A stretch of 64,000 nt of DNA. Origin: Octopus vulgaris. Taxonomy: Eukaryota. Made by a program: the position numbers and the translations under genes. The notes under the pieces were generated by a model. The model ran no database searches and was not told where the DNA came from. It saw only the letters and a list, made by a program, of their open reading frames with translations. The DNA lies in contig OX597826.1 of assembly GCA_951406725.2 (NCBI GenBank), positions 36,890,001-36,954,000 on the forward strand, read 5' to 3'. Of the stretch, positions 1 through 64,000 are shown piece after piece. Within the stretch, counting starts at the first letter, position 1. Each line of letters begins with the position of its first letter.

Positions 1-692
1 CATATTCGTAGGCCCTCAGATTCGTCAACTTATAGCTGATGAGTACTTCGAGGAGATAATGAATGAAACTAAGCTAGCGGTCTGGCATGCATTCAAAGAT
101 GTATGCAAAGGACTTCTGGGAAGTCACAAAGTGGCACAGCATGAGAATATAGTGGAGAGCCTCTTCAAGTGCTACCAAGATATCAGATACAATATGTCAC
201 TGAAGATGCACTTCCTTCATTCTTATATGTCCTTCTTCCCAGAGAACGCAGGATATGTGTGATGAACATAGAGGAGGTAGGTTACATTAAGATTATAGAG
301 TCAATGGAAAACAGGAATTAGGGAAAATGGAGCTCAGCTATGCTGGCTGACTTCTGCTGGAGCCTGAGGCGTGACAGACCTGAGATGTCTAACAAACGAC
401 GAAGTAAATACTAAAATGTAGGTTAATAATGATATAATGCTAACAAACATGCCGATTAATGATGTATTTACGAAGTAATTACAATGGAATATTTAGTCTG
501 ATTTTGGGAGCAAAATAAATTTATGGTATCGTGGAAATTGGTATAAATTGAATAGTTATTAAGTTGGTAATTTACAAGAAAATGTGATGTGATGGAAAGT
601 TTTTGCTATAAAATTCGAATTTAGTACATTCAACTTCGTAATAAAATGTAGGTGAGAACTACGGTATTTTCTTGACCCTGAAATCTACTGGT
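1..692 (+). mobile_element. 3' end of a decayed Chapaev3-type (CMC superfamily) DNA transposon; transposase C-terminus pseudogene
   Basis: Translation across stops and frameshifts gives FVGPQIRQL...AFKDVCKGLLGSHK...NMSLKMHFLHSYMSFFPENAGYV*DEH...GKWSSAMLADFCWSLRRD. This matches the recalled Chapaev3 transposase pattern (MSLKxHFLHSH..FPEN.G.VSDEHGERFH..WS..MLADYCW). The right boundary is approximate. Confidence 0.75.
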
Positions 693-912
693 GCACTACG
701 TACAGAATTTTCGGGATTTGGAAAGAAAGTAGCGTCTTAGTTCACGAGATCTAAACAGCTCGTACATAAATGACATCTCCAGCAAAACTGAATTTGTTTG
801 ATGAACTCAAAATGACATACCGCAAGAATGCTAAGAAAGATTTTTGAGATTTCAGGAAAAACTTGTCACCAATCCTCAATATAAAATATATGATAAATTA
901 GCATAAAATAGC

Positions 913-949
913 CTACTACTACTACAACTACTACTACTACTACTACTAC

Positions 950-1045
<96 letters not shown>

Positions 1046-1060
1046 TAATAATAATAATAA

Positions 1061-1130
<70 letters not shown>
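913..1130 (+). repeat. (ACT)n then (AAT)n microsatellite
   Basis: Direct inspection; source of the poly-I, poly-L and poly-Y ORFs. Confidence 0.97.
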
Positions 1131-1133
<3 letters not shown>

Positions 1134-1408
1134 TGGAATGTGGAATCTGAAAACAGAAACAATTCCTATCATAGTAGGTGCATTAGGCATAATAAAAAAA
1201 TATTCAGACAAATACATAACAAAAACACCAGGACTTACAAACACATATAACATACAGAAAATTGCACTACTAGGCACTGCACACATCCTACGCAGAACAC
1301 TTTCCATACAATAACCATCAGAGCATCACAACAAATCACAGCACATACCCAAAGCACACAGAGCTGCGCTCGGTAGTGAAGTGAAAGCACGCTATAAAAA
1401 TAAAACTA

Positions 1409-1411
<3 letters not shown>
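1131..1411 (+). mobile_element. R4/Dong-type RLE non-LTR retrotransposon, 5'-truncated 3' end (family D1)
   Basis: Encodes MWNLKTETIPIIVGALGIIKKYSDKYITKTPGLTNTYNIQKIALLGTAHILRRTLSIQ* plus 3' UTR. Near-identical to the ends of the copies at 48145-49860 and 49965-51150. (TAA)n on both sides. Confidence 0.9.
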
Positions 1412-1506
<95 letters not shown>

Positions 1507-1507
<1 letters not shown>

Positions 1508-1683
1508 CTTGAGTACTTTGATGTTGAATGCCTTCCACAATAATTAACAACCAAGTATCAAAGCTTATAATGCGCTGAAAGAGACTCTGTGAGACCTCTG
1601 ACAACAAACTGCTGTCCTCTCTCTCTGTGAATCAACCAGAGCAAACAAGACCGAGAGCTCTGAGAAGTCAAACAATAATAATC
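1507..1683 (+). mobile_element. 3' UTR of a second RLE retrotransposon family (D3) within the TAA array
   Basis: Aligns with 29985-30150 (ttaacaaccaagtatcaa.gcttataatg...gtgagac.tctgac...gctgtcctctctc...ccagagcaaacaag.ccgag). There the sequence follows an ...ALLGT..RILRLVLGC* ORF end. Ends in (AAT)n. Confidence 0.7.
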
Positions 1684-2054
1684 TTCATTATTAAAACAAC
1701 CAGAGGAGCAACCCTTTTGATCGTGAATTGTGGAGAGAATGTGATGTTCATTAGAAGTAAATTTAATCACTTTTCATTAAAATCAGGCACAATTATGAAA
1801 GTGAAGATTAATTAAATACAACGATCACATACATACACGTAGATATAGAATAAAAAGCTGAAAAACATGAATTTTCTATACAAATGACATGTATTCTACA
1901 GCAGTTTCAATGAAGTTGAAATACTCTCATTTATATAATTACATAATTAAAATAAAAATCTCTTGTTTAACCATTAACTTGCTCATTTCGTGAGAAGGAA
2001 AAGAGGGAAAGGTGTGGCCATATATAATTAATATATATATATACATACATAATA

Positions 2055-2365
2055 CATAAACTTAAACTTAGATAAACTTATATATGTTTCGACCAAAGAT
2101 TGGTCCAGGCCGTGTCTAACTTAATAGCACCACCTGATAGGATTATTCGAATCCTGTTTAAGTCAAGTTTTGTTTATGGTCCATTCAAGTAGTAAGTTTT
2201 TGTTGGGTGAGTTGTATCCAATTATGGGTGGCTTTTCTGGTATTCTTTGAAGGAATCTATCCAGACTCCGTTTAAAGTTGATGGGATCCTGTTCCTCTTT
2301 GATCTCTTTCGGGACAATGTTAAATAGGGCAGGGCCTGTTGAGGAAAAGAAATTATGTTGCAGTG
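2055..2365 (-). mobile_element. CR1/L2-like LINE 3' fragment
   Basis: ORF end LQHNFFSSTGPALFNIVPKEIKEEQDPINFKRSLDRFLQRIPEKP matches the F...(W/F)NxLP...FKxxLDxFL C-terminus typical of CR1/L2-group ORF2. Short 3' UTR ends in aagttt repeats. Confidence 0.65.
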
Positions 2366-2746
2366 TACATATATACATATATATATATATATATATATTC
2401 ACCCAACACTTTTAAACTAAACACTACTTTTAAGCACATGCATCCTAATCCTCCAAATAAATTTTTCCACGGACTATTATTGAACTCTAAAAGCATAAAG
2501 AATCTACAATGTATTGGTATACATATTTATTAATTTTTGTATATATGCATTATTATTTTTTTGAACAAACATTGTAGATTTCTTTTTTCCCCTTCCTCAA
2601 TTTTAAAAAAATTCCTTTTCCCCTTCCAAATCTTGCAATGAAAATCGGTTTGATTTATTATTATTTCTTTTTTAATCTTCCATACCCCCATTTTTATTAA
2701 AATTTACTTTCAATTTAGCATTCTGCCTCATTATAATTTTCCCTCT

Positions 2747-2829
<83 letters not shown>

Positions 2830-2851
2830 ATAATATTAATAATAACAATAA

Positions 2852-3443
2852 TTGCCCTGATGCAGAACAGGCAGTGGCTTTGTCTTGATGCAGTACCAGG
2901 CAGTGACTCTCGTGGCGTCTGATCTTAACTGATTGGAAGTGTTACAAAGTACATTGTTTTGTCTTGGTATAAAAGATGGGCTACAGCAAATATTCTGCTC
3001 AATACTGCTAATTTGCTTGTCAGTTGTTTGACCTTAACCAGTTGAGCATGTCCCTTAGTGGCTGACGATATGCGCATCTCTGATCACGAGCAGAAGTAGT
3101 GGGCGAGCATTATAGTCATGTATTGAGAAGAATTCTTTGGGGTTTGAATTATTCAACTCTGCAAACATGGTTTTTTCGTTCAACATCCTTAAACAACCCT
3201 TATTCAGGGACCTTTTGAGCGGGATGTGTTACTCGACCAGAAGAAAATTCTAACTGGGCCCCACCTGCAAGGTCATGTGCTGTTTATCTTGATATAAGAT
3301 CATCATATCGCGCACATATGGTTGTGATGCATGTGCTTAGTGTACCTTATCAGACGGGTAGTCATGATGTGTATACTGGGCTTCGTATATTTTACCCCAG
3401 TGTCAATTTGATGGCATGCGGTGCTCTTTCACTCAATAATAAT
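2852..3443 (+). mobile_element. Non-coding interspersed repeat with (AAT)n tail, probably a retroelement 3' UTR
   Basis: Higher-complexity block between TAA-rich flanks, ending ...ctttcactc(aat)3. Has a short tandem duplication (tgatgcag..caggcagtg) at its 5' junction. Family not identifiable from the sequence alone. Confidence 0.5.
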
Positions 3444-3499
3444 ATATATGCATATCAACAACTGGGTATTTTTGTTTGTATGTATATATGTATGTATAT

Positions 3500-3915
3500 G
3501 TGCTGATTGGTATGTTTTGTATTATGTATATATTCTCATGCGTATAGTTGCATATCTAGACATGTTTATGTGTACTTAAATGTTAAATTTCTGGAACGTT
3601 TTACATATGTTCACAGTTTCAGTGATGGATTGGATCTGTAGTCTTGGAATCAGCCTTCTCCTTCCTCAATTTGAGAAGCATAATTTCTCTGATTGGTATT
3701 TAGGCATTGTGGTACATATCCAAGGGCACCAATAATTACAGGTGTGAATCTGAACTTGTAATCTGGATAGAGTAACTGTAGATTTCTCAGTAGTTCAGCG
3801 TAGGTATTCTCTTTTTCACTGATATTCAGCATTATGTTAACATCCGTTGGGCAGCAAATTTCCACAATACTACTAGACAGTTTCCCTTCTCTATCACAAA
3901 TCCTTATATCGTTCT
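3500..3915 (-). mobile_element. RLE-type (R2/R4-like) non-LTR retrotransposon 3' fragment in (TACA)n
   Basis: Minus strand reads DIRICDREGKLSSSIVEICCPTDVNIMLNISEKENTYAELLRNLQLLYPDYKFRFTPVIIGALGYVP, then after a frameshift LIPRLQIQSITETVNICKTFQKFNI*. This fits a PD-(D/E)xK endonuclease with KxxxY and IIGALG motifs. Confidence 0.75.
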
Positions 3916-3957
3916 ATGTATATATGTATGTATGTATGTACGTATGTACTTATGTAC

Positions 3958-3988
<31 letters not shown>

Positions 3989-4751
3989 TGTATGTATGTA
4001 TGTATGTATGTATGTATATGTATGTATGCATGAATATTTGTATGTATATGGTCAAAGAATCGCTCTGAACTGTGACGTGTAATAGCATTGAGATATTAAA
4101 CTGAGGAAACTCCTGGCGTTTACCAACATTCTCTAACATTCATCTGATGCAATTTCACAACACAAAACAATGGTTAGTTAAAAAGTATAATTCATTTTAA
4201 GACGTTGATGAAGAATTGTAATTTTGAAGGAGTAGAATATAATTTTGACAAGTTAAATACATCACGACCAGAATTTAATGAGTTCAAACATAAATGAATT
4301 ATGGACTACAGTCGATTGGTAATGAGGTAAGAAGTTACGTGTGTTGACGTTTATTAATTTGATTTTGCAATTTCAAAATACAGAAACAAATAAATTAAAT
4401 GAAACTTTACTAAATGAAACAACTTCACGGGGCCAAAAATATATAAAGGTGTAAATATTTGTAATAAAGAAAAAATCATCTATGCTGCAGCTGTTGAATA
4501 ACGCTAACTAAAATATGAGCACACTATATTACATCTTCTACACAAACAAGCACATCCATGTGTCATATATTACACATATATGTCATATAGACACACACGC
4601 ATACATATATATATATATATAAATATATATATGTATATGTATGTGTATATATATATATTTATATATACATATAGCATATATATATATATATGTGTGTGTA
4701 TGTGTGTGTGTGTGTATCTATATTTATATACATATACACACACACACACAC

Positions 4752-4816
<65 letters not shown>

Positions 4817-4834
4817 GCACACACAAACACTCAG

Positions 4835-4863
4835 AGAAGCTGAGAATCCCGTCGTTGCCGGGA
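4835..4863 (-). mobile_element. Possible Helitron 3' terminus remnant
   Basis: Minus strand cccg-gcaacga-cggg hairpin followed about 8 nt later by a degenerate CTAG (gcttct); this is the Helitron 3'-end layout. Confidence 0.35.
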
Positions 4864-6394
4864 ACTTTCTACAATAGAATGTCTTGACAGACTTTCAGAA
4901 TAGCACACCCATATATATATATATATATATATATACAAACATACATACATACATACTTACATACATGCATACATGCATACATACATACATACATACATAC
5001 ATACATACATACATACATACATACATACATACATACATACATACATAGTAAACCCAAGAAAAGATCAAACACAAGAAACACAACAGTGCGAGGATGTGGT
5101 ACATGTAAAGTATTAGCAAACGCTCATGAAAGGAAAGAAAGAGGGTTTAATTTCTGTCGACTCCCTCAGCCCTACCCCTAACAGATATTGATCTTTGTTC
5201 TCTCAGCTTTAGATATACAAGGATTTGATAAACTAGTCTATAAATTGAAACTAATCCCAACAGAAGATCAGTGACAGGCAGATTCTGTAGCAATGCATTT
5301 CTCCTTGATAACTTAGTAACCTCTATGCTGGAGTGAAACCAGCATGTTCTTTGTCTATCTCCTTAACTTCTTGGAGATTTTAGGTATAATTATACTAATG
5401 TGTCCATCTGTTCTAATTTAATTAAAGTCTGTTTCTTGGTGCAGCCGAGGATTGCTCTGCATTTTAAATCGATGTAATTATTGCATTGTTCAATTAAATG
5501 GAGTTACATGAAGCGATCGTACTGCATTACCTCTGGATATCCTTGTTGCTTATTTTGATTTTGTGTTTGCATATATATATGTATATGTGTGTGTGTGCCT
5601 GTGGGCGCACCCGCGCATCTATATGCATGCGTGTACCTTCATGTATGTGTATGTATGTTATATTTAATGTTATATATTCGTTATTGTGTATATCGATGTC
5701 CATTGCTCCGATCCAAAGCACCAACAAACATCCGAATCATGATCTCTCATTGCTTAACTATCTCTTATAACTAAAATTGAAACCACATTTCCACGCACAG
5801 TTTGCAAGTATTCAAACTGTAAATCTCGCCTCCAGGTGGGCAACCATCTCATCCAGTCAATTAATAGCAACTCAATATCTACGATGAGAACTAAAACGGC
5901 TGCCATTCACATAATTTTGACAACATTATTGTTTTCGTCTAAATATCGCTTTGAAGGTGATTGACTTTGTAAAATAAATTGCCCATTTAATAAATATCAT
6001 ACCAAATTCGAACTATTTCATTTGAATTTCAGTTACATCATAATGCGTCTACATAATCTTACACTCATTTAAAATATATCTAAAGTAATGATTTTGACTT
6101 TCAATATTGCTGAGCATGAATGAATTACTTGTGCGTATAATACCTGGCGTAAGATTTAAACATCATTGTGATTCTCCATCAATGACATTGGATTGTTTGT
6201 TATCGAAGACCCTAAATGTATTTACGAGGTTTCGAGTGAGTCTCAAATGATGCCTCTAAGTTTCAAATAAATACTGGCAAGAGTATTTTCGCTGAAATAC
6301 CATTGTCCGGATAGAAAAGTGTTTACAGAAGTGTTACAGCTGGATTTCTATTTCATAATATATGCATGTATATACACACAAACACACACATATG

Positions 6395-6448
<54 letters not shown>

Positions 6449-6511
6449 GTATATATATATGTGATATATATATATATATGTGATATATATATATATATAT
6501 GTGATATTATG

Positions 6512-6549
<38 letters not shown>

Positions 6550-7694
6550 TAAATACATACATACATTACACACGTACATAGACGTATACATATGTGTACA
6601 TATATAAACAATTAAATTGAATAAATTCATGAGTTTATGTTTACGTATGTATATGCATAGATATATATGTGTGTGCACACACAAACACGCACGCTCGCGA
6701 ACATGCACACACACACATATATATATATACACACACAAAGATATACATAATGTGTGTATTCATATACGCATATTTAAGTGTGTGTGCAAATAGCATACAG
6801 ATATAATACATACATATACAAATATATACACATGCATATATACATATATATATATATACATATTTATGCATATATATATATATCTACAAATATACATATA
6901 TATATATACACATATATATTCATATATATTATGTATATATATATGTGTGTATATATATATATGCGTGTGTGTGTGTGTGTATATTCATATCTGTATATGT
7001 TCTTGGATGTACGTATACGAGTAAGTTGTTTTTTTTAACAAATTTATATATCAGTATTGATGTGTCCCTGCGCTTTAATATTTCAAATTCTCTCTGTGAT
7101 ATTACGAACAATAGGCTTGCAAAATTTTCCACACATGACTATGTATGACAATGTTATTGTGCAACAAACTTCTTAAATAGATACTCAATTGTTAAAATGC
7201 CTTTGAACATATTGCTCCTAGCAACACATTCCATTTTGCACCCTGTATTGTTGTACTTATTGTTGCCATATCTATAGACTTCTGCTAGATTTTACTTCTT
7301 TACAGAAAATGTTTCAAACATTTCTCTTGTTGCTGCTTTCAATGGTCTCTGATTTCCTGTTCTATGTTTCACAATGTTGACATTCTGATATTTGTCTCCA
7401 AAGGCTATTGATGTTCATCTTAATTCATGGATATTTCTTTCCTTAATTTTGTTTGTATATTGTTGTTGGAGGTTCTTTTTGTTGTGGCTTTTTGTTATAT
7501 TTATATATTTACACAGCACTAAGAAAAATGATAAATCATTAACCAAGTAAGTCTTCCTTCAAATATGGTATACATAGACACAGACCCGCATAGACACAGA
7601 CACACACACCTACGCAAGTATGTGTGTATGTATGAGATATATTATAAATGTGTGTGTCTACGCGTATGCATCTGTGTTTTTGTGTGTATTGACC

Positions 7695-7767
<73 letters not shown>

Positions 7768-9516
7768 AGTGTGTGTGTATTGACCGTATATATGCAATCA
7801 AGATATACATTTTTGCTTATATTTATGCATCTGAAAGACCAGAATATGCCACGGTGAACGGGAAAACGTGGGCCTCTCCCCTCCATAGGAATTACATCTA
7901 TCTCTTGCGGGGTAACGGTATACCTTTTTCATACCAATAAGCGGTGATAATTTAAATTCAAAATATTAATATAAATTTTTACTGAATAATATAACATTAT
8001 TACTCCTTATCAGATCTCTCTATTTCAATACTCTCAAAAGATATCAAAGTTTCATTGAAAAGGTGTTGAACACTCTTTGTCATACCAAAGGCTAAATACT
8101 TGGGTTTTAGGAGGTTGAAAGTCTTTAAGGAATTAGTTAAAATCATAGCTTAAAATCGCAGTTACACTTTCTCCCATATCCGGATATTGGTAATTTGTCA
8201 CGTAGTTTTGGAGGAATTTACACAAATGCCGTTGCATTGATAGCGGTACTGAAGATAATGGAATCTGAGATTTCTCAGACGTTCTCAATAACCATCACTT
8301 ATCATGACAAATCATTGTTCTCTGAGATAAATTTCTTCTCAGGGAATTTTGTTTCTTAAAGAGGAATCCCTATGGGGATGCCATACTCCAAGCGTGACCA
8401 TGCAAAAGTAGAAGACAAGAAGATAGCATCTGAATATCTGCACCAGAGAGGTTTGAGAGTCCAGAAACTGTGTAATCCAAGCCTTCCAGAGTCTGTTCAA
8501 CTCACTTAACTAAAGGCTGCTCAACGATGACGTTTATGATTGTTCGAGCATATCGTCTTTGGCAATGAGGACGTATCCAGATTCTTCTTGTTCAATGGCA
8601 TATCACTCTTTTCATATAAGACCGCCTCAGTTTTATCCAGTCAGAGGATTTGCTGGCAGTCCTCGGATTCTTAGATTTTTTCACGAATATATTTATCGTG
8701 TTCTTTGGTTGATGTAAAGATGAAAATGAGTGCGCCAAATATATTACCTTAGGAAAACCACTGGTGATATTTACAAGGCTTCATTAAATTTCATCGATGA
8801 TATATTGTAGAGTTTCGAATACTAAGCAACAGTTAATCAAGGGCAGGATTACTAGATGGAATACCATGTTGGATGGATTCAGCAATTCAGATTTTAGCAT
8901 ATGACTCTTCGTGTTCCTCCATTGTGCGGGTTATAGAAATATGGAAGTTGACGTGATTCTTTGAACTGTTTTCGGCACATCGAAGTCATTGTTTAATGGC
9001 AGCACTGGTAGTAGTCTGCGCAGGAAGATGTCGGCAGGCATCGATACGTTTGGCTGAATTTATTTTGCTATTATTAAAGTTTGTCTTCTTTGTTTCTGTT
9101 TCATGCACTGCAAAACATCAGTCGGTTCTTCAAAAGTTCAACGATTGCAATATTATTGTACAATTCTTCGCTTTTTCCTAAAGAAATATTGTTATATGTG
9201 ACCCGAAAGTAATTTTCACATTGCACCGTAGTTGATTCAGAGAGACAGAAAGAGTGAGATAGAAAGCGAAGAGAAAAAGATACTTGGCCCCAGTATTTAA
9301 TTCCATTTCTGTTATCAATCCTTGGGCTGATAAGAGATGGAGTTGATTTTGGGTTTGAACTCAGAACACAGACAGTAGATATGAATGTGTTATGGCTGAC
9401 AATTTAACGACTTCTCCCAACGCGCTGCTTATTATATTTAATTTGCCTAGAAATAGACTTCATTCTTGTATGGCTCATATTCAGCTATGGATATTGTAGT
9501 TATTTAACCGGATAAA

Positions 9517-9750
9517 GGCGCTGAGCTGGCAGAAGCGTTAGCACGCCGGGCGAAATGCTAAGCAGTATTTCGTCTGTCGCTACGTTCTGAGTTCAAATTC
9601 CGCCGAGGTCGACTTTGCCTTTCATCCTTTCGAGGTCGATTAAATAAGTACCAGTTAAACACTCGGGTCGATATAGTCGACTTAATCCGTTTGTCTGTCT
9701 TTGTTTGTCCTCCCTGTGTTTAGCCCCTTGTGGGTAGTAAAGAAATAGGT
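9517..9750 (+). mobile_element. tRNA-headed SINE family A, full length
   Basis: A-box-like TGGCAGAAGCGTT, B-box GAGTTCAAATTCC, central gtcgactttgcctttcatcctttcg.ggtcga block and tail ...tagccccttgtgggtagtaaagaaatagg. Homologous to 61626-62031 and several fragments. Confidence 0.85.
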
Positions 9751-11898
9751 TTTGGTTGTTGTTATTATTTCCACTGCATGTCCTCTTGTTTCTTGGCTTG
9801 TGAGCTCTCCGACCATTATTACTATACAAGGAAAACATTGAAATCATGAGTTTTCATTGTATTAGCATCGTGAGTGGATTTTGTGTAAATGTGTTTGATG
9901 GGGTAAAATTGCTACATTCTCTGTTACAGTAGTTAGTGATATGTGCTAGATTTATTAAATGTGTGCTTAATACCTATGAGGTGGGTCTACGTGCAATATT
10001 TTTAAAAGTGATTATCTCATATTAGTGATATCGGATTTCGAGCTTTATTTTATTCGTATGGTTTGTGTATGGTACAATATTTTAGCTGAAAATATTTTTA
10101 GAGTAAATGAAAAAGGTATTTCAACCATAACATTTGAATATCACCCCAGTATAATTAAATAAAATATCTTTGTTAAACATGGATGTAATGTACGTAATAT
10201 TGAACGCAGAGAATTTTTGTTAATATTTCCTAATTTTGAAAGTATAGAAATTTGAAAACATATTGTTTAAAACAAGCATTCAAATTACGGAGAATAATTT
10301 AATATTTACAGTTGCTCAGTTGTTGGAGAAACTGTTCTTTAATGGATTATATCATTGCTAATATAAATAAAGTTGAAATGAGTTGCATCTATGCATTAAG
10401 TAGGATGGATAGAATATTTAATTTTTTTAAATTTATTTGATAATCTATATAATGTTGAGGACATTGTTGATTATCAAAAACAATTATTGATATGTAACCT
10501 GGGTTCAGATTATGTAAGAGAGCCGTTGTATCCCTACATAATTAACGTAATTGATACTGGGGAATATGCAGCACATTATCAAAGTTATAAAACAAAACAA
10601 CCGGAGTTTTGAAGGTTTTGACGTAAATAAAACTGAATCCTATTTCTGCATCACATGACGACATATAATTTACCCTAGTCAGACAACAACGTTACTCTAC
10701 CATATTTATAGCATAATGCACATAAAAATCAACGCAATAGGTTTTAATTTAACATTCCAACAAAACTATCAGCATTACAAAGGGAAAGTATGTAATGACA
10801 AGGGCTTGATAAAATATTTCTATAAGAGAGAAAAGCATCAAGTACTGTGGAATATATCGATTCCATAGGAACAATTGCAAAAGAAAATATAAATTTTAGC
10901 ATCAAATGTTTCTAATATACTAAATCATTTGAAATAAAATCCAGGCCAAAAATCTCGAAATCTGCAACAATGTTATGCCATTCATTCTAAAAATTTCAAC
11001 AATGGTTTCTAATATCTACTACTATACAAAAACAATTCACGAATTCTATTGTAAAAGAAGAGCAAAAAGGATCAAAAATTATTGTAGAAACAGTGTAATG
11101 AAGAAGAAAAATTTGAAAGAAAACATCACAGAAACAAAACAGTAGATAGTTTGATCATGAAAGCCAAATATACATTCTCAATAACAATTAAAAATTCTAT
11201 TCATTATTTCAAAGAATAATGAAATAAAATTTAACAATTCTATTTATTATTAGATATTTTAATGAATATGTGTCAATAATTTGGCCTATGAGCTATTGCA
11301 GGTTTTCTGATTTTGTGTGAAGAACTAATGTATATGTGTATATATATATGTATGTGTGTGTATATATGTATGCATGTATGTATGAAAGCAAAGCTAGGCA
11401 TAACGAGCAGAAGCAGTGTTAACAACGCAACAATAAGCATACCAACAACAACAATGAGACAAAGGACAAAACTTCTGCTATTGATTGTGGATTTTGCATT
11501 TTAATTATATTGAAACAAAGAGCAGAATACAATTTTTTTTAATAAACTTGCAATAAATATAGTATGAATCTATCACTCTTTCGCTTTCTCTCTTATTTTT
11601 GTGAAAGTATATAAATATATGTGTGTGTGTGTGTGTTTATGTAAACACATATATACATAATTGTATATGTTTATATAAATATGTAAATACATATACATGT
11701 ATATGTGTGTATATACATGTAATTATGTACATGCATGTATATGTGCGAGTATGTGTGCATTTATGTTGTTTCGCGCACATGTGTATAATTGCTTGATTAC
11801 ATCTATGTACATGCTTACAAAGGATTAATTATAGACATATGCATGTATACGCGAAAATACATACTATATATTTATATATGTATATATGTGTGAGTATG

Positions 11899-11943
<45 letters not shown>

Positions 11944-12265
11944 GTATATATAGTCCTGTGGACAACTATAAATATATGTATGTGTGCGTGTGTGTGAGAG
12001 TGTATACAGATCTCTCTCTCTCTCTCTCCTTCTTTTTTCTCTCTCTTTCTCCATATAACTTAACAATGCAATGGAATTAGATGGCTGCAAGTAAAATACA
12101 GTACATTGTATTCTTTTCTGAATACGTCAATGTGAGGTTTGAATGAGTAAACCATATTACAACAGGATGTTTTCAGCTTGCCATGGACCTTCCAAAGTAT
12201 GTTGACTTCTATATATATATATATAGATATCCACACACACACATATATATATATGTATGTGTATA

Positions 12266-12346
<81 letters not shown>

Positions 12347-13831
12347 TATATATTTATATGTGTACTCGCTGCTCAAAATTTCAGACGTAAGATAATATGG
12401 TACTTAGCATCTTCCAGCCACAATAAAATTATGTTCAACTGTTCCAGTGACGTCAAGGATCATTGTCAGGATATTCTATTTGCATTGAATTCATTTCATT
12501 TTGACATATTGTATGAAAATAAACTGGCTCGTCTTTGCTGCGGCCCTCAGTTTCTTGTTAGAGCATAGGCTGTAACCGTAGTTGTGTGTAAGACATCAGT
12601 TTGTCTGTTGCAGTTGTGTACAATGATTGTGCTAATGATATGTCCATTCCTTGACATTGCTTGCTACTCTTTTCTTCTGTTCAAGACATCATTTTTCTTC
12701 TTCCTGTTGCAGTTATTTGCAGAATGGTTTTTTTTTGCAAGGCTAATAATTACATATACATATTTATCCCCCCATATATATATATATATATGCATATATA
12801 TACATATATATATGTGTGTATATATATACATATATATATATATTGTAGGCCAACTAAGAAACTCGATTTATAACTTACATCTCTCTACATATATGATTAA
12901 GTATTCTCATCGTTTACGCCAGGATCAGTTTCGATGGATCAGAATTTCAGTCAAATACATTAGAACTGCCTCCGTCGCGTCTTTTTACAGGATTTTATCC
13001 CAGGTAATATTAACCAATATACTGAATTATCAAAACGAAAAATGGGTGTAATTAGCGAGAAATTTGGCCACTAATTACCAAGAAACTCCTTACAAGCTGT
13101 TGATATAGTTGCAGCTGCTTTTACTGTCTAGTATATTGGCTGGGCCGAATCGAGAACTGCTATGAAAATAATTCTTGTAGAGACCATCTTTGAAACACAA
13201 TCAAATATGTGCTCTATGATTTTGGATAATGCATTTTGTAAGAGATATAGGTCCTTTTATTGGTTGGCCCCAAGAGAGAATTCTTTTCATATTTCGTACA
13301 AGTCAGTTTTCGAAGTGTGTCTTTTCAATGGAAATCAAATAATATAAGAGAAACTCTTTGTCACAGTGTGCACGAAGAAACTGTGTATATGCTCTCTCAT
13401 TACCAAAAGGTTGCTTTATTAATCTGTAAACGTTTTGATTTCTTTCGAAGATTTACACATCCAACAATATGCAATCACCTTGGAATGATGTTAAAGTTAT
13501 TGCCAAAGATCTTCATTATAGCATGATTTTCTATTCTTATATCTCCTCGAAGCAAGTCTTGTAAGAATATCCCGATGCTGCATATTCAAGACATGTTTAA
13601 ACCAATAAAAACGTATCTGCTAAAAGACTGTTTTCATGCTTAGAACTGAATCGTAGAAACAGTAGCTTGGTTAGTAAAGTTGCTTTATAAGTATAAAATT
13701 CCAGGTTCAATCACACTGGGACGATTTAAGCAAGTTACTTCTATCGTTGACTTGATTTGGAAACAAACTTCAGACATGAGAATATAGTCGGGAAGTTTTC
13801 AAAACACTTTCTAAACAAAGAACTGGCACAT

Positions 13832-13877
<46 letters not shown>

Positions 13878-15041
13878 ACACACCCCCACACACACTCAAA
13901 CACACACATATTCGGAAAACGATTGTGACTTCGAAGAATAGATGAAATTATATTTTTAAAGCAGTATGAAATACTGCTTTATCAAACGTCGATATTACTA
14001 TCTCCTAGGAAATATTTATCTCTTTAACTCTACAATCTGCTTTGCCTTGTCTTTCTGCAGCTAAGGTTTTAAATATATATGTGTGTATGTGTGTGTGCAT
14101 ACATACATACACACACACATACATACGTACATATAGGCATACATATATATGTGTGTGTGAATGTATATTTATAAAGTCTCTTCAGAGACTTGGGTTATAT
14201 TTAATTTATTGTTTATATATATATATATATATATATAGATGAACACTGTCGGATTCCGGATTAATACCGAAGTTCTTTAGGTGTGGAAAATCGTGGTTTC
14301 ATGACGGTAAACCCTCCTCTTTAAACCTATGCAAAAACTGGTGTTCGAAGCATAGTTCGTATAGAAGCATGTGCAACTCAACATTAACGATGTACTAAAG
14401 TATTTCTTTGTTTTATTATTTGGCTTTCATATGTATAAACGTTTAATTTTATAGTATTCTAACCTTCAAAATCGCCTGATGAAACGGAGTGGTTACGTTA
14501 AAATATATTATATATTAACGAATAAATAGCTATGGTGCGGAAACGCACCATAATAATATCATTTGATTCTCTGTTTGAAAAATTTCTACTAGGAACTTTT
14601 TTATGTTTATCCAACATGCACAATTTTGTGATTCCGATTAGTAAATAGAATATGCGTAATGGTGAACAAATAATACCAAGAAAATTTTCCAGCTCCCTTT
14701 TATATAATGTATGTTTGTATACATGTATATATGATTCAGTATTTATCATACAGACATATTGAAAGACTGTGTTGGTAAATAGTCATTTAGGTGTTTATGT
14801 AAATCGACGAAGAGACAGTTATGTTGGTAAAAGACTACACTGATGATCGACTAAAGGAATTACGTTAGAGATGGAGAGAGGAAACGTTTAAAAGTAAATG
14901 AGAAAATAAATATAGCGAGAATAAAAGCAAAACAGTCCTACATTATTGGTGAAGAAACAATCTGCACGTTGTCAATCTACCTTGCTTTATTCACAAAACC
15001 GAACAATTATATAGATAGATATATAGACACACACACACACA

Positions 15042-15114
<73 letters not shown>

Positions 15115-15223
15115 AGAGAGGGAGAGAGACAGACAGATAGATAGATAGATTGATAGATAGATAGATAGATATATAGATATATAGATAGATAGATAGATAG
15201 ATAGACAGACAGAGAGATAGATG

Positions 15224-15254
<31 letters not shown>

Positions 15255-18114
15255 GTGTGTGTGTGACAGAGAGGGAGAGGGAGAGAAAGAGAGAGTAGGT
15301 AAGTATTATGTAAGCATGTAGGCTTGCATGTTTGTGCATGTGTGTGTGTATTATGATATCAAATCGACATTCTTTTATCGTTGTTACTTCAAATTTAATT
15401 TATTCCGCACAGACAACATTTATATGGTGTGTGTTTTCGTTTTTGCTTGTTTTATCTTTTGTTAAAATATTTCTTGTCGATTTCTAATTAAATGAATTGC
15501 AAACACTGAACTTCCTCTTTGCTAACTTGAAAAACAATTTTCTATTTATTGTCGTTAATTGCGTATTCATTTATTTATTCATTTAGATGTCTTTGTGTTC
15601 AGCAATTATTTTATTTCAAATTCCTTGTATAAATTTCTACTTCAATCTTAATTAATTTTCAAATGTAGGATTTAATCAAATCACCGCCTGCTTGTATTTG
15701 AAGCCATTCTAAACTTCATTTTGTCTCAGGCATATTTTTATTCAATGAAATCTTTACTCTTCACAAACCCTGTCATCCATTCAAATCATATAGCATCATG
15801 ATGACAAAAAATATCGAAACATGACGCCACTATCCTTATTTAAGTCTTTAGCTAAATACATATTAATGTCATCTTATCACCAATAGCTTTACAGAAGCAA
15901 TCTCGCGGTTAAACATTGCCAACTTTTGGTGCTTTATGAAAATAGCAATGTGCTACCAGTTTCGAGTAGAAAACTCATAAAAGGGATTAATATACATGCT
16001 TAACATCAGCATTTATTTATATTATTTGCATATATACGTGTATACGCGACTCATAAATGCAAATTTGCCTAAAGCGTATTGAGAAAGTACATATGAAATA
16101 TACTGAAAAATGTATGTATATACATATGTATGTATATGCATATACGCATATAAACCAATACATATAAGAACAAATGAAAATAAGACCTCTTTGTCTTGTA
16201 GTCCCCATACATCGCTTTGTCCTCTAATAACAATTTAGTTAATTTTGAGGAGATATAAAATCAAGGGAGATAATTTGATGCCAACGTTGGATTTTATATA
16301 CTAAGGCATTGAGGTCAAGATACTTGTAAATATTGATATTGTGCAACCTACTTTATGGACAAGTATTACCACGGGGCCTATTTCAACGATTAAATCGAAC
16401 ATCGGTGTATTGTAAAAAGGGAAATCAATATGGCGTAATAAAATATGTTCGTAAAGAGTCAATGTTTGAACTAACGTCATCTACTTCTGTGAATATAGAG
16501 GTTGAAATTATCTCCATAATAAGCTAGAATGGCACTAATCTTCCTTTAGCTCGCAAGTATGTTGCCAACTTTGATCTCAATACTGGATCGCCAGTATGTA
16601 GTTAGCTACTATTGCAAATTCCACTTTCCAGTGATAAATGCTGAGTCTATAACTTTAGTCAGTAACTCTAGACATGAAACTCGTAAAGTGTTGCGTCAAG
16701 TGAACCAACGGAAACCAGAGCTCACAATAGCCAGTATCCAAAATATACTGTTAGAATTTAAATCAAAGAAACAACATTTTGAACGGTTTAGTCGAATGAT
16801 GAATGATAGTGCAGATTTTCAATGTCTCTGTAACTTGTGGAAGCTGGGAAAATATTATTATCAGAAAAACATCAAACATGAATGCTTGCAAAGGAATGAA
16901 TTCCACCAAGAGCACTCAAGTGCCCGTTGCTGGTGTAAACCGGCCTCAGATTACTTCCACAACCCTCACCCCTAATATACGGATAAGCAATAATGTAAGA
17001 GCAGCTTCTGTTATCAAACATGAGACATCGGTATTGCAAAATAACTACAACATAATTAACCTAATGAATATGTATTGTAATTTAAATCAAACAATTTTAG
17101 TTCAGTTCCGCACGGCGTGAGTGTATAAGCATCACTTTAATTACTGGGTCATAAATAGAGATGCTGTAGTTGTGAAATTTGCAATGATATGCAAACTTTA
17201 AAATGCAAACTGTAAAATTTTCTGAGATCGAAGATCGTGCCTTAGAAAGTTTTTGAAAATTTGCAAAATTTCATTGTCTCCAAGTTAGAGTGCTAAAAAT
17301 AATACTGTAAAAAACGAAAAGCAAGTAAATTTAAGGTGTTAACGCACAAAAACACTAGAATTATCATTCTATGATTGTATAAATAAATGTATTAATTCTT
17401 GTAAAAATTTAATTACACCTATTGAAATACTTCTTTGATCGAGAATCAATTTACATTGTTTTTGTGAAATTGACTGAAAGAAAGAGATTTTAATGAATTA
17501 CAGAACTTGCATTTAAAAAATGTTTCAACTAAAGAACAGTTAAAGAATCCTTTAAAAATATACAAAAGTTAGTTTAGAAAATTGACAAAAAGTGCTGGAG
17601 ATTATAAGAAAAAAGTATTTCACAATACAGCAGTTTGTTAAATATAGAGAATGCATTGTATGTCAATTGTAGTCTGTGTCATATAAATAGGTCTTTGTGT
17701 GTCTACTCGTGTGTGTGAGAGAGTATGTGTCTGGTGTGATGGGGCATCTGGTTTCTAAAACCCAAAGAAGAATTCTCGGACGGAAAAAAAACATGACTCG
17801 ATGAATAGCATGAAATAATATTTGTAAGAAAATATAAAACGGAAAGTTGTACCAGTGAATGAATTAAAGCTGCAGCTTTTAAAATATTTCATACAAGATA
17901 AAAATCGAAAAATGTCTTGGGAAGGAAAGATATCTTAAGTAAGGTATCATAACATGCAACGGTATGAATTAGCAAACAGGGTACTTATTTTTATCAACCT
18001 TTTGTATATAGCGAACATCTCTTTACATTGTGCTGATAGGTTTTGAAGTCACATTATACTTATATTTTCAGATTTCTAAACCGATCACATTTTCTGCATG
18101 TATTAGATTTTATC

Positions 18115-18204
<90 letters not shown>

Positions 18205-18919
18205 AAGTGGGTATGTTCGCAGTAGCAAGCCGATGAAGCATGTTCACTGCCTATGACCATCTGACGTCTTCCACGTTACTTACACAATTCTCGCTTGGTC
18301 AACCTCAAGTAATTCCACATTGTACGTTGAGTATATAACAAATGATATAGATGGAAAATGGAATACACGAGAAACTTTATTGTTCACAACGATTGTTGAT
18401 CGTTTCGACCTATCCTGCATCGATCCCTCGCGGGTGAGATACTGCATCATTGTTTGTAGTACATGCTTCGGTGCAGATGCATCTCGTCAGTTGATGTTGT
18501 AAGGGCTACCACGTTAAATAAACTCTGTTTCCCTCGGTTTTAATACAGCTAGTTACAGTGTTCGACGAGTCACTATAATGGAAGATGACACGATAATGAT
18601 GGTCTACAAGGAGTTCTGACTCATGCAGTCGGAGTCGTACTCTAACTGAAGTACGACTCAATATACACCCCACACACACACACACGCACTCACATAAACA
18701 CATACACACACCCTCACACACATACAAAGAGAGATAATAGACGGATACATAAAAAAACAGAGACGGAGAGAGAGATAGATGGCTGGCTGGCTGGATGGAT
18801 GGATGGATAGGATGGATGGATTGATGGATGGATGGAAAGTGGGACGGACGAAACCACCCGTCTATTTCAAAATATGGACCTTAAGTGATCGATCAAAAAG
18901 AGATTATTTTCAATGTATT

Positions 18920-19147
18920 AAAATGCCGGATGGTTGAGTATTCCGCAGACAGGTATAACCATTCCGTAATTCTCGAGCTAAACCATTATGGCGCGATGTA
19001 ATAAGAGTGGAGTTTTGGTGCCTTTCATTTTTCAGCGTCGATAGAAATAAAGTTACTGTCAAGCATTAGGGTACATGTAATAGAATAGCCTATCTCTTTC
19101 TTGCAAAATTTCAGTCAGGTCTTGTGCCTGTAGTAAAAAGGATTATT
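18920..19147 (+). mobile_element. Decayed SINE family A copy with alternative tail
   Basis: gcctttcatttttcagcgtcgata core followed by aaatttcag...cttgtgcctgtagtaaaaaggattatt. The same tail occurs reversed at 30815-30890. Confidence 0.5.
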
Positions 19148-19372
19148 AACCCTTTAGCATTCCTATTACTTTGTCAAATGCGATGTTTATTTAGTCTCAG
19201 TGTTTTGAATTAACCATGCGTTATTTTTGGCTTCAGAATGTCAATGAATTGATTGTTTATTTTCAGAATGTCATTATGGGATAGGATTGAGAGGGTGGAT
19301 AGGGTCAGTTAGAACGTTAAACAGGCAGCATATTTGGCCCAGATATTGCCAGTTTAAATGCTAATGGGTTAA
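19146..19372. mobile_element. piggyBac-type MITE
   Basis: TTAA|CCCTTTAGCATT ... AATGCTAATGGG|TTAA: 12-bp terminal inverted repeats with 1 mismatch, starting CCC, with a TTAA target duplication and no ORF. Confidence 0.8.
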
Positions 19373-20873
19373 ATCTACTGTATTCTTCAAAATTGTAAAA
19401 AGTAATACTTTAGGTTAATCGTTATCTTTCTAGTTCGAACTAATTTTCCAAATTATAAATATTCAGAATTTACAAATAAGGACATTCCGGTCAGAGAAAA
19501 GAAAGATGAGCGGCAGAACATCTTGTCCCCTGCAAGTGGGGGCGGCGTCTGTTATGTAGGCAATTTCAAAATAATGTTTTGTTTACTTCATGAAAAGGTG
19601 TGCAGGTTGTCTGTGATATCAACAAGCATACATTTCGAATGTGGCAGCTTTATTGCACTATAAATATTTCGTGTTACAAAAGCAATAAATTTGCTTTAGG
19701 ATAAAAAAAACATGAAATGTGTTGTTTCAATAACTGAAAGGTAAGTATTAAAGAAAGTCCCAATATTTTAACAAAGAACCATATTTTTGATTTGCTATAA
19801 CATTCTAAAGAACAACCAATACTTTAATTATCCGACTGACAAATGTCGACTTCTACAAATATAGTTTTTTTGTTTTTAGTTTTGTTGTATTCATGGCAGA
19901 CTTGTTTCTAAAGCACAGCGTAACTCTTAGATGTCATTAAAAAAAACAGTGCTACATATAAATGCTCAGATCTGATTCAAGGTGGTATTTAAAAGCAAAA
20001 GAAACAAAATGTTTTAAAACAACAAAAGAAAAATTAGCCAAAATAAATTCAAATTTAAATGTAAATTGTTTGCAAATAAAAAAGAACATGTATTATTCAA
20101 AAGTCTCACGAAGAATTAAAGATTCTTTCTAGCTTTCAATCAGACAAGCACCTGTTCAAAATTAATTTGCTTTAATACACAGATGAATTTCTAGTTGTGA
20201 GTTTATTAAATAATGAAAAAGGCAAATCGAAAACAATAAAATAACACGTAAACAATAGCAAACCATTATTATGCATGTAAGTATGTGTGTGTGCGTGCGT
20301 GTGTCTGTGTGTATGTGTGTGTGTGTGTGTGCGTGTGCATGTATGTATATATGAGAAATAAATTACCATTTTATATCTCTTCGATATCTATAATATTTCA
20401 AAGAATTGCAGCAAGTTAACTTTTAATCTGTTGGTTTTTCTAGCATTTTACACTCACATACTTCATTTCTATATTCCTGTCTTCATACAGAAAGGAAAAC
20501 ATGTTTATTTATTCACGGCTTTCCTGTTTTAACTGTCGCATCAATTACCAAATACTTTCTGGTCAACCTGATTAGTTATGTATGCCGATATTTAAGAAAC
20601 GTCATCCATAAAATCAGATTATTGGTAAACGATAATAAAATGGATTTATTTAACAGCAAAAAGTAAAACTTTGCTAATCAATAATTGTTTTGTTTTGTGG
20701 CTTTTTTTTTCTCCAATTCAAAATTCAAATGTAATAAAATTCTTTTATAGCTGAATCTTGGGGAAAATTATCAACTTTCTTCGCCTCAACATTCATTTCA
20801 AGAATATAAGAAACATATGTCAAGAATGCGAAATGACAAAAATATAAGAGAAACAAAAATGAATAAAACATAG

Positions 20874-20962
20874 CATTATTATTATTGTTATTATTATTAT
20901 TATTTTTATTGTTGTTGCTGTTGTTGTTATTATTGTTATTATTATTATTGTTGTTGCTGTTG

Positions 20963-21030
<68 letters not shown>

Positions 21031-21166
21031 GATATTATTATTATCATTATTATCATCATCATCATTATAATCATTTTTACTATTATTGTTGTTGTTGTTA
21101 TTATTATTACTATTATTATTATTATTAATAATAAAATCGTTATTATTATCATTATTATCATTGAAC

Positions 21167-21200
<34 letters not shown>

Positions 21201-21236
21201 CATCATTATTATTATTATTATTAAAATTATTATTAT
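20874..21236 (+). repeat. Compound (TTA/TTG/TCA)n microsatellite
   Basis: Direct inspection. Confidence 0.95.
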
Positions 21237-21929
21237 CGTGGATTCTTACATTATTTGCATTCGTATCTGTTGCTGGAAATGAGAAATTTAAAATTTACAC
21301 CTGATTGGTTTTATAACATTTAATTATTTCTTTTGTAAAATCCAAAATAAATTCTATTACATGCATAAATTGAATGAGTACATAAAGAACAGAGTAATCG
21401 ACAGGATAGTGATCATCTTTCAACCGATAGAACGAGGAATTTTCAACGTTGTCGCACGAACCGCTAAATACAGAAGTTAAGTCTCCCTCAAAATACACTG
21501 AAATATCTAAAACGGGATATACACAGTAAACATAGTCAAAAAGCCAAGATAATCATAGTGGAATTCCTTTGATTTTTTACTTTATAGGTTTGCTGGAATA
21601 AGGGTCACTGCTATATATGTAGTGTTAAACAACAGCGGCTCCCAATTTTAAGACTGGTTAACTTTAAATGTTATGTTCTCCTATCTGAATTAGCTTTAGT
21701 AACTTTTGACTTGCAAGAATAACAGGTAAGCAGTATTTACGTTTAGAGTTCCCTCTAACTTTTACCCCGATCAGTATTGTTTACCGTCACTTCTTCTTAT
21801 GGTACACTCTTTAAACATTCTATTCCTGTTTCAATCACCTTCATTACGAATTTATATCTAGGCAGAGTAAACCTCCTCAATGCTTGATATCTTCAAACAA
21901 GGTTTAGTATTATTAGACTTTAACTAATC

Positions 21930-22680
21930 CCTAGGTCAGTATCACAAAAATTAGCTTTTGCACTCTGTCTGGATAACCATCCATGAGGCCATGACACCTG
22001 TATCATGAATCTCTGAATTTTGTTGGAGGGAATGTCATTCAACTATGGAATCCATCACTTTCCGCTTCAATAACACTTTTTCTGGCGGCTCAGCATCATT
22101 AACTTTCAGTCGTCATCACCTAATTCTGAATTGTCTACGTTGGTATCACTACCATAAGATCTTTCTATGTGTGACACTATTATTAATAAGTTTTGATTTC
22201 TCCCTGGATTAACATTGCCTCATGCCTGGTTCACCTTAATTAAGTTTTTGACTTTTACTGAGCTTGCACCATTAACCACATATTTTATGCATTGCCAGCA
22301 ACATTACCATAGCATTTCTATTTGTGTCACCATTATTAAGGGTAACCCTGCTAGCGTCAACATAATTAAGCAGTGACGGTAATGTTTTGACTTCTTGTGA
22401 CTGGATCAATATGATAAACATTCGAATTCCACTCAGCTTAGCATTACAAGAATCAGTGAAGCTGCTCCTCGTTAAAATTGTTATTTCTCTAGACCAGCGA
22501 TATAAAAAAATTACATGTGCCAGTATCAGTATTATTAAAACTTGATATCTGCCTGGGTTAACATGTTTGGAAGTTGCTGAGTAAGCATCATTAAGATTGA
22601 CGTTGGTTCAATCGAATCATTGGCAAGCAAACTTAGACTGTGCCTGCATTGTCACAGTTTCTGATATCTTGATTGTGACT
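21930..22680. repeat. Highly decayed minisatellite, unit about 25-35 bp
   Basis: Recurring motif close to ctgggtcaccattattaag.tttgatttc, e.g. cctggttcaccttaattaagtttttgac, tgtgtcaccattattaag, gcgtcaacataattaag, cagtatcagtattattaaaacttgata. Confidence 0.5.
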
Positions 22681-23804
22681 GAAGATAATATTAAGCGTAC
22701 ACATATCTAAAGATCTTGTATGCTATTACGCTACAATTCAATAAGTCTAAGTATTTCTATTCAATTTCTGTCAAGTACAGCACCAATGTTAATGAGAGGT
22801 TTATGAGCCCTTTCCACCCACTGCCCATAGTCCATAACATTATTAAACCCCAATCCCGTTTTTATTTAAACGAGTATCAACTGAATTCATTTCTTTTTCT
22901 TTCAGTCTCTCATTTCCTGTCCTTCTCTCATTCTCGTGAAACAAAATACGTATTTGTAAACGCGTGTACGGGTATGTTTCTGTTCATATGCACATACTCA
23001 TGCTTCTCCGCACGCGCGCGCGTGTGTGAGTGTATGTGTGTGTGTGTGTATGTGTGTGTATTTACACGTGTGCGAGTGAATGTGTCTTTGTTGTTTGCCT
23101 CCGTGTTTGTTATTGTTATTTTGCCGAAGGGCAATTCTGAATGAACGAACATATGACCTAATACTGCCCAACCGCGAACATACTCGTATTATTTTGACCA
23201 GCTGAGTATCTACAACTATGTTGTCCAATGCATAACTTTCTCATTTTTAACACAGTGTAAGTTATGGCTTGAAAGAGATTTGATCGCTATTTCTATTAGA
23301 TTGAGCCAGAACCTAGCGGCCTTTCCTCATTGTCTCGTAATGTCTATGTATTTCGAAATCATTGTTAGAGTAATATGTCAGAAGAGGCAGTTATATTCAC
23401 AACTGTAAAGATATTGATCAATATCACCAATATATAAACGACAGTTATATCTCTTCTGTACTTTGAACAATCCAAAATATTGCTGATTGTAACTACAATA
23501 TTGTAAGTTTACAACACAAACAAAACGCTACTTTTACATGGAAGCTATTACACACTTCACCTATTTCAAGATATTCAGTTTTCATTGCAGCTTTTAAATA
23601 CATTCTTCTATAAATACCTGACAATATGAACCCATGGATTTCCTGCTATGTTTTATGGATATCAATTTATTTTCCACTACTTATATATCTCCCCATTCTT
23701 TCTCTCTCTACTTCCTCTATCGCACTTTTTCTCTTTCCCTTTCTCTTTTCCCTCCTCTTTCTCTCTGGCTTGTATATTAACAGAGAAATATTTATTACTG
23801 ATAT

Positions 23805-23935
23805 GCGAACGGAGTGGGTTGGAGGCGGTAGAGCGTCGCACAAAATACTTAGCGGTTTTCGTTACTACTTTTACGTTCTGAGTTCAAATCTCGCTGAGTT
23901 CGTCTTCGCCTTTCATCCTTCAAATTTTGGGGTGA
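23805..23935 (+). mobile_element. SINE family A 5' fragment
   Basis: aaatacttagcggttttcgtt...tacgttctgagttcaaatctcgctgagttcgtcttcgcctttcatcctt matches 9550-9630. Confidence 0.7.
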
Positions 23936-24875
23936 AAAAAGGGACTCACACAAAGACATACTTCTTTCTTCCTGAGTTCAACAATTCCTACTTACTTCTA
24001 TTTCCTGAATTTTATATGTGAATTTCACCCGGAGAAATATATCGAAGTCTATTGGAATTAATCACGTGGTGTTTTTCTTCTTTTGAATGCCTTTGACAAC
24101 AATATCAGAGCGATTCATCTTAGTCACGCTGTTTGGAAGAATCAATATGTCCTAGAGTTTTCTTGCATTGTCATTCACTGAGATCGCTTATACTCGTATA
24201 CGTTCAGACCATTTTCTCTGAATATTTCATAACCCTGGTGTAATAACAAGTGTATATCAGCTCTAACTCTATCGCTCTATCGTATCAGTTGATGTATTCA
24301 CTGTTGGTTTGTTATGGGCGGCCAGACAATGGCATTCATTGGCTTTCTGATCCCCTCATAGTTTGCAATAACGGATTGTATTCGGCTGGAATATTTGATT
24401 TTAATAATTTCTGGCGAGAATTCTTTGGATTGGTACTGCAATAAAACAGATATACTCTGATGTCAGTATTGAATTAGTTTCAAATCAAAGAATATCTTGG
24501 TTTGTCATTCCAGCTTTTTTAAGCTGCAGAAATTCTCCTGGACTTTATGCTTTAGTAAATGCTACGGAACACAAGTTTACCGATCACCCACAAAAAGTTT
24601 GCAGTTCACTATTTCCCTTACTTCAATAATTTCCATGTCCGTGCATACGACCTTGGCTCTTATTCTGGCTTCATCGCTCCTTTTGGTAACACGTGATTTT
24701 CTCTTACTGGGTTTCTTTTAATTCTCCTCTCCAAGCTAACATAGAAGTAACGGGTTTTTCACATTAGTTCTTACATTTAAAAGGTGTGACTGCACTATAT
24801 GGCGCCAGAATCATCTGACGCAGATATGATATATATATATGTATATATATATACATATGCATATATATATGTATA

Positions 24876-25280
24876 CTCTCTTTAATCTTTTACTCTTTTA
24901 CTTGTTTCAGTCATTTGACTGCGGCCATGCTGGAGCACCGCCTTTAGTCGAGCAAATCGACCCCGGGACTTATTCTTTGTAAGCCCAGTACTTATTCTAT
25001 CGGCCTCTTTTGTCGAACCGCTAAGTGACGGGGACATAAACGCACCAGCATCGGTTGTCAAGCAATGCTAGGGAGACAAACACAGGCACACAAACACATA
25101 TATATATACATTTATACGACGGGCTTCTTTCAGTTTCCGTCTACCAAATCCACTCACAAGGCATTGGTCGGCCCGGGGCGATAGCAGAAGACACTTGGCC
25201 AAGATGCCACGCAGTGGGACTGAACCCGGAACCATATGGTTGGTAAACAAGCTACTTACCACACAGCCACTCCTGCGCCT
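24876..25280 (-). mobile_element. tRNA-headed SINE family B, full length
   Basis: Minus-strand head ggcgcaggagtggctgtgtggtaagtagcttgtttaccaaccatatggttccgggttcagtccc (A and B boxes), central gccttgtgagtggatttggtagacggaaactgaaagaagccc, internal TA/TG microsatellite and tail ...gactgaaacaagtaaaaga. Homologous to 28073-28443 and 57399-58385. Confidence 0.88.
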
Positions 25281-25281
25281 C

Positions 25282-25332
<51 letters not shown>

Positions 25333-25355
25333 GATATGTATATATATATACATAC

Positions 25356-25402
<47 letters not shown>

Positions 25403-25434
25403 TGTGTGTATATGTGTGTGAGCGTATATGTGTT

Positions 25435-26529
25435 GGGAGGTGACGTGAGGTTGTCGCCCCTCAAAGGGATTATGGTGCGGATGGAGAGAAAAACGATCAC
25501 CTATAAGTGGTTCTCGTTAAAAGGAAAAAAGGCCGAGCAGGTGGAAGTTAAAACAGTAAAGGCGCTAAAGGTACGGTCAAAGGAAGTGACATATATAACC
25601 AAAGGAAGGAGATATGAGACGAGGGTCGTCCAATTTAGGACAGGAGAGGAGGCGAGGAGGCTGGCGAGTGTGGCGGTGAAAACAGAGGCAGTAGTGCTTC
25701 TGCCCACATACCTTGAAAGAAAGACTTCCAACGTAAGGGTAAAAACAATCCCACCTGATATAGAAGTGGCTTGGGTGACGCCGGCTGTCCTTGTTGGAAG
25801 TGAAAAGAAAGTGGCTGCCTTCGAGCCACAGAGACGGGGAAGGAGGTTGGAAAGGGAAGACATTGGAATTGATTATACAGACGAAAGAGGAACAACTGGA
25901 GTGTTTGGCAGAGACGGTGACGTTGGGGGGAATTGTGCTGAGAGTGTGGGTAGAGGGCAGGGTACCACGTTATTTTAAATGTGGCCAAAAGGGCCACATT
26001 GGAGCGTACTGCTCTCTGCAGAGGACAATAGCAGAGGAAACAGTTGTAGAGACGGAAGAGAAAAGAGAAGAAGAAAAGACAGAGGGAGGAAAGGAAGAAA
26101 AGGAGAAAGAATGGAGAATAACAGAGTAGAAGGAAGAAGAGAAAAAAGAACACTGAGTGTGATGTGGTACCCCAGTCCTACTCTATCCCATCCAAGACCA
26201 CTCAGACCCACCCTCCCCGTACAGACACCAAACCCACCCACTCCATTTCCCAACAGGAAAAAAAGTAAAAAAAGGAGCAGACACCCCAGAATTTAGAAGA
26301 GGCAGCGAGTGGTGTTGCTCAGTGTGGGGTGAGTAGCACTCTCTTCATATTTTCATTTTCAACTCTCACGCATGTTATCATAATTCTAATTTGTTTTTCA
26401 AGTTCATTTTCATGTCATTCATAACACCATATGTTATTTTTGTATATTTTTAATTATTATATGTCCCCACATGTGTTGTACTGTCCCTTCTATGTAAAGC
26501 CTTTATGGCTCATTTGACGAAATAAAGAA
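25435..26529 (+). mobile_element. ORF1/gag-only non-autonomous retroelement, copy 1 (frameshifted, 5'-truncated)
   Basis: Broken ORF ...VQFRTGEEARRLASVAVKTEAVVLLPTYLERKTSNVRVKTIPPD...VWVEGRVPRYFKCGQKGHIGAYC, with a decayed CX2CX4HX4C at 25971-26012. Followed by an E/K-rich then P/T-rich tail and a T-rich 3' UTR ending AATAAAGAA. No RT or endonuclease sequence. Confidence 0.7.
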
Positions 26530-26540
26530 GCTTGCTTCCC

Positions 26541-28072
26541 GAAGTTTTTGTCGGATGTGTTTGTTTCGCTGCTGGTAAGCATTTTTGCTGTTGCTGAAAA
26601 CGTTGGATTACCATTTGGAATTGTTATTGTTATTTGTTGAACGTTAAAGTTTGTTGTTGAGCATTGTTGAATTATTTCCCGGCTTTACCGAGCAATAACA
26701 AACGGAGAAGGAATTGTTGACCAGTATTTGTTGACCATTGTGGCATTTTATGAACGTTGTTTTGTCAAACTGTGTATAGTCTTTTGGACTAATTTTTGTG
26801 CCCATCCCCCTAACGCGGGTGGGATTTGGAGTTTGTTAGTGAACTGTTGTCCTCTTCAAGAGGAAAATTTTCATTTCCCATTTTTGTCGGAAACTATTTA
26901 ATTTGTGTAATTAACTTGTAAAATTAATTTCAGCCGAAGAATGTCGGTTGAAATTATACATGAGAGGTGTGTTCTGGTAGAGAGCAAGCAAGAAAATGTG
27001 AAAAAGTTTTCGGTGGTTGCCGTGGTGGCAACCGAAAATATCGACATTCCTGTCGATCAGCTGGAAGGTGTATTTAAAAGAATGAAAGTGGAGGGCGATG
27101 ACGTTAAAATATCACCCTATTCCAGTGTGGTCGACACAGAAAACCGGACTGTAGTGTTTAAATCCTTCTGCTCACAAAACAGAAGGTTTCAACACTTCGA
27201 GAAAGAGAAAATTGTAAAATGCCTATTCGCTATATGGAAAGACGTAGCCTATATTGCAAGGGTACGGGCATACAGTACAGTTGAGGTCCGTTTTTCTAGT
27301 GGAAAGGTGGCCCGCGGGCATTCCGTGTGTCCCTTGAAGACAAAGGAAGTGTTACTTCTATCAACATACATGGGAAGGCAGACTTTCCGTGTGAAGGTGA
27401 GAGAAGTACCACCGGAGTGTGATCCGAAGGAGGTGGTGACCGCCTTTTGTTTAACAGGACGGACCGTATAAAATTCTTGCAAATTACATGCTCTGCCCTC
27501 CAGAACTGGGTACCAGCGGAGCATTACAGCAATTGTATAGGAGACGCAGGCAGGAATACCTTCAGGAGGTTTCCGAAAGGGTGGTCGTGGGAGAGAATGT
27601 GGCCCTTAGAGTGCAGGTGGAAGAAAGAAAACCCACCTGCTATGAATGTAGGAAAAAGGGCCTCATTCGCGTGGACTGTGAAACAAGGAAAAAAAGAAAA
27701 GGAAAAGATGAAAAAAATGGCTCAGACACCAGCTCCTTCAGAAAACCCTAAAATTGTCCCCAAACCTGCGCATATACCAGACCCTACACAAGTAAAACTT
27801 ACCACTCCCCCACCAGGTAAGGGAGGTCGCGTTAAGGAGTAAAGGTTCAAACCAGATGGCCGGGTGCCTTTCTTTCAACGCTCCTCATTGTGGAACGCAA
27901 TGACCTACTCAAAATGAAAAATTTTTATTGCATATTTCATCGATTCATTTTTTCATCCAATTGATTTGACATTTTTAAAAGGTAAAAAGATTCTTCACAC
28001 TTTATGTTTGTCTGTCCTTTTTTTGTCCCCTCTCTGGAATGCCTGTATGGCAAATCTATATGAAATATAGAA
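26541..28072 (+). mobile_element. ORF1/gag-only non-autonomous retroelement, copy 2 (apparently full length, frameshifted)
   Basis: 400-nt leader, ATG at 26941, then ...VRFSSGKVARGHSVCPLKTKEVLLLSTYMGRQTFRVKVREVPPE...VQVEERKPTCYECRKKGLIRVDC (knuckle 27638-27679). K-rich and P-rich tail, 3' UTR ending GAAATATAGAA. Flanked by imperfect direct repeats agaagcttgcttccc / agaagcttacttacc. Confidence 0.72.
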
Positions 28073-28443
28073 GCTTACTTACCACCCACGTGATTCCGGG
28101 TTCAGTCCTATTGCGAGACACCTTGGGTAAGTGTCTTATACTATAACCTCAGGCCGACCAAGAAAGAAGCCTGTTGTATATACATATATATATACATGTT
28201 TTTTGTGAGTGTGCTTGTGTGCGTGTCTGTCTGTCTGTCAGTATTTGTCCCCACCACCATCACTTGACAACCGATGTTGGTGTGTTTACGTGTGTTTCGG
28301 TTCCTGTAACAAAAGGGATGGAAACAATAAGTACTAGGCTTACAAAGAATAAGTCCAGGGGGCGATTTCTTCGACTAAAACCCTTTAAAGCGGTGATCCA
28401 GCATGGCCGCAGTCAAATCACCGAAACAATTAAAAGAAAAAAA
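28073..28443 (+). mobile_element. SINE family B copy lacking the first ~25 nt of its head
   Basis: Starts gcttacttaccacccacgtgattccgggttcagtcc and continues to the ...cagcatggccgcagtcaaat...aaaaga tail. Confidence 0.8.
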
Positions 28444-29874
28444 GAATACATATTAGATGTGACATAATATCAGCATAAGAGGTTGTTAGTTGACTCGTGA
28501 GTGCAACTGGTGACACACACACACACGCACACACACACACATGCCACTAATATATGTAAGTATATATGTCTGTATATATGTGATTGTGTATGTATGTATA
28601 TTTTGAAATTCCGTTTAGGCTTAGCAATACGAATAGCCTGGTGTTAGAACTCAATATACATAGGCCTCGGAAAGAAGCGCCAGACGAGTACAACGCTTTG
28701 TAATAATGGCTTCATTCTAACATTGATACAGCTGCAGTAACAAATGCACAAACACTCACATGTACATTTATGCATGTGTGTGTGCGTGCATGTGTGCTTG
28801 CGTATGTGTGTTTGTGTGTGTCTGTGTGCATACGTAGTTTTATTTGTATGCGGGCGGATAAGTGTGTACATATAAGGCTGCGTATGTACACGTTGAAAAC
28901 TTCGTCTTGAAAAAGATTGGAAGAAACATTACATTCTTTAGACAAATATTTTAAAGACAATTTTTGCTGAGAATATAGCCATTGGTTAGTTATATATTAT
29001 ATATAAAAAAAAACTTTCTTACCTGTTTTGTCGCTAACAAACTAGCCTCAGGGCAAACTCAAGTTGAAAGAATATAACATCATTATGTGAGTCTGTATGT
29101 GTGTGGCATTTTGTGTTGTCCATGTGAGTGTGTGTCTTTATGTGCGCTTGCATATATGTGTGTCTCTTTGTGTATGAGTGTGTGTATGTGTGTGTGTGTC
29201 TTTATAATTCTATTTATTTCATTTGATTTCCTTCATAGCCTTTGTTCTTAGCAGTTTTTGTTGAATGTTCATTCTTTTGTATTTGCAGCCTCCAAACGTA
29301 TCAATAAAAAAAACATTACACGAAAACAAGAAAATAACAAACACCGTTGTCCCCAAAATTCCCTTTTATTATACCAAATTCCTCTCTCACAAATGGATTG
29401 TTTCCTGTTTAATTTTGTAACAATAGCCCTAAATAACATGCTTTGAATGAAGCAAAGAAAGAAAGAATAAAAGAATAAGGTAGAAGAAGAAAAATACACA
29501 AAAAACACCTTTTCACAGAAATTATGAAAGCAATGTGATTATACGCTTTTGTATAATTCGTCAGTTATAATACAATATTTCATCATATTGTTGTAACACA
29601 AAAAATATTGATTCTAATAAAACTGATTCTTCATGCAAGTAAATGAAAACTCTTTTTTAATGGAATATAAAACAGAAATGAACTTATGAAAGAAAACAGC
29701 CTAACAGAAATTTTGCAATAAAATAATATAATCAAAGTTGATATGAATCTTTTGAATTGCGCAAGTTCTCATTATTTGGTCAACCAATGTTAATAATGGT
29801 TGCTATCTCTGCATATTTTAACATACAGACTAAAATATCATTTATTTTATTTAAATAAATGAAGATGATGATAA

Positions 29875-30152
29875 CAAACCCAGTTCGAGAAATATGTCAG
29901 AAAAATCGGAATTGACATGAGAGCAGAGATAGCCCCCAAAAATCTGCTCTGCTGGGGACAGAGAGCTAGGATTTTGAGATTGGTACTTGGATGCTGAATA
30001 TCTCACACGTTAGTTAACAACCAAGTATCAATGCTTATAATGTGCGAAAAGAGACACCGTGAGACATCTGACGGCAGGCCGCTGTCCTCTCTCGCAGAAT
30101 CTACCAGAGCAAACAAGGCCGAGCCATGTGAGAAGGAAAATGCTAATAATAA
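29875..30152 (+). mobile_element. RLE retrotransposon 3' fragment (family D3)
   Basis: Decayed QFEKYVRKIGIDMRAEIAP.KSALLGT..RILRLVLGC*, followed by a UTR shared with 1507-1683 and a (TAA) tail. Confidence 0.7.
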
Positions 30153-30235
30153 TGAGAAGAAGAAGAAGATGAAGAACAAGAAGAACAAGAAGAACAAGAA
30201 GAACAAGAACAAGAAGAAGAAGAACAACAACAACA

Positions 30236-30337
30236 ATGGTAATTGCAGTGGTTAAGAGGGAGAGCTACTAACCTCAATATTCTGAGTTCGATTCCAGGCA
30301 GGACCTGGATAATAATAATAATTATAATAATAATAAC

Positions 30338-30394
<57 letters not shown>

Positions 30395-30534
30395 CATAAT
30401 ATCGAAAAATACCTTAGGAATGAGAACCCAGGTTCGAAATTTCCCCAAGACTCCTGATGAAGGCTGTAGAGTATATCAGACGAAACGTTGTGTTAACAGC
30501 AAACAAGATGAGGACAATGTAAATGTAAATAATG
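30236..30534 (+). mobile_element. tRNA-headed short element with internal (TAA)n and a hammerhead-like motif
   Basis: A-box-like TTGCAGTGGTT, anticodon-like loop CTACTAA and B-box GAGTTCGATTCC (30284-30295). Then (TAA)n, a second B-box-like GGTTCGAAAT and a CTGATGA...GAAAC core. Confidence 0.6.
30449..30494 (+). ncRNA. Minimal type I hammerhead ribozyme-like motif (degenerate)
   Basis: Stem I GACTC/GTGTT (1 mismatch), CTGATGA at 30454-30460, stem II GGCTG/CAGAC (1 mismatch), GAAAC at 30482-30486, then GTT. Stem III is reduced to the palindrome AACGTT. Confidence 0.55.
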
Positions 30535-30535
30535 A

Positions 30536-30697
30536 AAGATAGAACACCTACAAAATGTCAAAATTGCTTGGAACTACAAGAATTCTTAGTAAGGTTCTTG
30601 AAGCATGACCAGTAAACAAGTGTCACCTTAGTCTGCTGTATGTGAACAGCTGAAACTTTCCATAATACCCAGCAAAATAAGCTGAGAGTTTTCATTA

Positions 30698-30700
<3 letters not shown>
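30536..30700 (+). mobile_element. RLE retrotransposon 3' fragment (family D2-like)
   Basis: IEHLQ..KLLGTTRILSKVLEA*, then a UTR with accttag...gtgaacagctga shared with 47996-48040. Followed by (TAA)n. Confidence 0.7.
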
Positions 30701-30788
<88 letters not shown>

Positions 30789-31548
30789 TTAATAATAATA
30801 ATAATAATAATAATAATCCTTTCTAATATGGGTACAAGGCCTGAAATTTGTAGAAGCGAGGAAGTCGATTACATCGACACCAGCGCATTCTTAAGTTTGC
30901 GCATGCCATGTACAATTCGTAAATTAATAAACTGAAAAACCAGAGCTTTGGCGATGTCCATCTCTATGTAAAAACACTTGGCGTTTTCCGTGACCTTTGA
31001 CACTAAAATGAACATCATTTGGCATCGTTTTGCTGTAAAATGTTTAAATATCTCTATATCTAGTGCTGTTAAGTGTTCATATTTTAGTGCTTGCCAACCA
31101 TCTGCACCTTTGCCTCTCTCAATCCATCAAAAATTGCATTAGCTGGTCCTGTGGCTTTCTAAAACCATGAATTGTTAAGGAACTTATGTTTTATTCACAC
31201 ATTATAACGTTACAATTTTCACCTCTCTGCAAATTTTGCATTATTTAAGATTTTTGGTCAAGTTGAAGTTCCATGCGCGCTTTTCACACCTTTCCACACT
31301 TCGTTTGTTAGTACTGGATGCCATTTTTACTAACAGACGGACAACGTGCAAGTAGAAGTAGATTCATCACACTTAAGAATTGCCTAATGTTCTTTGTATA
31401 TTTGCTGTAAACAATGGCAGAGTGGTGGCAATGGCCAGTGTCGGGAGCGGAGCAACGAAAAATATGAATTGGGAGGGCTCAGTACAAGTCAGTCGACAAC
31501 CATTTAGTTGTAACGAACTGTATATCGAATAAAATGACAAAGTATACT

Positions 31549-31553
31549 ATCTC

Positions 31554-31647
<94 letters not shown>

Positions 31648-31650
31648 AAT

Positions 31651-31693
<43 letters not shown>

Positions 31694-31852
31694 CTCTCTA
31701 TATATACACAAACACACACACACAAACACACACACATACATATATATATAAATATATATCAATATATGTATCACTATATCTATATATATATATATATGTA
31801 TCTATTTATCTATTTATTTATTTCTCTATCATCTATCTGTTTATATATATAT
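31549..31852 (+). repeat. (TATC)n, (CA)n and (TA)n compound microsatellite
   Basis: Direct inspection. Confidence 0.95.
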
Positions 31853-32476
31853 CTTATGTCGAACGACTTCTATTGCGTGTGGGACGAGTCTGTTTATCAA
31901 CCGAGTCTATCGTGAATATTATCGCGCCTCTTTTCTTGAAACGGGAAGGGAAAGCCGTTTTCATCGTACTTGTGAATATGGCGAAAGAATGTGTATGGTG
32001 GACGCGTCTGAAAGGTCTAGAAACAAACACTTTACTCTCTGGTAAATCTCACATCAGAGAAAGGTGAGAGTAGATAGGGAAGGTTTGTCTAGTGTATGTT
32101 TCAAAAATAGATGGGTGAATGCAGCAAGGATGGCACGTGTGAATGACGGAGCCACATTGAGCATAATCGTATGAACCAGAAAAAGAAAGGGAAAAAGAGT
32201 CACTGTAATGTGTTTTTGCATGACATTATTGCCCGAGGTTACCGTGGTCTTTTCCGTGGGCTTTTCTTTCAACGAATAAACCCAGTCTGCTTCCCATTTC
32301 ACACTATGACATTTCTGTGGTACACGATCCCTATTGATTGGCTTCCCCCCTTTTTTCGCGATCCCTTTTGATCGAAATTCTACCGCTCTTTATTTTCTTC
32401 CTTCCTTCCCAAAAACAAATGCTCGACTTCGTATTTTGTCCCCCTGTGTTCAGCCCTGCGTGGCCAATAAAGAAAT
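31853..32476 (+). mobile_element. Tx1/L1-like LINE, ORF2 C-terminus and 3' UTR
   Basis: YVERLLLRVGRV...VFIVLVNMAKECVWWTRLKG...RKVRVDRE...FKNRWVNAARM* fits the AKxxIWxxR...FxxxW end of Tx1/L1 ORF2. Pyrimidine-rich UTR ends AATAAAGAA. (TATC)n on both sides. Confidence 0.65.
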
Positions 32477-32759
32477 CTATCTATCTATTTATTTATTTAT
32501 CTATCTATTTATCCATCTATTTATTTATCTATCTATTTATCTATATCTTCATCTATCTATCTATCTATTTATTTATCTATCTATATATTTATCTATTTAT
32601 TTATCTATCTATATATTTATCTATTCTATTTATCTATCTATTTAGCTATCAATCTTTCTATTTATGTATTTATCTATCTATCTGTCTGTCTATCTATATA
32701 TTTATATGTCTGTCTGTCTGTTTATCTATCTATGTGTGTGTGTGTATACATGATGATGT

Positions 32760-33660
32760 GTATTGAGGTAAACAGTGGCTGCGCGTATAGTGGTATGTGT
32801 GGTGACGCTATTGAAGATTTGCGTGTATGTGTGGGTGATGGTGTGGTGTGGGTGCTGAGAAATGTTCGGTGCTAGTGTATGTGAAGTGGGAAGGTATTTT
32901 GTGGGTGTGAGTGTAATGGTGTGTGAAGTGAGTAATGAGTTGAAAAATGTGTATGGGTATTTGTATAGTGGTGTGTATGTGGTGAGGGTACCAATGTAAG
33001 CGGTATGCAGGTGTGTAGATGGAGGGGGCAGATGAATGTGGAAGGTATATGAGAATTGGTGTGGGTTGGTGTCAGTTGAAGAACGGTAGTGAGTTGAGCT
33101 CATATGGCGAAAAGGAACGAAGAAATTCCTGTTCAGGGCGAAGGTGGGAGTCCTGGTGGCCCCTGCACAGCGACAGTTCGAATATAGACTGATGTTGTAG
33201 CGAATGGCAGGGAGAGTGGATGTGGGGCGAGACCAGGGTGGCATTGCCGCGTCTGACGTTTCGGAGGTACTCCGCGAACCGGTCGGCCAAGCGGTGTCCC
33301 CTTTGACCAATATACAGGGATGGACTGAGAGAGCATGAGATATAGTAAGTGACTTTACTAGAGATGCAGGTAAAGAAATCAGTGACGTGATAAGGACGGT
33401 GATGGGTGCCAGTAAAGATGGTGGTGTTGGAGAGGTAGAGACAGGTGCGACAACGAGTGAGAGCAGGGGAAGGAGCCAGGCTGTGAGGCAGTGGTAGGAA
33501 AGACTGGAAAAGGCGGTCATGCTTATTATAGGATCGTTGGAAGGAGGGAAGAGGTAGGAAGATGTGCGAGGTGTAGGACTCTGACTGGTGTCGCCGGAAG
33601 GCTCGGAGAGTGGTGCGTTGGAGGGCAGAGTGGGGTGTGGTAGGGGAGGGGTGGTTCCGT
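32760..33660 (-). mobile_element. Penelope-like element fragment (Cys-rich linker and GIY-YIG endonuclease)
   Basis: RCRTCLYLSNTTIFTG...VTDFFTCISSKVTYYISCSLSPSLYIGQRGHRLADRFAEYLRNVR...VSPHIH...RPEQEFL...PYELN matches the PLE GIY-YIG domain (VIY..C..C...YIGxT.R.L..R..EH...E...LN). Followed by a CA-rich 3' region. Confidence 0.85.
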
Positions 33661-33667
33661 CTGTGAC

Positions 33668-33755
33668 GCATTGGGTAAGTGCTTTCTATCATACCACTGG
33701 GCCAGCAAATACCGTATGACTGAATTTGGTAAAGGGAAATTGCACGGGTGCCCAT

Positions 33756-33760
<5 letters not shown>
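33668..33760 (+). mobile_element. Decayed central fragment of SINE family B
   Basis: tgggtaagtgctttcta...gggccagcaaataccgtatgactgaatttggtaaagggaaattg aligns with 57475-57560. Confidence 0.55.
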
Positions 33761-33797
<37 letters not shown>

Positions 33798-34222
33798 TAT
33801 ATGTATATGTGTGTGTGTGTTTGCATGTACGTATCCATTACGTATATATGAATCTATCTATCAATATATTTTTTCTATCTCTCTCACTCTCTTTCTCTCT
33901 CCCTCTGTATATATATATATGTATATAATCATACACATATATGTGTATATATACATATATTTATGTAAGTATGTATATATGTATATATATATGTGTGTAT
34001 ATTTCTGTGCATGTGTGTGTGTGTGTGTTGAGGGTGAAACCTCGGGTACGCGCTTGTGTTTATAAAAGTATGTCTGTGTGTGTACTTCTGACTAAATATG
34101 TATATTTCAAAATACCATCACCGGTGTGCTAAAATATACATTTCAAATGCGTACAATGACCATTCTAATGGTTTTGCACTTAAAACCATAAACAAACATA
34201 GACACACACACTCACGCACATA

Positions 34223-34283
<61 letters not shown>

Positions 34284-34557
34284 AAACACACTCACACACG
34301 CATACACACAGGTACTTAAAAAAATATAGGGACGAATTATTCCTGCTGGCAAGACCATTTGTACATACATTTGGCATCCCATTATGTTCTTGAAAAATAT
34401 ACTAAACTCCTTCCGCAATTTTTCGCACGCCATGTTGAGAATAAGCCTTAGGACGATGTCAGTCGACAGGAAAAAGAAAGCAGAAAAAATGTGTGTTGAT
34501 GATAAAAGAGACTTCAGTTCTTGTCGGAAACGTACCTTTCTATATATAGATTGACAT

Positions 34558-34631
<74 letters not shown>

Positions 34632-34654
34632 ACACATATACATACATACATATA

Positions 34655-34689
<35 letters not shown>

Positions 34690-34991
34690 GGATAGATAGA
34701 TAGATACATACATACATACCTACATAGATATACATGTATTCATATATATATATGCATATAAAAAATTAAACTATCGATGCAATACAATAGTATCACTTTC
34801 AAGCCAGTATACATTTCAGTGTAGCTTAACATAACAAGGTATCGATATCGACTGCTATTTCCAGAAAATATTGGTCCCTTGTTGTACAACTATTTCCTAC
34901 TTATAAATACATACAAACATACATACATATATGCCTTCGTCTTTTGTTTATTTTCGTAAAGTTTCCCTTTAGATATGTAAGAGATAGATTG

Positions 34992-35066
<75 letters not shown>

Positions 35067-35192
35067 CTTATATATAGATATATATATATATGTATATATA
35101 TATATAGATATGTTTATATATGTATATATATATATATATATACTTATATATATATGCATATATATATGTATACATATATATGCATACATATA

Positions 35193-35240
<48 letters not shown>

Positions 35241-35551
35241 GAAATTTGGATTTTCTCTTCCTCTCTTTTACTCTATCGCGTTCCATTTATACATCTTCCT
35301 GTCGCCCTCTCACTCTTTCTTCTCCTCCTCTTTATTACCTATACCAATATTAAACCTTTCTCTGCCTATTCTTTGTCTTTCTCTTTGCCTCACCACAGTC
35401 TATGTGTTACTTCTTGCCTTCTTTTTATGACACACTCTCTCACCCTTCATCTATCTCTCCCTACATCTTTTCTCCCTCTCTCGCTCTTTATTTATCATAG
35501 CTATCTATCGACATATCTATCAGTCTATCAATCTCACCTTCTATCTCTCTC

Positions 35552-35609
<58 letters not shown>

Positions 35610-36158
35610 CCCCTTTCCCGTTTCGATCCAATAAACATATCGTGTCCTCATTTGTGTCGGTTGTCTTCTCTTTCCTTCTCATCTGTTTTCGGGTTTTTTT
35701 CTAACCACTGAATTTCTCTATCATTTTTATTTTGTTATTTTTCGAAAATTTACATACATTTGTATATATGTATGAATGTAAGCATGTAGGTATGCTATGC
35801 GAGTACACACACATACACACACACACACACATATATATGTATACATATATTTATGTGTATGTCTAGTATGTATTACGTGAGATTATTATCCTTTCACTGT
35901 GTACTTTTTTTCTCTGTGGTGCCTTGTAATGTATTTCATTTTCTAGTTTTCTTTTGTAATTATTTTCATTGCATTTGAAACTTATAGCTGCAAGGAAGAA
36001 GTTCACATAAGTACACACAGAGTAAACTTTCTACGATTTATCTGTTCTGGCGGACTCCTTCCACGCTGCCATACGCGTAGAACATTGATGGTGAATGCAG
36101 CAAGACCCCACACGTGCTTGCAAACGTTTGTATGTTTATGTGCGTGTATGTGTGTGTA

Positions 36159-36345
<187 letters not shown>

Positions 36346-37199
36346 ATACATCTATAGGAAGCTGAATGTGATTGATATTCAGTTTGAATGTCTGCAGGTA
36401 GCTGCCTGAGGGGTAAATTTCAACACCAGCTGGAATTCCAGAAAGATATTTAGGTACATACAGTTAAACAATTGGTATTAAATCGTTCTGAAAGTGATAA
36501 GATACAGCAGCGAGGAAGAAGATTCTGTAGGTTAGCCAATGTAGAAACACTATTCAACACGGTGTCTTTAAAAAAGCAGAAGCTATTTTAGCATTGACCG
36601 ATAAAGATTAAAAATGTCGAGTATTTGGTAATAAATACCTCCTATCATGTGGATTACCATTTTGTGTAAGTCTGCTAAACAGTCGATATAAGGGCAGAAT
36701 TCTAATATGAGTTGCACGTAGGGCATGCAGATGAATCATAAGTAATCAGGTAGACGTATTCTTTAAGCTTGCATGCATACATTTTGTTTAATGGATAGCT
36801 AAATTCACAGCAATGGTTTTTTCCTTAATTAGCACTTACTGTTTGATCTCTATATTTAAAATGTTCCAATCATATTGAATATTTTTCTTTCCACGAAACA
36901 GCACATCCAGCACATGTCTCCACAATACCGAACCCTTCATTTTATAAGTTTAATAGTTTCTGTACATCCAGCTTTGAAACATATTCGTTGTGTTTTTGTC
37001 TTTTTTTTTTTTTGTTTTTATTTTTTTTTAATGGTAAACAGTTACAGAATACGTGTTTAAATCAGCCCTACATCATAACTGTGAAACGTTTTAAGCCGCA
37101 CTGCTTGAATCAACGTGGTTGGGGTAACATTTCTCTATTTACGGCAGAGCGGATGCTGCCTGTCTGCTCTAAAGAACAGTGATATTTCTTTCTTCATGA

Positions 37200-37600
37200 A
37201 TATTCTGAGACTAGCATGGCTTAGGTTCTTGTAAGTGCTATATTGAGAGCGCAGGAATAGTTGACTGTCATAGAACGCCTGTTAAGGATGATATTAAGAC
37301 TGTGTTAATGCAGGAAATATTTGTCTAGGATGGCCAACATTATCCTTTCTACATTAGATTTAATATTACATGATGAAATGTATGAGAACCAAAAAATCTT
37401 TGGGAAAATTTCTAATTCTTTTGATTTAGAATAGGAAATCCCTTCCTTCATCAGATTTTTTTTTCTTAGTGAAAAAGTGGAAGGGCAACTTATTAAAGAT
37501 GCTTTATACGTTGATGTCATCTTATTAGATAACATGATATATGTCTGCATTTAGTTTACTCATGTGAACATGTTCTCTGTGATCCTGCCGATGAACGATG
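37200..37600 (-). mobile_element. Old Penelope-like element fragment (region after RT)
   Basis: KIFWFSYISSCNIKSNVERIMLAILDKYFLH*HSLNIILNRRSMTVNYSCALNI resembles the recalled PLE motif IIWFNPP.S.NVKTNIG..FL.LIDKHFP..H.L.KIFNRNTVKVSYSC..N. Confidence 0.55.
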
Positions 37601-38444
37601 TTTAGCAACGTCTTTCACCGATACATGTCAAGAAACTTCTGTATGGGTTTGCAAAGGAATCCTGTTATCATTATACGAATATTTCTTCTAAGGCACCCAT
37701 ATTATCGGCTATTTCTAAGGCCAAACCTCAAGAGTTATTATACGTTCTGTATTGTGTTATAGCCAAAGTTCAACACATCCATCAATCGAACCCTCCAAGG
37801 ACAGAAAGACTTCAATGGGATTTGAACTAAGAGCATAAAGAACCATAAAGAATACCAGAAAACACATAGTTCACAGCTTTAAGATTTCTACAAATTCGAT
37901 GCCTTGGAAGATTTATATCGGGAAAATATGGTTATATTTCTCGCAGGTAAGTGATGATACACAAAAACCACAGATTCACATATATTGCGCATCACCTTTC
38001 TTACAATATTTGTTCTTTTTCAGTTGAACAGAATAGAAAATGATTCTTAGATAACGAAAGAAACGGTAAATGTAAACTGACAAATAATTGGCAGTTAGAA
38101 CTGTCCCTGAGTGATAATGTTCTGTATATTTCAACAACTTGATTTCTTTTTTATTCTTCATCAAAACAAAAACATACTAACGTACAGAGAGAGGGAGTGG
38201 AGAGAGAGAGAACAGATAGGGAGAGAGAAAGGTAAAGAGAGAATGAGCGAGGGAGAGGAATCTTTGATTGAGAGGAAGAAAACTGAATATACTTGGAGAA
38301 ACAAGAAATGAGAAAAAGTGATAAATAAGAAAACGATGCATTTTAACAAAATAAAGATGAAATTCTCTTGATATAATTGCATCGATACAGTATATATATA
38401 TACATACATACATACATACATACATACATACATACATACATACG

Positions 38445-38598
<154 letters not shown>

Positions 38599-38659
38599 TG
38601 CGTATGTGTGAATACACATGCATTTATATTCATATGTAATTATACTGAAATTATCTACT

Positions 38660-38716
<57 letters not shown>

Positions 38717-39743
38717 TATATATGTGTGTACATGTGTGTATGTGTGTGTGCATGAAGTAAAATATATTTGCACGCTTACGCATACACATACAGACACATA
38801 TTTGTGCGTGTATGGGTTTTATATAAACCATACTTAAAATAAAACAGGTGAAACATCTCATAACGCATCGACTGTTGCATACATAAATGTGTCTGTATGT
38901 CTGTGTGTGTGTTTGTGTGTGTGAGCGTGTCTGTTTGGGTGCGTATGTATGTGAGTGTGTTTGTGTATATCCAGTGAGAGTCAGACAGACAGACAGAGAA
39001 ACAGAGATCGGCATATATACAATCTATGTGCATTTTCTTCTGTTTATGCATGCATAATTTACATTGCCCACATATACCTCCATATATGCCACATATATAT
39101 ATACATATATATAAAACACATACACATACACTCACACACACACACACACACACGCACACATATATATATTGGGTCATGCGCATCGGCATTCAATTTGAAG
39201 GCTAACTACCTTCCTATTCTTTTGCTTTGTTCAATTTTAGACAACTTTATTTCAATCTCTAAAGAATTTTAGTTTTTGATTTTTACCTTGCTTCCTTTCA
39301 GCTCCCACTAACACCACCACCACCACCACCACCACCATCACACTTTTTATGTCTGTTTGTTATTTTTCGTGGAATACTTTTCACGTTTAAGTGATCGATT
39401 GTTATGGTAGTCTGAAGGAAAATTAGGATTCTATCTTCAATTGAAACATACGTATGTGTGCATATATATTCACGCTTACACCTTATCTGTCTACTATACA
39501 TACATAGATACATACTTACATACATAAGCAGATACGCTCGCATACACAAATATATTTACATACATGGTTGTAAGGTACATTTAATTGTTCTTTTTCTTTC
39601 CAATTTTAGACATAGAGGAGCTGTAACTGAAGCACAGTCACTAGAAAGAGAAGTCTTTTTAACCGAAGTCCTCTCTAATTAGCCAGTCATTCTTATTTCT
39701 CCACCCATGAACAAAAGAATATAATATCAAAGAAGAAAAATGC

Positions 39744-40020
<277 letters not shown>

Positions 40021-40299
40021 TTTAAACCGTATATGCAAATCACATCTGCAATTTCAGATATTTGAAATGTTTAAATTGATGCACTGTTTGATTGGGTGTA
40101 GTTGAGAATGAAATAAGTGCAGTTATAGGAAGGGCAACAGTCCATTATTAAAATATCTCGAGGACTGCAAATGTTCCTGATTAATAAGCAGAGAGGATGA
40201 ACATCTAAGAAAATTGTGAAATGAGAAAATAATTGAGGTGTTTGAAAGGTGAAATATTTGTAGAATTAAGAATTACAATTCGATACTACCTCTCAAATT

Positions 40300-40510
40300 A
40301 TTCTTTTATTCTTTTACTTGTTTCAGTCATTTGATTGCAGCCATGCTGAAACACCACTTTTAGTCAAGCAAATCGACCCCAGGACTTACTCTTTGTAAGC
40401 TTAATATTTATTCTATCAGTCTCTTTTGCCGAACCGCTAAGTTACGGTGACGTAAACGCATCAACAACAGCTATCAAGCGATGGTGGAGGGTCAAACACA
40501 GACACACAAA
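40300..40510 (-). mobile_element. SINE family B 3' half
   Basis: Matches 24890-25100 (cttgtttcagtcatttga...aatcgaccccaggactta...gaaccgctaagt). Confidence 0.8.
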
Positions 40511-40626
40511 TATATATATATATATATATACACAAGACATTTATATATATATACAAGACATATATATATATATATAAAACTAATCCATTGTACTAAAAAC
40601 TAATCCATTCTTGTTGCTTCTTTCTC

Positions 40627-40681
<55 letters not shown>

Positions 40682-43599
40682 TAACTGAACAATTTGAAAA
40701 CTAAATGCTAATGATTTACAAATATGTATGTAATAATGGTATTTAGAAGAACTGAAACTGCTGTCAAAAGAAATTAGGGAAACGAAATCGACTCCAACAC
40801 ATGCTTGGTGTTTATTTAATTGATTCAGGAATGATGAAACGTAAAGATAAACTAGGCGTGAATCGGATTTTAGTACTTAAAGAGCTGGAACTAAACCCCA
40901 CACAGCATCTTGTCTGACTTTCAAAACACTCTGTCAAACCACAACCCTAAAAACTATTACGATAATGAAATAACTTGGTGCATGTTAATGAAAGTAACTT
41001 CCACAAATTTCTGTAAAATAACTGGAAACGACATTCGCTAAGTTACCGCAACCGCGGTTCGATTTACAACACTATTGCATGGACCTCGAATAGCAGCATT
41101 AGTCTCGGTAGGACCTCAACTGAATGGTGTGTGTCTATTCAATTACTGTCAATGTTGTCGTGTATTCTTTCTCCTCTATTAGGATGTGGACAAGACAAGA
41201 TGTTATGAAACAGATATAAGGAATAACTCCAAATATGTTGATATAATATAAAGAGAGGAAAGAATATGAAGGAAATCAGGTAAATTTTATTTTAAAGAAA
41301 TATAGAAATAAACTAATATAAGGAGGTTTACGAAAATAGATTGATAGATAAATTTATATCATTGTCTCCTTTTAATCTTTTATCTTACTGCCGAAGTATC
41401 TTATCAATCAAGATCTGAATATGAAGTAGTCAATAGTTTCTTTCCAGGTTATTCTACTCAAGAGATTGTTCTAAAGAGGGTACGTGATAATTTGGTTGAT
41501 AATTTCATCCTTGACCTCAAATATTATTGCAACAAGTTCACATGGTTAGAAGAGATTGCCGAAAGCAAGACAATAGTGGAAAATATGAATTGGTTAAATT
41601 GGCAACTTCCATAGAGAATGAAATATCATTGAATTCAATGGTCGTATCTTTGATCTTTGCTTTCAGCTGCCCTAGCAAATATTTGCTTCTTATGGCTTCA
41701 GGAAACTTTGTGGTCATGGTGGGAAATGGCTGCATTAACCTTAGATGATCACTGACCGAACACAAATTGATTCAAAATTGATAGTACTAAAATGCCGATG
41801 AAAGTATTGTAGAATATTTTATTTGTGTATTTCTTCGTAGAGAATGGGTGCATTGCAATTATTAAGACATTTATTTCCTCTGTACATCATTCGTTGTAAT
41901 TTTATCAGTACAGCATTCTACTCCTTCGACGTATGAAAATTATGTTTTCTGTGTTAAATTTAATATTTTGAGACATATTTCAAACCTGCATTCTTTGTCG
42001 TTTGTCTCTGTGCTCTATTTATTTTTACCTTCGCTCTGCCATATTCAGAGATTAATGAATTTGCTACGACTGCTAACAACACGTTATATTTATTACCTGT
42101 TAATAAGGAGGTTTCTTGAAATCTAAAATAGATGTCCTTCTTTACAATACTAAATTTATATTTCTGTTTAGAGTAACGCATTGAATAACTTTGAATATAA
42201 TAGTTTATAGCCGAGATAAAGGTGCAACTCACCGGCACATACTTACACATTCCTATACAAAATTGTATTAACGTGAATTCGTGACTGTACACAGATAGCT
42301 GTTTCCTCTTCAAAATAAAATTATTAAACAGAACTATGTCCGAAGTTGTCACCCCTACCTACCAATATTAGACTGCACTTATTAATAGTCATTAAGTCAA
42401 TACTTTGTTCTCCATACTGTATAGTGTGATTCCCTCCGACCCATTATTTTATATGCGATGGTACACATTTTAACATCGTTTAATGTGCAGATGTCCACTC
42501 GAGATAAAATTTCCCATTCATTACGTTAACCATAGCTACTTACCCATGCGTATCATTTCTCCACAACATATTTATCTTGTCATAAATGATGTGATAGAGT
42601 CTATGCTTTGCTTAGGAGGGCTAATAATAGTGGAATATTTTGTTTACGCTTATAAGCAAATTACAGAATAAATACTAGTTGTTAGACTAATGTTTCTCCC
42701 AACGCATGAATGATTTTAAGTAATTAGATTCTTTCTTTTCTGCAGTTTTCCCGATGACCTTAACTTGTGTCTATTTTCACAGATTGAGTAAGATCAGGTG
42801 CAAAATCAATCCACCTAGGATCAGATAAATCAAAGATATTTTCAGAAAATTCTAATAGCAGATGTTATGCCAAGTCACACAGTTATTATTAGAAAGTAAA
42901 AGAAATAATGAATAATAAATAAATAACAAATATAAAAAGAAGAAAATGGATTTAGCAAGAATGGTGGAAGATGGCAAACAAGGTGATCAACATAATGACA
43001 ACCTTGCAAAAGCGTACGAATTGGCTGAAGTGTCGTAAGCCCTGAAAATGAAGTAAACACGTGGTTTTTATAAGAAAAGCATGTGAATTCCAGAACTGAA
43101 ATCTTGATAGATTTAATTTAATTTATTTCTGTATATTTCATTTCGCATTACAGCATGACTAAATTATTGTAAAAAAATTGAAACCGGTGGCACGTGTTGG
43201 TAAGTATATTGTTTTTCATTTGTAAATAATAAAGATTACAAGGCAATTTTTTTCTTGTATTCTTATACAGACACACATATTTACACGTATCGGTGTATCC
43301 AGACACATATATTAACATACAAACTTAGACATATGAATACACATATTAATTTATATCATTGTGAACTAACAATGTATATGGATGTGAGTGCATGTTTACT
43401 GCTCGTTGAACTCTCATGGCAATAATACTTGCCTATGAACATATTAGTTATGTTAATTTTTATAGAACTTGAAAAGTAAAATAATTTAGTAAACACAGAA
43501 GCTGATGGCTGAATACATTATTGTTAATAGAATCATCAGGCGTTTATACATATATATGTGTGTGTATGTGTGTGTACGTGTGTAAGTGTTTATGTATGT

Positions 43600-43740
43600 G
43601 TGTGTGTAAGATTAGACACCAAACAGTTTGGTGCTCGTCTGCGTAGTAAAATGATAAAAAGAGACCATTGAACTCGGTGAGGAGTGGAAAATTCAACGTT
43701 TCGGACAGCGTGCTTTTTCTCAGAGAAGTTGAAAAGAGAG

Positions 43741-43778
<38 letters not shown>

Positions 43779-44370
43779 TCTTATATACTTTCCATTAAAA
43801 AACAAAGTGGTTGCAACTGATAAGAACGCAGAATCACGTGAGCATCAGACGTGGAGAAGTGATTGGAGAAAAAGCGTGAGAAAAGGACGGGAAGAGTAAT
43901 GGAATGAGGAGAAGCAGGCAAAGTCGAGGGTGAGATGAAGGGAAAAGATTAGCTGAGAGGTGAGTAAAAGCACAGGAAAGAGTCTAAAGAAGTATGAGGA
44001 GGCGCAGAGGTGGAAGGAAAATGTTCATTTAAACCTGTCGGCTAAATGGCGCCGAGTTCGAATATAAGATATTGCTCCTTTCGTTTCTTCGCGGAAGTGG
44101 TTCAATGAAGCGCTGCATACGGATAAATCTTTAATGGAATGGTCTGTAGTTGTAAAATTGTTTGCGACAGTTTGGCCGGACATACGTGTTAATATACTTC
44201 GAATATGATCACGAAAGCGATCAGCTAGGCGTTGGTCTGTTTCTTCAATGTAAAGAACGCCACAAAGCTTGCATATAATGCAATATATAAGGTTACACGA
44301 GGTGGAACAGGAATTTTGAGTAATATCATATTATTTCTTGGGCTCTATGGTGGTGGATATATTGTTAACG
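43600..44370 (+). promoter_or_regulatory. Candidate host-gene promoter or first exon
   Basis: Locally CpG-rich, non-repetitive block with TCACGTGA (43834-43841), AAATGGCG (YY1-like, 44044-44051) and GCGGAAGTG (ETS-like, 44091-44099). Ends in a donor-like G|GTATGT at 44370/44371. No long ORF. Confidence 0.35.
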
Positions 44371-45066
44371 GTATGTTAACTTAAAGTTGATTTATATAAT
44401 TTATATTGGTATAATTGAACAAATTATTGTGTTTAATTACAAGATTACTAAATAAGTTAATAACCATAAATTTTCCGTTTAATTTCGCTTAACTAACAGC
44501 CACTTTTCTTTACTCAAACTTAAATGAGTAGCAGACAAATTAGCAGTCCGTAAGCCAGAAAGGAAAAATAGATGCGCAACAGAAGGAAAAATAATGAATC
44601 ACTAGAACAATATGGTTATGATTCGGATGGAAATTTTCTTCACTCGTTCTATTTTCTCTCTCCTACACCGCCCATGTGTTTACAATTTAAGCATTTGCAT
44701 TGTAAGATATTTAGTGAGATAATCAATATTTTAGGTGAAAGACCCAAAACGCATATACTTTGCATATTATTTGCTTCATCATCATTAATAATTTGTGTCC
44801 TTAAACAGAAACTCTTAAATATTCTGAATACATGTGCAAGATTATTATTTTTCGGTATATCACAACATTGTTTTATAAATACTGCTGATATGTCATTGGA
44901 AGAAAACTTATTTATTTCAAAACACAAAATACTAGTTTGTATGGTCTTGTTATTTTTTTATAGCTAAAAGCTATTAGAGTAGGAGATTTATTTCTTGCAG
45001 TTGTACACTCCATTTATTATATATTTATGCCTGTGGCTTTCTTAAAATTATTTGTTTTCTTAGAAA

Positions 45067-45103
<37 letters not shown>

Positions 45104-45467
45104 TAGATAGATACACACACACATACACGTACATGTATACATAGATATATGCACATATACCTATGTAAACACGCAGGTACACACGCATATATACGTGCAC
45201 ACACAGATGCATCTTTCTATATTATTTTTTTTCTGTTCATAGGCTGCTAAAGAAATCAGTTAACAGAGAAACAAAGGAGAATGTTTGATTTGCAAAATCT
45301 TTGGAATACTATGATATATATGCATACATACATATACTATACTATAATATATATGTGTTATATATATACATATATATGTATAATATATATATTTATAATG
45401 CATATACTATACAATGATATAGTGAGTGCATATGTAAACATATATTCATATGTATGTATGTACGTAC

Positions 45468-45506
<39 letters not shown>

Positions 45507-46124
45507 GATGCTATTTACTTCAAGTTTGTTAAGCTTCATCCATAATAGGCTAAGAGAATCAGACAAAACTAGAAATATAATTGGCTTATATTTGCTGTGA
45601 CTGTTGCTACGTTGGTGAAGAAACCGATTTCAGTTTTCTGTTCATTAAAGATTTAATTAAAAAATTGAGATGATAATATATATGTCCTTTAGTTTTAAAT
45701 GAAAAGCTGCAACTATTTTAAACTTCGACGTCATTTGTTCTAACTGTTATACGGTAGGATGGTAACCAAGTTTAATCTTATCCCGTGCGCAGCCCTGTAG
45801 TATATTGCATATTTTGTTTGTAACAATGTACACGAATTTTCACTTGGACAACATGACAATGTTTCAACGAAGAGACGACTCATAATTTATATCCTGTCAC
45901 GTATGTTATGTTTTTGAAGTAAGTTCCAACAGTCACACACGTAATCACTAGTAAAGCGATTTAGCATCACGTGCTAGTTTTGCGTAGTACAGATCTTTAA
46001 GTATAGACTGTAAAGGAATTCGGTTATTGAGCTCATCATTTAATTAGATACACTCACAGTATAAAGTAAACTTCTAAATATTTACCGTTTGACTAAATGA
46101 ATAGTAGTTCTACATATTCATTAT

Positions 46125-46223
46125 ATGTAATTATTATTATTATCATTATTGCTATACTAATAATGATAATAACAATTATAAAAATAATAATAATAACAAT
46201 AATAAAAATAATAATAATAATAA

Positions 46224-46254
<31 letters not shown>

Positions 46255-46310
46255 CATCATCATCATCATCATTATTATTATTATTATTATTATTATCATC
46301 ATCATCATCA

Positions 46311-46353
<43 letters not shown>

Positions 46354-46430
46354 CGTTGATCTTTTTATTAACTGTAATCAGTTATCATTACATATCATCG
46401 TAATCATCATCATCTTCATTATTATTATTG
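46125..46430 (+). repeat. (ATT/AAT/ATC)n compound microsatellite
   Basis: Direct inspection. Confidence 0.93.
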
Positions 46431-47590
46431 TTTCGCACGAGAAATAAATGGACACAGACTATGTCGATTTAACCAAGATCTGAGAATGCCATAACACAAT
46501 TTCGAATAATTTATCATTTTACGTCGAGAATAATTATATCATACAATTAAACGAGCTTTTACTAGACATTCGCTAAAATTGGAATAATAAAAGAACCACC
46601 TTTTGTAACATATTTCATAGAAATTATTTAATTAGTGAAGATAGTTAAAGAGTTGGAGGAAACTGTTGTCTGGAATGGCCTCATTTTTCAGTAGTATAAA
46701 AATAAATATTCGTAAAAAAATCTATTGACATCATATTTCTGATTGAAATAGCTTGTGCTGAAATCTGCGAATACAACAAAATTTCTCAAAAATCAATCAA
46801 AAATTCAATTTTGCTTCCCAAGCATTTGGTGATTAAAAATTTGTGATCAAAGACTATTGAGAATGTTGTTGATTGATGTATTTATCCATTTATCAACGAC
46901 GAGGAATTGTTCAATTCTAATAAGATATAATTCTATCCAACTTCATTATGGCTCCCAGTGTATTCGTGTCCATACTTACGACAGAATGTATGTTAATTTC
47001 ATTATCCCACCCCTAACTTTCCAATCTAGATTACAGCCAAAACTTCCAAAGCTTTAGCAACATGGGCCTATTCTTACTTTATTCATAAAGAAGATCTCAG
47101 GTGATAAATGTAATGTAATTTTCAGACTGAAATTATATGATATTATCCTTAATAAAACACGTTTATGTATTTGCATTTTTTTCTCTGTTGCAACTGGAAA
47201 TGTATTGGTGTATTTGTGGTTATGTGTGGAGAACTAAAACACTGTAGCGACTTGTATATTATAATGTAGTTATGGGAAACCCAACAAAGGCGAAATGAAA
47301 TGCAATGCACCACACTCAACAATTAGCCTCAAAAAGGCGGTACAGAGGATTGAAACAAGAATTTCAACGGCAAACACGTATTCCTTTCCATATGAGAAAC
47401 AATAGCATGATCGAAATGTAAAACTGAAATTTACTAATTATTAATCTATTTTTGTTCGTCCTTTTCAAATTCGTTCGTTGACACATCTTAGTACAGACAT
47501 CGAATCGACAAGGAAACCTAAATCAATAACTGGAACATATATGTGGATGTGAGAGATTCGCCGAGTGTGTGTGTGCGCGTGTATATATAC

Positions 47591-47699
<109 letters not shown>

Positions 47700-47713
47700 A
47701 TAATAATAATATA

Positions 47714-47764
<51 letters not shown>

Positions 47765-47771
47765 TAATAAT

Positions 47772-48072
47772 GCTAACCTGTCGATAGATATGACAGGTTA
47801 GCTTGGGAGGTTAAGCAGTTGTGGTCGATGAAAAAGGTGTTAGTAGCACCAATAATTCTCGGAGCCCTGGGAGCAGTGAGTAAAATTCTTGAGAAGTACA
47901 TGGAACAAACAGGGGCTGCAATAAGGGTGGAGCACTTGCAGAAAACAGCATTGCTGGGAACCGCTCGAATACTCTGGAAGGTGTTCGAAAAATAAGGGGC
48001 ATTACCTTAGTTCACTGGTAGTGAACAGCTGACACCGTAGTACATATCCATCATTAGAAGCTGTGCAAAGAC
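47772..48072 (+). mobile_element. RLE retrotransposon 3' fragment (family D2)
   Basis: DRYDRLAWEVKQLWSMKKVLVAPIILGALGAVSKILEKYMEQTGAAIRVEHLQKTALLGTARILWKVFEK* (stop 47993-47995), short UTR, (TAA)n on both sides. Confidence 0.85.
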
Positions 48073-51194
<3,122 letters not shown>

Positions 51195-52351
51195 TAATAA
51201 TAATAATAATCCTCATCATCATCATTGGATGGAATTTATAAACATTTATTGCTTCGCTACGCGCAACTCCACATATCACATGACTCTTAAGACCACAGTT
51301 GCAATATTCAATGGAGCAACTGCGGTCAGTTATATCGTTGACTTTCAATAGAGTACTTGTTATGATTTGCAATCAGAAAATAGCTCAAACAATGTGTTAT
51401 ATAATAAAACAAGAGAAAAAATCAAGTCTACTATTGAATTAATGAATGTACACTATTTCCCTAGAAGATTGCATTTATCGTCATACACTCGCAGTCTCGG
51501 TAAATTCACTCTAGCCAGTCCGTTATCTCTGTATATACCTCGCTTCTTTCGAATGCTCGATAATAAAATTGCATTTATCATATTCTATCTCATAAATATA
51601 CAGAGTAACACTGCAGAAATGAAACTCACTGCACGCTCCACCAGAATAACACTGTTAATGTATAAAACAAAATATATACAGGAATACTTTATTACACGAG
51701 GAATGACACCGTGCATAGTCATAAAAACTTAGATCAAGATGGCTGAATCATATAAATTAGTTTTTTTAACCGCAGTATGCACATGAACACAATTGGTGGT
51801 ATTTTGCTTCGAAAGGCATTTGTTACAACAATATTATGCATATTTAATGGTATGAATTACGTAACTGCTGTGCTTACTGAAAACCCTTTATAGAATCATG
51901 AACTCGCAAAAGAGTTAGCAATTATCATCCCAGTTAGCAAAATATCACTTTCCTGTAATATATTTGCATGATTGTAATTGCTTCTCACTGCAGTGAAATC
52001 CCCTTCTCTTTCTCGCTCTCTCTTCCCAATTCATACTTGTTCTGCTGATACAAGAAGCCATCTTCTTAAACATGACTACCTGAAATGTATGTAACCTTTA
52101 AATGATTGAATGCCCAGAAAAATTAGACAATCATTTTTAAATACAAATTCCTTGATCTTCTATTAACCTCTCCACATGTCTCATTTCTGTTCTCAATGTA
52201 ATTTATTCGCATCCCCTTTAATCTCACGTTTGGAGCTATATCAATGATAACTCTATTGTAGAACAGAAAATGCACTCTGCATGTGTGCAAACATACATGC
52301 ATACATACATACATACATATGGAGATTACTTTCTCTGTTCTGCAACAGATT

Positions 52352-52398
<47 letters not shown>

Positions 52399-52764
52399 CA
52401 CTTAGGCATAGCATTAACTAATAACCTAGTGTAGAACTCAATATGGTCCGGAAAACAATGTTATATGTGTATAGAGTAGTATTCAAATATTACGTAATAC
52501 ACTTCATTAGCTTGTCGCTGTTTTGGTGGAGTGGTGGAGTCTTAGTGAATATCAGGATAACGACCTATAGCTTCATCAGAACCATGACTATGAAGTGCCC
52601 TTTATTTGGGAAAAGTACATTGTCAGAATATAGAGGTGTTATGAGTGAGAACGTTTACCTTGATTGTACTAGAAAGTTCTATTCCAATGTAGAAAAAAGT
52701 ATGCAAATATACGTATGCGCTGAGAGTAGAAATTATAGGGGAGATATATGGCTAAACACTCGTT

Positions 52765-52809
<45 letters not shown>

Positions 52810-52942
52810 GTGTGCGTGTGTTAAGATACATTATTGAATTTTGTTCCATTTTATATTGAAAAATTACGTATTTGTATATATATTTATATTTTCTTATAAT
52901 ATAATGTACGTATATTTATTTAATTATTTTATTGTTTTTATC

Positions 52943-53028
52943 TTGGACTTGATGAGTGACTATATTTAAATTGAATTGATTTAACTGTTATCAGTTGGAA
53001 AATATTGCCACGAAACACGTGTTGTGTA
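52943..53028 (+). ncRNA. Decayed minimal hammerhead ribozyme-like motif
   Basis: TTGATGA at 52949-52955 (C3>T), stem II gtgactatattt/aaatattgccac (10 of 12 paired), then GAAAC-ACGT-GTT with a palindromic stem III. Stem I is only partly paired. Confidence 0.5.
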
Positions 53029-54157
53029 TTTACTAATTATATACTATTTATTTATTATTTTGTACTTTATTTAGTTCTAGGTAAATGCTTTATCGTATAT
53101 TTAATTTTTTTGTATATGGCATGATTTAATTATATCATTGTTGAATTGCTACACTCTCTACCATATACTTGAAACTGTGTATAAAATTATGATGACATCA
53201 ACTATTGTTTTCTTTCAAATTCGTTGTGTATATTGTACTATGAGTTAATTGGTTGGTCGCTTAGTGAGAAAGTGTCGTAAATGTCTGTCTGATGTAACAG
53301 TTTAAGTCAAGACGTTTACAACTTTTATGTAGAGAACGAAACGTGCATATAGTATTAATTGTTTGAAGAACTTTCTTTGATTTATGAGCTTGATTTTGTA
53401 TGCATATCAGGTGCCTATTTCATGCTGGTGTCTATGATTTTGCGCCTTGAGTTCATATAGTCGGGGGAGGTCGGTTCAATGCGTTTTTAATGATATATTT
53501 AGGGACGAAAATGTAAAAGCCTTTCTCAGAACAGCACGCAGAATGTTTTGTATATATGAGGTACCATGAATATATATAAGTATTTATATGTGACTTTGTG
53601 TATGCAGAAACACGCCATGCATATTATTTTCTATTCTTGCATTTATAACTAAGAATGAGTTGGTATTTGTATCAGAATTGATGCTGGAGTATATTGGATT
53701 GCTCTCCATCCAAATAAAGTGCTATAATATACAGAATCTTTGTAGTATTCCAGCATATGACAAATTTTGCTTTAACTTCTCACTGCACACACTGATGTCA
53801 AATTACATTACTTATCTAGGCTACAATCGTAAATATGGTAAATATATATATAAAAAAAATAGTCAGACTTGACATTCTCTGTCAGTTCCTTGAGGCTGTT
53901 GATGATAAACGTATTATAAAAACTGATGGCAAACTGTGCAACTTATTGAAATTTGAAAGCGACAAACATCGAAGAAAACACGAAATAACTTATTTAGCAA
54001 GAACCTCGGGTCATGTCTACAAGGACAGAACTATCATGAAAAAGTTGTAATTTATAAAAGCAATAAAACCACATTCGTCTTTGTTAATTATTATAGTAAT
54101 TAATACCTTTCCTCAGAATAACGCAAAATTCATCAACATTAAGTTAACAGCTTACTT

Positions 54158-54370
54158 AAACTGAAATAGAATTAATTAATATGATTATTCTGCCTACACT
54201 GGTTCCATAATAGCATATCTTTTGCAACAGATACGAGCAAACAGTCTGACAGACAACCTTTAAAACTGAAATTGAATGAATAAATATGATTACACTGCCT
54301 ACACTGATTCCATGAGAGCATATCGTTTGCAACAGATATGGACAAACAACTTGACAGACAACCTTGAAAA
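54158..54370. repeat. Tandem duplication, two diverged 105-bp units
   Basis: ctgaaat at 54161 and 54266; shared atatgatta..ctgcctacactg.ttccat...agcatatc.tttgcaacagata...gacagacaacctt. Confidence 0.85.
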
Positions 54371-57300
54371 TAACTATAAACATACATTTATGATCCGATA
54401 TAGTTAGAGTGTAAATTCTGACCATAACACCATGTCATTCTTGGATATAAATATAGAAATAAGGAATAACACATAAGTGATCGGACTCCAAACAGACTGT
54501 TTGATCATTTATGGCTTTTACCTTATTTCATCAAGACATATTATGTAGTAAAATCGATAAAAAACAGTAGAGAGAACTTACTTTACTCTTTTGCACTGAT
54601 TTTAACACATACAGCCTCACAATACATCAACACCCAAATCAAATGGTGTATAATGAAAGGTGATTATATCTTCAAAGATGAAAAATATTTGAAGTAATAT
54701 TTCTCTTTAAGCGAGATGTTATATTTTTATCTTGCAAATAATCTTTAAACAAAGAAATCTTACGTGCAGAAAATTTTAGTTAACAATTCTTTCTGAAGTC
54801 AACAGTTTGTGGGGAGGGGCTGGTCAACTACATCGACCCCCCACCCACCAGCACTCAGCTCTTACTTATTTTCTTGACTCAAAAGGGTGAAAGACAACGT
54901 CGTTCTCGGTAGCATTTGGGCTCAGAACGTAAAACTGAGTTTTAGTTGATAATGAATTCTCTAATAGCTAAGTAGAACCGGTCGTAGAACCATGAAATAT
55001 AAAAATCCACAATCACATATACCACAGATGCAGCATTTATTTAAATACACGAAGCTCTCATTGTATAGGGCGATAAACATACTTTCAATATAAATGGATA
55101 TATCATTATAAAACTCATATGAAAGAAGGTATCATGCTTCACACCTAGATACAAACTCATATGTGAAAAATCTCCTCAACGACAAGAAATCACGAACCAG
55201 TAAACAACAAAATTTACTTCAAACAACGAATATAATATAAAAAAAAATTAAACCTGGAATTCATAAATTTTTATGAAAGTTATGTCCTTTCGTATAACTG
55301 TTTCACTGGAGACAGAATTACGATACACTCGTTGGTTGATCATGCATCGATATTACAGAACCATCTAGTTGAGGCATTTAGGAATTTTTCTGCACTTTAG
55401 TGTTCCAAGTCAAAGACCGAAAAGAACTTTTACAATATATGAAAAAAAAATTCCATACAACATAATATATTCTATAGAGCACACATAAATACGTATAGAC
55501 ATATACATGTTTATTACTATTTAGAAATTTAATATTGCAATATATATAATAGAGAGGTAATAAACGCCAGAGATATGAATGCTGAAAATGTAGCCCCAAG
55601 AATGATTTGCACAAATTTATCTCTCGATCAAGATCACACGATTGCTGCCTTCAAATAAATATTTCGTTTATTGTGGAAATTAAACCATTTGAAATAACAT
55701 TTCACATCATAAAACTACACCGAAATGATTTTTGACTTTGGTGCAAAGCCATCATTTATAGAGAAGGAATCGTGAAATTAACAAATGTTGTCCATATTGC
55801 TGTAAATAGCATTAGCAATGTAGGCAAAAAGAATTACATTTAACATGGAGTAGAAATCAGCTTGTCTATTTAAATCTGCAGGAACTATTTTCACGTCACT
55901 TTCTAGTAGTTTAAATAGCTTTGCTTCATATTTTAAAAGAAACCAATCATAATTTCATTTAATGTATCTCAGAAACAGATTTTCAATTTTGCAGCAGTTT
56001 TATTAACACCACTCCGCTATGATGTATGAAGAGAAATTTTCAAAAAAAATATTGAATAGTTTTTCATTAGATTTTATTTATTGTAAGGCCAAAGCATTGC
56101 AATATAATTTATTCACTGGCTTCTACTCATCATTCTATTATGGGATTCCAATACCCTTTCTTATTTTTTCCTTTTATTTGCTAATATTTTTCTTCCCCTT
56201 TTTTCTTTTACATTTTGCATTTGCGATTTGTTTGTATTTTTAAGGGATGTCGAAATATTTTCAGCTTGGCCAGCGATTTAAGTTTAAATACTCTCAAAAC
56301 ATCAAAATGTCAGAAAATTCACTGAACCATTACAATGATCAATTTCTTTTTTAAGTGATACATTTTAATTATGATTTATCAGTGAGCATTTCTCCTACGT
56401 AGCAAACTGGAAAAAATATGTACAGGAACATATTAAAAAATATATTATAAAACAAGAAAAAAATATCATACACGTACACAGAAGAGAAAACCTCCATCGA
56501 AATGTTATTATTACCAACATCAACTTCCCCAATTCCTGCTTCTAATGAAATGAAATATGCAGAAACTGATAGAATGTGTATTTTTCCTCTTATTTTCGGT
56601 ATTTATTTGATTCCCTTTATTGTTTATTTATTCAAAAATGGATGCAATATTTAGGTGCAACTACTGCATATTAATTGGTTTAAAGGAAATTTATGCAATA
56701 TTTCATACATTTCCCATTAGAAATGGTAAGAGAACTTTTCCAATTTACAATGGTGTTAGAAATTTTTCAATTTTAGATGGCGCTACCAATTTCAGAATTT
56801 GCAAATGATAAAACATTATATTTCTATTTATGTAATATAAAAATATTATTAACAAATTTATGCTTTTGATTCATAAAAAATAGTTTGATATTAGCATGTT
56901 TAAATTATGAAAATTGCTTCAACTTGTATTACATGAAGCGATTTTCAGCAGATTTTCTGTTTGGAAATATTTTATAAATTCCTTAATCTGAGAATAATAT
57001 AATAAATGTTGCAATTTGATGATGGTATGTAATTATTCTGTATTTCTTTTGTAATTGCTCTTTAATTTTATAATGTCCGCAGAAGTCCGATAATGAAATT
57101 TAGTATTTATAATTATTGAGTTTCGTATCGAGTCATTTGGAAACTATTGGCAGAGTTTCTGATCGTGATATATCAGTAATGAGAGCAGCTTAAGAATTAT
57201 ATCCTTTGGATATTGTTGCAAATACAACATTTGTCTGCAAAAAAATATTATGCTCCGCTGTAGTAAAAAACAAACAAACAAACAAAAAAAACACTATAAT

Positions 57301-57398
57301 TCTAGCATTGACATCTACGATTAATAATTGTTGCATCAATCCTTTGCAAAGATTTTTTTTAACCCTTGTGCATCGAAATTTCATCATGAATTCTATAA

Positions 57399-58122
57399 AG
57401 GAGCAGTCGTGACTGTATGGTGTGTATGCTTCCCAAACCACATGATCCAGAGTTCAGTCCCACTGCGTAGCACCTTGTGCAAGTGTCTTCTACTATAGCC
57501 TCGAACCGACCAAAGCCTTGTGAGTGGATTTGGTAGACGGAAATTGAATGAAGCCCATCGTATATGCGTGTGCATATGTATACATATATGTGTGAGTGTG
57601 TATGTATATATATATATATATATATATACATACATATATATGTGTCTATAGATACATAGTTGTGATACCTGTGCCGGTGACACATAAAAAAGCACCATCC
57701 GAACGTGGCCGTTGCCAGTGCAGCCTCCACTGGCTTCTGTGCCGGTGGCACATAAAAAGCACCATCCGAACGTGACCGATGCCAACCCTGCCTCGAATGG
57801 CTTCTGTGCCGGTGGCACATAAAAAGCACCATCCGAACGTGGCCGATGCCAGCATCGCCTTGACTGGCTTCTGTGCCGGTAGCACATAAAAAAGCACCAA
57901 CCGATCGTGGCCGATGCCAGACCCCTCTGGCACCTGTGCAGGTGGCACGTAAAAAGCACCCACTACACTCGCGGAGTGGTTGGCGTTAGGAAGGGCATCC
58001 AGCTGTAGAAACACTGCCAGATCAGACTGGAGCCTGGGGCAGCCCCTGGCTCCCCAGACCCCGGTCGAACCGTCCAACCCGTGCTAGCGCGGAAAACGGA
58101 CGTTAAACGATGATGATGATGA

Positions 58123-58158
<36 letters not shown>

Positions 58159-58385
58159 TGTATGTATGTATGTATGTGTGTGCCTGTGTTAGTCCTCCCA
58201 CCATTACTTGACAACCGATGTTGGTGTGTTTACGTCACCGTAACTTAGTGGTTCGGCAAAAGAACCGATGTAATAAGTACTAGGCTTATAAAGAATAAGT
58301 CATGGTGTTAATTTGTTCGACAAAGGGCGGTGCTCCAGCATGGCCACAGTCAGATGACTTGAAACCAGTAAAAGAATAAAATAAT
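57399..58385 (+). mobile_element. SINE family B copy interrupted by a nested element in its central microsatellite
   Basis: Head and core at 57399-57562, tail at 58175-58385; both homologous to 24876-25280. Confidence 0.8.
57669..58122 (+). mobile_element. Nested short retroposon with five internal 63-68 bp tandem units and a (GAT)n tail
   Basis: Units start at 57669, 57737, 57804, 57871 and 57934. They are followed by ggttggcgttaggaagggcatccagctgtagaaa and end ...ggacgttaaac(gat)n. Confidence 0.75.
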
Positions 58386-58537
58386 AAAAAAGTAAACGAA
58401 TACACGACAGAAGCTCAAACGTAAAGCTGGAAGTACGTGTGATACTGCTACTGGATAGCAGAGGGCGAAATCTGAAGGTGGACGATCTGTATTCTGTACT
58501 CTACTACGTCCTTAACAGAATATACCATAGCTATATG

Positions 58538-58619
<82 letters not shown>

Positions 58620-60594
58620 GGACGGAAGGGGAGGCAGTGTGGGAGGGGTCAGTTATTCTTTAAATGGTTATACCCACTAAATCTACACACCGTGTATCGT
58701 ATTTCCATGAAAAATATTCTGCTTTCCCTCATATGAATTGATATTAAGAATCTGATACATGGAGTTTATTCGATGGCTATAACATCGAGTGTTTACGTCA
58801 TCATATCTTCATAACTAGAACGGTTAGTAATATTGCTATCTGTCTCAAACCATTTAATGAGGAACCATAATATATTTATCAAGAGCTGCAATATTTTCTT
58901 GACGATCCATGATACCAATGTTTAAACAAGATTTTAAAATTATTAACTAAACAAGCACGGTCTCTCTTCATGGTGTCATTACTTTAATCTGTAATTAAAC
59001 TGTAATGGCAGCGCCCATACTCACTTGAAAGGACTTCGGTGACAAGCAGGTGAAATAGAGGAAGTTTTACTTGACACGTGACCCGGCTCCAAAGCTTGTC
59101 ATGAAACGGTTTCTTTCAAATGCGCTCTAACACCAAATGGTGTCAGTGACACGCTGCAGAATGAAGCCAGTCAACTACAGATTACGTTTCTAATAGATCG
59201 AGACCAACGCTTTTCTAGAACGCAATCCCTGACTGATATATCTAGAAACGAACTATCTAAAAGGAATATGAGCCGACAAATCGTTACTAGGCAGTATCTT
59301 ATATAATCTGTATTACTCTATGGATAGAATATTTTTCGTTGGTTGATGATGTTAAGTTGTAGACGGATAACTTTTTTTTTATTTGGCCAGCTATGACACA
59401 CATTACAAACACAGCGAATGGAAACGCGCTCAATTAACTGTGTACTGCTGTTCAAATATTCAACGTAATACCCGAAACAAGTTTCAAAGCTGAACTGTTA
59501 GACTAATACAATTATCCATGATGCATGGTATGGTACAGTACTATGTGTTGGTAAGCAGGCAATGCTGACAAGTTGAGATTATACTAAACAAAAGACTAAT
59601 GTACTTTAACAAAAGTAGAGAGCTGTTACATTTGTATAATTATTATTTCTCAGTCATTGCACTAATAACAATAATTAATCATGATCAATCACAAATTCCT
59701 ATTTCACAACCACAACTACCATCCGATTCCATAATACACATTTCATTTCACCAATCAATGATGAAAACAATAATCAATGCTAATGCACATTTGTTCTATA
59801 TAACTAAATTCCCCAGCACCTCTAGTATGCTGCATCTTATGCATTCCACTTATTACCAATTGGTGTTCGATAATAAAACACTGTGTTTGATAATTGCATA
59901 ATAGTCAAAGATTTTGAAATATTCGACGGTATTCGTTTGATTTTGGTACAAATTTAAATACAAAAGATGTTTTCACTTGTGCTCTCAAAACATTGCTGTG
60001 TGTTCCATTTGGTGTAACTTAAAATATAGAATATCATATTTCTGATTTCTCATTATTTGTAGTTAAGCTGGTTCTTGTTGCCTCTATCCAATCACCATTT
60101 TTCATGGACAAAATAGTAGAAAGTTGGAGAAAGTGAAATGATGTGGTTGCTTCTCAGAGACAGATTTTAATGAAAAATATGTGAATGTATACGCGTGTGA
60201 GTGTGCGAACGCACGTGTATATCTATGTGTGTGTGTATATATATATGTGTGTATATGTTTTTAAGTGTATGTATGTATTTTATTTGTGTAGCAAGAAAGA
60301 GGGAAAGAGAAGTTGGAGAGGATGTGAAATAAACTTATAAGAAGGCGCAGCTAAGGCGTAATAAGATTGATAAATTACGAGAGGGGGAGAAAAGGAAAGA
60401 GTGGCCTATATGGAGAGGAGGAAGAGCTATGAGCTAAGTCATCTCGGGTTACTGAATCTTCATGGTATCCAATGAGGATAGAATTTTATTATGTTTTAGG
60501 GACAATTTTATGCAATGGCTTTAGTTAGATTTTCTCATATCACCATGTGGGTAGTAATATAAATTTATTGGTATTTGGTGGCAAATAAAAGAAA

Positions 60595-61006
60595 TCGTTA
60601 TTATGATTAATAGTATCGTCATCATTATCATCATAACCATGTGACTTATAGTTTATTGCCATCATTGTTATCGTTGGCATCATCGTCATCACCGCCATTG
60701 TTATCATCATCATCCGCAGCAACAACAGAATAACGTTCTTCAACAACCTCACCGTCTTCTTAATATTCCTGTCCATCATATCGTGTGGATATTGTAATTT
60801 CTTGTTAGGAATATCATGTTCGTCATCACGAGCACTATCATTTTTATAACCACTATCATCATCATCATCATCATCATCATCATCGCTATACCATCGTTAT
60901 GATCGTCTTCGTCGTAGTAGTCATCAGAAACAGTCGTCACTATCACAAGAGAACCACTATTACCCGTCATTATTATCACCGCTACTGACATCATCATCAT
61001 CATCAA

Positions 61007-61074
<68 letters not shown>

Positions 61075-61085
61075 CTATCATCATT
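60595..61085 (+). repeat. Decayed and pure (CAT)n microsatellite
   Basis: Direct inspection; source of the poly-M ORFs. Confidence 0.92.
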
Positions 61086-61625
61086 TTGACGATGAAAGTA
61101 TTTTCATTTAAATACCACTGACATAATATCAACATTGAATATTCTATTCTGTTCAAATTAATATTTCTATTTAATAAAATTTAATTCAGTCGACCGGGAC
61201 GAAACAGTCTAAACCAGCCAGTTTCAAAACGTGATAAACAGTGGTATCTTAAGTCAACCATTCTGTTTAGCTGACCCAATTACATTATTTATAATATCCC
61301 TGTGTTTTGGTTTCGGCTGACAGACGTAACTAAGACGGCGAACTGGCAGGCTCGTTCGAGCGTCGGATGAGCTCTGCGCTCTTTTCAATAAGGTCCTCAA
61401 CAACTTTGCCTCTCATCCAGTCACGATCAATAAATAAATTACTGGTTCAGCACTGGGTAGTAGCCCCTATCTCTCTTTCTCTCTTTTACTCTCTCTCTCC
61501 CTCATTTAGTCTCTCTTTTTCTTTTCCATTCTCTCCCTCCCTCTCTCTCTCTCTCTTCTTATTACACTGTATCTCACTGATTCGTCTTGAGTATTACTTC
61601 AACGGTACACGTGTCTATAAATATT

Positions 61626-62031
61626 ATTTCTTTATTGCCCACATGGGGCTAAACATAGAGGTGTGAAACATGGACAGAGAAAGGAATCAAGTCGCATCGA
61701 CCCCAGTGCGTAACTGGTACGTATTTGATTGACACCGAAAAGCTGAAAGGCAAAGTCGACTTCGGCGGAACTTGAACTCAAAACGTGAAGACAGACGAAA
61801 TACCTATTTCATTACTACCCAAAAGGGGCTAAACACAGAGAGGACAAACAAGGACAGTCAATCGGATTAAGTCGATTACATCGACTCCATTACTTAACCG
61901 GTACTTAATTTATCGACCCCGAAAGGATGAAAGGCAAAGTCGACCTAGGCGGATTTGAACTCAGGACGTAACGGCAGACGAAATACGTCTACGCATTTCG
62001 CCCGGCGTGCTAACGTTTCTGCCAGCTCACC
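61626..62031 (-). mobile_element. SINE family A dimer: full monomer (61804-62031) plus 5'-truncated monomer (61626-61803)
   Basis: Both monomers align to 9517-9750. The junction reads ...gtagtaatgaaatag|gtatttcgtctg on the minus strand. Confidence 0.85.
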
Positions 62032-63136
62032 TATAAAATGTGCATTCACTTACATGTTTATTTGCAGAGCGGATAATCATTTAGTCACAAAAGTGAATGT
62101 CGATCTTCGACACAGACGGAAGATTCACTATTTTATAATCTTTGATACTTATTTCTCACATTGGAGCTCCTTATTGGCAGATGTTACAGAATTAACACCA
62201 AAGCATGACAGACTACATTTGGTCATTACATTATTCTGAAGGAACATATTATATTTTGTGTAAAATATGTATATCTGATGCAATCCACACAGGCATAGTT
62301 GCATTGATTATGTATTAGTTACAAAGCTACAAAATTCTGGACCAATGCCACTGCAGGTTGTATTAGTGAAGTGACTACTGCAATAACATCCTGTCGGCCA
62401 ACAGCATCTACATAAGATTCTGTAGAGAGCAGAAACATGAAAGCTGTCGGAAGGACTATTTTTGTTCCTTTAGACAGTAAAATTCATTCTTTCCCCGATT
62501 TAATTCCCCGCCCCACATACATTACCCTCATAGTCAGACTCAAGAAAACTTCTTTCCTTCATTCCTTCCATCAATCTGAAAAGTTCTGAAAATCTTGTGT
62601 CAGCTGTACTTGGTTCTCTTAACAAGTCATAAACCATCTATGATATTTAAGATGTTGTTATCGATTAGGAAGTTTTAATAGCGGCTGAGAAATGGGGATT
62701 GCCCCCAATGAACCATACTCAATATATACAGTCATGACTTTTCAATTATGGTCATGTAGAGGGCAGTTCAGCGCATTGATTTCACCAACATAAAGCTTTG
62801 TTTTTGTTTTTTTTTTAAGAAAGAATAATATTTACTCGATAGATTCTTCATAAGGAAAGCTAATTAAAGTAGCAAGAATATCGACACAGACTGAATATAA
62901 ATATAAATGTAATAACCAAAACAAACATCTTCATTTTGCGGATAACTTACAAATAGGAAAACGTGGTAAGAAGCAATTTTCTAAATGGAGTGGCAAATGT
63001 TAAATTGTCACAGTCTGAATACAAATTTTTTTTTCTTTTTTGTTAATTATTTTTATCTTAAAATTAAGTACACTTAAGCGGAAGAGAAATACAATGTATA
63101 AACGCAGACACAGTACACACACACACACACACACAC

Positions 63137-63180
<44 letters not shown>

Positions 63181-63332
63181 GGCACACACATAAACATATA
63201 TATGTGTTCGTTTATGTTCATACAAATGATTCTGTTTACAGGCGTCTATCTGTATGTGTGTGTATTCTTTCTTTCTCATTGTACACACACATACTAGTCT
63301 GTATATATATATATATATATACATATATATAT

Positions 63333-63375
<43 letters not shown>

Positions 63376-64000
63376 AGTATATATGAGTATATATATATAA
63401 ATGTGTACATTTATGTAGCAGTTAATTGTGACATACAGTTGTAATAATTGTGCTATTCATATTTCTAGGCCTTTCCTATTGAGTTGATAGCTATTTTTGT
63501 TCAGTTAACCAGACAAAAGTGTCCAAAAATGCCAATCTTATTTTCCATGTAAATGCAGCATATGAAAACTCAACGTCGTGATTATCGATGTAGAAATAAC
63601 TTGTGTTCGTTATTAAGTGCCGTCTTCTGAAATACCAGGAATCTCTTGAGATGACCACCCATTTATCAATTTATACTTAAGTTGCTTTTTACAATTATTT
63701 CACCGTATCTTCTCATTGTCTCTGAAAATAAATGCATCACATTATATTTTACTTCATCTCTTCCAGAATTACTTGTCTTCAAATATAAATGTGTATCATT
63801 TTATGTTTTGTGTTGAACGAGGAAGTTTATAAGTTTATGAGGGTTTCTAAATCACAAATACATTATTCACTTTGTTACAAATTCATTGCTGCTTGTTTGT
63901 AATGTCACTGTATTTCCTTTTCTCGTTCAGTCAGTCTCTCTTCACTCTCTTGCCCTTTCTCTCTCTCTATAAGAAGGTGATAATAATTAGGTCACACTGT

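Follow-up and report, generated by a model that had tools for sequence, protein, structure and literature searches.

In textbooks, L1-group elements exemplify the relaxed LINEs, which recognize poly(A). A 2012-2013 survey found an L1 tail in just 3 of 58 LINE-tailed SINEs, all from plants or a green alga (PMC3472496; PMC3747384), and none of the 58 SINEs in its table is an animal SINE paired through an L1 or Tx1 tail (PMC3747384). The pairs described in maize (ZmSINE2/3 with LINE1-1_ZM) and Chlamydomonas (SINEX-3 with L1-1_CR) each have a common 3' end of ∼45 to 80 nt with a hairpin, for which compensatory changes were reported (PMC3472496; PMC3747384). A short 3' stem-loop is also the proposed handle for ORF2p in UnaL2/UnaSINE and ZfL2-1/ZfL2-2, L2-clade elements in which assays showed a loop-based specificity; in the zebrafish L2 elements, the loop decides which enzyme recognizes the RNA (PMC4176376). 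HAL1 (half-L1), HeT-A, and Ag-Sponge are nonautonomous LINEs with ORF1 only, derived from mammalian L1, Jockey, and CR1, respectively (PMC5786205; PMC5753468). In crocodilians, Tx1 families insert into other repeats and into microsatellites; the Tx1-Mar/SINEU system targets a DNA transposon, its passengers, which inherit that target, are snRNA-headed poly(A) SINEs, tandem SINEU-3 copies flank a duplication between them, and no LINE with the SINEU-1 3' end was found in that work (PMC4494074).

We analyzed a window of 64,000 nucleotides from Octopus vulgaris (contig OX597826.1, positions 36,890,001 to 36,954,000) that contains two ORF1-only elements, a LINE piece, and two SINE families, A and B (Table 1). 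Like the maize and Chlamydomonas pairs, the LINE piece and SINE A have a common 3' end, and like HAL1, HeT-A, and Ag-Sponge, the ORF1-only elements keep ORF1, have no ORF2, end in a LINE-type 3' sequence, and would need an autonomous relative.

Table 1. Features of the window and their coordinates
Feature	Position	Strand	Details
SINE A copy, left-monomer type	9522..9747	+	Tail GGGTAGTAAAGAAATA, then GGT
SINE B copy, head uninterrupted	24883..25283	-	Reference for the empty target
Element 1, ORF1-only retroelement without its 5' part	25433..26524	+	Frameshifted ORF1, RRM-like region, ends GAAATA
Element 1 hairpin AGCC-TTTAT-GGCT	26498..26510	+	Pair probability 0.89-1.00
16-nt target duplication between elements 1 and 2	26525..26540	+	13/16 identical to 28068-28083
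Element 2, ORF1-only, apparently full-length	26541..28067	+	1527 nt, 400-nt leader, ends GAAATA
Element 2 hairpin TGCC-TGTAT-GGCA	28040..28052	+	Pair probability 0.80-1.00
16-nt target duplication, copy following element 2	28068..28083	+	Runs on into SINE B head
Remainder of the target SINE B copy	28084..28448	+	70-78% identity to other SINE B copies
TATC/TATT-type array, 5' of LINE piece	31547..31851	.	
5'-truncated L1-group (Tx1-like) LINE	31852..32476	+	Last ~110 ORF2 codons in two frames, 302-nt 3' UTR, shared tail
LINE hairpin region	32452..32465	+	Predicted GCC/GGC pairing, 6-nt loop
ATCT-type array, 3' of LINE piece	32477..32733	.	
SINE A dimer, right monomer	61625..61804	-	Begins within head; terminal tail, perfect GCCC/GGGC stem
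SINE A dimer, left monomer	61805..62029	-	Tail internal to dimer

The LINE piece covers, within the window, only the C-terminal end of ORF2. It matches the C terminus of the 1,111-residue protein P0045 (residues 999 to 1109, 62% identity, E 2e-25), which has Exo_endo_phos (an apurinic-type endonuclease), RVT_1, and the C-terminal zinc-binding zf-RVT domains. Among solved structures, human L1 ORF2p is the best match to P0045 (E 1e-50), followed by R2 proteins at E 4e-22 or weaker, and all 10 structure matches are L1 or R2-type proteins. The first-pass annotation's placement of the piece in the L1 group is thus borne out; membership of Tx1 is probable, although the searches returned no named Tx1 reference sequence. 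The C-terminal motif presumably resembles that of fish Tx1 proteins. The piece is a single copy embedded between TATC-type arrays, which make up 0.7% of the window under a strict pattern, and no target duplication could be defined around it; one such copy is no proof of microsatellite specificity. Searches with the LINE protein gave no match in viral contigs and 48 pattern matches in metagenome contigs, none of them confirmed. The tail pattern had no match in viral sequences, 5 in prokaryote genomes, and 7 in metagenomes, with no likeness to the window beyond one 29-nt patch; these 12 loci were taken as chance and excluded from every count. Scans of public sequence collections for the protein and the tail pattern recovered no octopod DNA.

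The last ∼48 nt of the LINE piece align with the SINE A tails without internal gaps, 28 of 49 columns being invariant, and a profile built from SINE A tails only recovers the LINE tail at E 1.2e-6; we therefore regard the common tail as real. Scores between LINE and SINE A tails were 49 to 58.5, against a background maximum of 37.5, so that none of 8300 background windows reaches them. SINE A resembles the LINE over this 3' terminal sequence alone. SINE A sits neither in a SINE B head nor in a TATC array; for the dimer, 7 nt rich in A and T may be a target duplication, and none could be defined for the 9.5-kb copy. Motifs like the A and B boxes of a tRNA-related head can be seen by eye in SINE A and SINE B, but neither ARAGORN nor Rfam recognized a tRNA in them, and Rfam yielded nothing useful on the two heads. 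The Rfam matches listed (150 of 275) were only to microRNAs and were driven by microsatellites.

Both ORF1-only elements are real nonautonomous elements, as first annotated. The protein of element 1, from 25433 on, is 59% identical to P0050, itself matching RRM_3 at E 0.002, and holds a single decayed CCHC knuckle at about 25974 to 26012 (weak zf-CCHC match, E 0.089). In element 2, ORF1 starts at an ATG at 26941 and runs, broken, to about 27748, leaving ∼320 nt between the end of the knuckle frame and the tail; residues 65 to 147 give an RRM-like model of low confidence (best Z 8.2, rmsd 3.8, 83 aligned, mean pLDDT 44). Searches by tblastn with two full ORF2 proteins revealed no ORF2 remnant in either element, the sole match in the window being 31852 to 32165. 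The two ORF1s align in two parts, one at 35% identity (E 2e-17) and the other at 36% (E 5e-8), and as DNA the elements fail to align except in short A-rich patches; a local tandem duplication of one element is therefore rejected. Presence of ORF1 together with absence of ORF2 is also how HAL1-like elements are recognized. The ORF1 searches returned no homologue among longer proteins and, among those of similar length in a set of 5.8 billion, P0050 only. PDB sequences gave no match, the best Foldseek E value was 0.012, and Atlas matches were unnamed or below its threshold; the protein searches thus yielded no named homologue and no ORF1 of an intact LINE. ORF1s of the RRM plus CCHC type also occur outside Tx1. 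As Type I ORF1s, they fit Tx1 as that clade is described (PMC5203782). Elements 1 and 2 differ from HAL1, HeT-A, and Ag-Sponge, as described, in this probable ORF1 type, in a structured end that is not poly(A), and in their position at one site in a SINE head (PMC5786205; PMC5753468).

That site, overlooked in the first-pass annotation, is the same for both elements. The 16 nt between them match the intact SINE B head at 13 of 16 positions, as they do the copy that follows element 2. Matches of at least 13 of 16 occur at 3 places only in 128 kb (both strands): the junction after each element and the head of the uninterrupted SINE B copy. The chance of the duplication at one named site is 2.2e-6. 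Of six rows compared for the SINE B head, those at 58 kb and 40 kb missed it and were excluded. Element 2 is bounded by the repeat on both sides, which points to its having retrotransposed as a unit with a target duplication; element 1 has the 3' copy only, and a search before it failed to find the target head's 5' half. The site, T/AAGAA, is one that we take to resemble a generic L1-type cut site, so an insertion hot spot is possible. The insertion contexts in this one window therefore comprise a SINE B head for the ORF1-only elements, a TATC array for the LINE, and neither for SINE A. Target specificity across the genome would be an extrapolation from that window.

The first-pass annotation had joined six ends by one 3' signature. 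This stands for the LINE and SINE A, and the tails of the ORF1-only elements appear to be a more distant version of the same tail, element 1 being linked mainly through element 2. Against a 49-position structural model, the element 2 tail is the best match outside the training set, at full length (E 0.028), and its score with any of the three SINE A tails exceeds those of all 8300 background windows. None of these windows scores as high as element 1 against element 2, whereas 7 to 214 of them equal or exceed element 1 against LINE or SINE A tails, a result not significant alone, and element 1 meets the structural model at E 9.7. The ORF1-only elements could instead descend from another LINE clade with RRM and zinc knuckle, their tail likeness being coincidence or distant convergence and SINE A alone pairing with the LINE. 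Such an origin would explain the weak cross-group scores (E 0.43 and 0.96 with a LINE-plus-SINE profile; E 2.1 to 6.6 in the reverse direction, ranked behind one unrelated match), and it agrees with the lack of named ORF1 homologues and the modest RRM match. However, the tail matches lie in sense orientation, over the whole model, and end exactly at element ends set independently by the duplication, and the spacing from TGTCC to TGG is equal in both elements and the LINE. We consider a separate clade quite unlikely.

All six 13-mers named as hairpins are at the positions first assigned to them (26498-26510, 28040-28052, 32453-32465, and 9723-9735 on the plus strand; 61817-61829 and 61637-61649 on the minus strand). 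They represent at most five lineages rather than six separate cases, because the 9.5-kb SINE A copy and the left 61.8-kb monomer are 88% identical. TGTCC directly precedes the stem in five ends, but the terminal 61.6-kb monomer has TCACA. The AATAAAGAA-like end said to be common to them is not the shared terminus, which is GAAAT(A); its AGAA falls within the 16-nt target duplication in both ORF1-only elements, and element 2 reads ATATAGAA there. A stem of three to four pairs is drawable at all six ends, but in the LINE copy the pairs as drawn have a probability of at most 0.10; the GCC/GGC pairing with a 6-nt loop reaches 0.63 to 0.70 in a context of 60 to 100 nt and 0.03 in 150 nt.

The hairpin might be incidental to a tail shared by descent. 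Conservation would then concern primary sequence, with a tract rich in U and G and an A-rich terminus that serves 3' processing or priming, and the enzyme would be structurally relaxed. No tail folds significantly better than shuffles (best z = -1.68), and the claimed stem has a probability of at most 0.29 in the LINE, the 9.5-kb SINE A copy, and the terminal monomer. A TGTCC/GGGCA pairing is compatible with 80% of cells when the LINE is taken together with SINE A, although as an alternative helix it was rejected as no better than shuffles (136 of 500). Against an incidental hairpin, both ORF1-only hairpins are stable in context, four pairs are kept in 5 of 6 ends versus both outer pairs in 26 of the 112 CC-N5-GG sites in the window, and the match of SINE A to the LINE is confined to the tail, as in stringent pairs. 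An incidental hairpin seems to us very unlikely; the hairpin probably helps recognition.

Its covariation is another matter. The series of outer pairs, A-T, T-A, and G-C, read by the first-pass annotation requires a one-base slip of register, and one A-T/T-A change remains. Flanking identity is 4 to 7 of 16 in the stem register versus 9 to 12 of 16 with AGCC aligned to AGCC, and the covariation is therefore not supported. In the stem register, RNAalifold finds the hairpin across the six tails, with a covariation score attained in only 7 of 500 shuffled alignments, but by the tool's own note 5 to 25% of unstructured related alignments score this well too, the signal is lost in the register that the flanks favor, and the four LINE and SINE A tails contain no double (compensatory) change. 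Such changes have, by contrast, been reported for the maize and Chlamydomonas pairs (PMC3472496; PMC3747384). In the octopus tails the hairpin would be maintained by sliding of one base rather than by demonstrated compensatory change.

The original proposal, in which a single Tx1-type ORF2p reads a covarying stem-loop and mobilizes the LINE, SINE A, and both ORF1-only families, thus keeps the drawable hairpin (three to four pairs in every end) and the related tails; a profile of ORF1-only and LINE tails recovers all three SINE A tails at E 0.014 to 0.14. One machinery for all is nevertheless doubtful, since the classes differ in targets and in loops (TTTAT and TGTAT in the ORF1-only elements; ending in GT in three of four LINE and SINE A ends), and we judge this proposal unlikely. 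As the loop sets specificity in the zebrafish L2 elements (PMC4176376), the difference in loops speaks against a single enzyme. Because both enzyme-less elements lie at exactly the same position within another repeat, two or more related copying enzymes are probably involved.

The explanation that we favor, and hold to be moderately probable, is that related Tx1-type lineages carry an ancestral tail, SINE A following one lineage and target-specific half-LINEs another. In the Octopus genome, related L1-group, probably Tx1-type, LINEs would carry an ancestral 3' end of ∼48 nt comprising TTTGTCC, CTRTGT, AGCC, a short GCC/GG hairpin, and GAAAT(A). SINE A would have acquired its tail from a lineage near the LINE piece, and the ORF2p of that lineage would copy it by target-primed reverse transcription. 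The ORF1-only elements would be half-LINEs that lost ORF2, kept ORF1 with a diverged tail, and rely on a different, sequence-specific relative cutting one site in the SINE B head. Each insertion would duplicate 16 nt and so re-create the site, giving a tandem array in the order element 1, duplication, element 2, duplication, and remainder of SINE B. Who mobilizes whom is inferred from one window. The arrangement would resemble crocodilian Tx1-Mar/SINEU in its repeat or microsatellite targets, in passengers that inherit the target, and in tandem copies sandwiching a duplication, but with a SINE head as target, ORF1-encoding passengers, and a shared tail (PMC4494074). More broadly, and tentatively, there may have been an octopod Tx1-type radiation with strict 3' recognition, in which half-LINEs parasitize SINE B at one base and stack in tandem while another SINE family is carried by a sister LINE, using the same ancestral tail.

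Every ingredient has precedent, so the gain would be a new combination and not a new mechanism. If the reading is true, an animal SINE with an L1/Tx1-derived tail would be a kind of pair that the 58-SINE table does not contain (PMC3747384), and one SINE would be a passenger where another is a target. The animal case would support strict recognition as an old state of the L1/Tx1 group, and its naturally occurring tail variants would help to map the features that ORF2p reads. With ORF1-only elements homing to the head of a SINE, Tx1-type endonucleases would gain a further class of target. Such elements would also give some of the octopus SINEs a named partner; in O. vulgaris, 893 of 900 recently active SINE families are unclassified (PMC13282606).

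The LINE piece codes for the final ~110 residues of ORF2, split over two frames, and a search with its protein among 1.84 billion proteins gave 42 matches, the named relatives being from the octopod Argonauta hians. The cluster of its best match includes P0045, a full ORF2 protein (1111 aa) with endonuclease, RT, and zf-RVT domains. We assign the piece to the L1 group because it is 62% identical to P0045 residues 999-1109, and the closest solved relative of P0045 is human L1 ORF2p (E 1e-50; R2, 4e-22); motifs that we take to resemble those of Tx1, together with context, make Tx1 likely. The last 48 nt of the LINE need no internal gaps to align with the three SINE A tails, and 28 of 49 columns are invariant; the pair scores exceed every one of 8300 background windows, and a profile of SINE A only recovers the LINE tail (E 1.2e-6). 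The likeness is restricted to the tail. As the first-pass annotation proposed, SINE A shares the LINE tail, a link that is solid at the level of sequence.

All six hairpin 13-mers on which that annotation was built were found in place. The aligned ends have TTTGTCC, CTRTGT, AGCC, and TGG in common, as well as GAAAT(A) at the terminus; TGTCC ahead of the stem, which that annotation gave for all six, has been lost from the terminal one of the two monomers in the SINE A dimer at 61.6-62.0 kb. The 9.5-kb SINE A copy is 88% identical to the left dimer monomer, and in both the tail is directly followed by GGT, with which the right monomer begins, so this tail probably belongs to the interior of a dimeric family. 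Since GGT also trails the 9.5-kb copy, the dimer may be the family-level form; because the two copies are so alike, the ends represent at most five lineages.

Features in and around the shared-tail elements
Feature	Position	Strand	Remarks
Element 1	25433-26524	+	5' part missing; broken ORF1
Element 2	26541-28067	+	broken ORF1
LINE piece	31852-32476		
Stretch before LINE	31420-31546	+	short, non-repetitive, ending AATAAAATGACAAAGTATAC; immediately 5' of the CTAT array preceding the LINE piece; possibly the end of another element in that array
SINE A dimer joint	61804-61805	-	right monomer begins ~43 nt into head, immediately past left tail
SINE A fragments	23843-23920; 54863-54931	+; -	without tail
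SINE B tracts	28229-28255; 40489-40511	+; -	internal GTCTG..TTTGTCCCC, weak match to 5' part of shared tail (E 0.8-5)
Another non-LTR element	48044-51210; 876-1507	+; 	tandem pieces, 95% identity across 1257 nt; RT and zf-RVT; AAT array at end of each; tail unrelated; presumably R4/Dong type
Decayed frame	33072-33857	-	GIY-YIG-like motif, no Pfam match; possibly Penelope-like
Decayed frame	44025-44330	-	GIY-YIG-like motif, Pfam E 0.07; possibly Penelope-like
Minisatellite	57669-57960		67 nt, 4.4 copies
Minisatellite	54158-54370		105 nt, 2 copies

Neither ORF1-only element contains ORF2 sequence. Their proteins are homologous, sharing 35% identity across 107 residues and 36% in a second region of 59 residues that includes a CCHC-like knuckle. 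A three-sequence structural model (mean pLDDT 44) has a beta-alpha-beta-beta-alpha-beta order at residues 65-147, for which the best structural matches are mostly RRM domains (top match: Z 8.2, rmsd 3.8, 83 aligned); this is no more than suggestive of an RRM-like fold. The single additional ORF1 relative in the protein collection, P0050, matches element 1 at 59% identity across 100 residues; its final ~60 residues have no relation to either element and presumably resemble an ion-channel segment, possibly making it a chimera with a host gene.

The score between the two ORF1-only tails was reached by none of 8300 background windows. With a covariance model of the LINE and SINE A tails, element 2 was the best non-training match, at full model length (E 0.028 in 37.9 kb), and the first 26 kb contained no other match with as good a score; element 1 matched weakly (E 9.7). 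A sequence-only model placed element 1 first outside the training set (E 0.15; element 2, E 0.62). As to the earlier claim that these elements share the tail, we consider the link probable, not certain. It is improbable that the ORF1-only elements have an unrelated origin.

The stem had also been read as covarying. When all hairpin stems are stacked, RNAalifold gives a 4-bp hairpin with double changes at two pairs; its score was matched by 7 of 500 shuffles, a level that, according to the tool, unstructured related sequences often reach. When AGCC is aligned with AGCC in the same six ends, no structure is predicted. We prefer the AGCC register because its flanking identity is higher in 8/8 comparisons (9-12/16 versus 4-7/16). 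In the LINE and SINE A an additional base follows AGCC, and the SINE stem is shifted by one. Their tails show no double changes; all that remains is one A-T/T-A change distinguishing element 1 from element 2. Across the window, 26 of 112 CC-N5-GG sites likewise pair at both outer positions. Covariation as claimed fails. Predicted pairing is stable in elements 1 and 2 (0.80-1.00) and variable in SINE A (0.00-0.63), the LINE hairpin folds in a different register, and no tail folds better than z = -1.68 against shuffles. A hairpin is plausible; that it is incidental is quite improbable beside the stable folds of elements 1 and 2.

Both ORF1-only elements end in GAAATA, followed by the same 16 nt (26525-26540 and 28068-28083; 13/16 identical). 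The second copy runs on into the head of SINE B, a different SINE family, and an intact SINE B at 25283 (-) has the same 16 nt. On both strands of the window, matches of at least 13/16 occur at just three places, the two junctions and the intact head; the chance of such a match at one named site is 2.2e-6. Because this 16-nt sequence follows both elements and is continuous with the SINE B head, elements 1 and 2, members of two families, lie at an identical base within one head, separated by a target duplication. Ahead of element 1, no match to the head's 5' half was found, which requires a deletion or a changed 5' junction at that point. Of the new facts, this same-site tandem insertion, missed in the first-pass annotation, is the most useful.

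Integration of non-LTR elements proceeds by target-primed reverse transcription; the endonuclease determines the target, which passengers inherit. TATC-type arrays flank the LINE piece on both sides; the two SINE A loci lie neither in a SINE B head nor in such an array. The loops divide as the insertion contexts do: the ORF1-only elements have TTTAT and TGTAT; the LINE and SINE A have TGCGT, CTTGT, CTTTT, and CATGT. A single Tx1-type machinery mobilizing every class, as first suggested, would explain the common tail; it is unlikely in view of these splits, and several related machineries are the likelier arrangement. We moderately favor a tail ancestral to several related LINE lineages, SINE A using one near the LINE of the window and the ORF1-only elements another, which would cut the SINE B head.

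All DNA-level counts refer to this one 64-kb window of AT-rich animal DNA (127 tandem-repeat rows), in which no tRNA gene was found; the public DNA collections scanned yielded no further copies. Full-text searches of the literature listed no report of this system; they did not extend to Repbase, Dfam, subscription journals, or the bulk of supplements, where these families may be described. Published accounts offer parallels. Crocodilian Tx1 families insert preferentially into other transposons or microsatellites, and their SINEU passengers use the same targets, with a duplication sandwiched by tandem copies (PMC4494074). Zebrafish L2 elements tolerate exchange of the stem, and their specificity lies in the loop (PMC4176376). 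ORF1-only nonautonomous LINEs have precedents in L1 (HAL1), Jockey (HeT-A), and CR1 (Ag-Sponge) (PMC5786205; PMC5753468), and a type I ORF1 is consistent with Tx1 (PMC5203782). Among 58 SINEs surveyed, 3 had L1 tails, in grasses and Chlamydomonas (PMC3472496; PMC3747384). In O. vulgaris, 13 L1-Tx1 families have been active recently and most SINEs are unclassified (PMC13282606); an octopus CORE-SINE is named OR1 in one paper (PMC4824008) and OR2 in another (PMC4758252). The shared tail is real in the LINE and in SINE A; that the ORF1-only elements share it is probable. The system is a variant built from known kinds of element.

Follow-up and report, generated by a model that had tools for sequence, protein, structure and literature searches.

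An ORF1-only retroelement and an internally deleted two-ORF LINE at one site of a tRNA-like SINE head in Octopus vulgaris

LINEs of the Tx1 clade that insert into other transposons have been described, in part of the text of Kojima 2015 (PMC4494074), for Tx1L in Tx1D of Xenopus, for the crocodilian Tx1-Mar in Mariner-N4_AMi together with SINEU passengers, for Tx1-8_Crp and Tx1-4_AMi in LTR elements and for Tx1-9_AMi in Harbingers; in the same part, tandem Tx1 copies surround a 16-bp duplicate and passengers share the target. LINE derivatives encoding ORF1 only are represented by HAL1 (L1 clade), HeT-A (Jockey) and Ag-Sponge (CR1) (PMC5786205, PMC5753468, each in part); Kojima 2018 (PMC5786205), in the part used here, names such derivatives for these three clades only. 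HAL1 is defined in PMC5753468, and the ORF1p types, among them Type I with RRM and CCHC, in PMC5203782. Annealing of RNA to the target has been reported for R2Ol (PMC6530143) and SART1Bm (PMC7265360), and co-transcription of R2 from the flanking target is mentioned in PMC4494074. For O. vulgaris, a repeat annotation from 2026 lists 13 recently active L1-Tx1 families (PMC13282606), and a term search of the part of its text used here returned no use of the words target, nested or non-autonomous; three octopus tRNA-SINEs are cited in PMC4758252. Both transposon-targeting Tx1 LINEs and ORF1-only LINEs are already known, and each ingredient of the present locus has a precedent. No report of a SINE-targeting Tx1 family or an ORF1-only Tx1 family was found in the literature covered, to which subscription journals and Repbase do not belong, and these octopus families may already be catalogued in Repbase or in the supplements of PMC13282606 or PMC4494074.

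The two elements analysed here, E1 and E2, lie in a window of 64,000 nucleotides, the whole stretch of DNA that was analysed. They resemble the Tx1-in-transposon families, as far as these are described in the cited text, in combining an L1-group LINE, a fixed position in an abundant transposon, duplications of about 16 bp, tandems and non-autonomous passengers, but differ in their octopus host, in having a tRNA-like SINE head as target and in passengers that encode ORF1p. With HAL1, HeT-A and Ag-Sponge, to judge from the same partial sources, E1's family has in common the order of 5' UTR, ORF1 and 3' UTR without ORF2 and a probable need for an autonomous partner, whereas the octopus ORF1p with RRM and CCHC, the site-specific insertion into a SINE and the old radiation (dS about 1) set it apart. 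E1's family works like HAL1 but is not a member of it: HAL1 proper is derived from mammalian L1 and has a Type II ORF1p (Transposase_22), whereas the octopus ORF1p carries CCHC, a Type I feature. The proposed likeness to R2 and to R1/SART-type elements, within the portions cited, consists of target-like sequence at the RNA ends that aids insertion and of transcription from the flanking target; the octopus LINE motif described below, whose role is putative, differs in being internal, 80 nt from the 3' end, and in complementing the top strand instead of copying read-through target.

Arrangement of the two elements in the window

The coordinates of all features are collected in Table 1. Both peptides quoted by the first-pass annotation were found in the window sequence, as were the inverted empty SINE copy and the repeats placed at 26530 (GCTTGCTTCCC) and 28073 (gcttacttacc). 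The repeated sequence reads in full AAG(A/T)AGCTTGCT(T/A)(A/C)C(C), is 15-16 bp long and occupies 26525-26540 and 28068-28083; because it extends beyond the part that had been quoted, the SINE resumes at 28068 and not at 28073. Since E1 has lost its 5' end and the upstream SINE head, there is no 5' duplicate at the window locus.

Table 1. Positions of the elements, target-site copies and SINE copies at the window locus
Feature	Position	Strand	Remarks
Window	C13:36,890,001-36,954,000		2.8-Gb genome
Empty copy of the same SINE	24876-25279	-	unbroken target 25243-25257; head colinear with tRNA-Glu/Lys genes of the genome
E1, family A copy (ORF1-only)	25435-26524	+	without first 261 bp and upstream SINE head
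E1 ORF1 remnant	25435-26336	+	frameshift near 25807-25839; stops
E1 zinc knuckle	25971-26012	+	Tyr in place of first Cys
E1 private deletion in ORF1	at AGA 26298-26300	+	about 88 bp
E1 3' UTR	26337-26524	+	poly(A) tail absent; AGCC-N5-GGCT as terminal hairpin (26498-26510)
Duplicated target site, E1/E2 boundary	26525-26540	+	
E2, two-ORF L1/Tx1-type LINE copy with internal deletion	26541-28067	+	intact 5' end
E2 ORF1 remnant	26941-27812	+	starts at its ATG; knuckle 27638-27679, His missing
E2 deletion junction	27811-27820	+	single-copy; CA microhomology at 27811-27812, then final two ORF2 codons and stop; about 4 kb gone
E2 3' UTR	27821-28067	+	target complement with one mismatch 27987-27995; hairpin TGCC-N5-GGCA 28040-28052
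Second target-site copy, decayed	28068-28083	+	
Remainder of host SINE, from B box on	28084-28448	+	forms inverted arms I1-I3 with the 24876-25279 copy

Homology between the two ORF1 remnants, which had been proposed, is confirmed (35% identity over 99 aa, E 3e-17), and their similarity at the DNA level is almost nil (34 bp). Each carries the single CCHC knuckle that had been noticed, in degenerate form in both cases (first Cys lost in E1, His lost in E2), and Pfam scores the E1 knuckle at only E 0.11. The E1 remnant aligns in two pieces to the intact ORF1p of locus L214, with 61% and 37% identity. Neither copy contains ORF2, as stated at first sight: a tblastn search of the window with a full ORF2 returned matches at 31810-32049 only. 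Identities to the nearest relatives overlap (86-90% for E1, 84-91% for E2), and the missing 5' end of E1 and the missing ORF2 of E2 are likely to be later deletions. Searches with Rfam over 24500-29000 returned microsatellite noise only, ARAGORN detected no tRNA in the window, and Pfam searches of window fragments gave nothing above cut-off.

An ORF1-only family and a two-ORF LINE

Loci related to E1 (family A) were collected from the genome with the whole of E1, its ORF1 core and its 3' UTR as queries, and the best 40 of 978, 238 and 235 candidates, respectively, yielded 64 distinct loci. ORF2 was found within the element at none of these 64 loci, a sample which a rare member with ORF2 could escape, as only the best 40 candidates (of 978 for E1) were scored; four ORF2 matches at family A loci (L010, L011, L014, L122) all lie outside the element. 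The 3' UTR is reached at 53 of the 64 loci, 51 of them starting within ORF1, and the other 11 end in ORF1. Complete copies (n=28, 26 of them sized 1.31-1.48 kb) have the order SINE head, target, element, target and SINE body, and full length is about 1.43-1.48 kb (approximately 1.45 kb). In 48 of 52 copies with an intact 3' end the target follows directly, and it precedes the element at 48 of 52 5' ends; since a fuzzy target occurs in 127 of 5000 random 50-nt windows, this placement is not due to chance. The many ORF2-less copies with common ends and SINE-head flanks that the first-pass annotation had named as support are therefore seen for E1's family, which is dispersed in the genome, and E1 is a damaged copy of a genuine multi-copy ORF1-only family.

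ORF1 has been retained in this family after the loss of ORF2: locus L214 has an uninterrupted frame of 408 aa, and dN/dS over the ORF1 core is 0.15-0.27 in eight family A pairs (dS up to 1.3), 0.12-0.18 in three autonomous LINE pairs and 0.55 in one pair of a related ORF1-only group, the copies having been picked for open frames. These substitution ratios argue for purifying selection on family A ORF1. Its ORF1p is only 32-35% identical to the ORF1p of the LINEs found, and dS within the family is about 1. The first 270 residues of the L214 ORF1p gave a predicted fold with pLDDT 81, containing two alpha/beta domains ahead of the knuckle. The top Foldseek rows for this model are tandem-RRM proteins (19 rows, E up to 0.001); VIA matched the model to a La RRM (Z 9.3, rmsd 2.6 over 80 residues) and its second domain to ACT-like folds (Z 7.8), and L1 ORF1p was absent among the fold matches listed. 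Family A ORF1p is hence predicted to consist of two RRM-like domains followed by a CCHC knuckle. A protein search with the family A core returned two proteins only, from Octopus sinensis and O. bimaculoides.

Relatives of E2 have a different composition. ORF2 lies downstream of ORF1 in 24 of 29 other loci fetched with E2, the remaining five being truncated or deleted, and upstream of the 3' UTR in 26 of 28 distinct loci found by the 3' UTR of E2. At its junction, E2 passes from the middle of ORF1 to the final codons of ORF2 across the CA microhomology, and among four candidates this junction was spanned by the window alone; other relatives of E2 (L066, L067, L069, L070, L074) carry unlike deletions. 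The passage from ORF1 straight into the 3' UTR, which had been taken for the design of the element, is accordingly a deletion junction that keeps the last ORF2 codons and the stop. The first-pass annotation had called both elements ORF1-only and had allowed that they would be private deletions if other copies contained ORF2: the description stands for E1 and falls for E2, whose relatives carry ORF2 and whose junction was seen in no second copy among the four candidates. E2 is a privately deleted copy, with about 4 kb lost, of a two-ORF L1/Tx1-type LINE. Splicing was rejected as the source of the deletion, as the missing part begins with AC and ends with GG. The ORF ends read G followed by GTRAGT, which resembles a 5' splice site.

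The ORF2 of one relative of E2 (L079, 1140 aa) contains Exo_endo_phos (E 1e-11), RVT_1 (E 9e-29) and zf-RVT (E 1e-8) domains, and its closest solved structure is human L1 ORF2p (E 7e-66, vs E 8e-22 for R2). Complete LINE copies measure 5.2-5.9 kb with the target at both boundaries, and the target follows 20 of 25 LINE 3' ends. Sequence-specific insertion with target duplication, an ORF2 that combines an APE endonuclease with RT and a zinc finger at the C-terminus, and a greater nearness to L1 than to R2-type proteins all match the Tx1 clade of the L1 group, so that the label, a putative one, fits the family of E2 by its anatomy. Named Tx1 references were absent among the 120 protein matches listed and the clusters inspected, and the best named RT relative among the matches listed was from Argonauta (64%). 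The ORF1p of E2's family is of Type I (RRM and CCHC), with zf-CCHC above cut-off in L073, L076 and L079 and an alignment to the RRM-fold model of family A. Parts of a young copy are covered by assembled contigs from four runs, three presumed to be RNA and the fourth of unspecified type; one contig reaches from the SINE head into ORF1. The contigs show neither starts nor strand and carry no weight here.

Further ORF1-only families of about 1.97 kb (five complete copies) and 2.2 kb (three), found by protein search and 40 fetched stretches, share the site and occur there in chains mixed with family A and the LINE, and the site is used by no fewer than five families as well as by copies of a second SINE. 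A sister group has other targets: near-identical 1,674-bp head-to-tail arrays occur on three contigs, and one copy (L206), to whose ORF1 an O. sinensis protein is nearly identical, lies in the head of a second SINE. In the ORF1 tree, E1's family joins this sister group (91/93) and not the family of E2, and a branch supported at 80/81 has every ORF1-only row on the same side.

The target site and the RNA 3' ends

The host repeat has the features of a tRNA-derived SINE: a head colinear with tRNA-Glu and tRNA-Lys genes of the genome (z up to 7.1, the score being reached by 0 of 300 shuffles), A and B boxes and a high copy number. The target begins directly after the D-loop GG of this head. An exact 33-mer across the empty site occurs 58,747 times in the genome and the junction of element end and target (AAATA followed by the target) 1,445 times, the reversed controls giving 0 in both cases. 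Insertion at one site of a tRNA-like SINE head, as first suggested, is borne out by the target counts at the ends of both element kinds, and the site is target DNA and not part of the elements, given the exact empty sites and the private target mutations that single copies (L005/L087, L165, L218) carry at both their ends. The AAGAA that had been put forward as a microhomology between 3' end and target was rejected as an independent one: these are the five bases with which the duplicated target opens. RNA running through into AAGAA could anneal there.

For comparison of the two duplicates, 12 of 65 parsed intervals were set aside (10 false ends, one duplicate locus and one two-element interval); among the 53 that remained, 25 are single head-to-body insertions. 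At position 4, where SINE subfamilies differ by A or T, both ends agree in 24 of these 25, and at positions 13-14 in only 15. TAAC is found at 19 of 20 young-LINE 5' junctions, including L078, L231 and L233, in which the 3' copy and the downstream SINE belong to the TTAC subfamily, and an extra 11-nt piece of target after the full duplicate opens one family A subfamily (L121, L124, L126, L129, L220). The site is truly duplicated and the two copies are asymmetric: at its right end, the 5' duplicate often tracks the element subfamily. Two usable sites remain after each insertion, and chains that mix different families are present there (L214, L216, L248, L249). HeT-A likewise forms head-to-tail chains.

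In all families at the site the 3' end consists of a short hairpin and AAATA, with no poly(A), and family A and the LINE both end in GAAATA after a common terminal hairpin. Of 91 parsed ends, 77 have the arms TGCC/GGCA, and double changes occur in L016, L079, E1 and L025; the family A form is TGCC-N5-GGCA and that of E1 is AGCC-N5-GGCT. Autonomous LINEs have in addition the motif AGCT(A/T)CTT approximately 80 nt from the 3' end. In 38 rows including a single G-type locus counted twice, the variable base of this motif is the complement of the target base in 35 of the 36 ends with A or T. On the tree this matching amounts to only two or three switches and is confounded in time with the turnover of SINE subfamilies. 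The motif pairs with read-through target in predicted folds, in which whole-fold 3'-end z-scores are weak (-0.07 to -1.83). It was found at 0 of 56 family A ends, the sites of which are 35 A, 20 T and one other; because family A uses both site types without the motif, the motif is not essential for targeting.

Proposed mechanism and alternative explanations

With a probability of about 0.85, E1 is a damaged ORF1-only copy and E2 a privately deleted LINE at the same SINE-head site, both likely inserted by the endonuclease and RT of the LINE. The LINE, which uses the same site, is the likely helper of the ORF1-only family. Its endonuclease would nick the bottom strand between GGT and AAG, and ORF2p would hold the common 3' hairpin and copy the RNA through target-primed reverse transcription. 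Shared ends and target suggest that ORF1-only RNAs use ORF2p in trans; they may require their own ORF1p in cis, a need that would lead to the purifying selection on family A ORF1. Transcripts may begin inside the upstream duplicate, in which case the cDNA end would anneal to the cut target and overwrite the right-hand bases of the 5' duplicate. A more far-reaching version, which we consider possible and rather doubtful, would make LINE targeting partly RNA-guided, the 9-nt 3' UTR motif pairing with the SINE top strand in priming and having its base switched with the turnover of SINE subfamilies; an old and independent ORF1-only clan without the guide would ride on the same enzyme, rewrite part of the landing site with its RNA leader and have passed from host to host (the heads of two SINEs and one further repeat).

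That E1 and E2 both belong to ORF1-only families is hardly credible. The absence of ORF2 from both window copies and the presence of the 1.97-kb and 2.2-kb ORF1-only families at the same site speak for it, but the closest relatives of E2 run on into ORF2 where E2 jumps, the E2-type 3' UTR has ORF2 ahead of it in nearly all loci, and the single-copy junction retains the last ORF2 codons where relatives are deleted differently; no further copy among the candidates shares this junction, as copies of an ORF1-only family would. It is also unlikely that SINE head, element and SINE body are mobile as one unit, the elements being passengers and the apparent targeting reflecting a few founder insertions. 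This would agree with seven young LINE copies in which element and SINE flank diverge alike (2.0% vs 2.1%, empty SINEs of that subfamily diverging by 3.3%), with the correlation of element and flank identity across ten young LINE copies (rho 0.66), and with E1 itself, which lies beside a microsatellite without head and 5' end, as expected of a 5'-truncated composite; for the young LINE copies such movement as a unit may apply. However, element and flank identity are uncorrelated in family A (rho 0.02, 18 copies), one subfamily occurs in A-type and T-type SINEs alike, chain neighbours differ, private target mutations are duplicated, and the site is shared by at least five families and by copies of a second SINE.

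Somewhat less likely again is an evolved target in a true small-RNA gene such as a tRNA gene, the SINE being struck merely through resemblance. U2, 5S and similar genes are targets of Tx1 families (PMC4494074, in part) and the SINE head aligns colinearly with tRNA genes, but the target was found, within four substitutions, in 0 of 30 tRNA genes examined (nine anticodon types), the insertions seen have SINE head, SINE body or another element beside them, and the LINE 3' UTR complement fits the variants of the SINE subfamilies. On the preferred reading of one damaged ORF1-only copy and one deleted LINE, the practice of LINEs landing in another transposon is now extended to a SINE, which offers tens of thousands of harmless sites, and insertion would likely silence the SINE copy concerned because the site lies between the A and B boxes. 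The compact endonuclease-RT, with its preferred site of 15 bp and a possible RNA complement, may be regarded from its sequence as a candidate for site-specific insertion work. There are several natural ORF1-only lineages, some of them young and intact, with an ORF1p conserved as strongly as in autonomous LINEs and only about one third identical to theirs, and these lineages open to testing the old question of whether ORF1p acts in cis on its own RNA or enters its partner's particle.

Relatives of family A and a second autonomous lineage

The sister group of family A, the ORF1-only family to which the damaged copy E1 belongs, includes a 1,674-bp ORF1-only element arranged in arrays, the units of which are 97-100% identical to each other and in many cases carry an intact ORF1 of ~440 aa. 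Related families were found interspersed with these units, and the arrays, which may have expanded through either retrotransposition or unequal exchange, start within the same AT-rich repeat. A second autonomous LINE lineage was identified at L198, with an ORF1 matching family A at 34% and an ORF2 matching that of L079, a relative of the two-ORF LINE copy E2, at 50%; this lineage may be the helper of the ORF1-only sister group.

Locations of the features discussed (C, contigs; L, genome loci examined)
Feature	Location	Remark
1,674-bp ORF1-only element arrays	G000 C8:9.60-9.63 Mb, C10:47.67-47.70 Mb, C1:142.95 Mb	head-to-tail; loci L191-L196
Second autonomous LINE lineage	L198:7528-9900	last element of sister-group array
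ORF1-only element in second SINE	L206 (C22:41.99-42.00 Mb); end of L201 array	
Second-SINE copies at site or before elements	L030 and L116 5' flanks; L036, L044, L221	
G/GTRAGT at ORF stop	window 26328-26336 and 27815-27822	
G/GTRAGT at ORF1 and ORF2 ends	L055-L058, L078, L199	
G-16 SINE variant 3' of insertion	L078, L130, L156, L220, L231, L233	
LINE 3' fragment	window 31860-32480	

The second SINE as a possible target and passenger

The genome's other abundant SINE also carries a related ORF1-only element in its head; the insertion lies at the equivalent position, 3' of the D-loop GG, and has a duplication of ~15-18 bp. The tail of this second SINE is similar to the 3' end of the LINEs that use the site in the SINE head hosting E1 and E2, and copies of it were found at that site or immediately 5' of elements using it. 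The association of SINEU with the crocodilian LINE Tx1-Mar is similar.

Motifs at ORF ends and insertion junctions

In several families the ORF stops are contained in G/GTRAGT, which is a 5' splice-site consensus and is also similar to the GGTAAGT of the SINE-head target. The SINE adjoining the 3' side of six insertions, from different families, is a variant with G at position 16, a base present in 2/32 empty sites; a preference or a junction effect is possible.

A LINE fragment in a microsatellite

Downstream in the window, a 3' fragment of another LINE from the L1/Tx1-type group of E2 was observed within a (TATC)n microsatellite, matching the ORF2 C-terminus of that group at 45% and ending in a tail similar to those of SINE-head-site elements. 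Similar tails lie 5' of (ATCT)n at L197, and together with the fragment these suggest a sibling LINE family with a microsatellite target.

What the first reader, a model, noticed from the sequence alone, without database searches (positions are those of the whole stretch)
30236..30534. Pol III-type tRNA head fused to a minimal hammerhead ribozyme (retrozyme/SINE hybrid)
Seen: A and B boxes, an internal (TAA)n, a second B-box-like motif, then the CTGATGA / stem II / GAAAC-GTT core. Stem III is only the palindrome AACGTT, so it cannot fold as a monomer hairpin, and stems I and II each have one mismatch. Established: minimal type I hammerheads with palindromic stem III occur in Penelope-like elements and animal retrozymes and can act as dimers, and schistosome SMalpha repeats combine Pol III boxes with a hammerhead. 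Inference: this is a self-cleaving short retroposon probably dependent on Penelope-like RT, and PLE fragments are present in this window. This copy may be inactive.
Basis: partly seen in the sequence, partly recalled or inferred. Interest (0 to 1): 0.75.

Follow-up and report, generated by a model that had tools for sequence, protein, structure and literature searches.

The report
Penelope retrotransposon with captured tRNA promoter
The feature is a truncated end-piece of an abundant protein-coding Penelope-like retrotransposon whose terminal repeat holds a tRNA-derived promoter sequence and a hammerhead ribozyme motif, and the promoter likely lets RNA polymerase III, normally a maker of short non-coding RNAs, start the element's RNA.

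Summary
The motifs are real but are not a free SINE or retrozyme. They are a 5'-truncated copy of the pseudo-LTR of an autonomous Penelope-like element (PLE), about 30,000 copies. ORF end, head, (AAT)n and hammerhead are collinear, and the hammerhead runs into the next ORF. The hammerhead and the 'second B box' are coding sequence of an 838-codon RT ORF starting at window 30420. Family majority restores both stems; this copy is decayed.

What is unusual is the tRNA-derived A/B-box head inside the pseudo-LTR. Among 36 clean copies reaching it, 18 begin within 9 nt lying 6-14 nt upstream of the A box. The 2.65-kb sense strand has no TTTT (Pol III terminator; about 5 expected). None of 33 other PLE ORFs with at least 3 expected has zero. 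Best reading: a captured Pol III promoter starts the element's RNA (0.55), perhaps the whole coding RNA (0.35). Rivals are a Pol II start or hairpin snap-back. No RNA start or ribozyme cleavage was shown.

The parts
30240..30246 (+). Remnant of the PLE 3' UTR (5' arm of the hairpin before the head), followed by a 17-nt deletion
   Evidence: Alignment to family majority; only a 7-nt match, so modest evidence on its own
30247..30307 (+). tRNA-derived head: 3' half of A box (30247-30251), B box (30284-30295); no cloverleaf
   Evidence: Sequence; alignment; 74% identical to a genomic tRNA-Arg(TCG) over 53 nt and 64-69% to other tRNA-like repeat heads; ARAGORN negative; fold z-score 0.13
30309..30400 (+). 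Internal (AAT)n tract, variable in length among copies
30401..30534 (+). Pseudo-LTR body: 5' leader, ORF start, hammerhead and first RT-start ('tail') region
   Evidence: 90.9% identity to family majority over 143 nt; the 3' end falls in the first of two 3'-end clusters
30420..30515 (+).
   Evidence: tblastn 90.6% identity, E 4e-13; the same-frame peptide occurs in relative P0003
30449..30494 (+). Minimal type I hammerhead: stem I 30449-30453/30490-30494, core 30454-30460, unpaired A 30461, stem II 30462-30467/30476-30481, GAAA 30482-30485, predicted cut 30489/30490; mismatches in both stems in this copy

Best explanation
This is a decayed 5'-truncated copy of the pseudo-LTR of an autonomous Penelope-like retrotransposon, and the tRNA-derived A/B-box head fixed in that pseudo-LTR likely acts as an RNA polymerase III promoter that starts the element's RNA. 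Shown: the unit is ORF (838 codons, RT plus C-terminal endonuclease-like part) - short 3' UTR - head - (AAT)n - ATG - hammerhead - ORF again, in partial tandems and inversions. Inferred: a small tRNA-derived SINE with an (AAT)n tail landed in a master's 3' UTR; Pol III starts 9-14 nt before the A box and, meeting no TTTT, would read through the unit. The upstream promoter of a tandem would give long templates; the downstream one would give short SINE-like templates. The element's RT starts internally 120-170 nt into the ORF and copies back to the RNA 5' end, where the cDNA is joined to the target or snaps back into an inversion. The hammerhead would cut the start codon off the ORF; by analogy it needs a dimer or protein help, and cut RNAs are rarely copied. 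Odds: PLE identity 0.95; Pol III start 0.55; Pol III makes the full coding RNA 0.35.
For: PLE identity: of 30 loci fetched by the ORF end, 26 have head and body downstream, 2 body only, 2 head only (one is the query locus, three are segmental duplicates). The body runs into the ORF start, with full tandems in L190 and L197. The majority ORF is 838 codons without a stop; RVT_1 E 2.8e-10; 57% to P0003 and 37% to Anolis P0091 over 812-830 aa. 118 of 179 head copies have an inverted partner. The 3' ends of 100 copies form two clusters about 40 nt apart, the PLE tail signature. Promoter: the family A and B boxes match consensus at tRNA spacing (43 nt) while the cloverleaf is lost. Of 49 unique-flank copies, 5' ends are 7 in 226-256, 6 in 218-225, 18 in 209-217, 2 in 187-208 and 16 further in the ORF (A box = 223); 47 of 98 other inverted or direct junctions also fall in 209-217. 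Snap-back centres never include the native sequence upstream of 209 (78 contexts against 0, both strands counted). A TATA-like TTTATAA lies about 30 nt upstream. Terminator lack: 0 TTTT in 2,517 nt of ORF against 2.9 (codon shuffle, P=0.024) and 5.0 (third-base null, P=0.0085); 0 in the 2,652-nt unit; 0.35 per kb in 84 natural copies with no recurrent site. Controls: a Neptune-like PLE in the same genome with the same T content has 7-9. 36 other PLE ORFs have 349 observed against 289 expected, and none of the 33 with at least 3 expected has zero.
Against: No RNA start was seen. The RNA-seq laid was unstranded, 72-77% of reads ran on into unrelated sequence, and no start or end pile-up appeared. 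The pile-up sits on a hairpin (-9.1 kcal/mol), and weaker hairpins also collect a few ends (about 5 of 100 near stem II). A TATA at -30 fits Pol II equally well, and the known Penelope promoter is a LINE-like internal promoter with an intron (PMC2377424). The TTTT test is one family and rests on an in-script majority sequence. One of 36 controls also has zero (L399, 1,437 nt, 2.9 expected), and a Dong/R4-like LINE set in this genome is low too (5 against 10.4). The nearest protein relatives share the low Phe content, so T-poverty may predate the head. How an uncapped Pol III RNA would be translated is unexplained. Copies are about 8-12% from the majority and none intact was seen. Pfam does not call GIY-YIG on this family's C-terminus.
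Confidence: 0.55

Rival explanations
1. The pile-up marks the element's ordinary Pol II start in the pseudo-LTR. The tRNA-like head is a SINE insertion carried as a passenger in the 5' UTR, and the lack of TTTT is compositional.
For: D. virilis Penelope has its start and internal promoter in the pseudo-LTR (PMC2377424, abstract and Discussion). TATA-like motif at about -30. A capped RNA solves translation. Low T-runs also occur in L399 and in a LINE set.
Against: The start would fall by chance where A/B boxes position Pol III. The boxes are intact while the stems are lost. Zero TTTT is an outlier among PLE ORFs (Poisson 0.002-0.006). No intron is evident: copies run uninterrupted from head to ORF.
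Confidence: 0.2
2. There is no RNA start here. RT stalls or the cDNA snaps back at the hairpin before the head, which alone makes the short and inverted copies; the head is inert.
For: The pile-up coincides with a GC-rich hairpin apex, and many junctions are snap-back palindromes (32 of 179). Palindromes elsewhere in the body also collect ends.
Against: The excess holds in unique-flank copies (18 of 36 within 9 nt). No snap-back used the longer, more stable native stem (0 against 78). A comparable hairpin, stem II (-6.7 kcal/mol), stops only about 5% of copies. It does not explain the TTTT lack.
Confidence: 0.15
3. One reading: an independent tRNA-headed, self-cleaving retrozyme/SINE that borrows PLE RT and is processed by its hammerhead.
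For: Short head-plus-hammerhead copies are the commonest form. Schistosome SINE-like repeats combine a Pol III promoter and a hammerhead (PMC6765202, passages). Non-LTR retrozymes derive from pseudo-LTRs (bioRxiv 10.64898/2026.07.22.740005).
Against: The same sequence is collinear with the ORF on both sides. The hammerhead is coding. No tandem arrays of the short unit were seen in the copies examined, and no separate short-family sequence emerged. About 5 of 30 examined hits begin at the cut site, out of 150 such hits genome-wide.
Confidence: 0.05

Closest known systems
Penelope/Poseidon-type PLE, e.g. PAc of Anolis carolinensis (PMC11167929, parts 1-2 of 4 read)
   Same: Single RT+EN ORF, pseudo-LTR, hammerhead overlapping the ORF start with the cut site downstream of the start codon, two internal RT starts giving a tail, AT-rich/ATT context. 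37% identity to P0091 (that P0091 is PAc is my inference).
   Different: Here the ATG lies upstream of the whole hammerhead, a tRNA-derived A/B-box head sits in the pseudo-LTR, and the sense strand lacks TTTT. None of 35 hammerhead-like motifs in 80 relative loci has an A or B box within 260 nt upstream.
Minimal hammerheads of metazoan PLEs (PMC4209133, parts 1-2 of 4 read)
   Same: Short stem I, longer stem II, unpaired base before stem II, palindromic stem III; mostly found as dispersed single motifs from truncated PLEs.
   Different: The parts read mention no tRNA-derived promoter.
Schistosome SM-alpha/Sj-alpha SINE-like hammerhead repeats (PMC6765202, passages)
   Same: Pol III promoter followed by a hammerhead, with the upstream unit driving the downstream one.
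   Different: Those are short, non-coding tandem repeats. Here the pair is embedded in an autonomous coding element.
Non-LTR retrozymes (bioRxiv 10.64898/2026.07.22.740005, part 1 of 5 and passages)
   Same: Type I hammerhead, pseudo-LTR ancestry.
   Different: Defined as non-coding tandem repeats. That text has 0 occurrences of 'tRNA' or 'promoter'.
tRNA-derived SINEs (SINE2); octopus tRNA-Arg SINEs (recalled, not read)
   Same: A/B boxes without a cloverleaf, copies starting just before the A box, simple-repeat tract after the head.
   Different: The head is not a family of its own: of 13 of 179 heads without a body, 12 stop in (AAT)n and one is cut by another repeat.

Membership tests
Penelope-like element (EN+, Penelope/Poseidon type) | Single ORF with PLE-type RT | tested here: met
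   838-codon majority ORF; RVT_1; 884 PLE-type homologues
Penelope-like element (EN+, Penelope/Poseidon type) | C-terminal GIY-YIG endonuclease | tested here: inconclusive
   No Pfam hit on L057; P0003 E 0.23; Anolis P0091 none either. The C-terminus aligns end to end with these relatives, and some homologues carry PF01541
Penelope-like element (EN+, Penelope/Poseidon type) | Partial tandems forming pseudo-LTRs, 5' truncation and inversion | tested here: met
Penelope-like element (EN+, Penelope/Poseidon type) | Optional 30-40 bp tail (two RT starts) | tested here: met
   3' ends of 100 copies cluster at 440-461 and 481-494
Penelope-like element (EN+, Penelope/Poseidon type) | Clade placement by phylogeny with labelled references | tested here: inconclusive
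   Quick tree only, no labelled reference set. Groups with P0001-P0009, far from the Neptune-like element; relation to the Anolis group unresolved
Minimal type I hammerhead | Conserved core, stems I and II, palindromic stem III | tested here: met
   Family majority pairs fully; 28 of 119 unselected copies fully intact, 67 with intact core; 89% of cells paired, no compensatory change. This copy has mismatches
Minimal type I hammerhead | Self-cleavage (dimer or protein-assisted) | not testable with these tools
   No RNA ends at the site; few copies begin there
tRNA-derived SINE | A and B boxes from a tRNA | tested here: met
   (met in the family; A box half deleted in this copy)
tRNA-derived SINE | Non-coding, non-autonomous unit separate from its partner element | tested here: not met
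   Collinear with and overlapping the PLE ORF
tRNA-derived SINE | Transcribed by Pol III | not testable with these tools
   Indirect only: 5'-end pile-up, no TTTT
Non-LTR retrozyme | Tandem repeats of a short non-coding hammerhead unit | tested here: not met
   The copies examined are single, inverted or partial tandems with ORF sequence
Non-LTR retrozyme | Circular RNA intermediates | not testable with these tools
   No back-joint at the cut site among the joints listed; 63 joints were not shown

The most novel reading that the evidence does not exclude
An autonomous, protein-coding retrotransposon whose whole 2.6-kb RNA is made by RNA polymerase III from a captured tRNA-type promoter. Its ORF has been purged of Pol III terminators, and its terminal repeat doubles as a built-in SINE generator. 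It would be a living intermediate between PLEs and the Pol III hammerhead SINEs of schistosomes.
Probability: 0.35. Interest if true: 0.85.

Novelty: new variant of a known kind. Interest (0 to 1): 0.6.

Why it matters
As I recall, autonomous retrotransposons use Pol II or ride on Pol I, and Pol III is the preserve of non-coding SINEs. A PLE driven by Pol III would break that split, raise the question of how an uncapped RNA is translated, and offer a route by which Pol III hammerhead SINEs arise from PLE terminal repeats. It makes a simple test possible (B-box mutation, inserted T5). Even under the rivals, it matters for annotation: thousands of SINE-looking repeats in this genome are PLE fragments.

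Tried and rejected
Rfam found nothing relevant at E<=5 locally or at gathering score in the window; ARAGORN found no tRNA. Monomer folds are not better than shuffles (z -0.8 and -1.3), and there is no covariation among 16 near-identical copies. Sequencing runs: no RNA holder listed. Three raw RNA-seq runs of a coded organism B (perhaps a sister species) and one contig set were laid: unstranded, mostly read-through, no start or end pile-ups, so uninformative on start site or cleavage. In vivo cleavage: 6 of 100 copies began at 391-394, but these are confounded by a palindrome and microhomology. A targeted pattern gave 150 hits, of which 23 of 30 examined were point or deletion variants and about 5 began at the site, so I rejected it as a signal. 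The GACTC stem I variant looked like a subfamily (6 of 16) but was selection bias (0 of 119). The window's other CTGATGA...GAAAC at 14840 has no PLE protein match. The first metagenome scan found nothing. The PAc sequence was not in the supplements held as text, so it could not serve as a TTTT control. DNA for the closest relatives (P0001-P0009) was not obtainable. Earlier scan findings: none. RNase P processing at tRNA +1 was considered and set aside because the acceptor stem cannot pair.

Full report
Observation. The host is a 2.80-Gb, AT- and microsatellite-rich genome; that it is an octopus-like cephalopod is my inference from size and recalled repeat types, not tested. Neither Rfam nor ARAGORN scores the region.

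It is a large repeat family. Exact patterns give 2,751 matches for the hammerhead core, 10,513 for the tail and 2,931 for the head, each with 0 in the control. Calibrating on copies picked by ORF sequence (7 of 80, 32 of 92 and 9 of 57 match exactly) gives roughly 30,000 bodies and 19,000 heads (small calibration sets).

It is the end of a PLE. Two of the first 29 copies ran upstream into an ORF end. Searching with that end gave 30 loci: 26 with head and body downstream, 2 with body only, 2 with head only. Walking upstream reached RT and the N-terminus. The hammerhead body continues into the ORF start, and L190 and L197 show ORF end, head, body and ORF start in tandem. An in-script majority gives an 838-codon ORF with no stop after one local alignment fix. 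It starts at the ATG matching window 30420, so the hammerhead and the 'second B box' are coding. Relative P0003 (57% over 830 aa) has the same-frame hammerhead peptide. A natural ORF piece hits RVT_1; Pfam does not call the endonuclease. Staggered 5' truncation, inversions (118 of 179) and two 3'-end clusters about 40 nt apart match the PLE features described in PMC8557442 (passages) and PMC11167929 (parts 1-2 of 4). A quick tree without labelled references places it away from a Neptune-like element, so Poseidon type is inferred.

Hammerhead. The family majority pairs both stems: 116 of 119 unselected copies have the stem I pair that this copy lacks, and 28 of 119 are fully intact. The architecture matches the PLE minimal hammerhead of PMC4209133 (parts 1-2 of 4), where monomers did not cleave. 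In PAc, cleavage needed protein and was not needed for insertion (PMC11167929). Here too, copies beginning at the cut site are rare. Activity is untested.

The head. In the family the A and B boxes fit the (recalled) consensus at 43-nt spacing, and the cloverleaf is lost. It is closest to tRNA-Arg among the few isotypes sampled and 64-69% like other tRNA-like repeat heads nearby. Head plus (AAT)n looks like a small SINE fixed in a master's 3' UTR (inference). It has no independent life: 166 of 179 heads have the body downstream (2 edge hits skipped), and 12 of the other 13 stop in (AAT)n.

5' ends. Among 100 copies picked by the tail only, 8 reach the ORF, 3 end at 187-201, 29 at 202-233, 8 at 234-287, 27 in (AAT)n and 25 in the body (reference numbering: stop 186, A box 223). 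Of the 179 head copies I set aside 130 with inverted or direct partners. In the 49 with unique flanks, 18 of the 36 that reach 217 end in 209-217, and only 2 of the remaining 18 end in the next 22 nt (some starts at 216 were moved to 214 for CpG decay, within the same bin). Of the set-aside copies, 47 of 98 asymmetric junctions fall in the same bin. Snap-back centres are always the short perfect palindrome (78 contexts, both strands counted) and never the longer native stem. I read this as the 5' end of a dominant RNA template, where type 2 promoters place Pol III (established knowledge), with a TATA-like motif about 30 nt upstream. A hairpin at the same place is the main confounder.

Terminators. 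I predicted before counting that a Pol III-read unit should lack TTTT. The ORF has none in 2,517 nt (2.9 expected by codon shuffle, P=0.024; 5.0 by third-base null, P=0.0085), nor does the 2,652-nt unit. 84 natural pieces have 0.35 per kb with no recurrent site. A Neptune-like PLE of the same genome and T content has 7-9. From 80 metagenome loci, 36 non-redundant ORFs of at least 350 codons have 349 against 289 expected; one short ORF has zero, and none of the 33 with at least 3 expected. Against this: a Dong/R4-like LINE set is also low (5 against 10.4, overlapping pieces), and near relatives share low Phe.

RNA. Three raw RNA-seq runs gave 6,218-9,118 reads each, unstranded, 72-77% running on into other sequence, with no start or end pile-up. 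This is read-through of dispersed copies and decides nothing.

Mechanism and rivals are given in their sections. Shown: structure, copy anatomy, end distributions, T-run counts. Inferred: SINE capture, Pol III start, full-length read-through, the role of the hammerhead.

Literature. Ten full-text searches listed no paper whose title or abstract start describes a PLE with a tRNA-derived promoter; one search returned zero papers. I also read passages of PMC6765202, PMC6962438 and PMC13282606 (one supplement searched, motifs absent), the abstract and Discussion of PMC2377424, and part 1 of 5 plus passages of the 2026 retrozyme preprint (its supplements are closed). Repbase, Dfam, subscription journals and repeat libraries deposited elsewhere were not seen; the family may be catalogued there, perhaps split into a SINE and a PLE.

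Verdict. A real feature and a member of a known class, with an apparently undescribed promoter capture that is directly testable. Interest 0.6.

Noticed in passing
L057, L211, L219, L225, L289, L294, L306, L308: The internal (AAT)n is a landing site for other retroelements. In 7 of 27 copies that seem to end there, the head lies 365-929 nt further upstream beyond an insertion; L057 has a 351-codon Dong/R4-like ORF (label recalled) between head and body.
   Followed up: partly
L351-L380 (e.g. L358:137-2488): A young Neptune-like PLE family (97-99% identical copies, intact ORFs of about 780 codons, GIY-YIG by Pfam) with repeated CTGATGA/TTGATGA-type motifs in its 3' region; probably recently active.
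   Followed up: partly
window 29983-30236 and 1513-1682: Another dispersed repeat (79% between the two copies) ending in a microsatellite; the PLE copy sits in that tail.
   Followed up: no
L177, L184, L179, L185, L175: Tandem junctions join a point about 400 nt into the ORF (reference 718-738) to a downstream copy starting at 210 or near the ribozyme cut site, some with extra A residues. This suggests a further RT start site and template jumps.
   Followed up: partly
window 14840-14885: A CTGATGA...GAAACGTT motif without an obvious stem II or PLE protein match.
   Followed up: partly
L399: A relative's 1,437-nt ORF piece also lacks TTTT and prefers TTC; no A/B head in the 459 nt held downstream.
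   Followed up: partly
window 54158-54370 and 57669-57960: Tandem repeats of 105-nt and 67-nt period.
   Followed up: no
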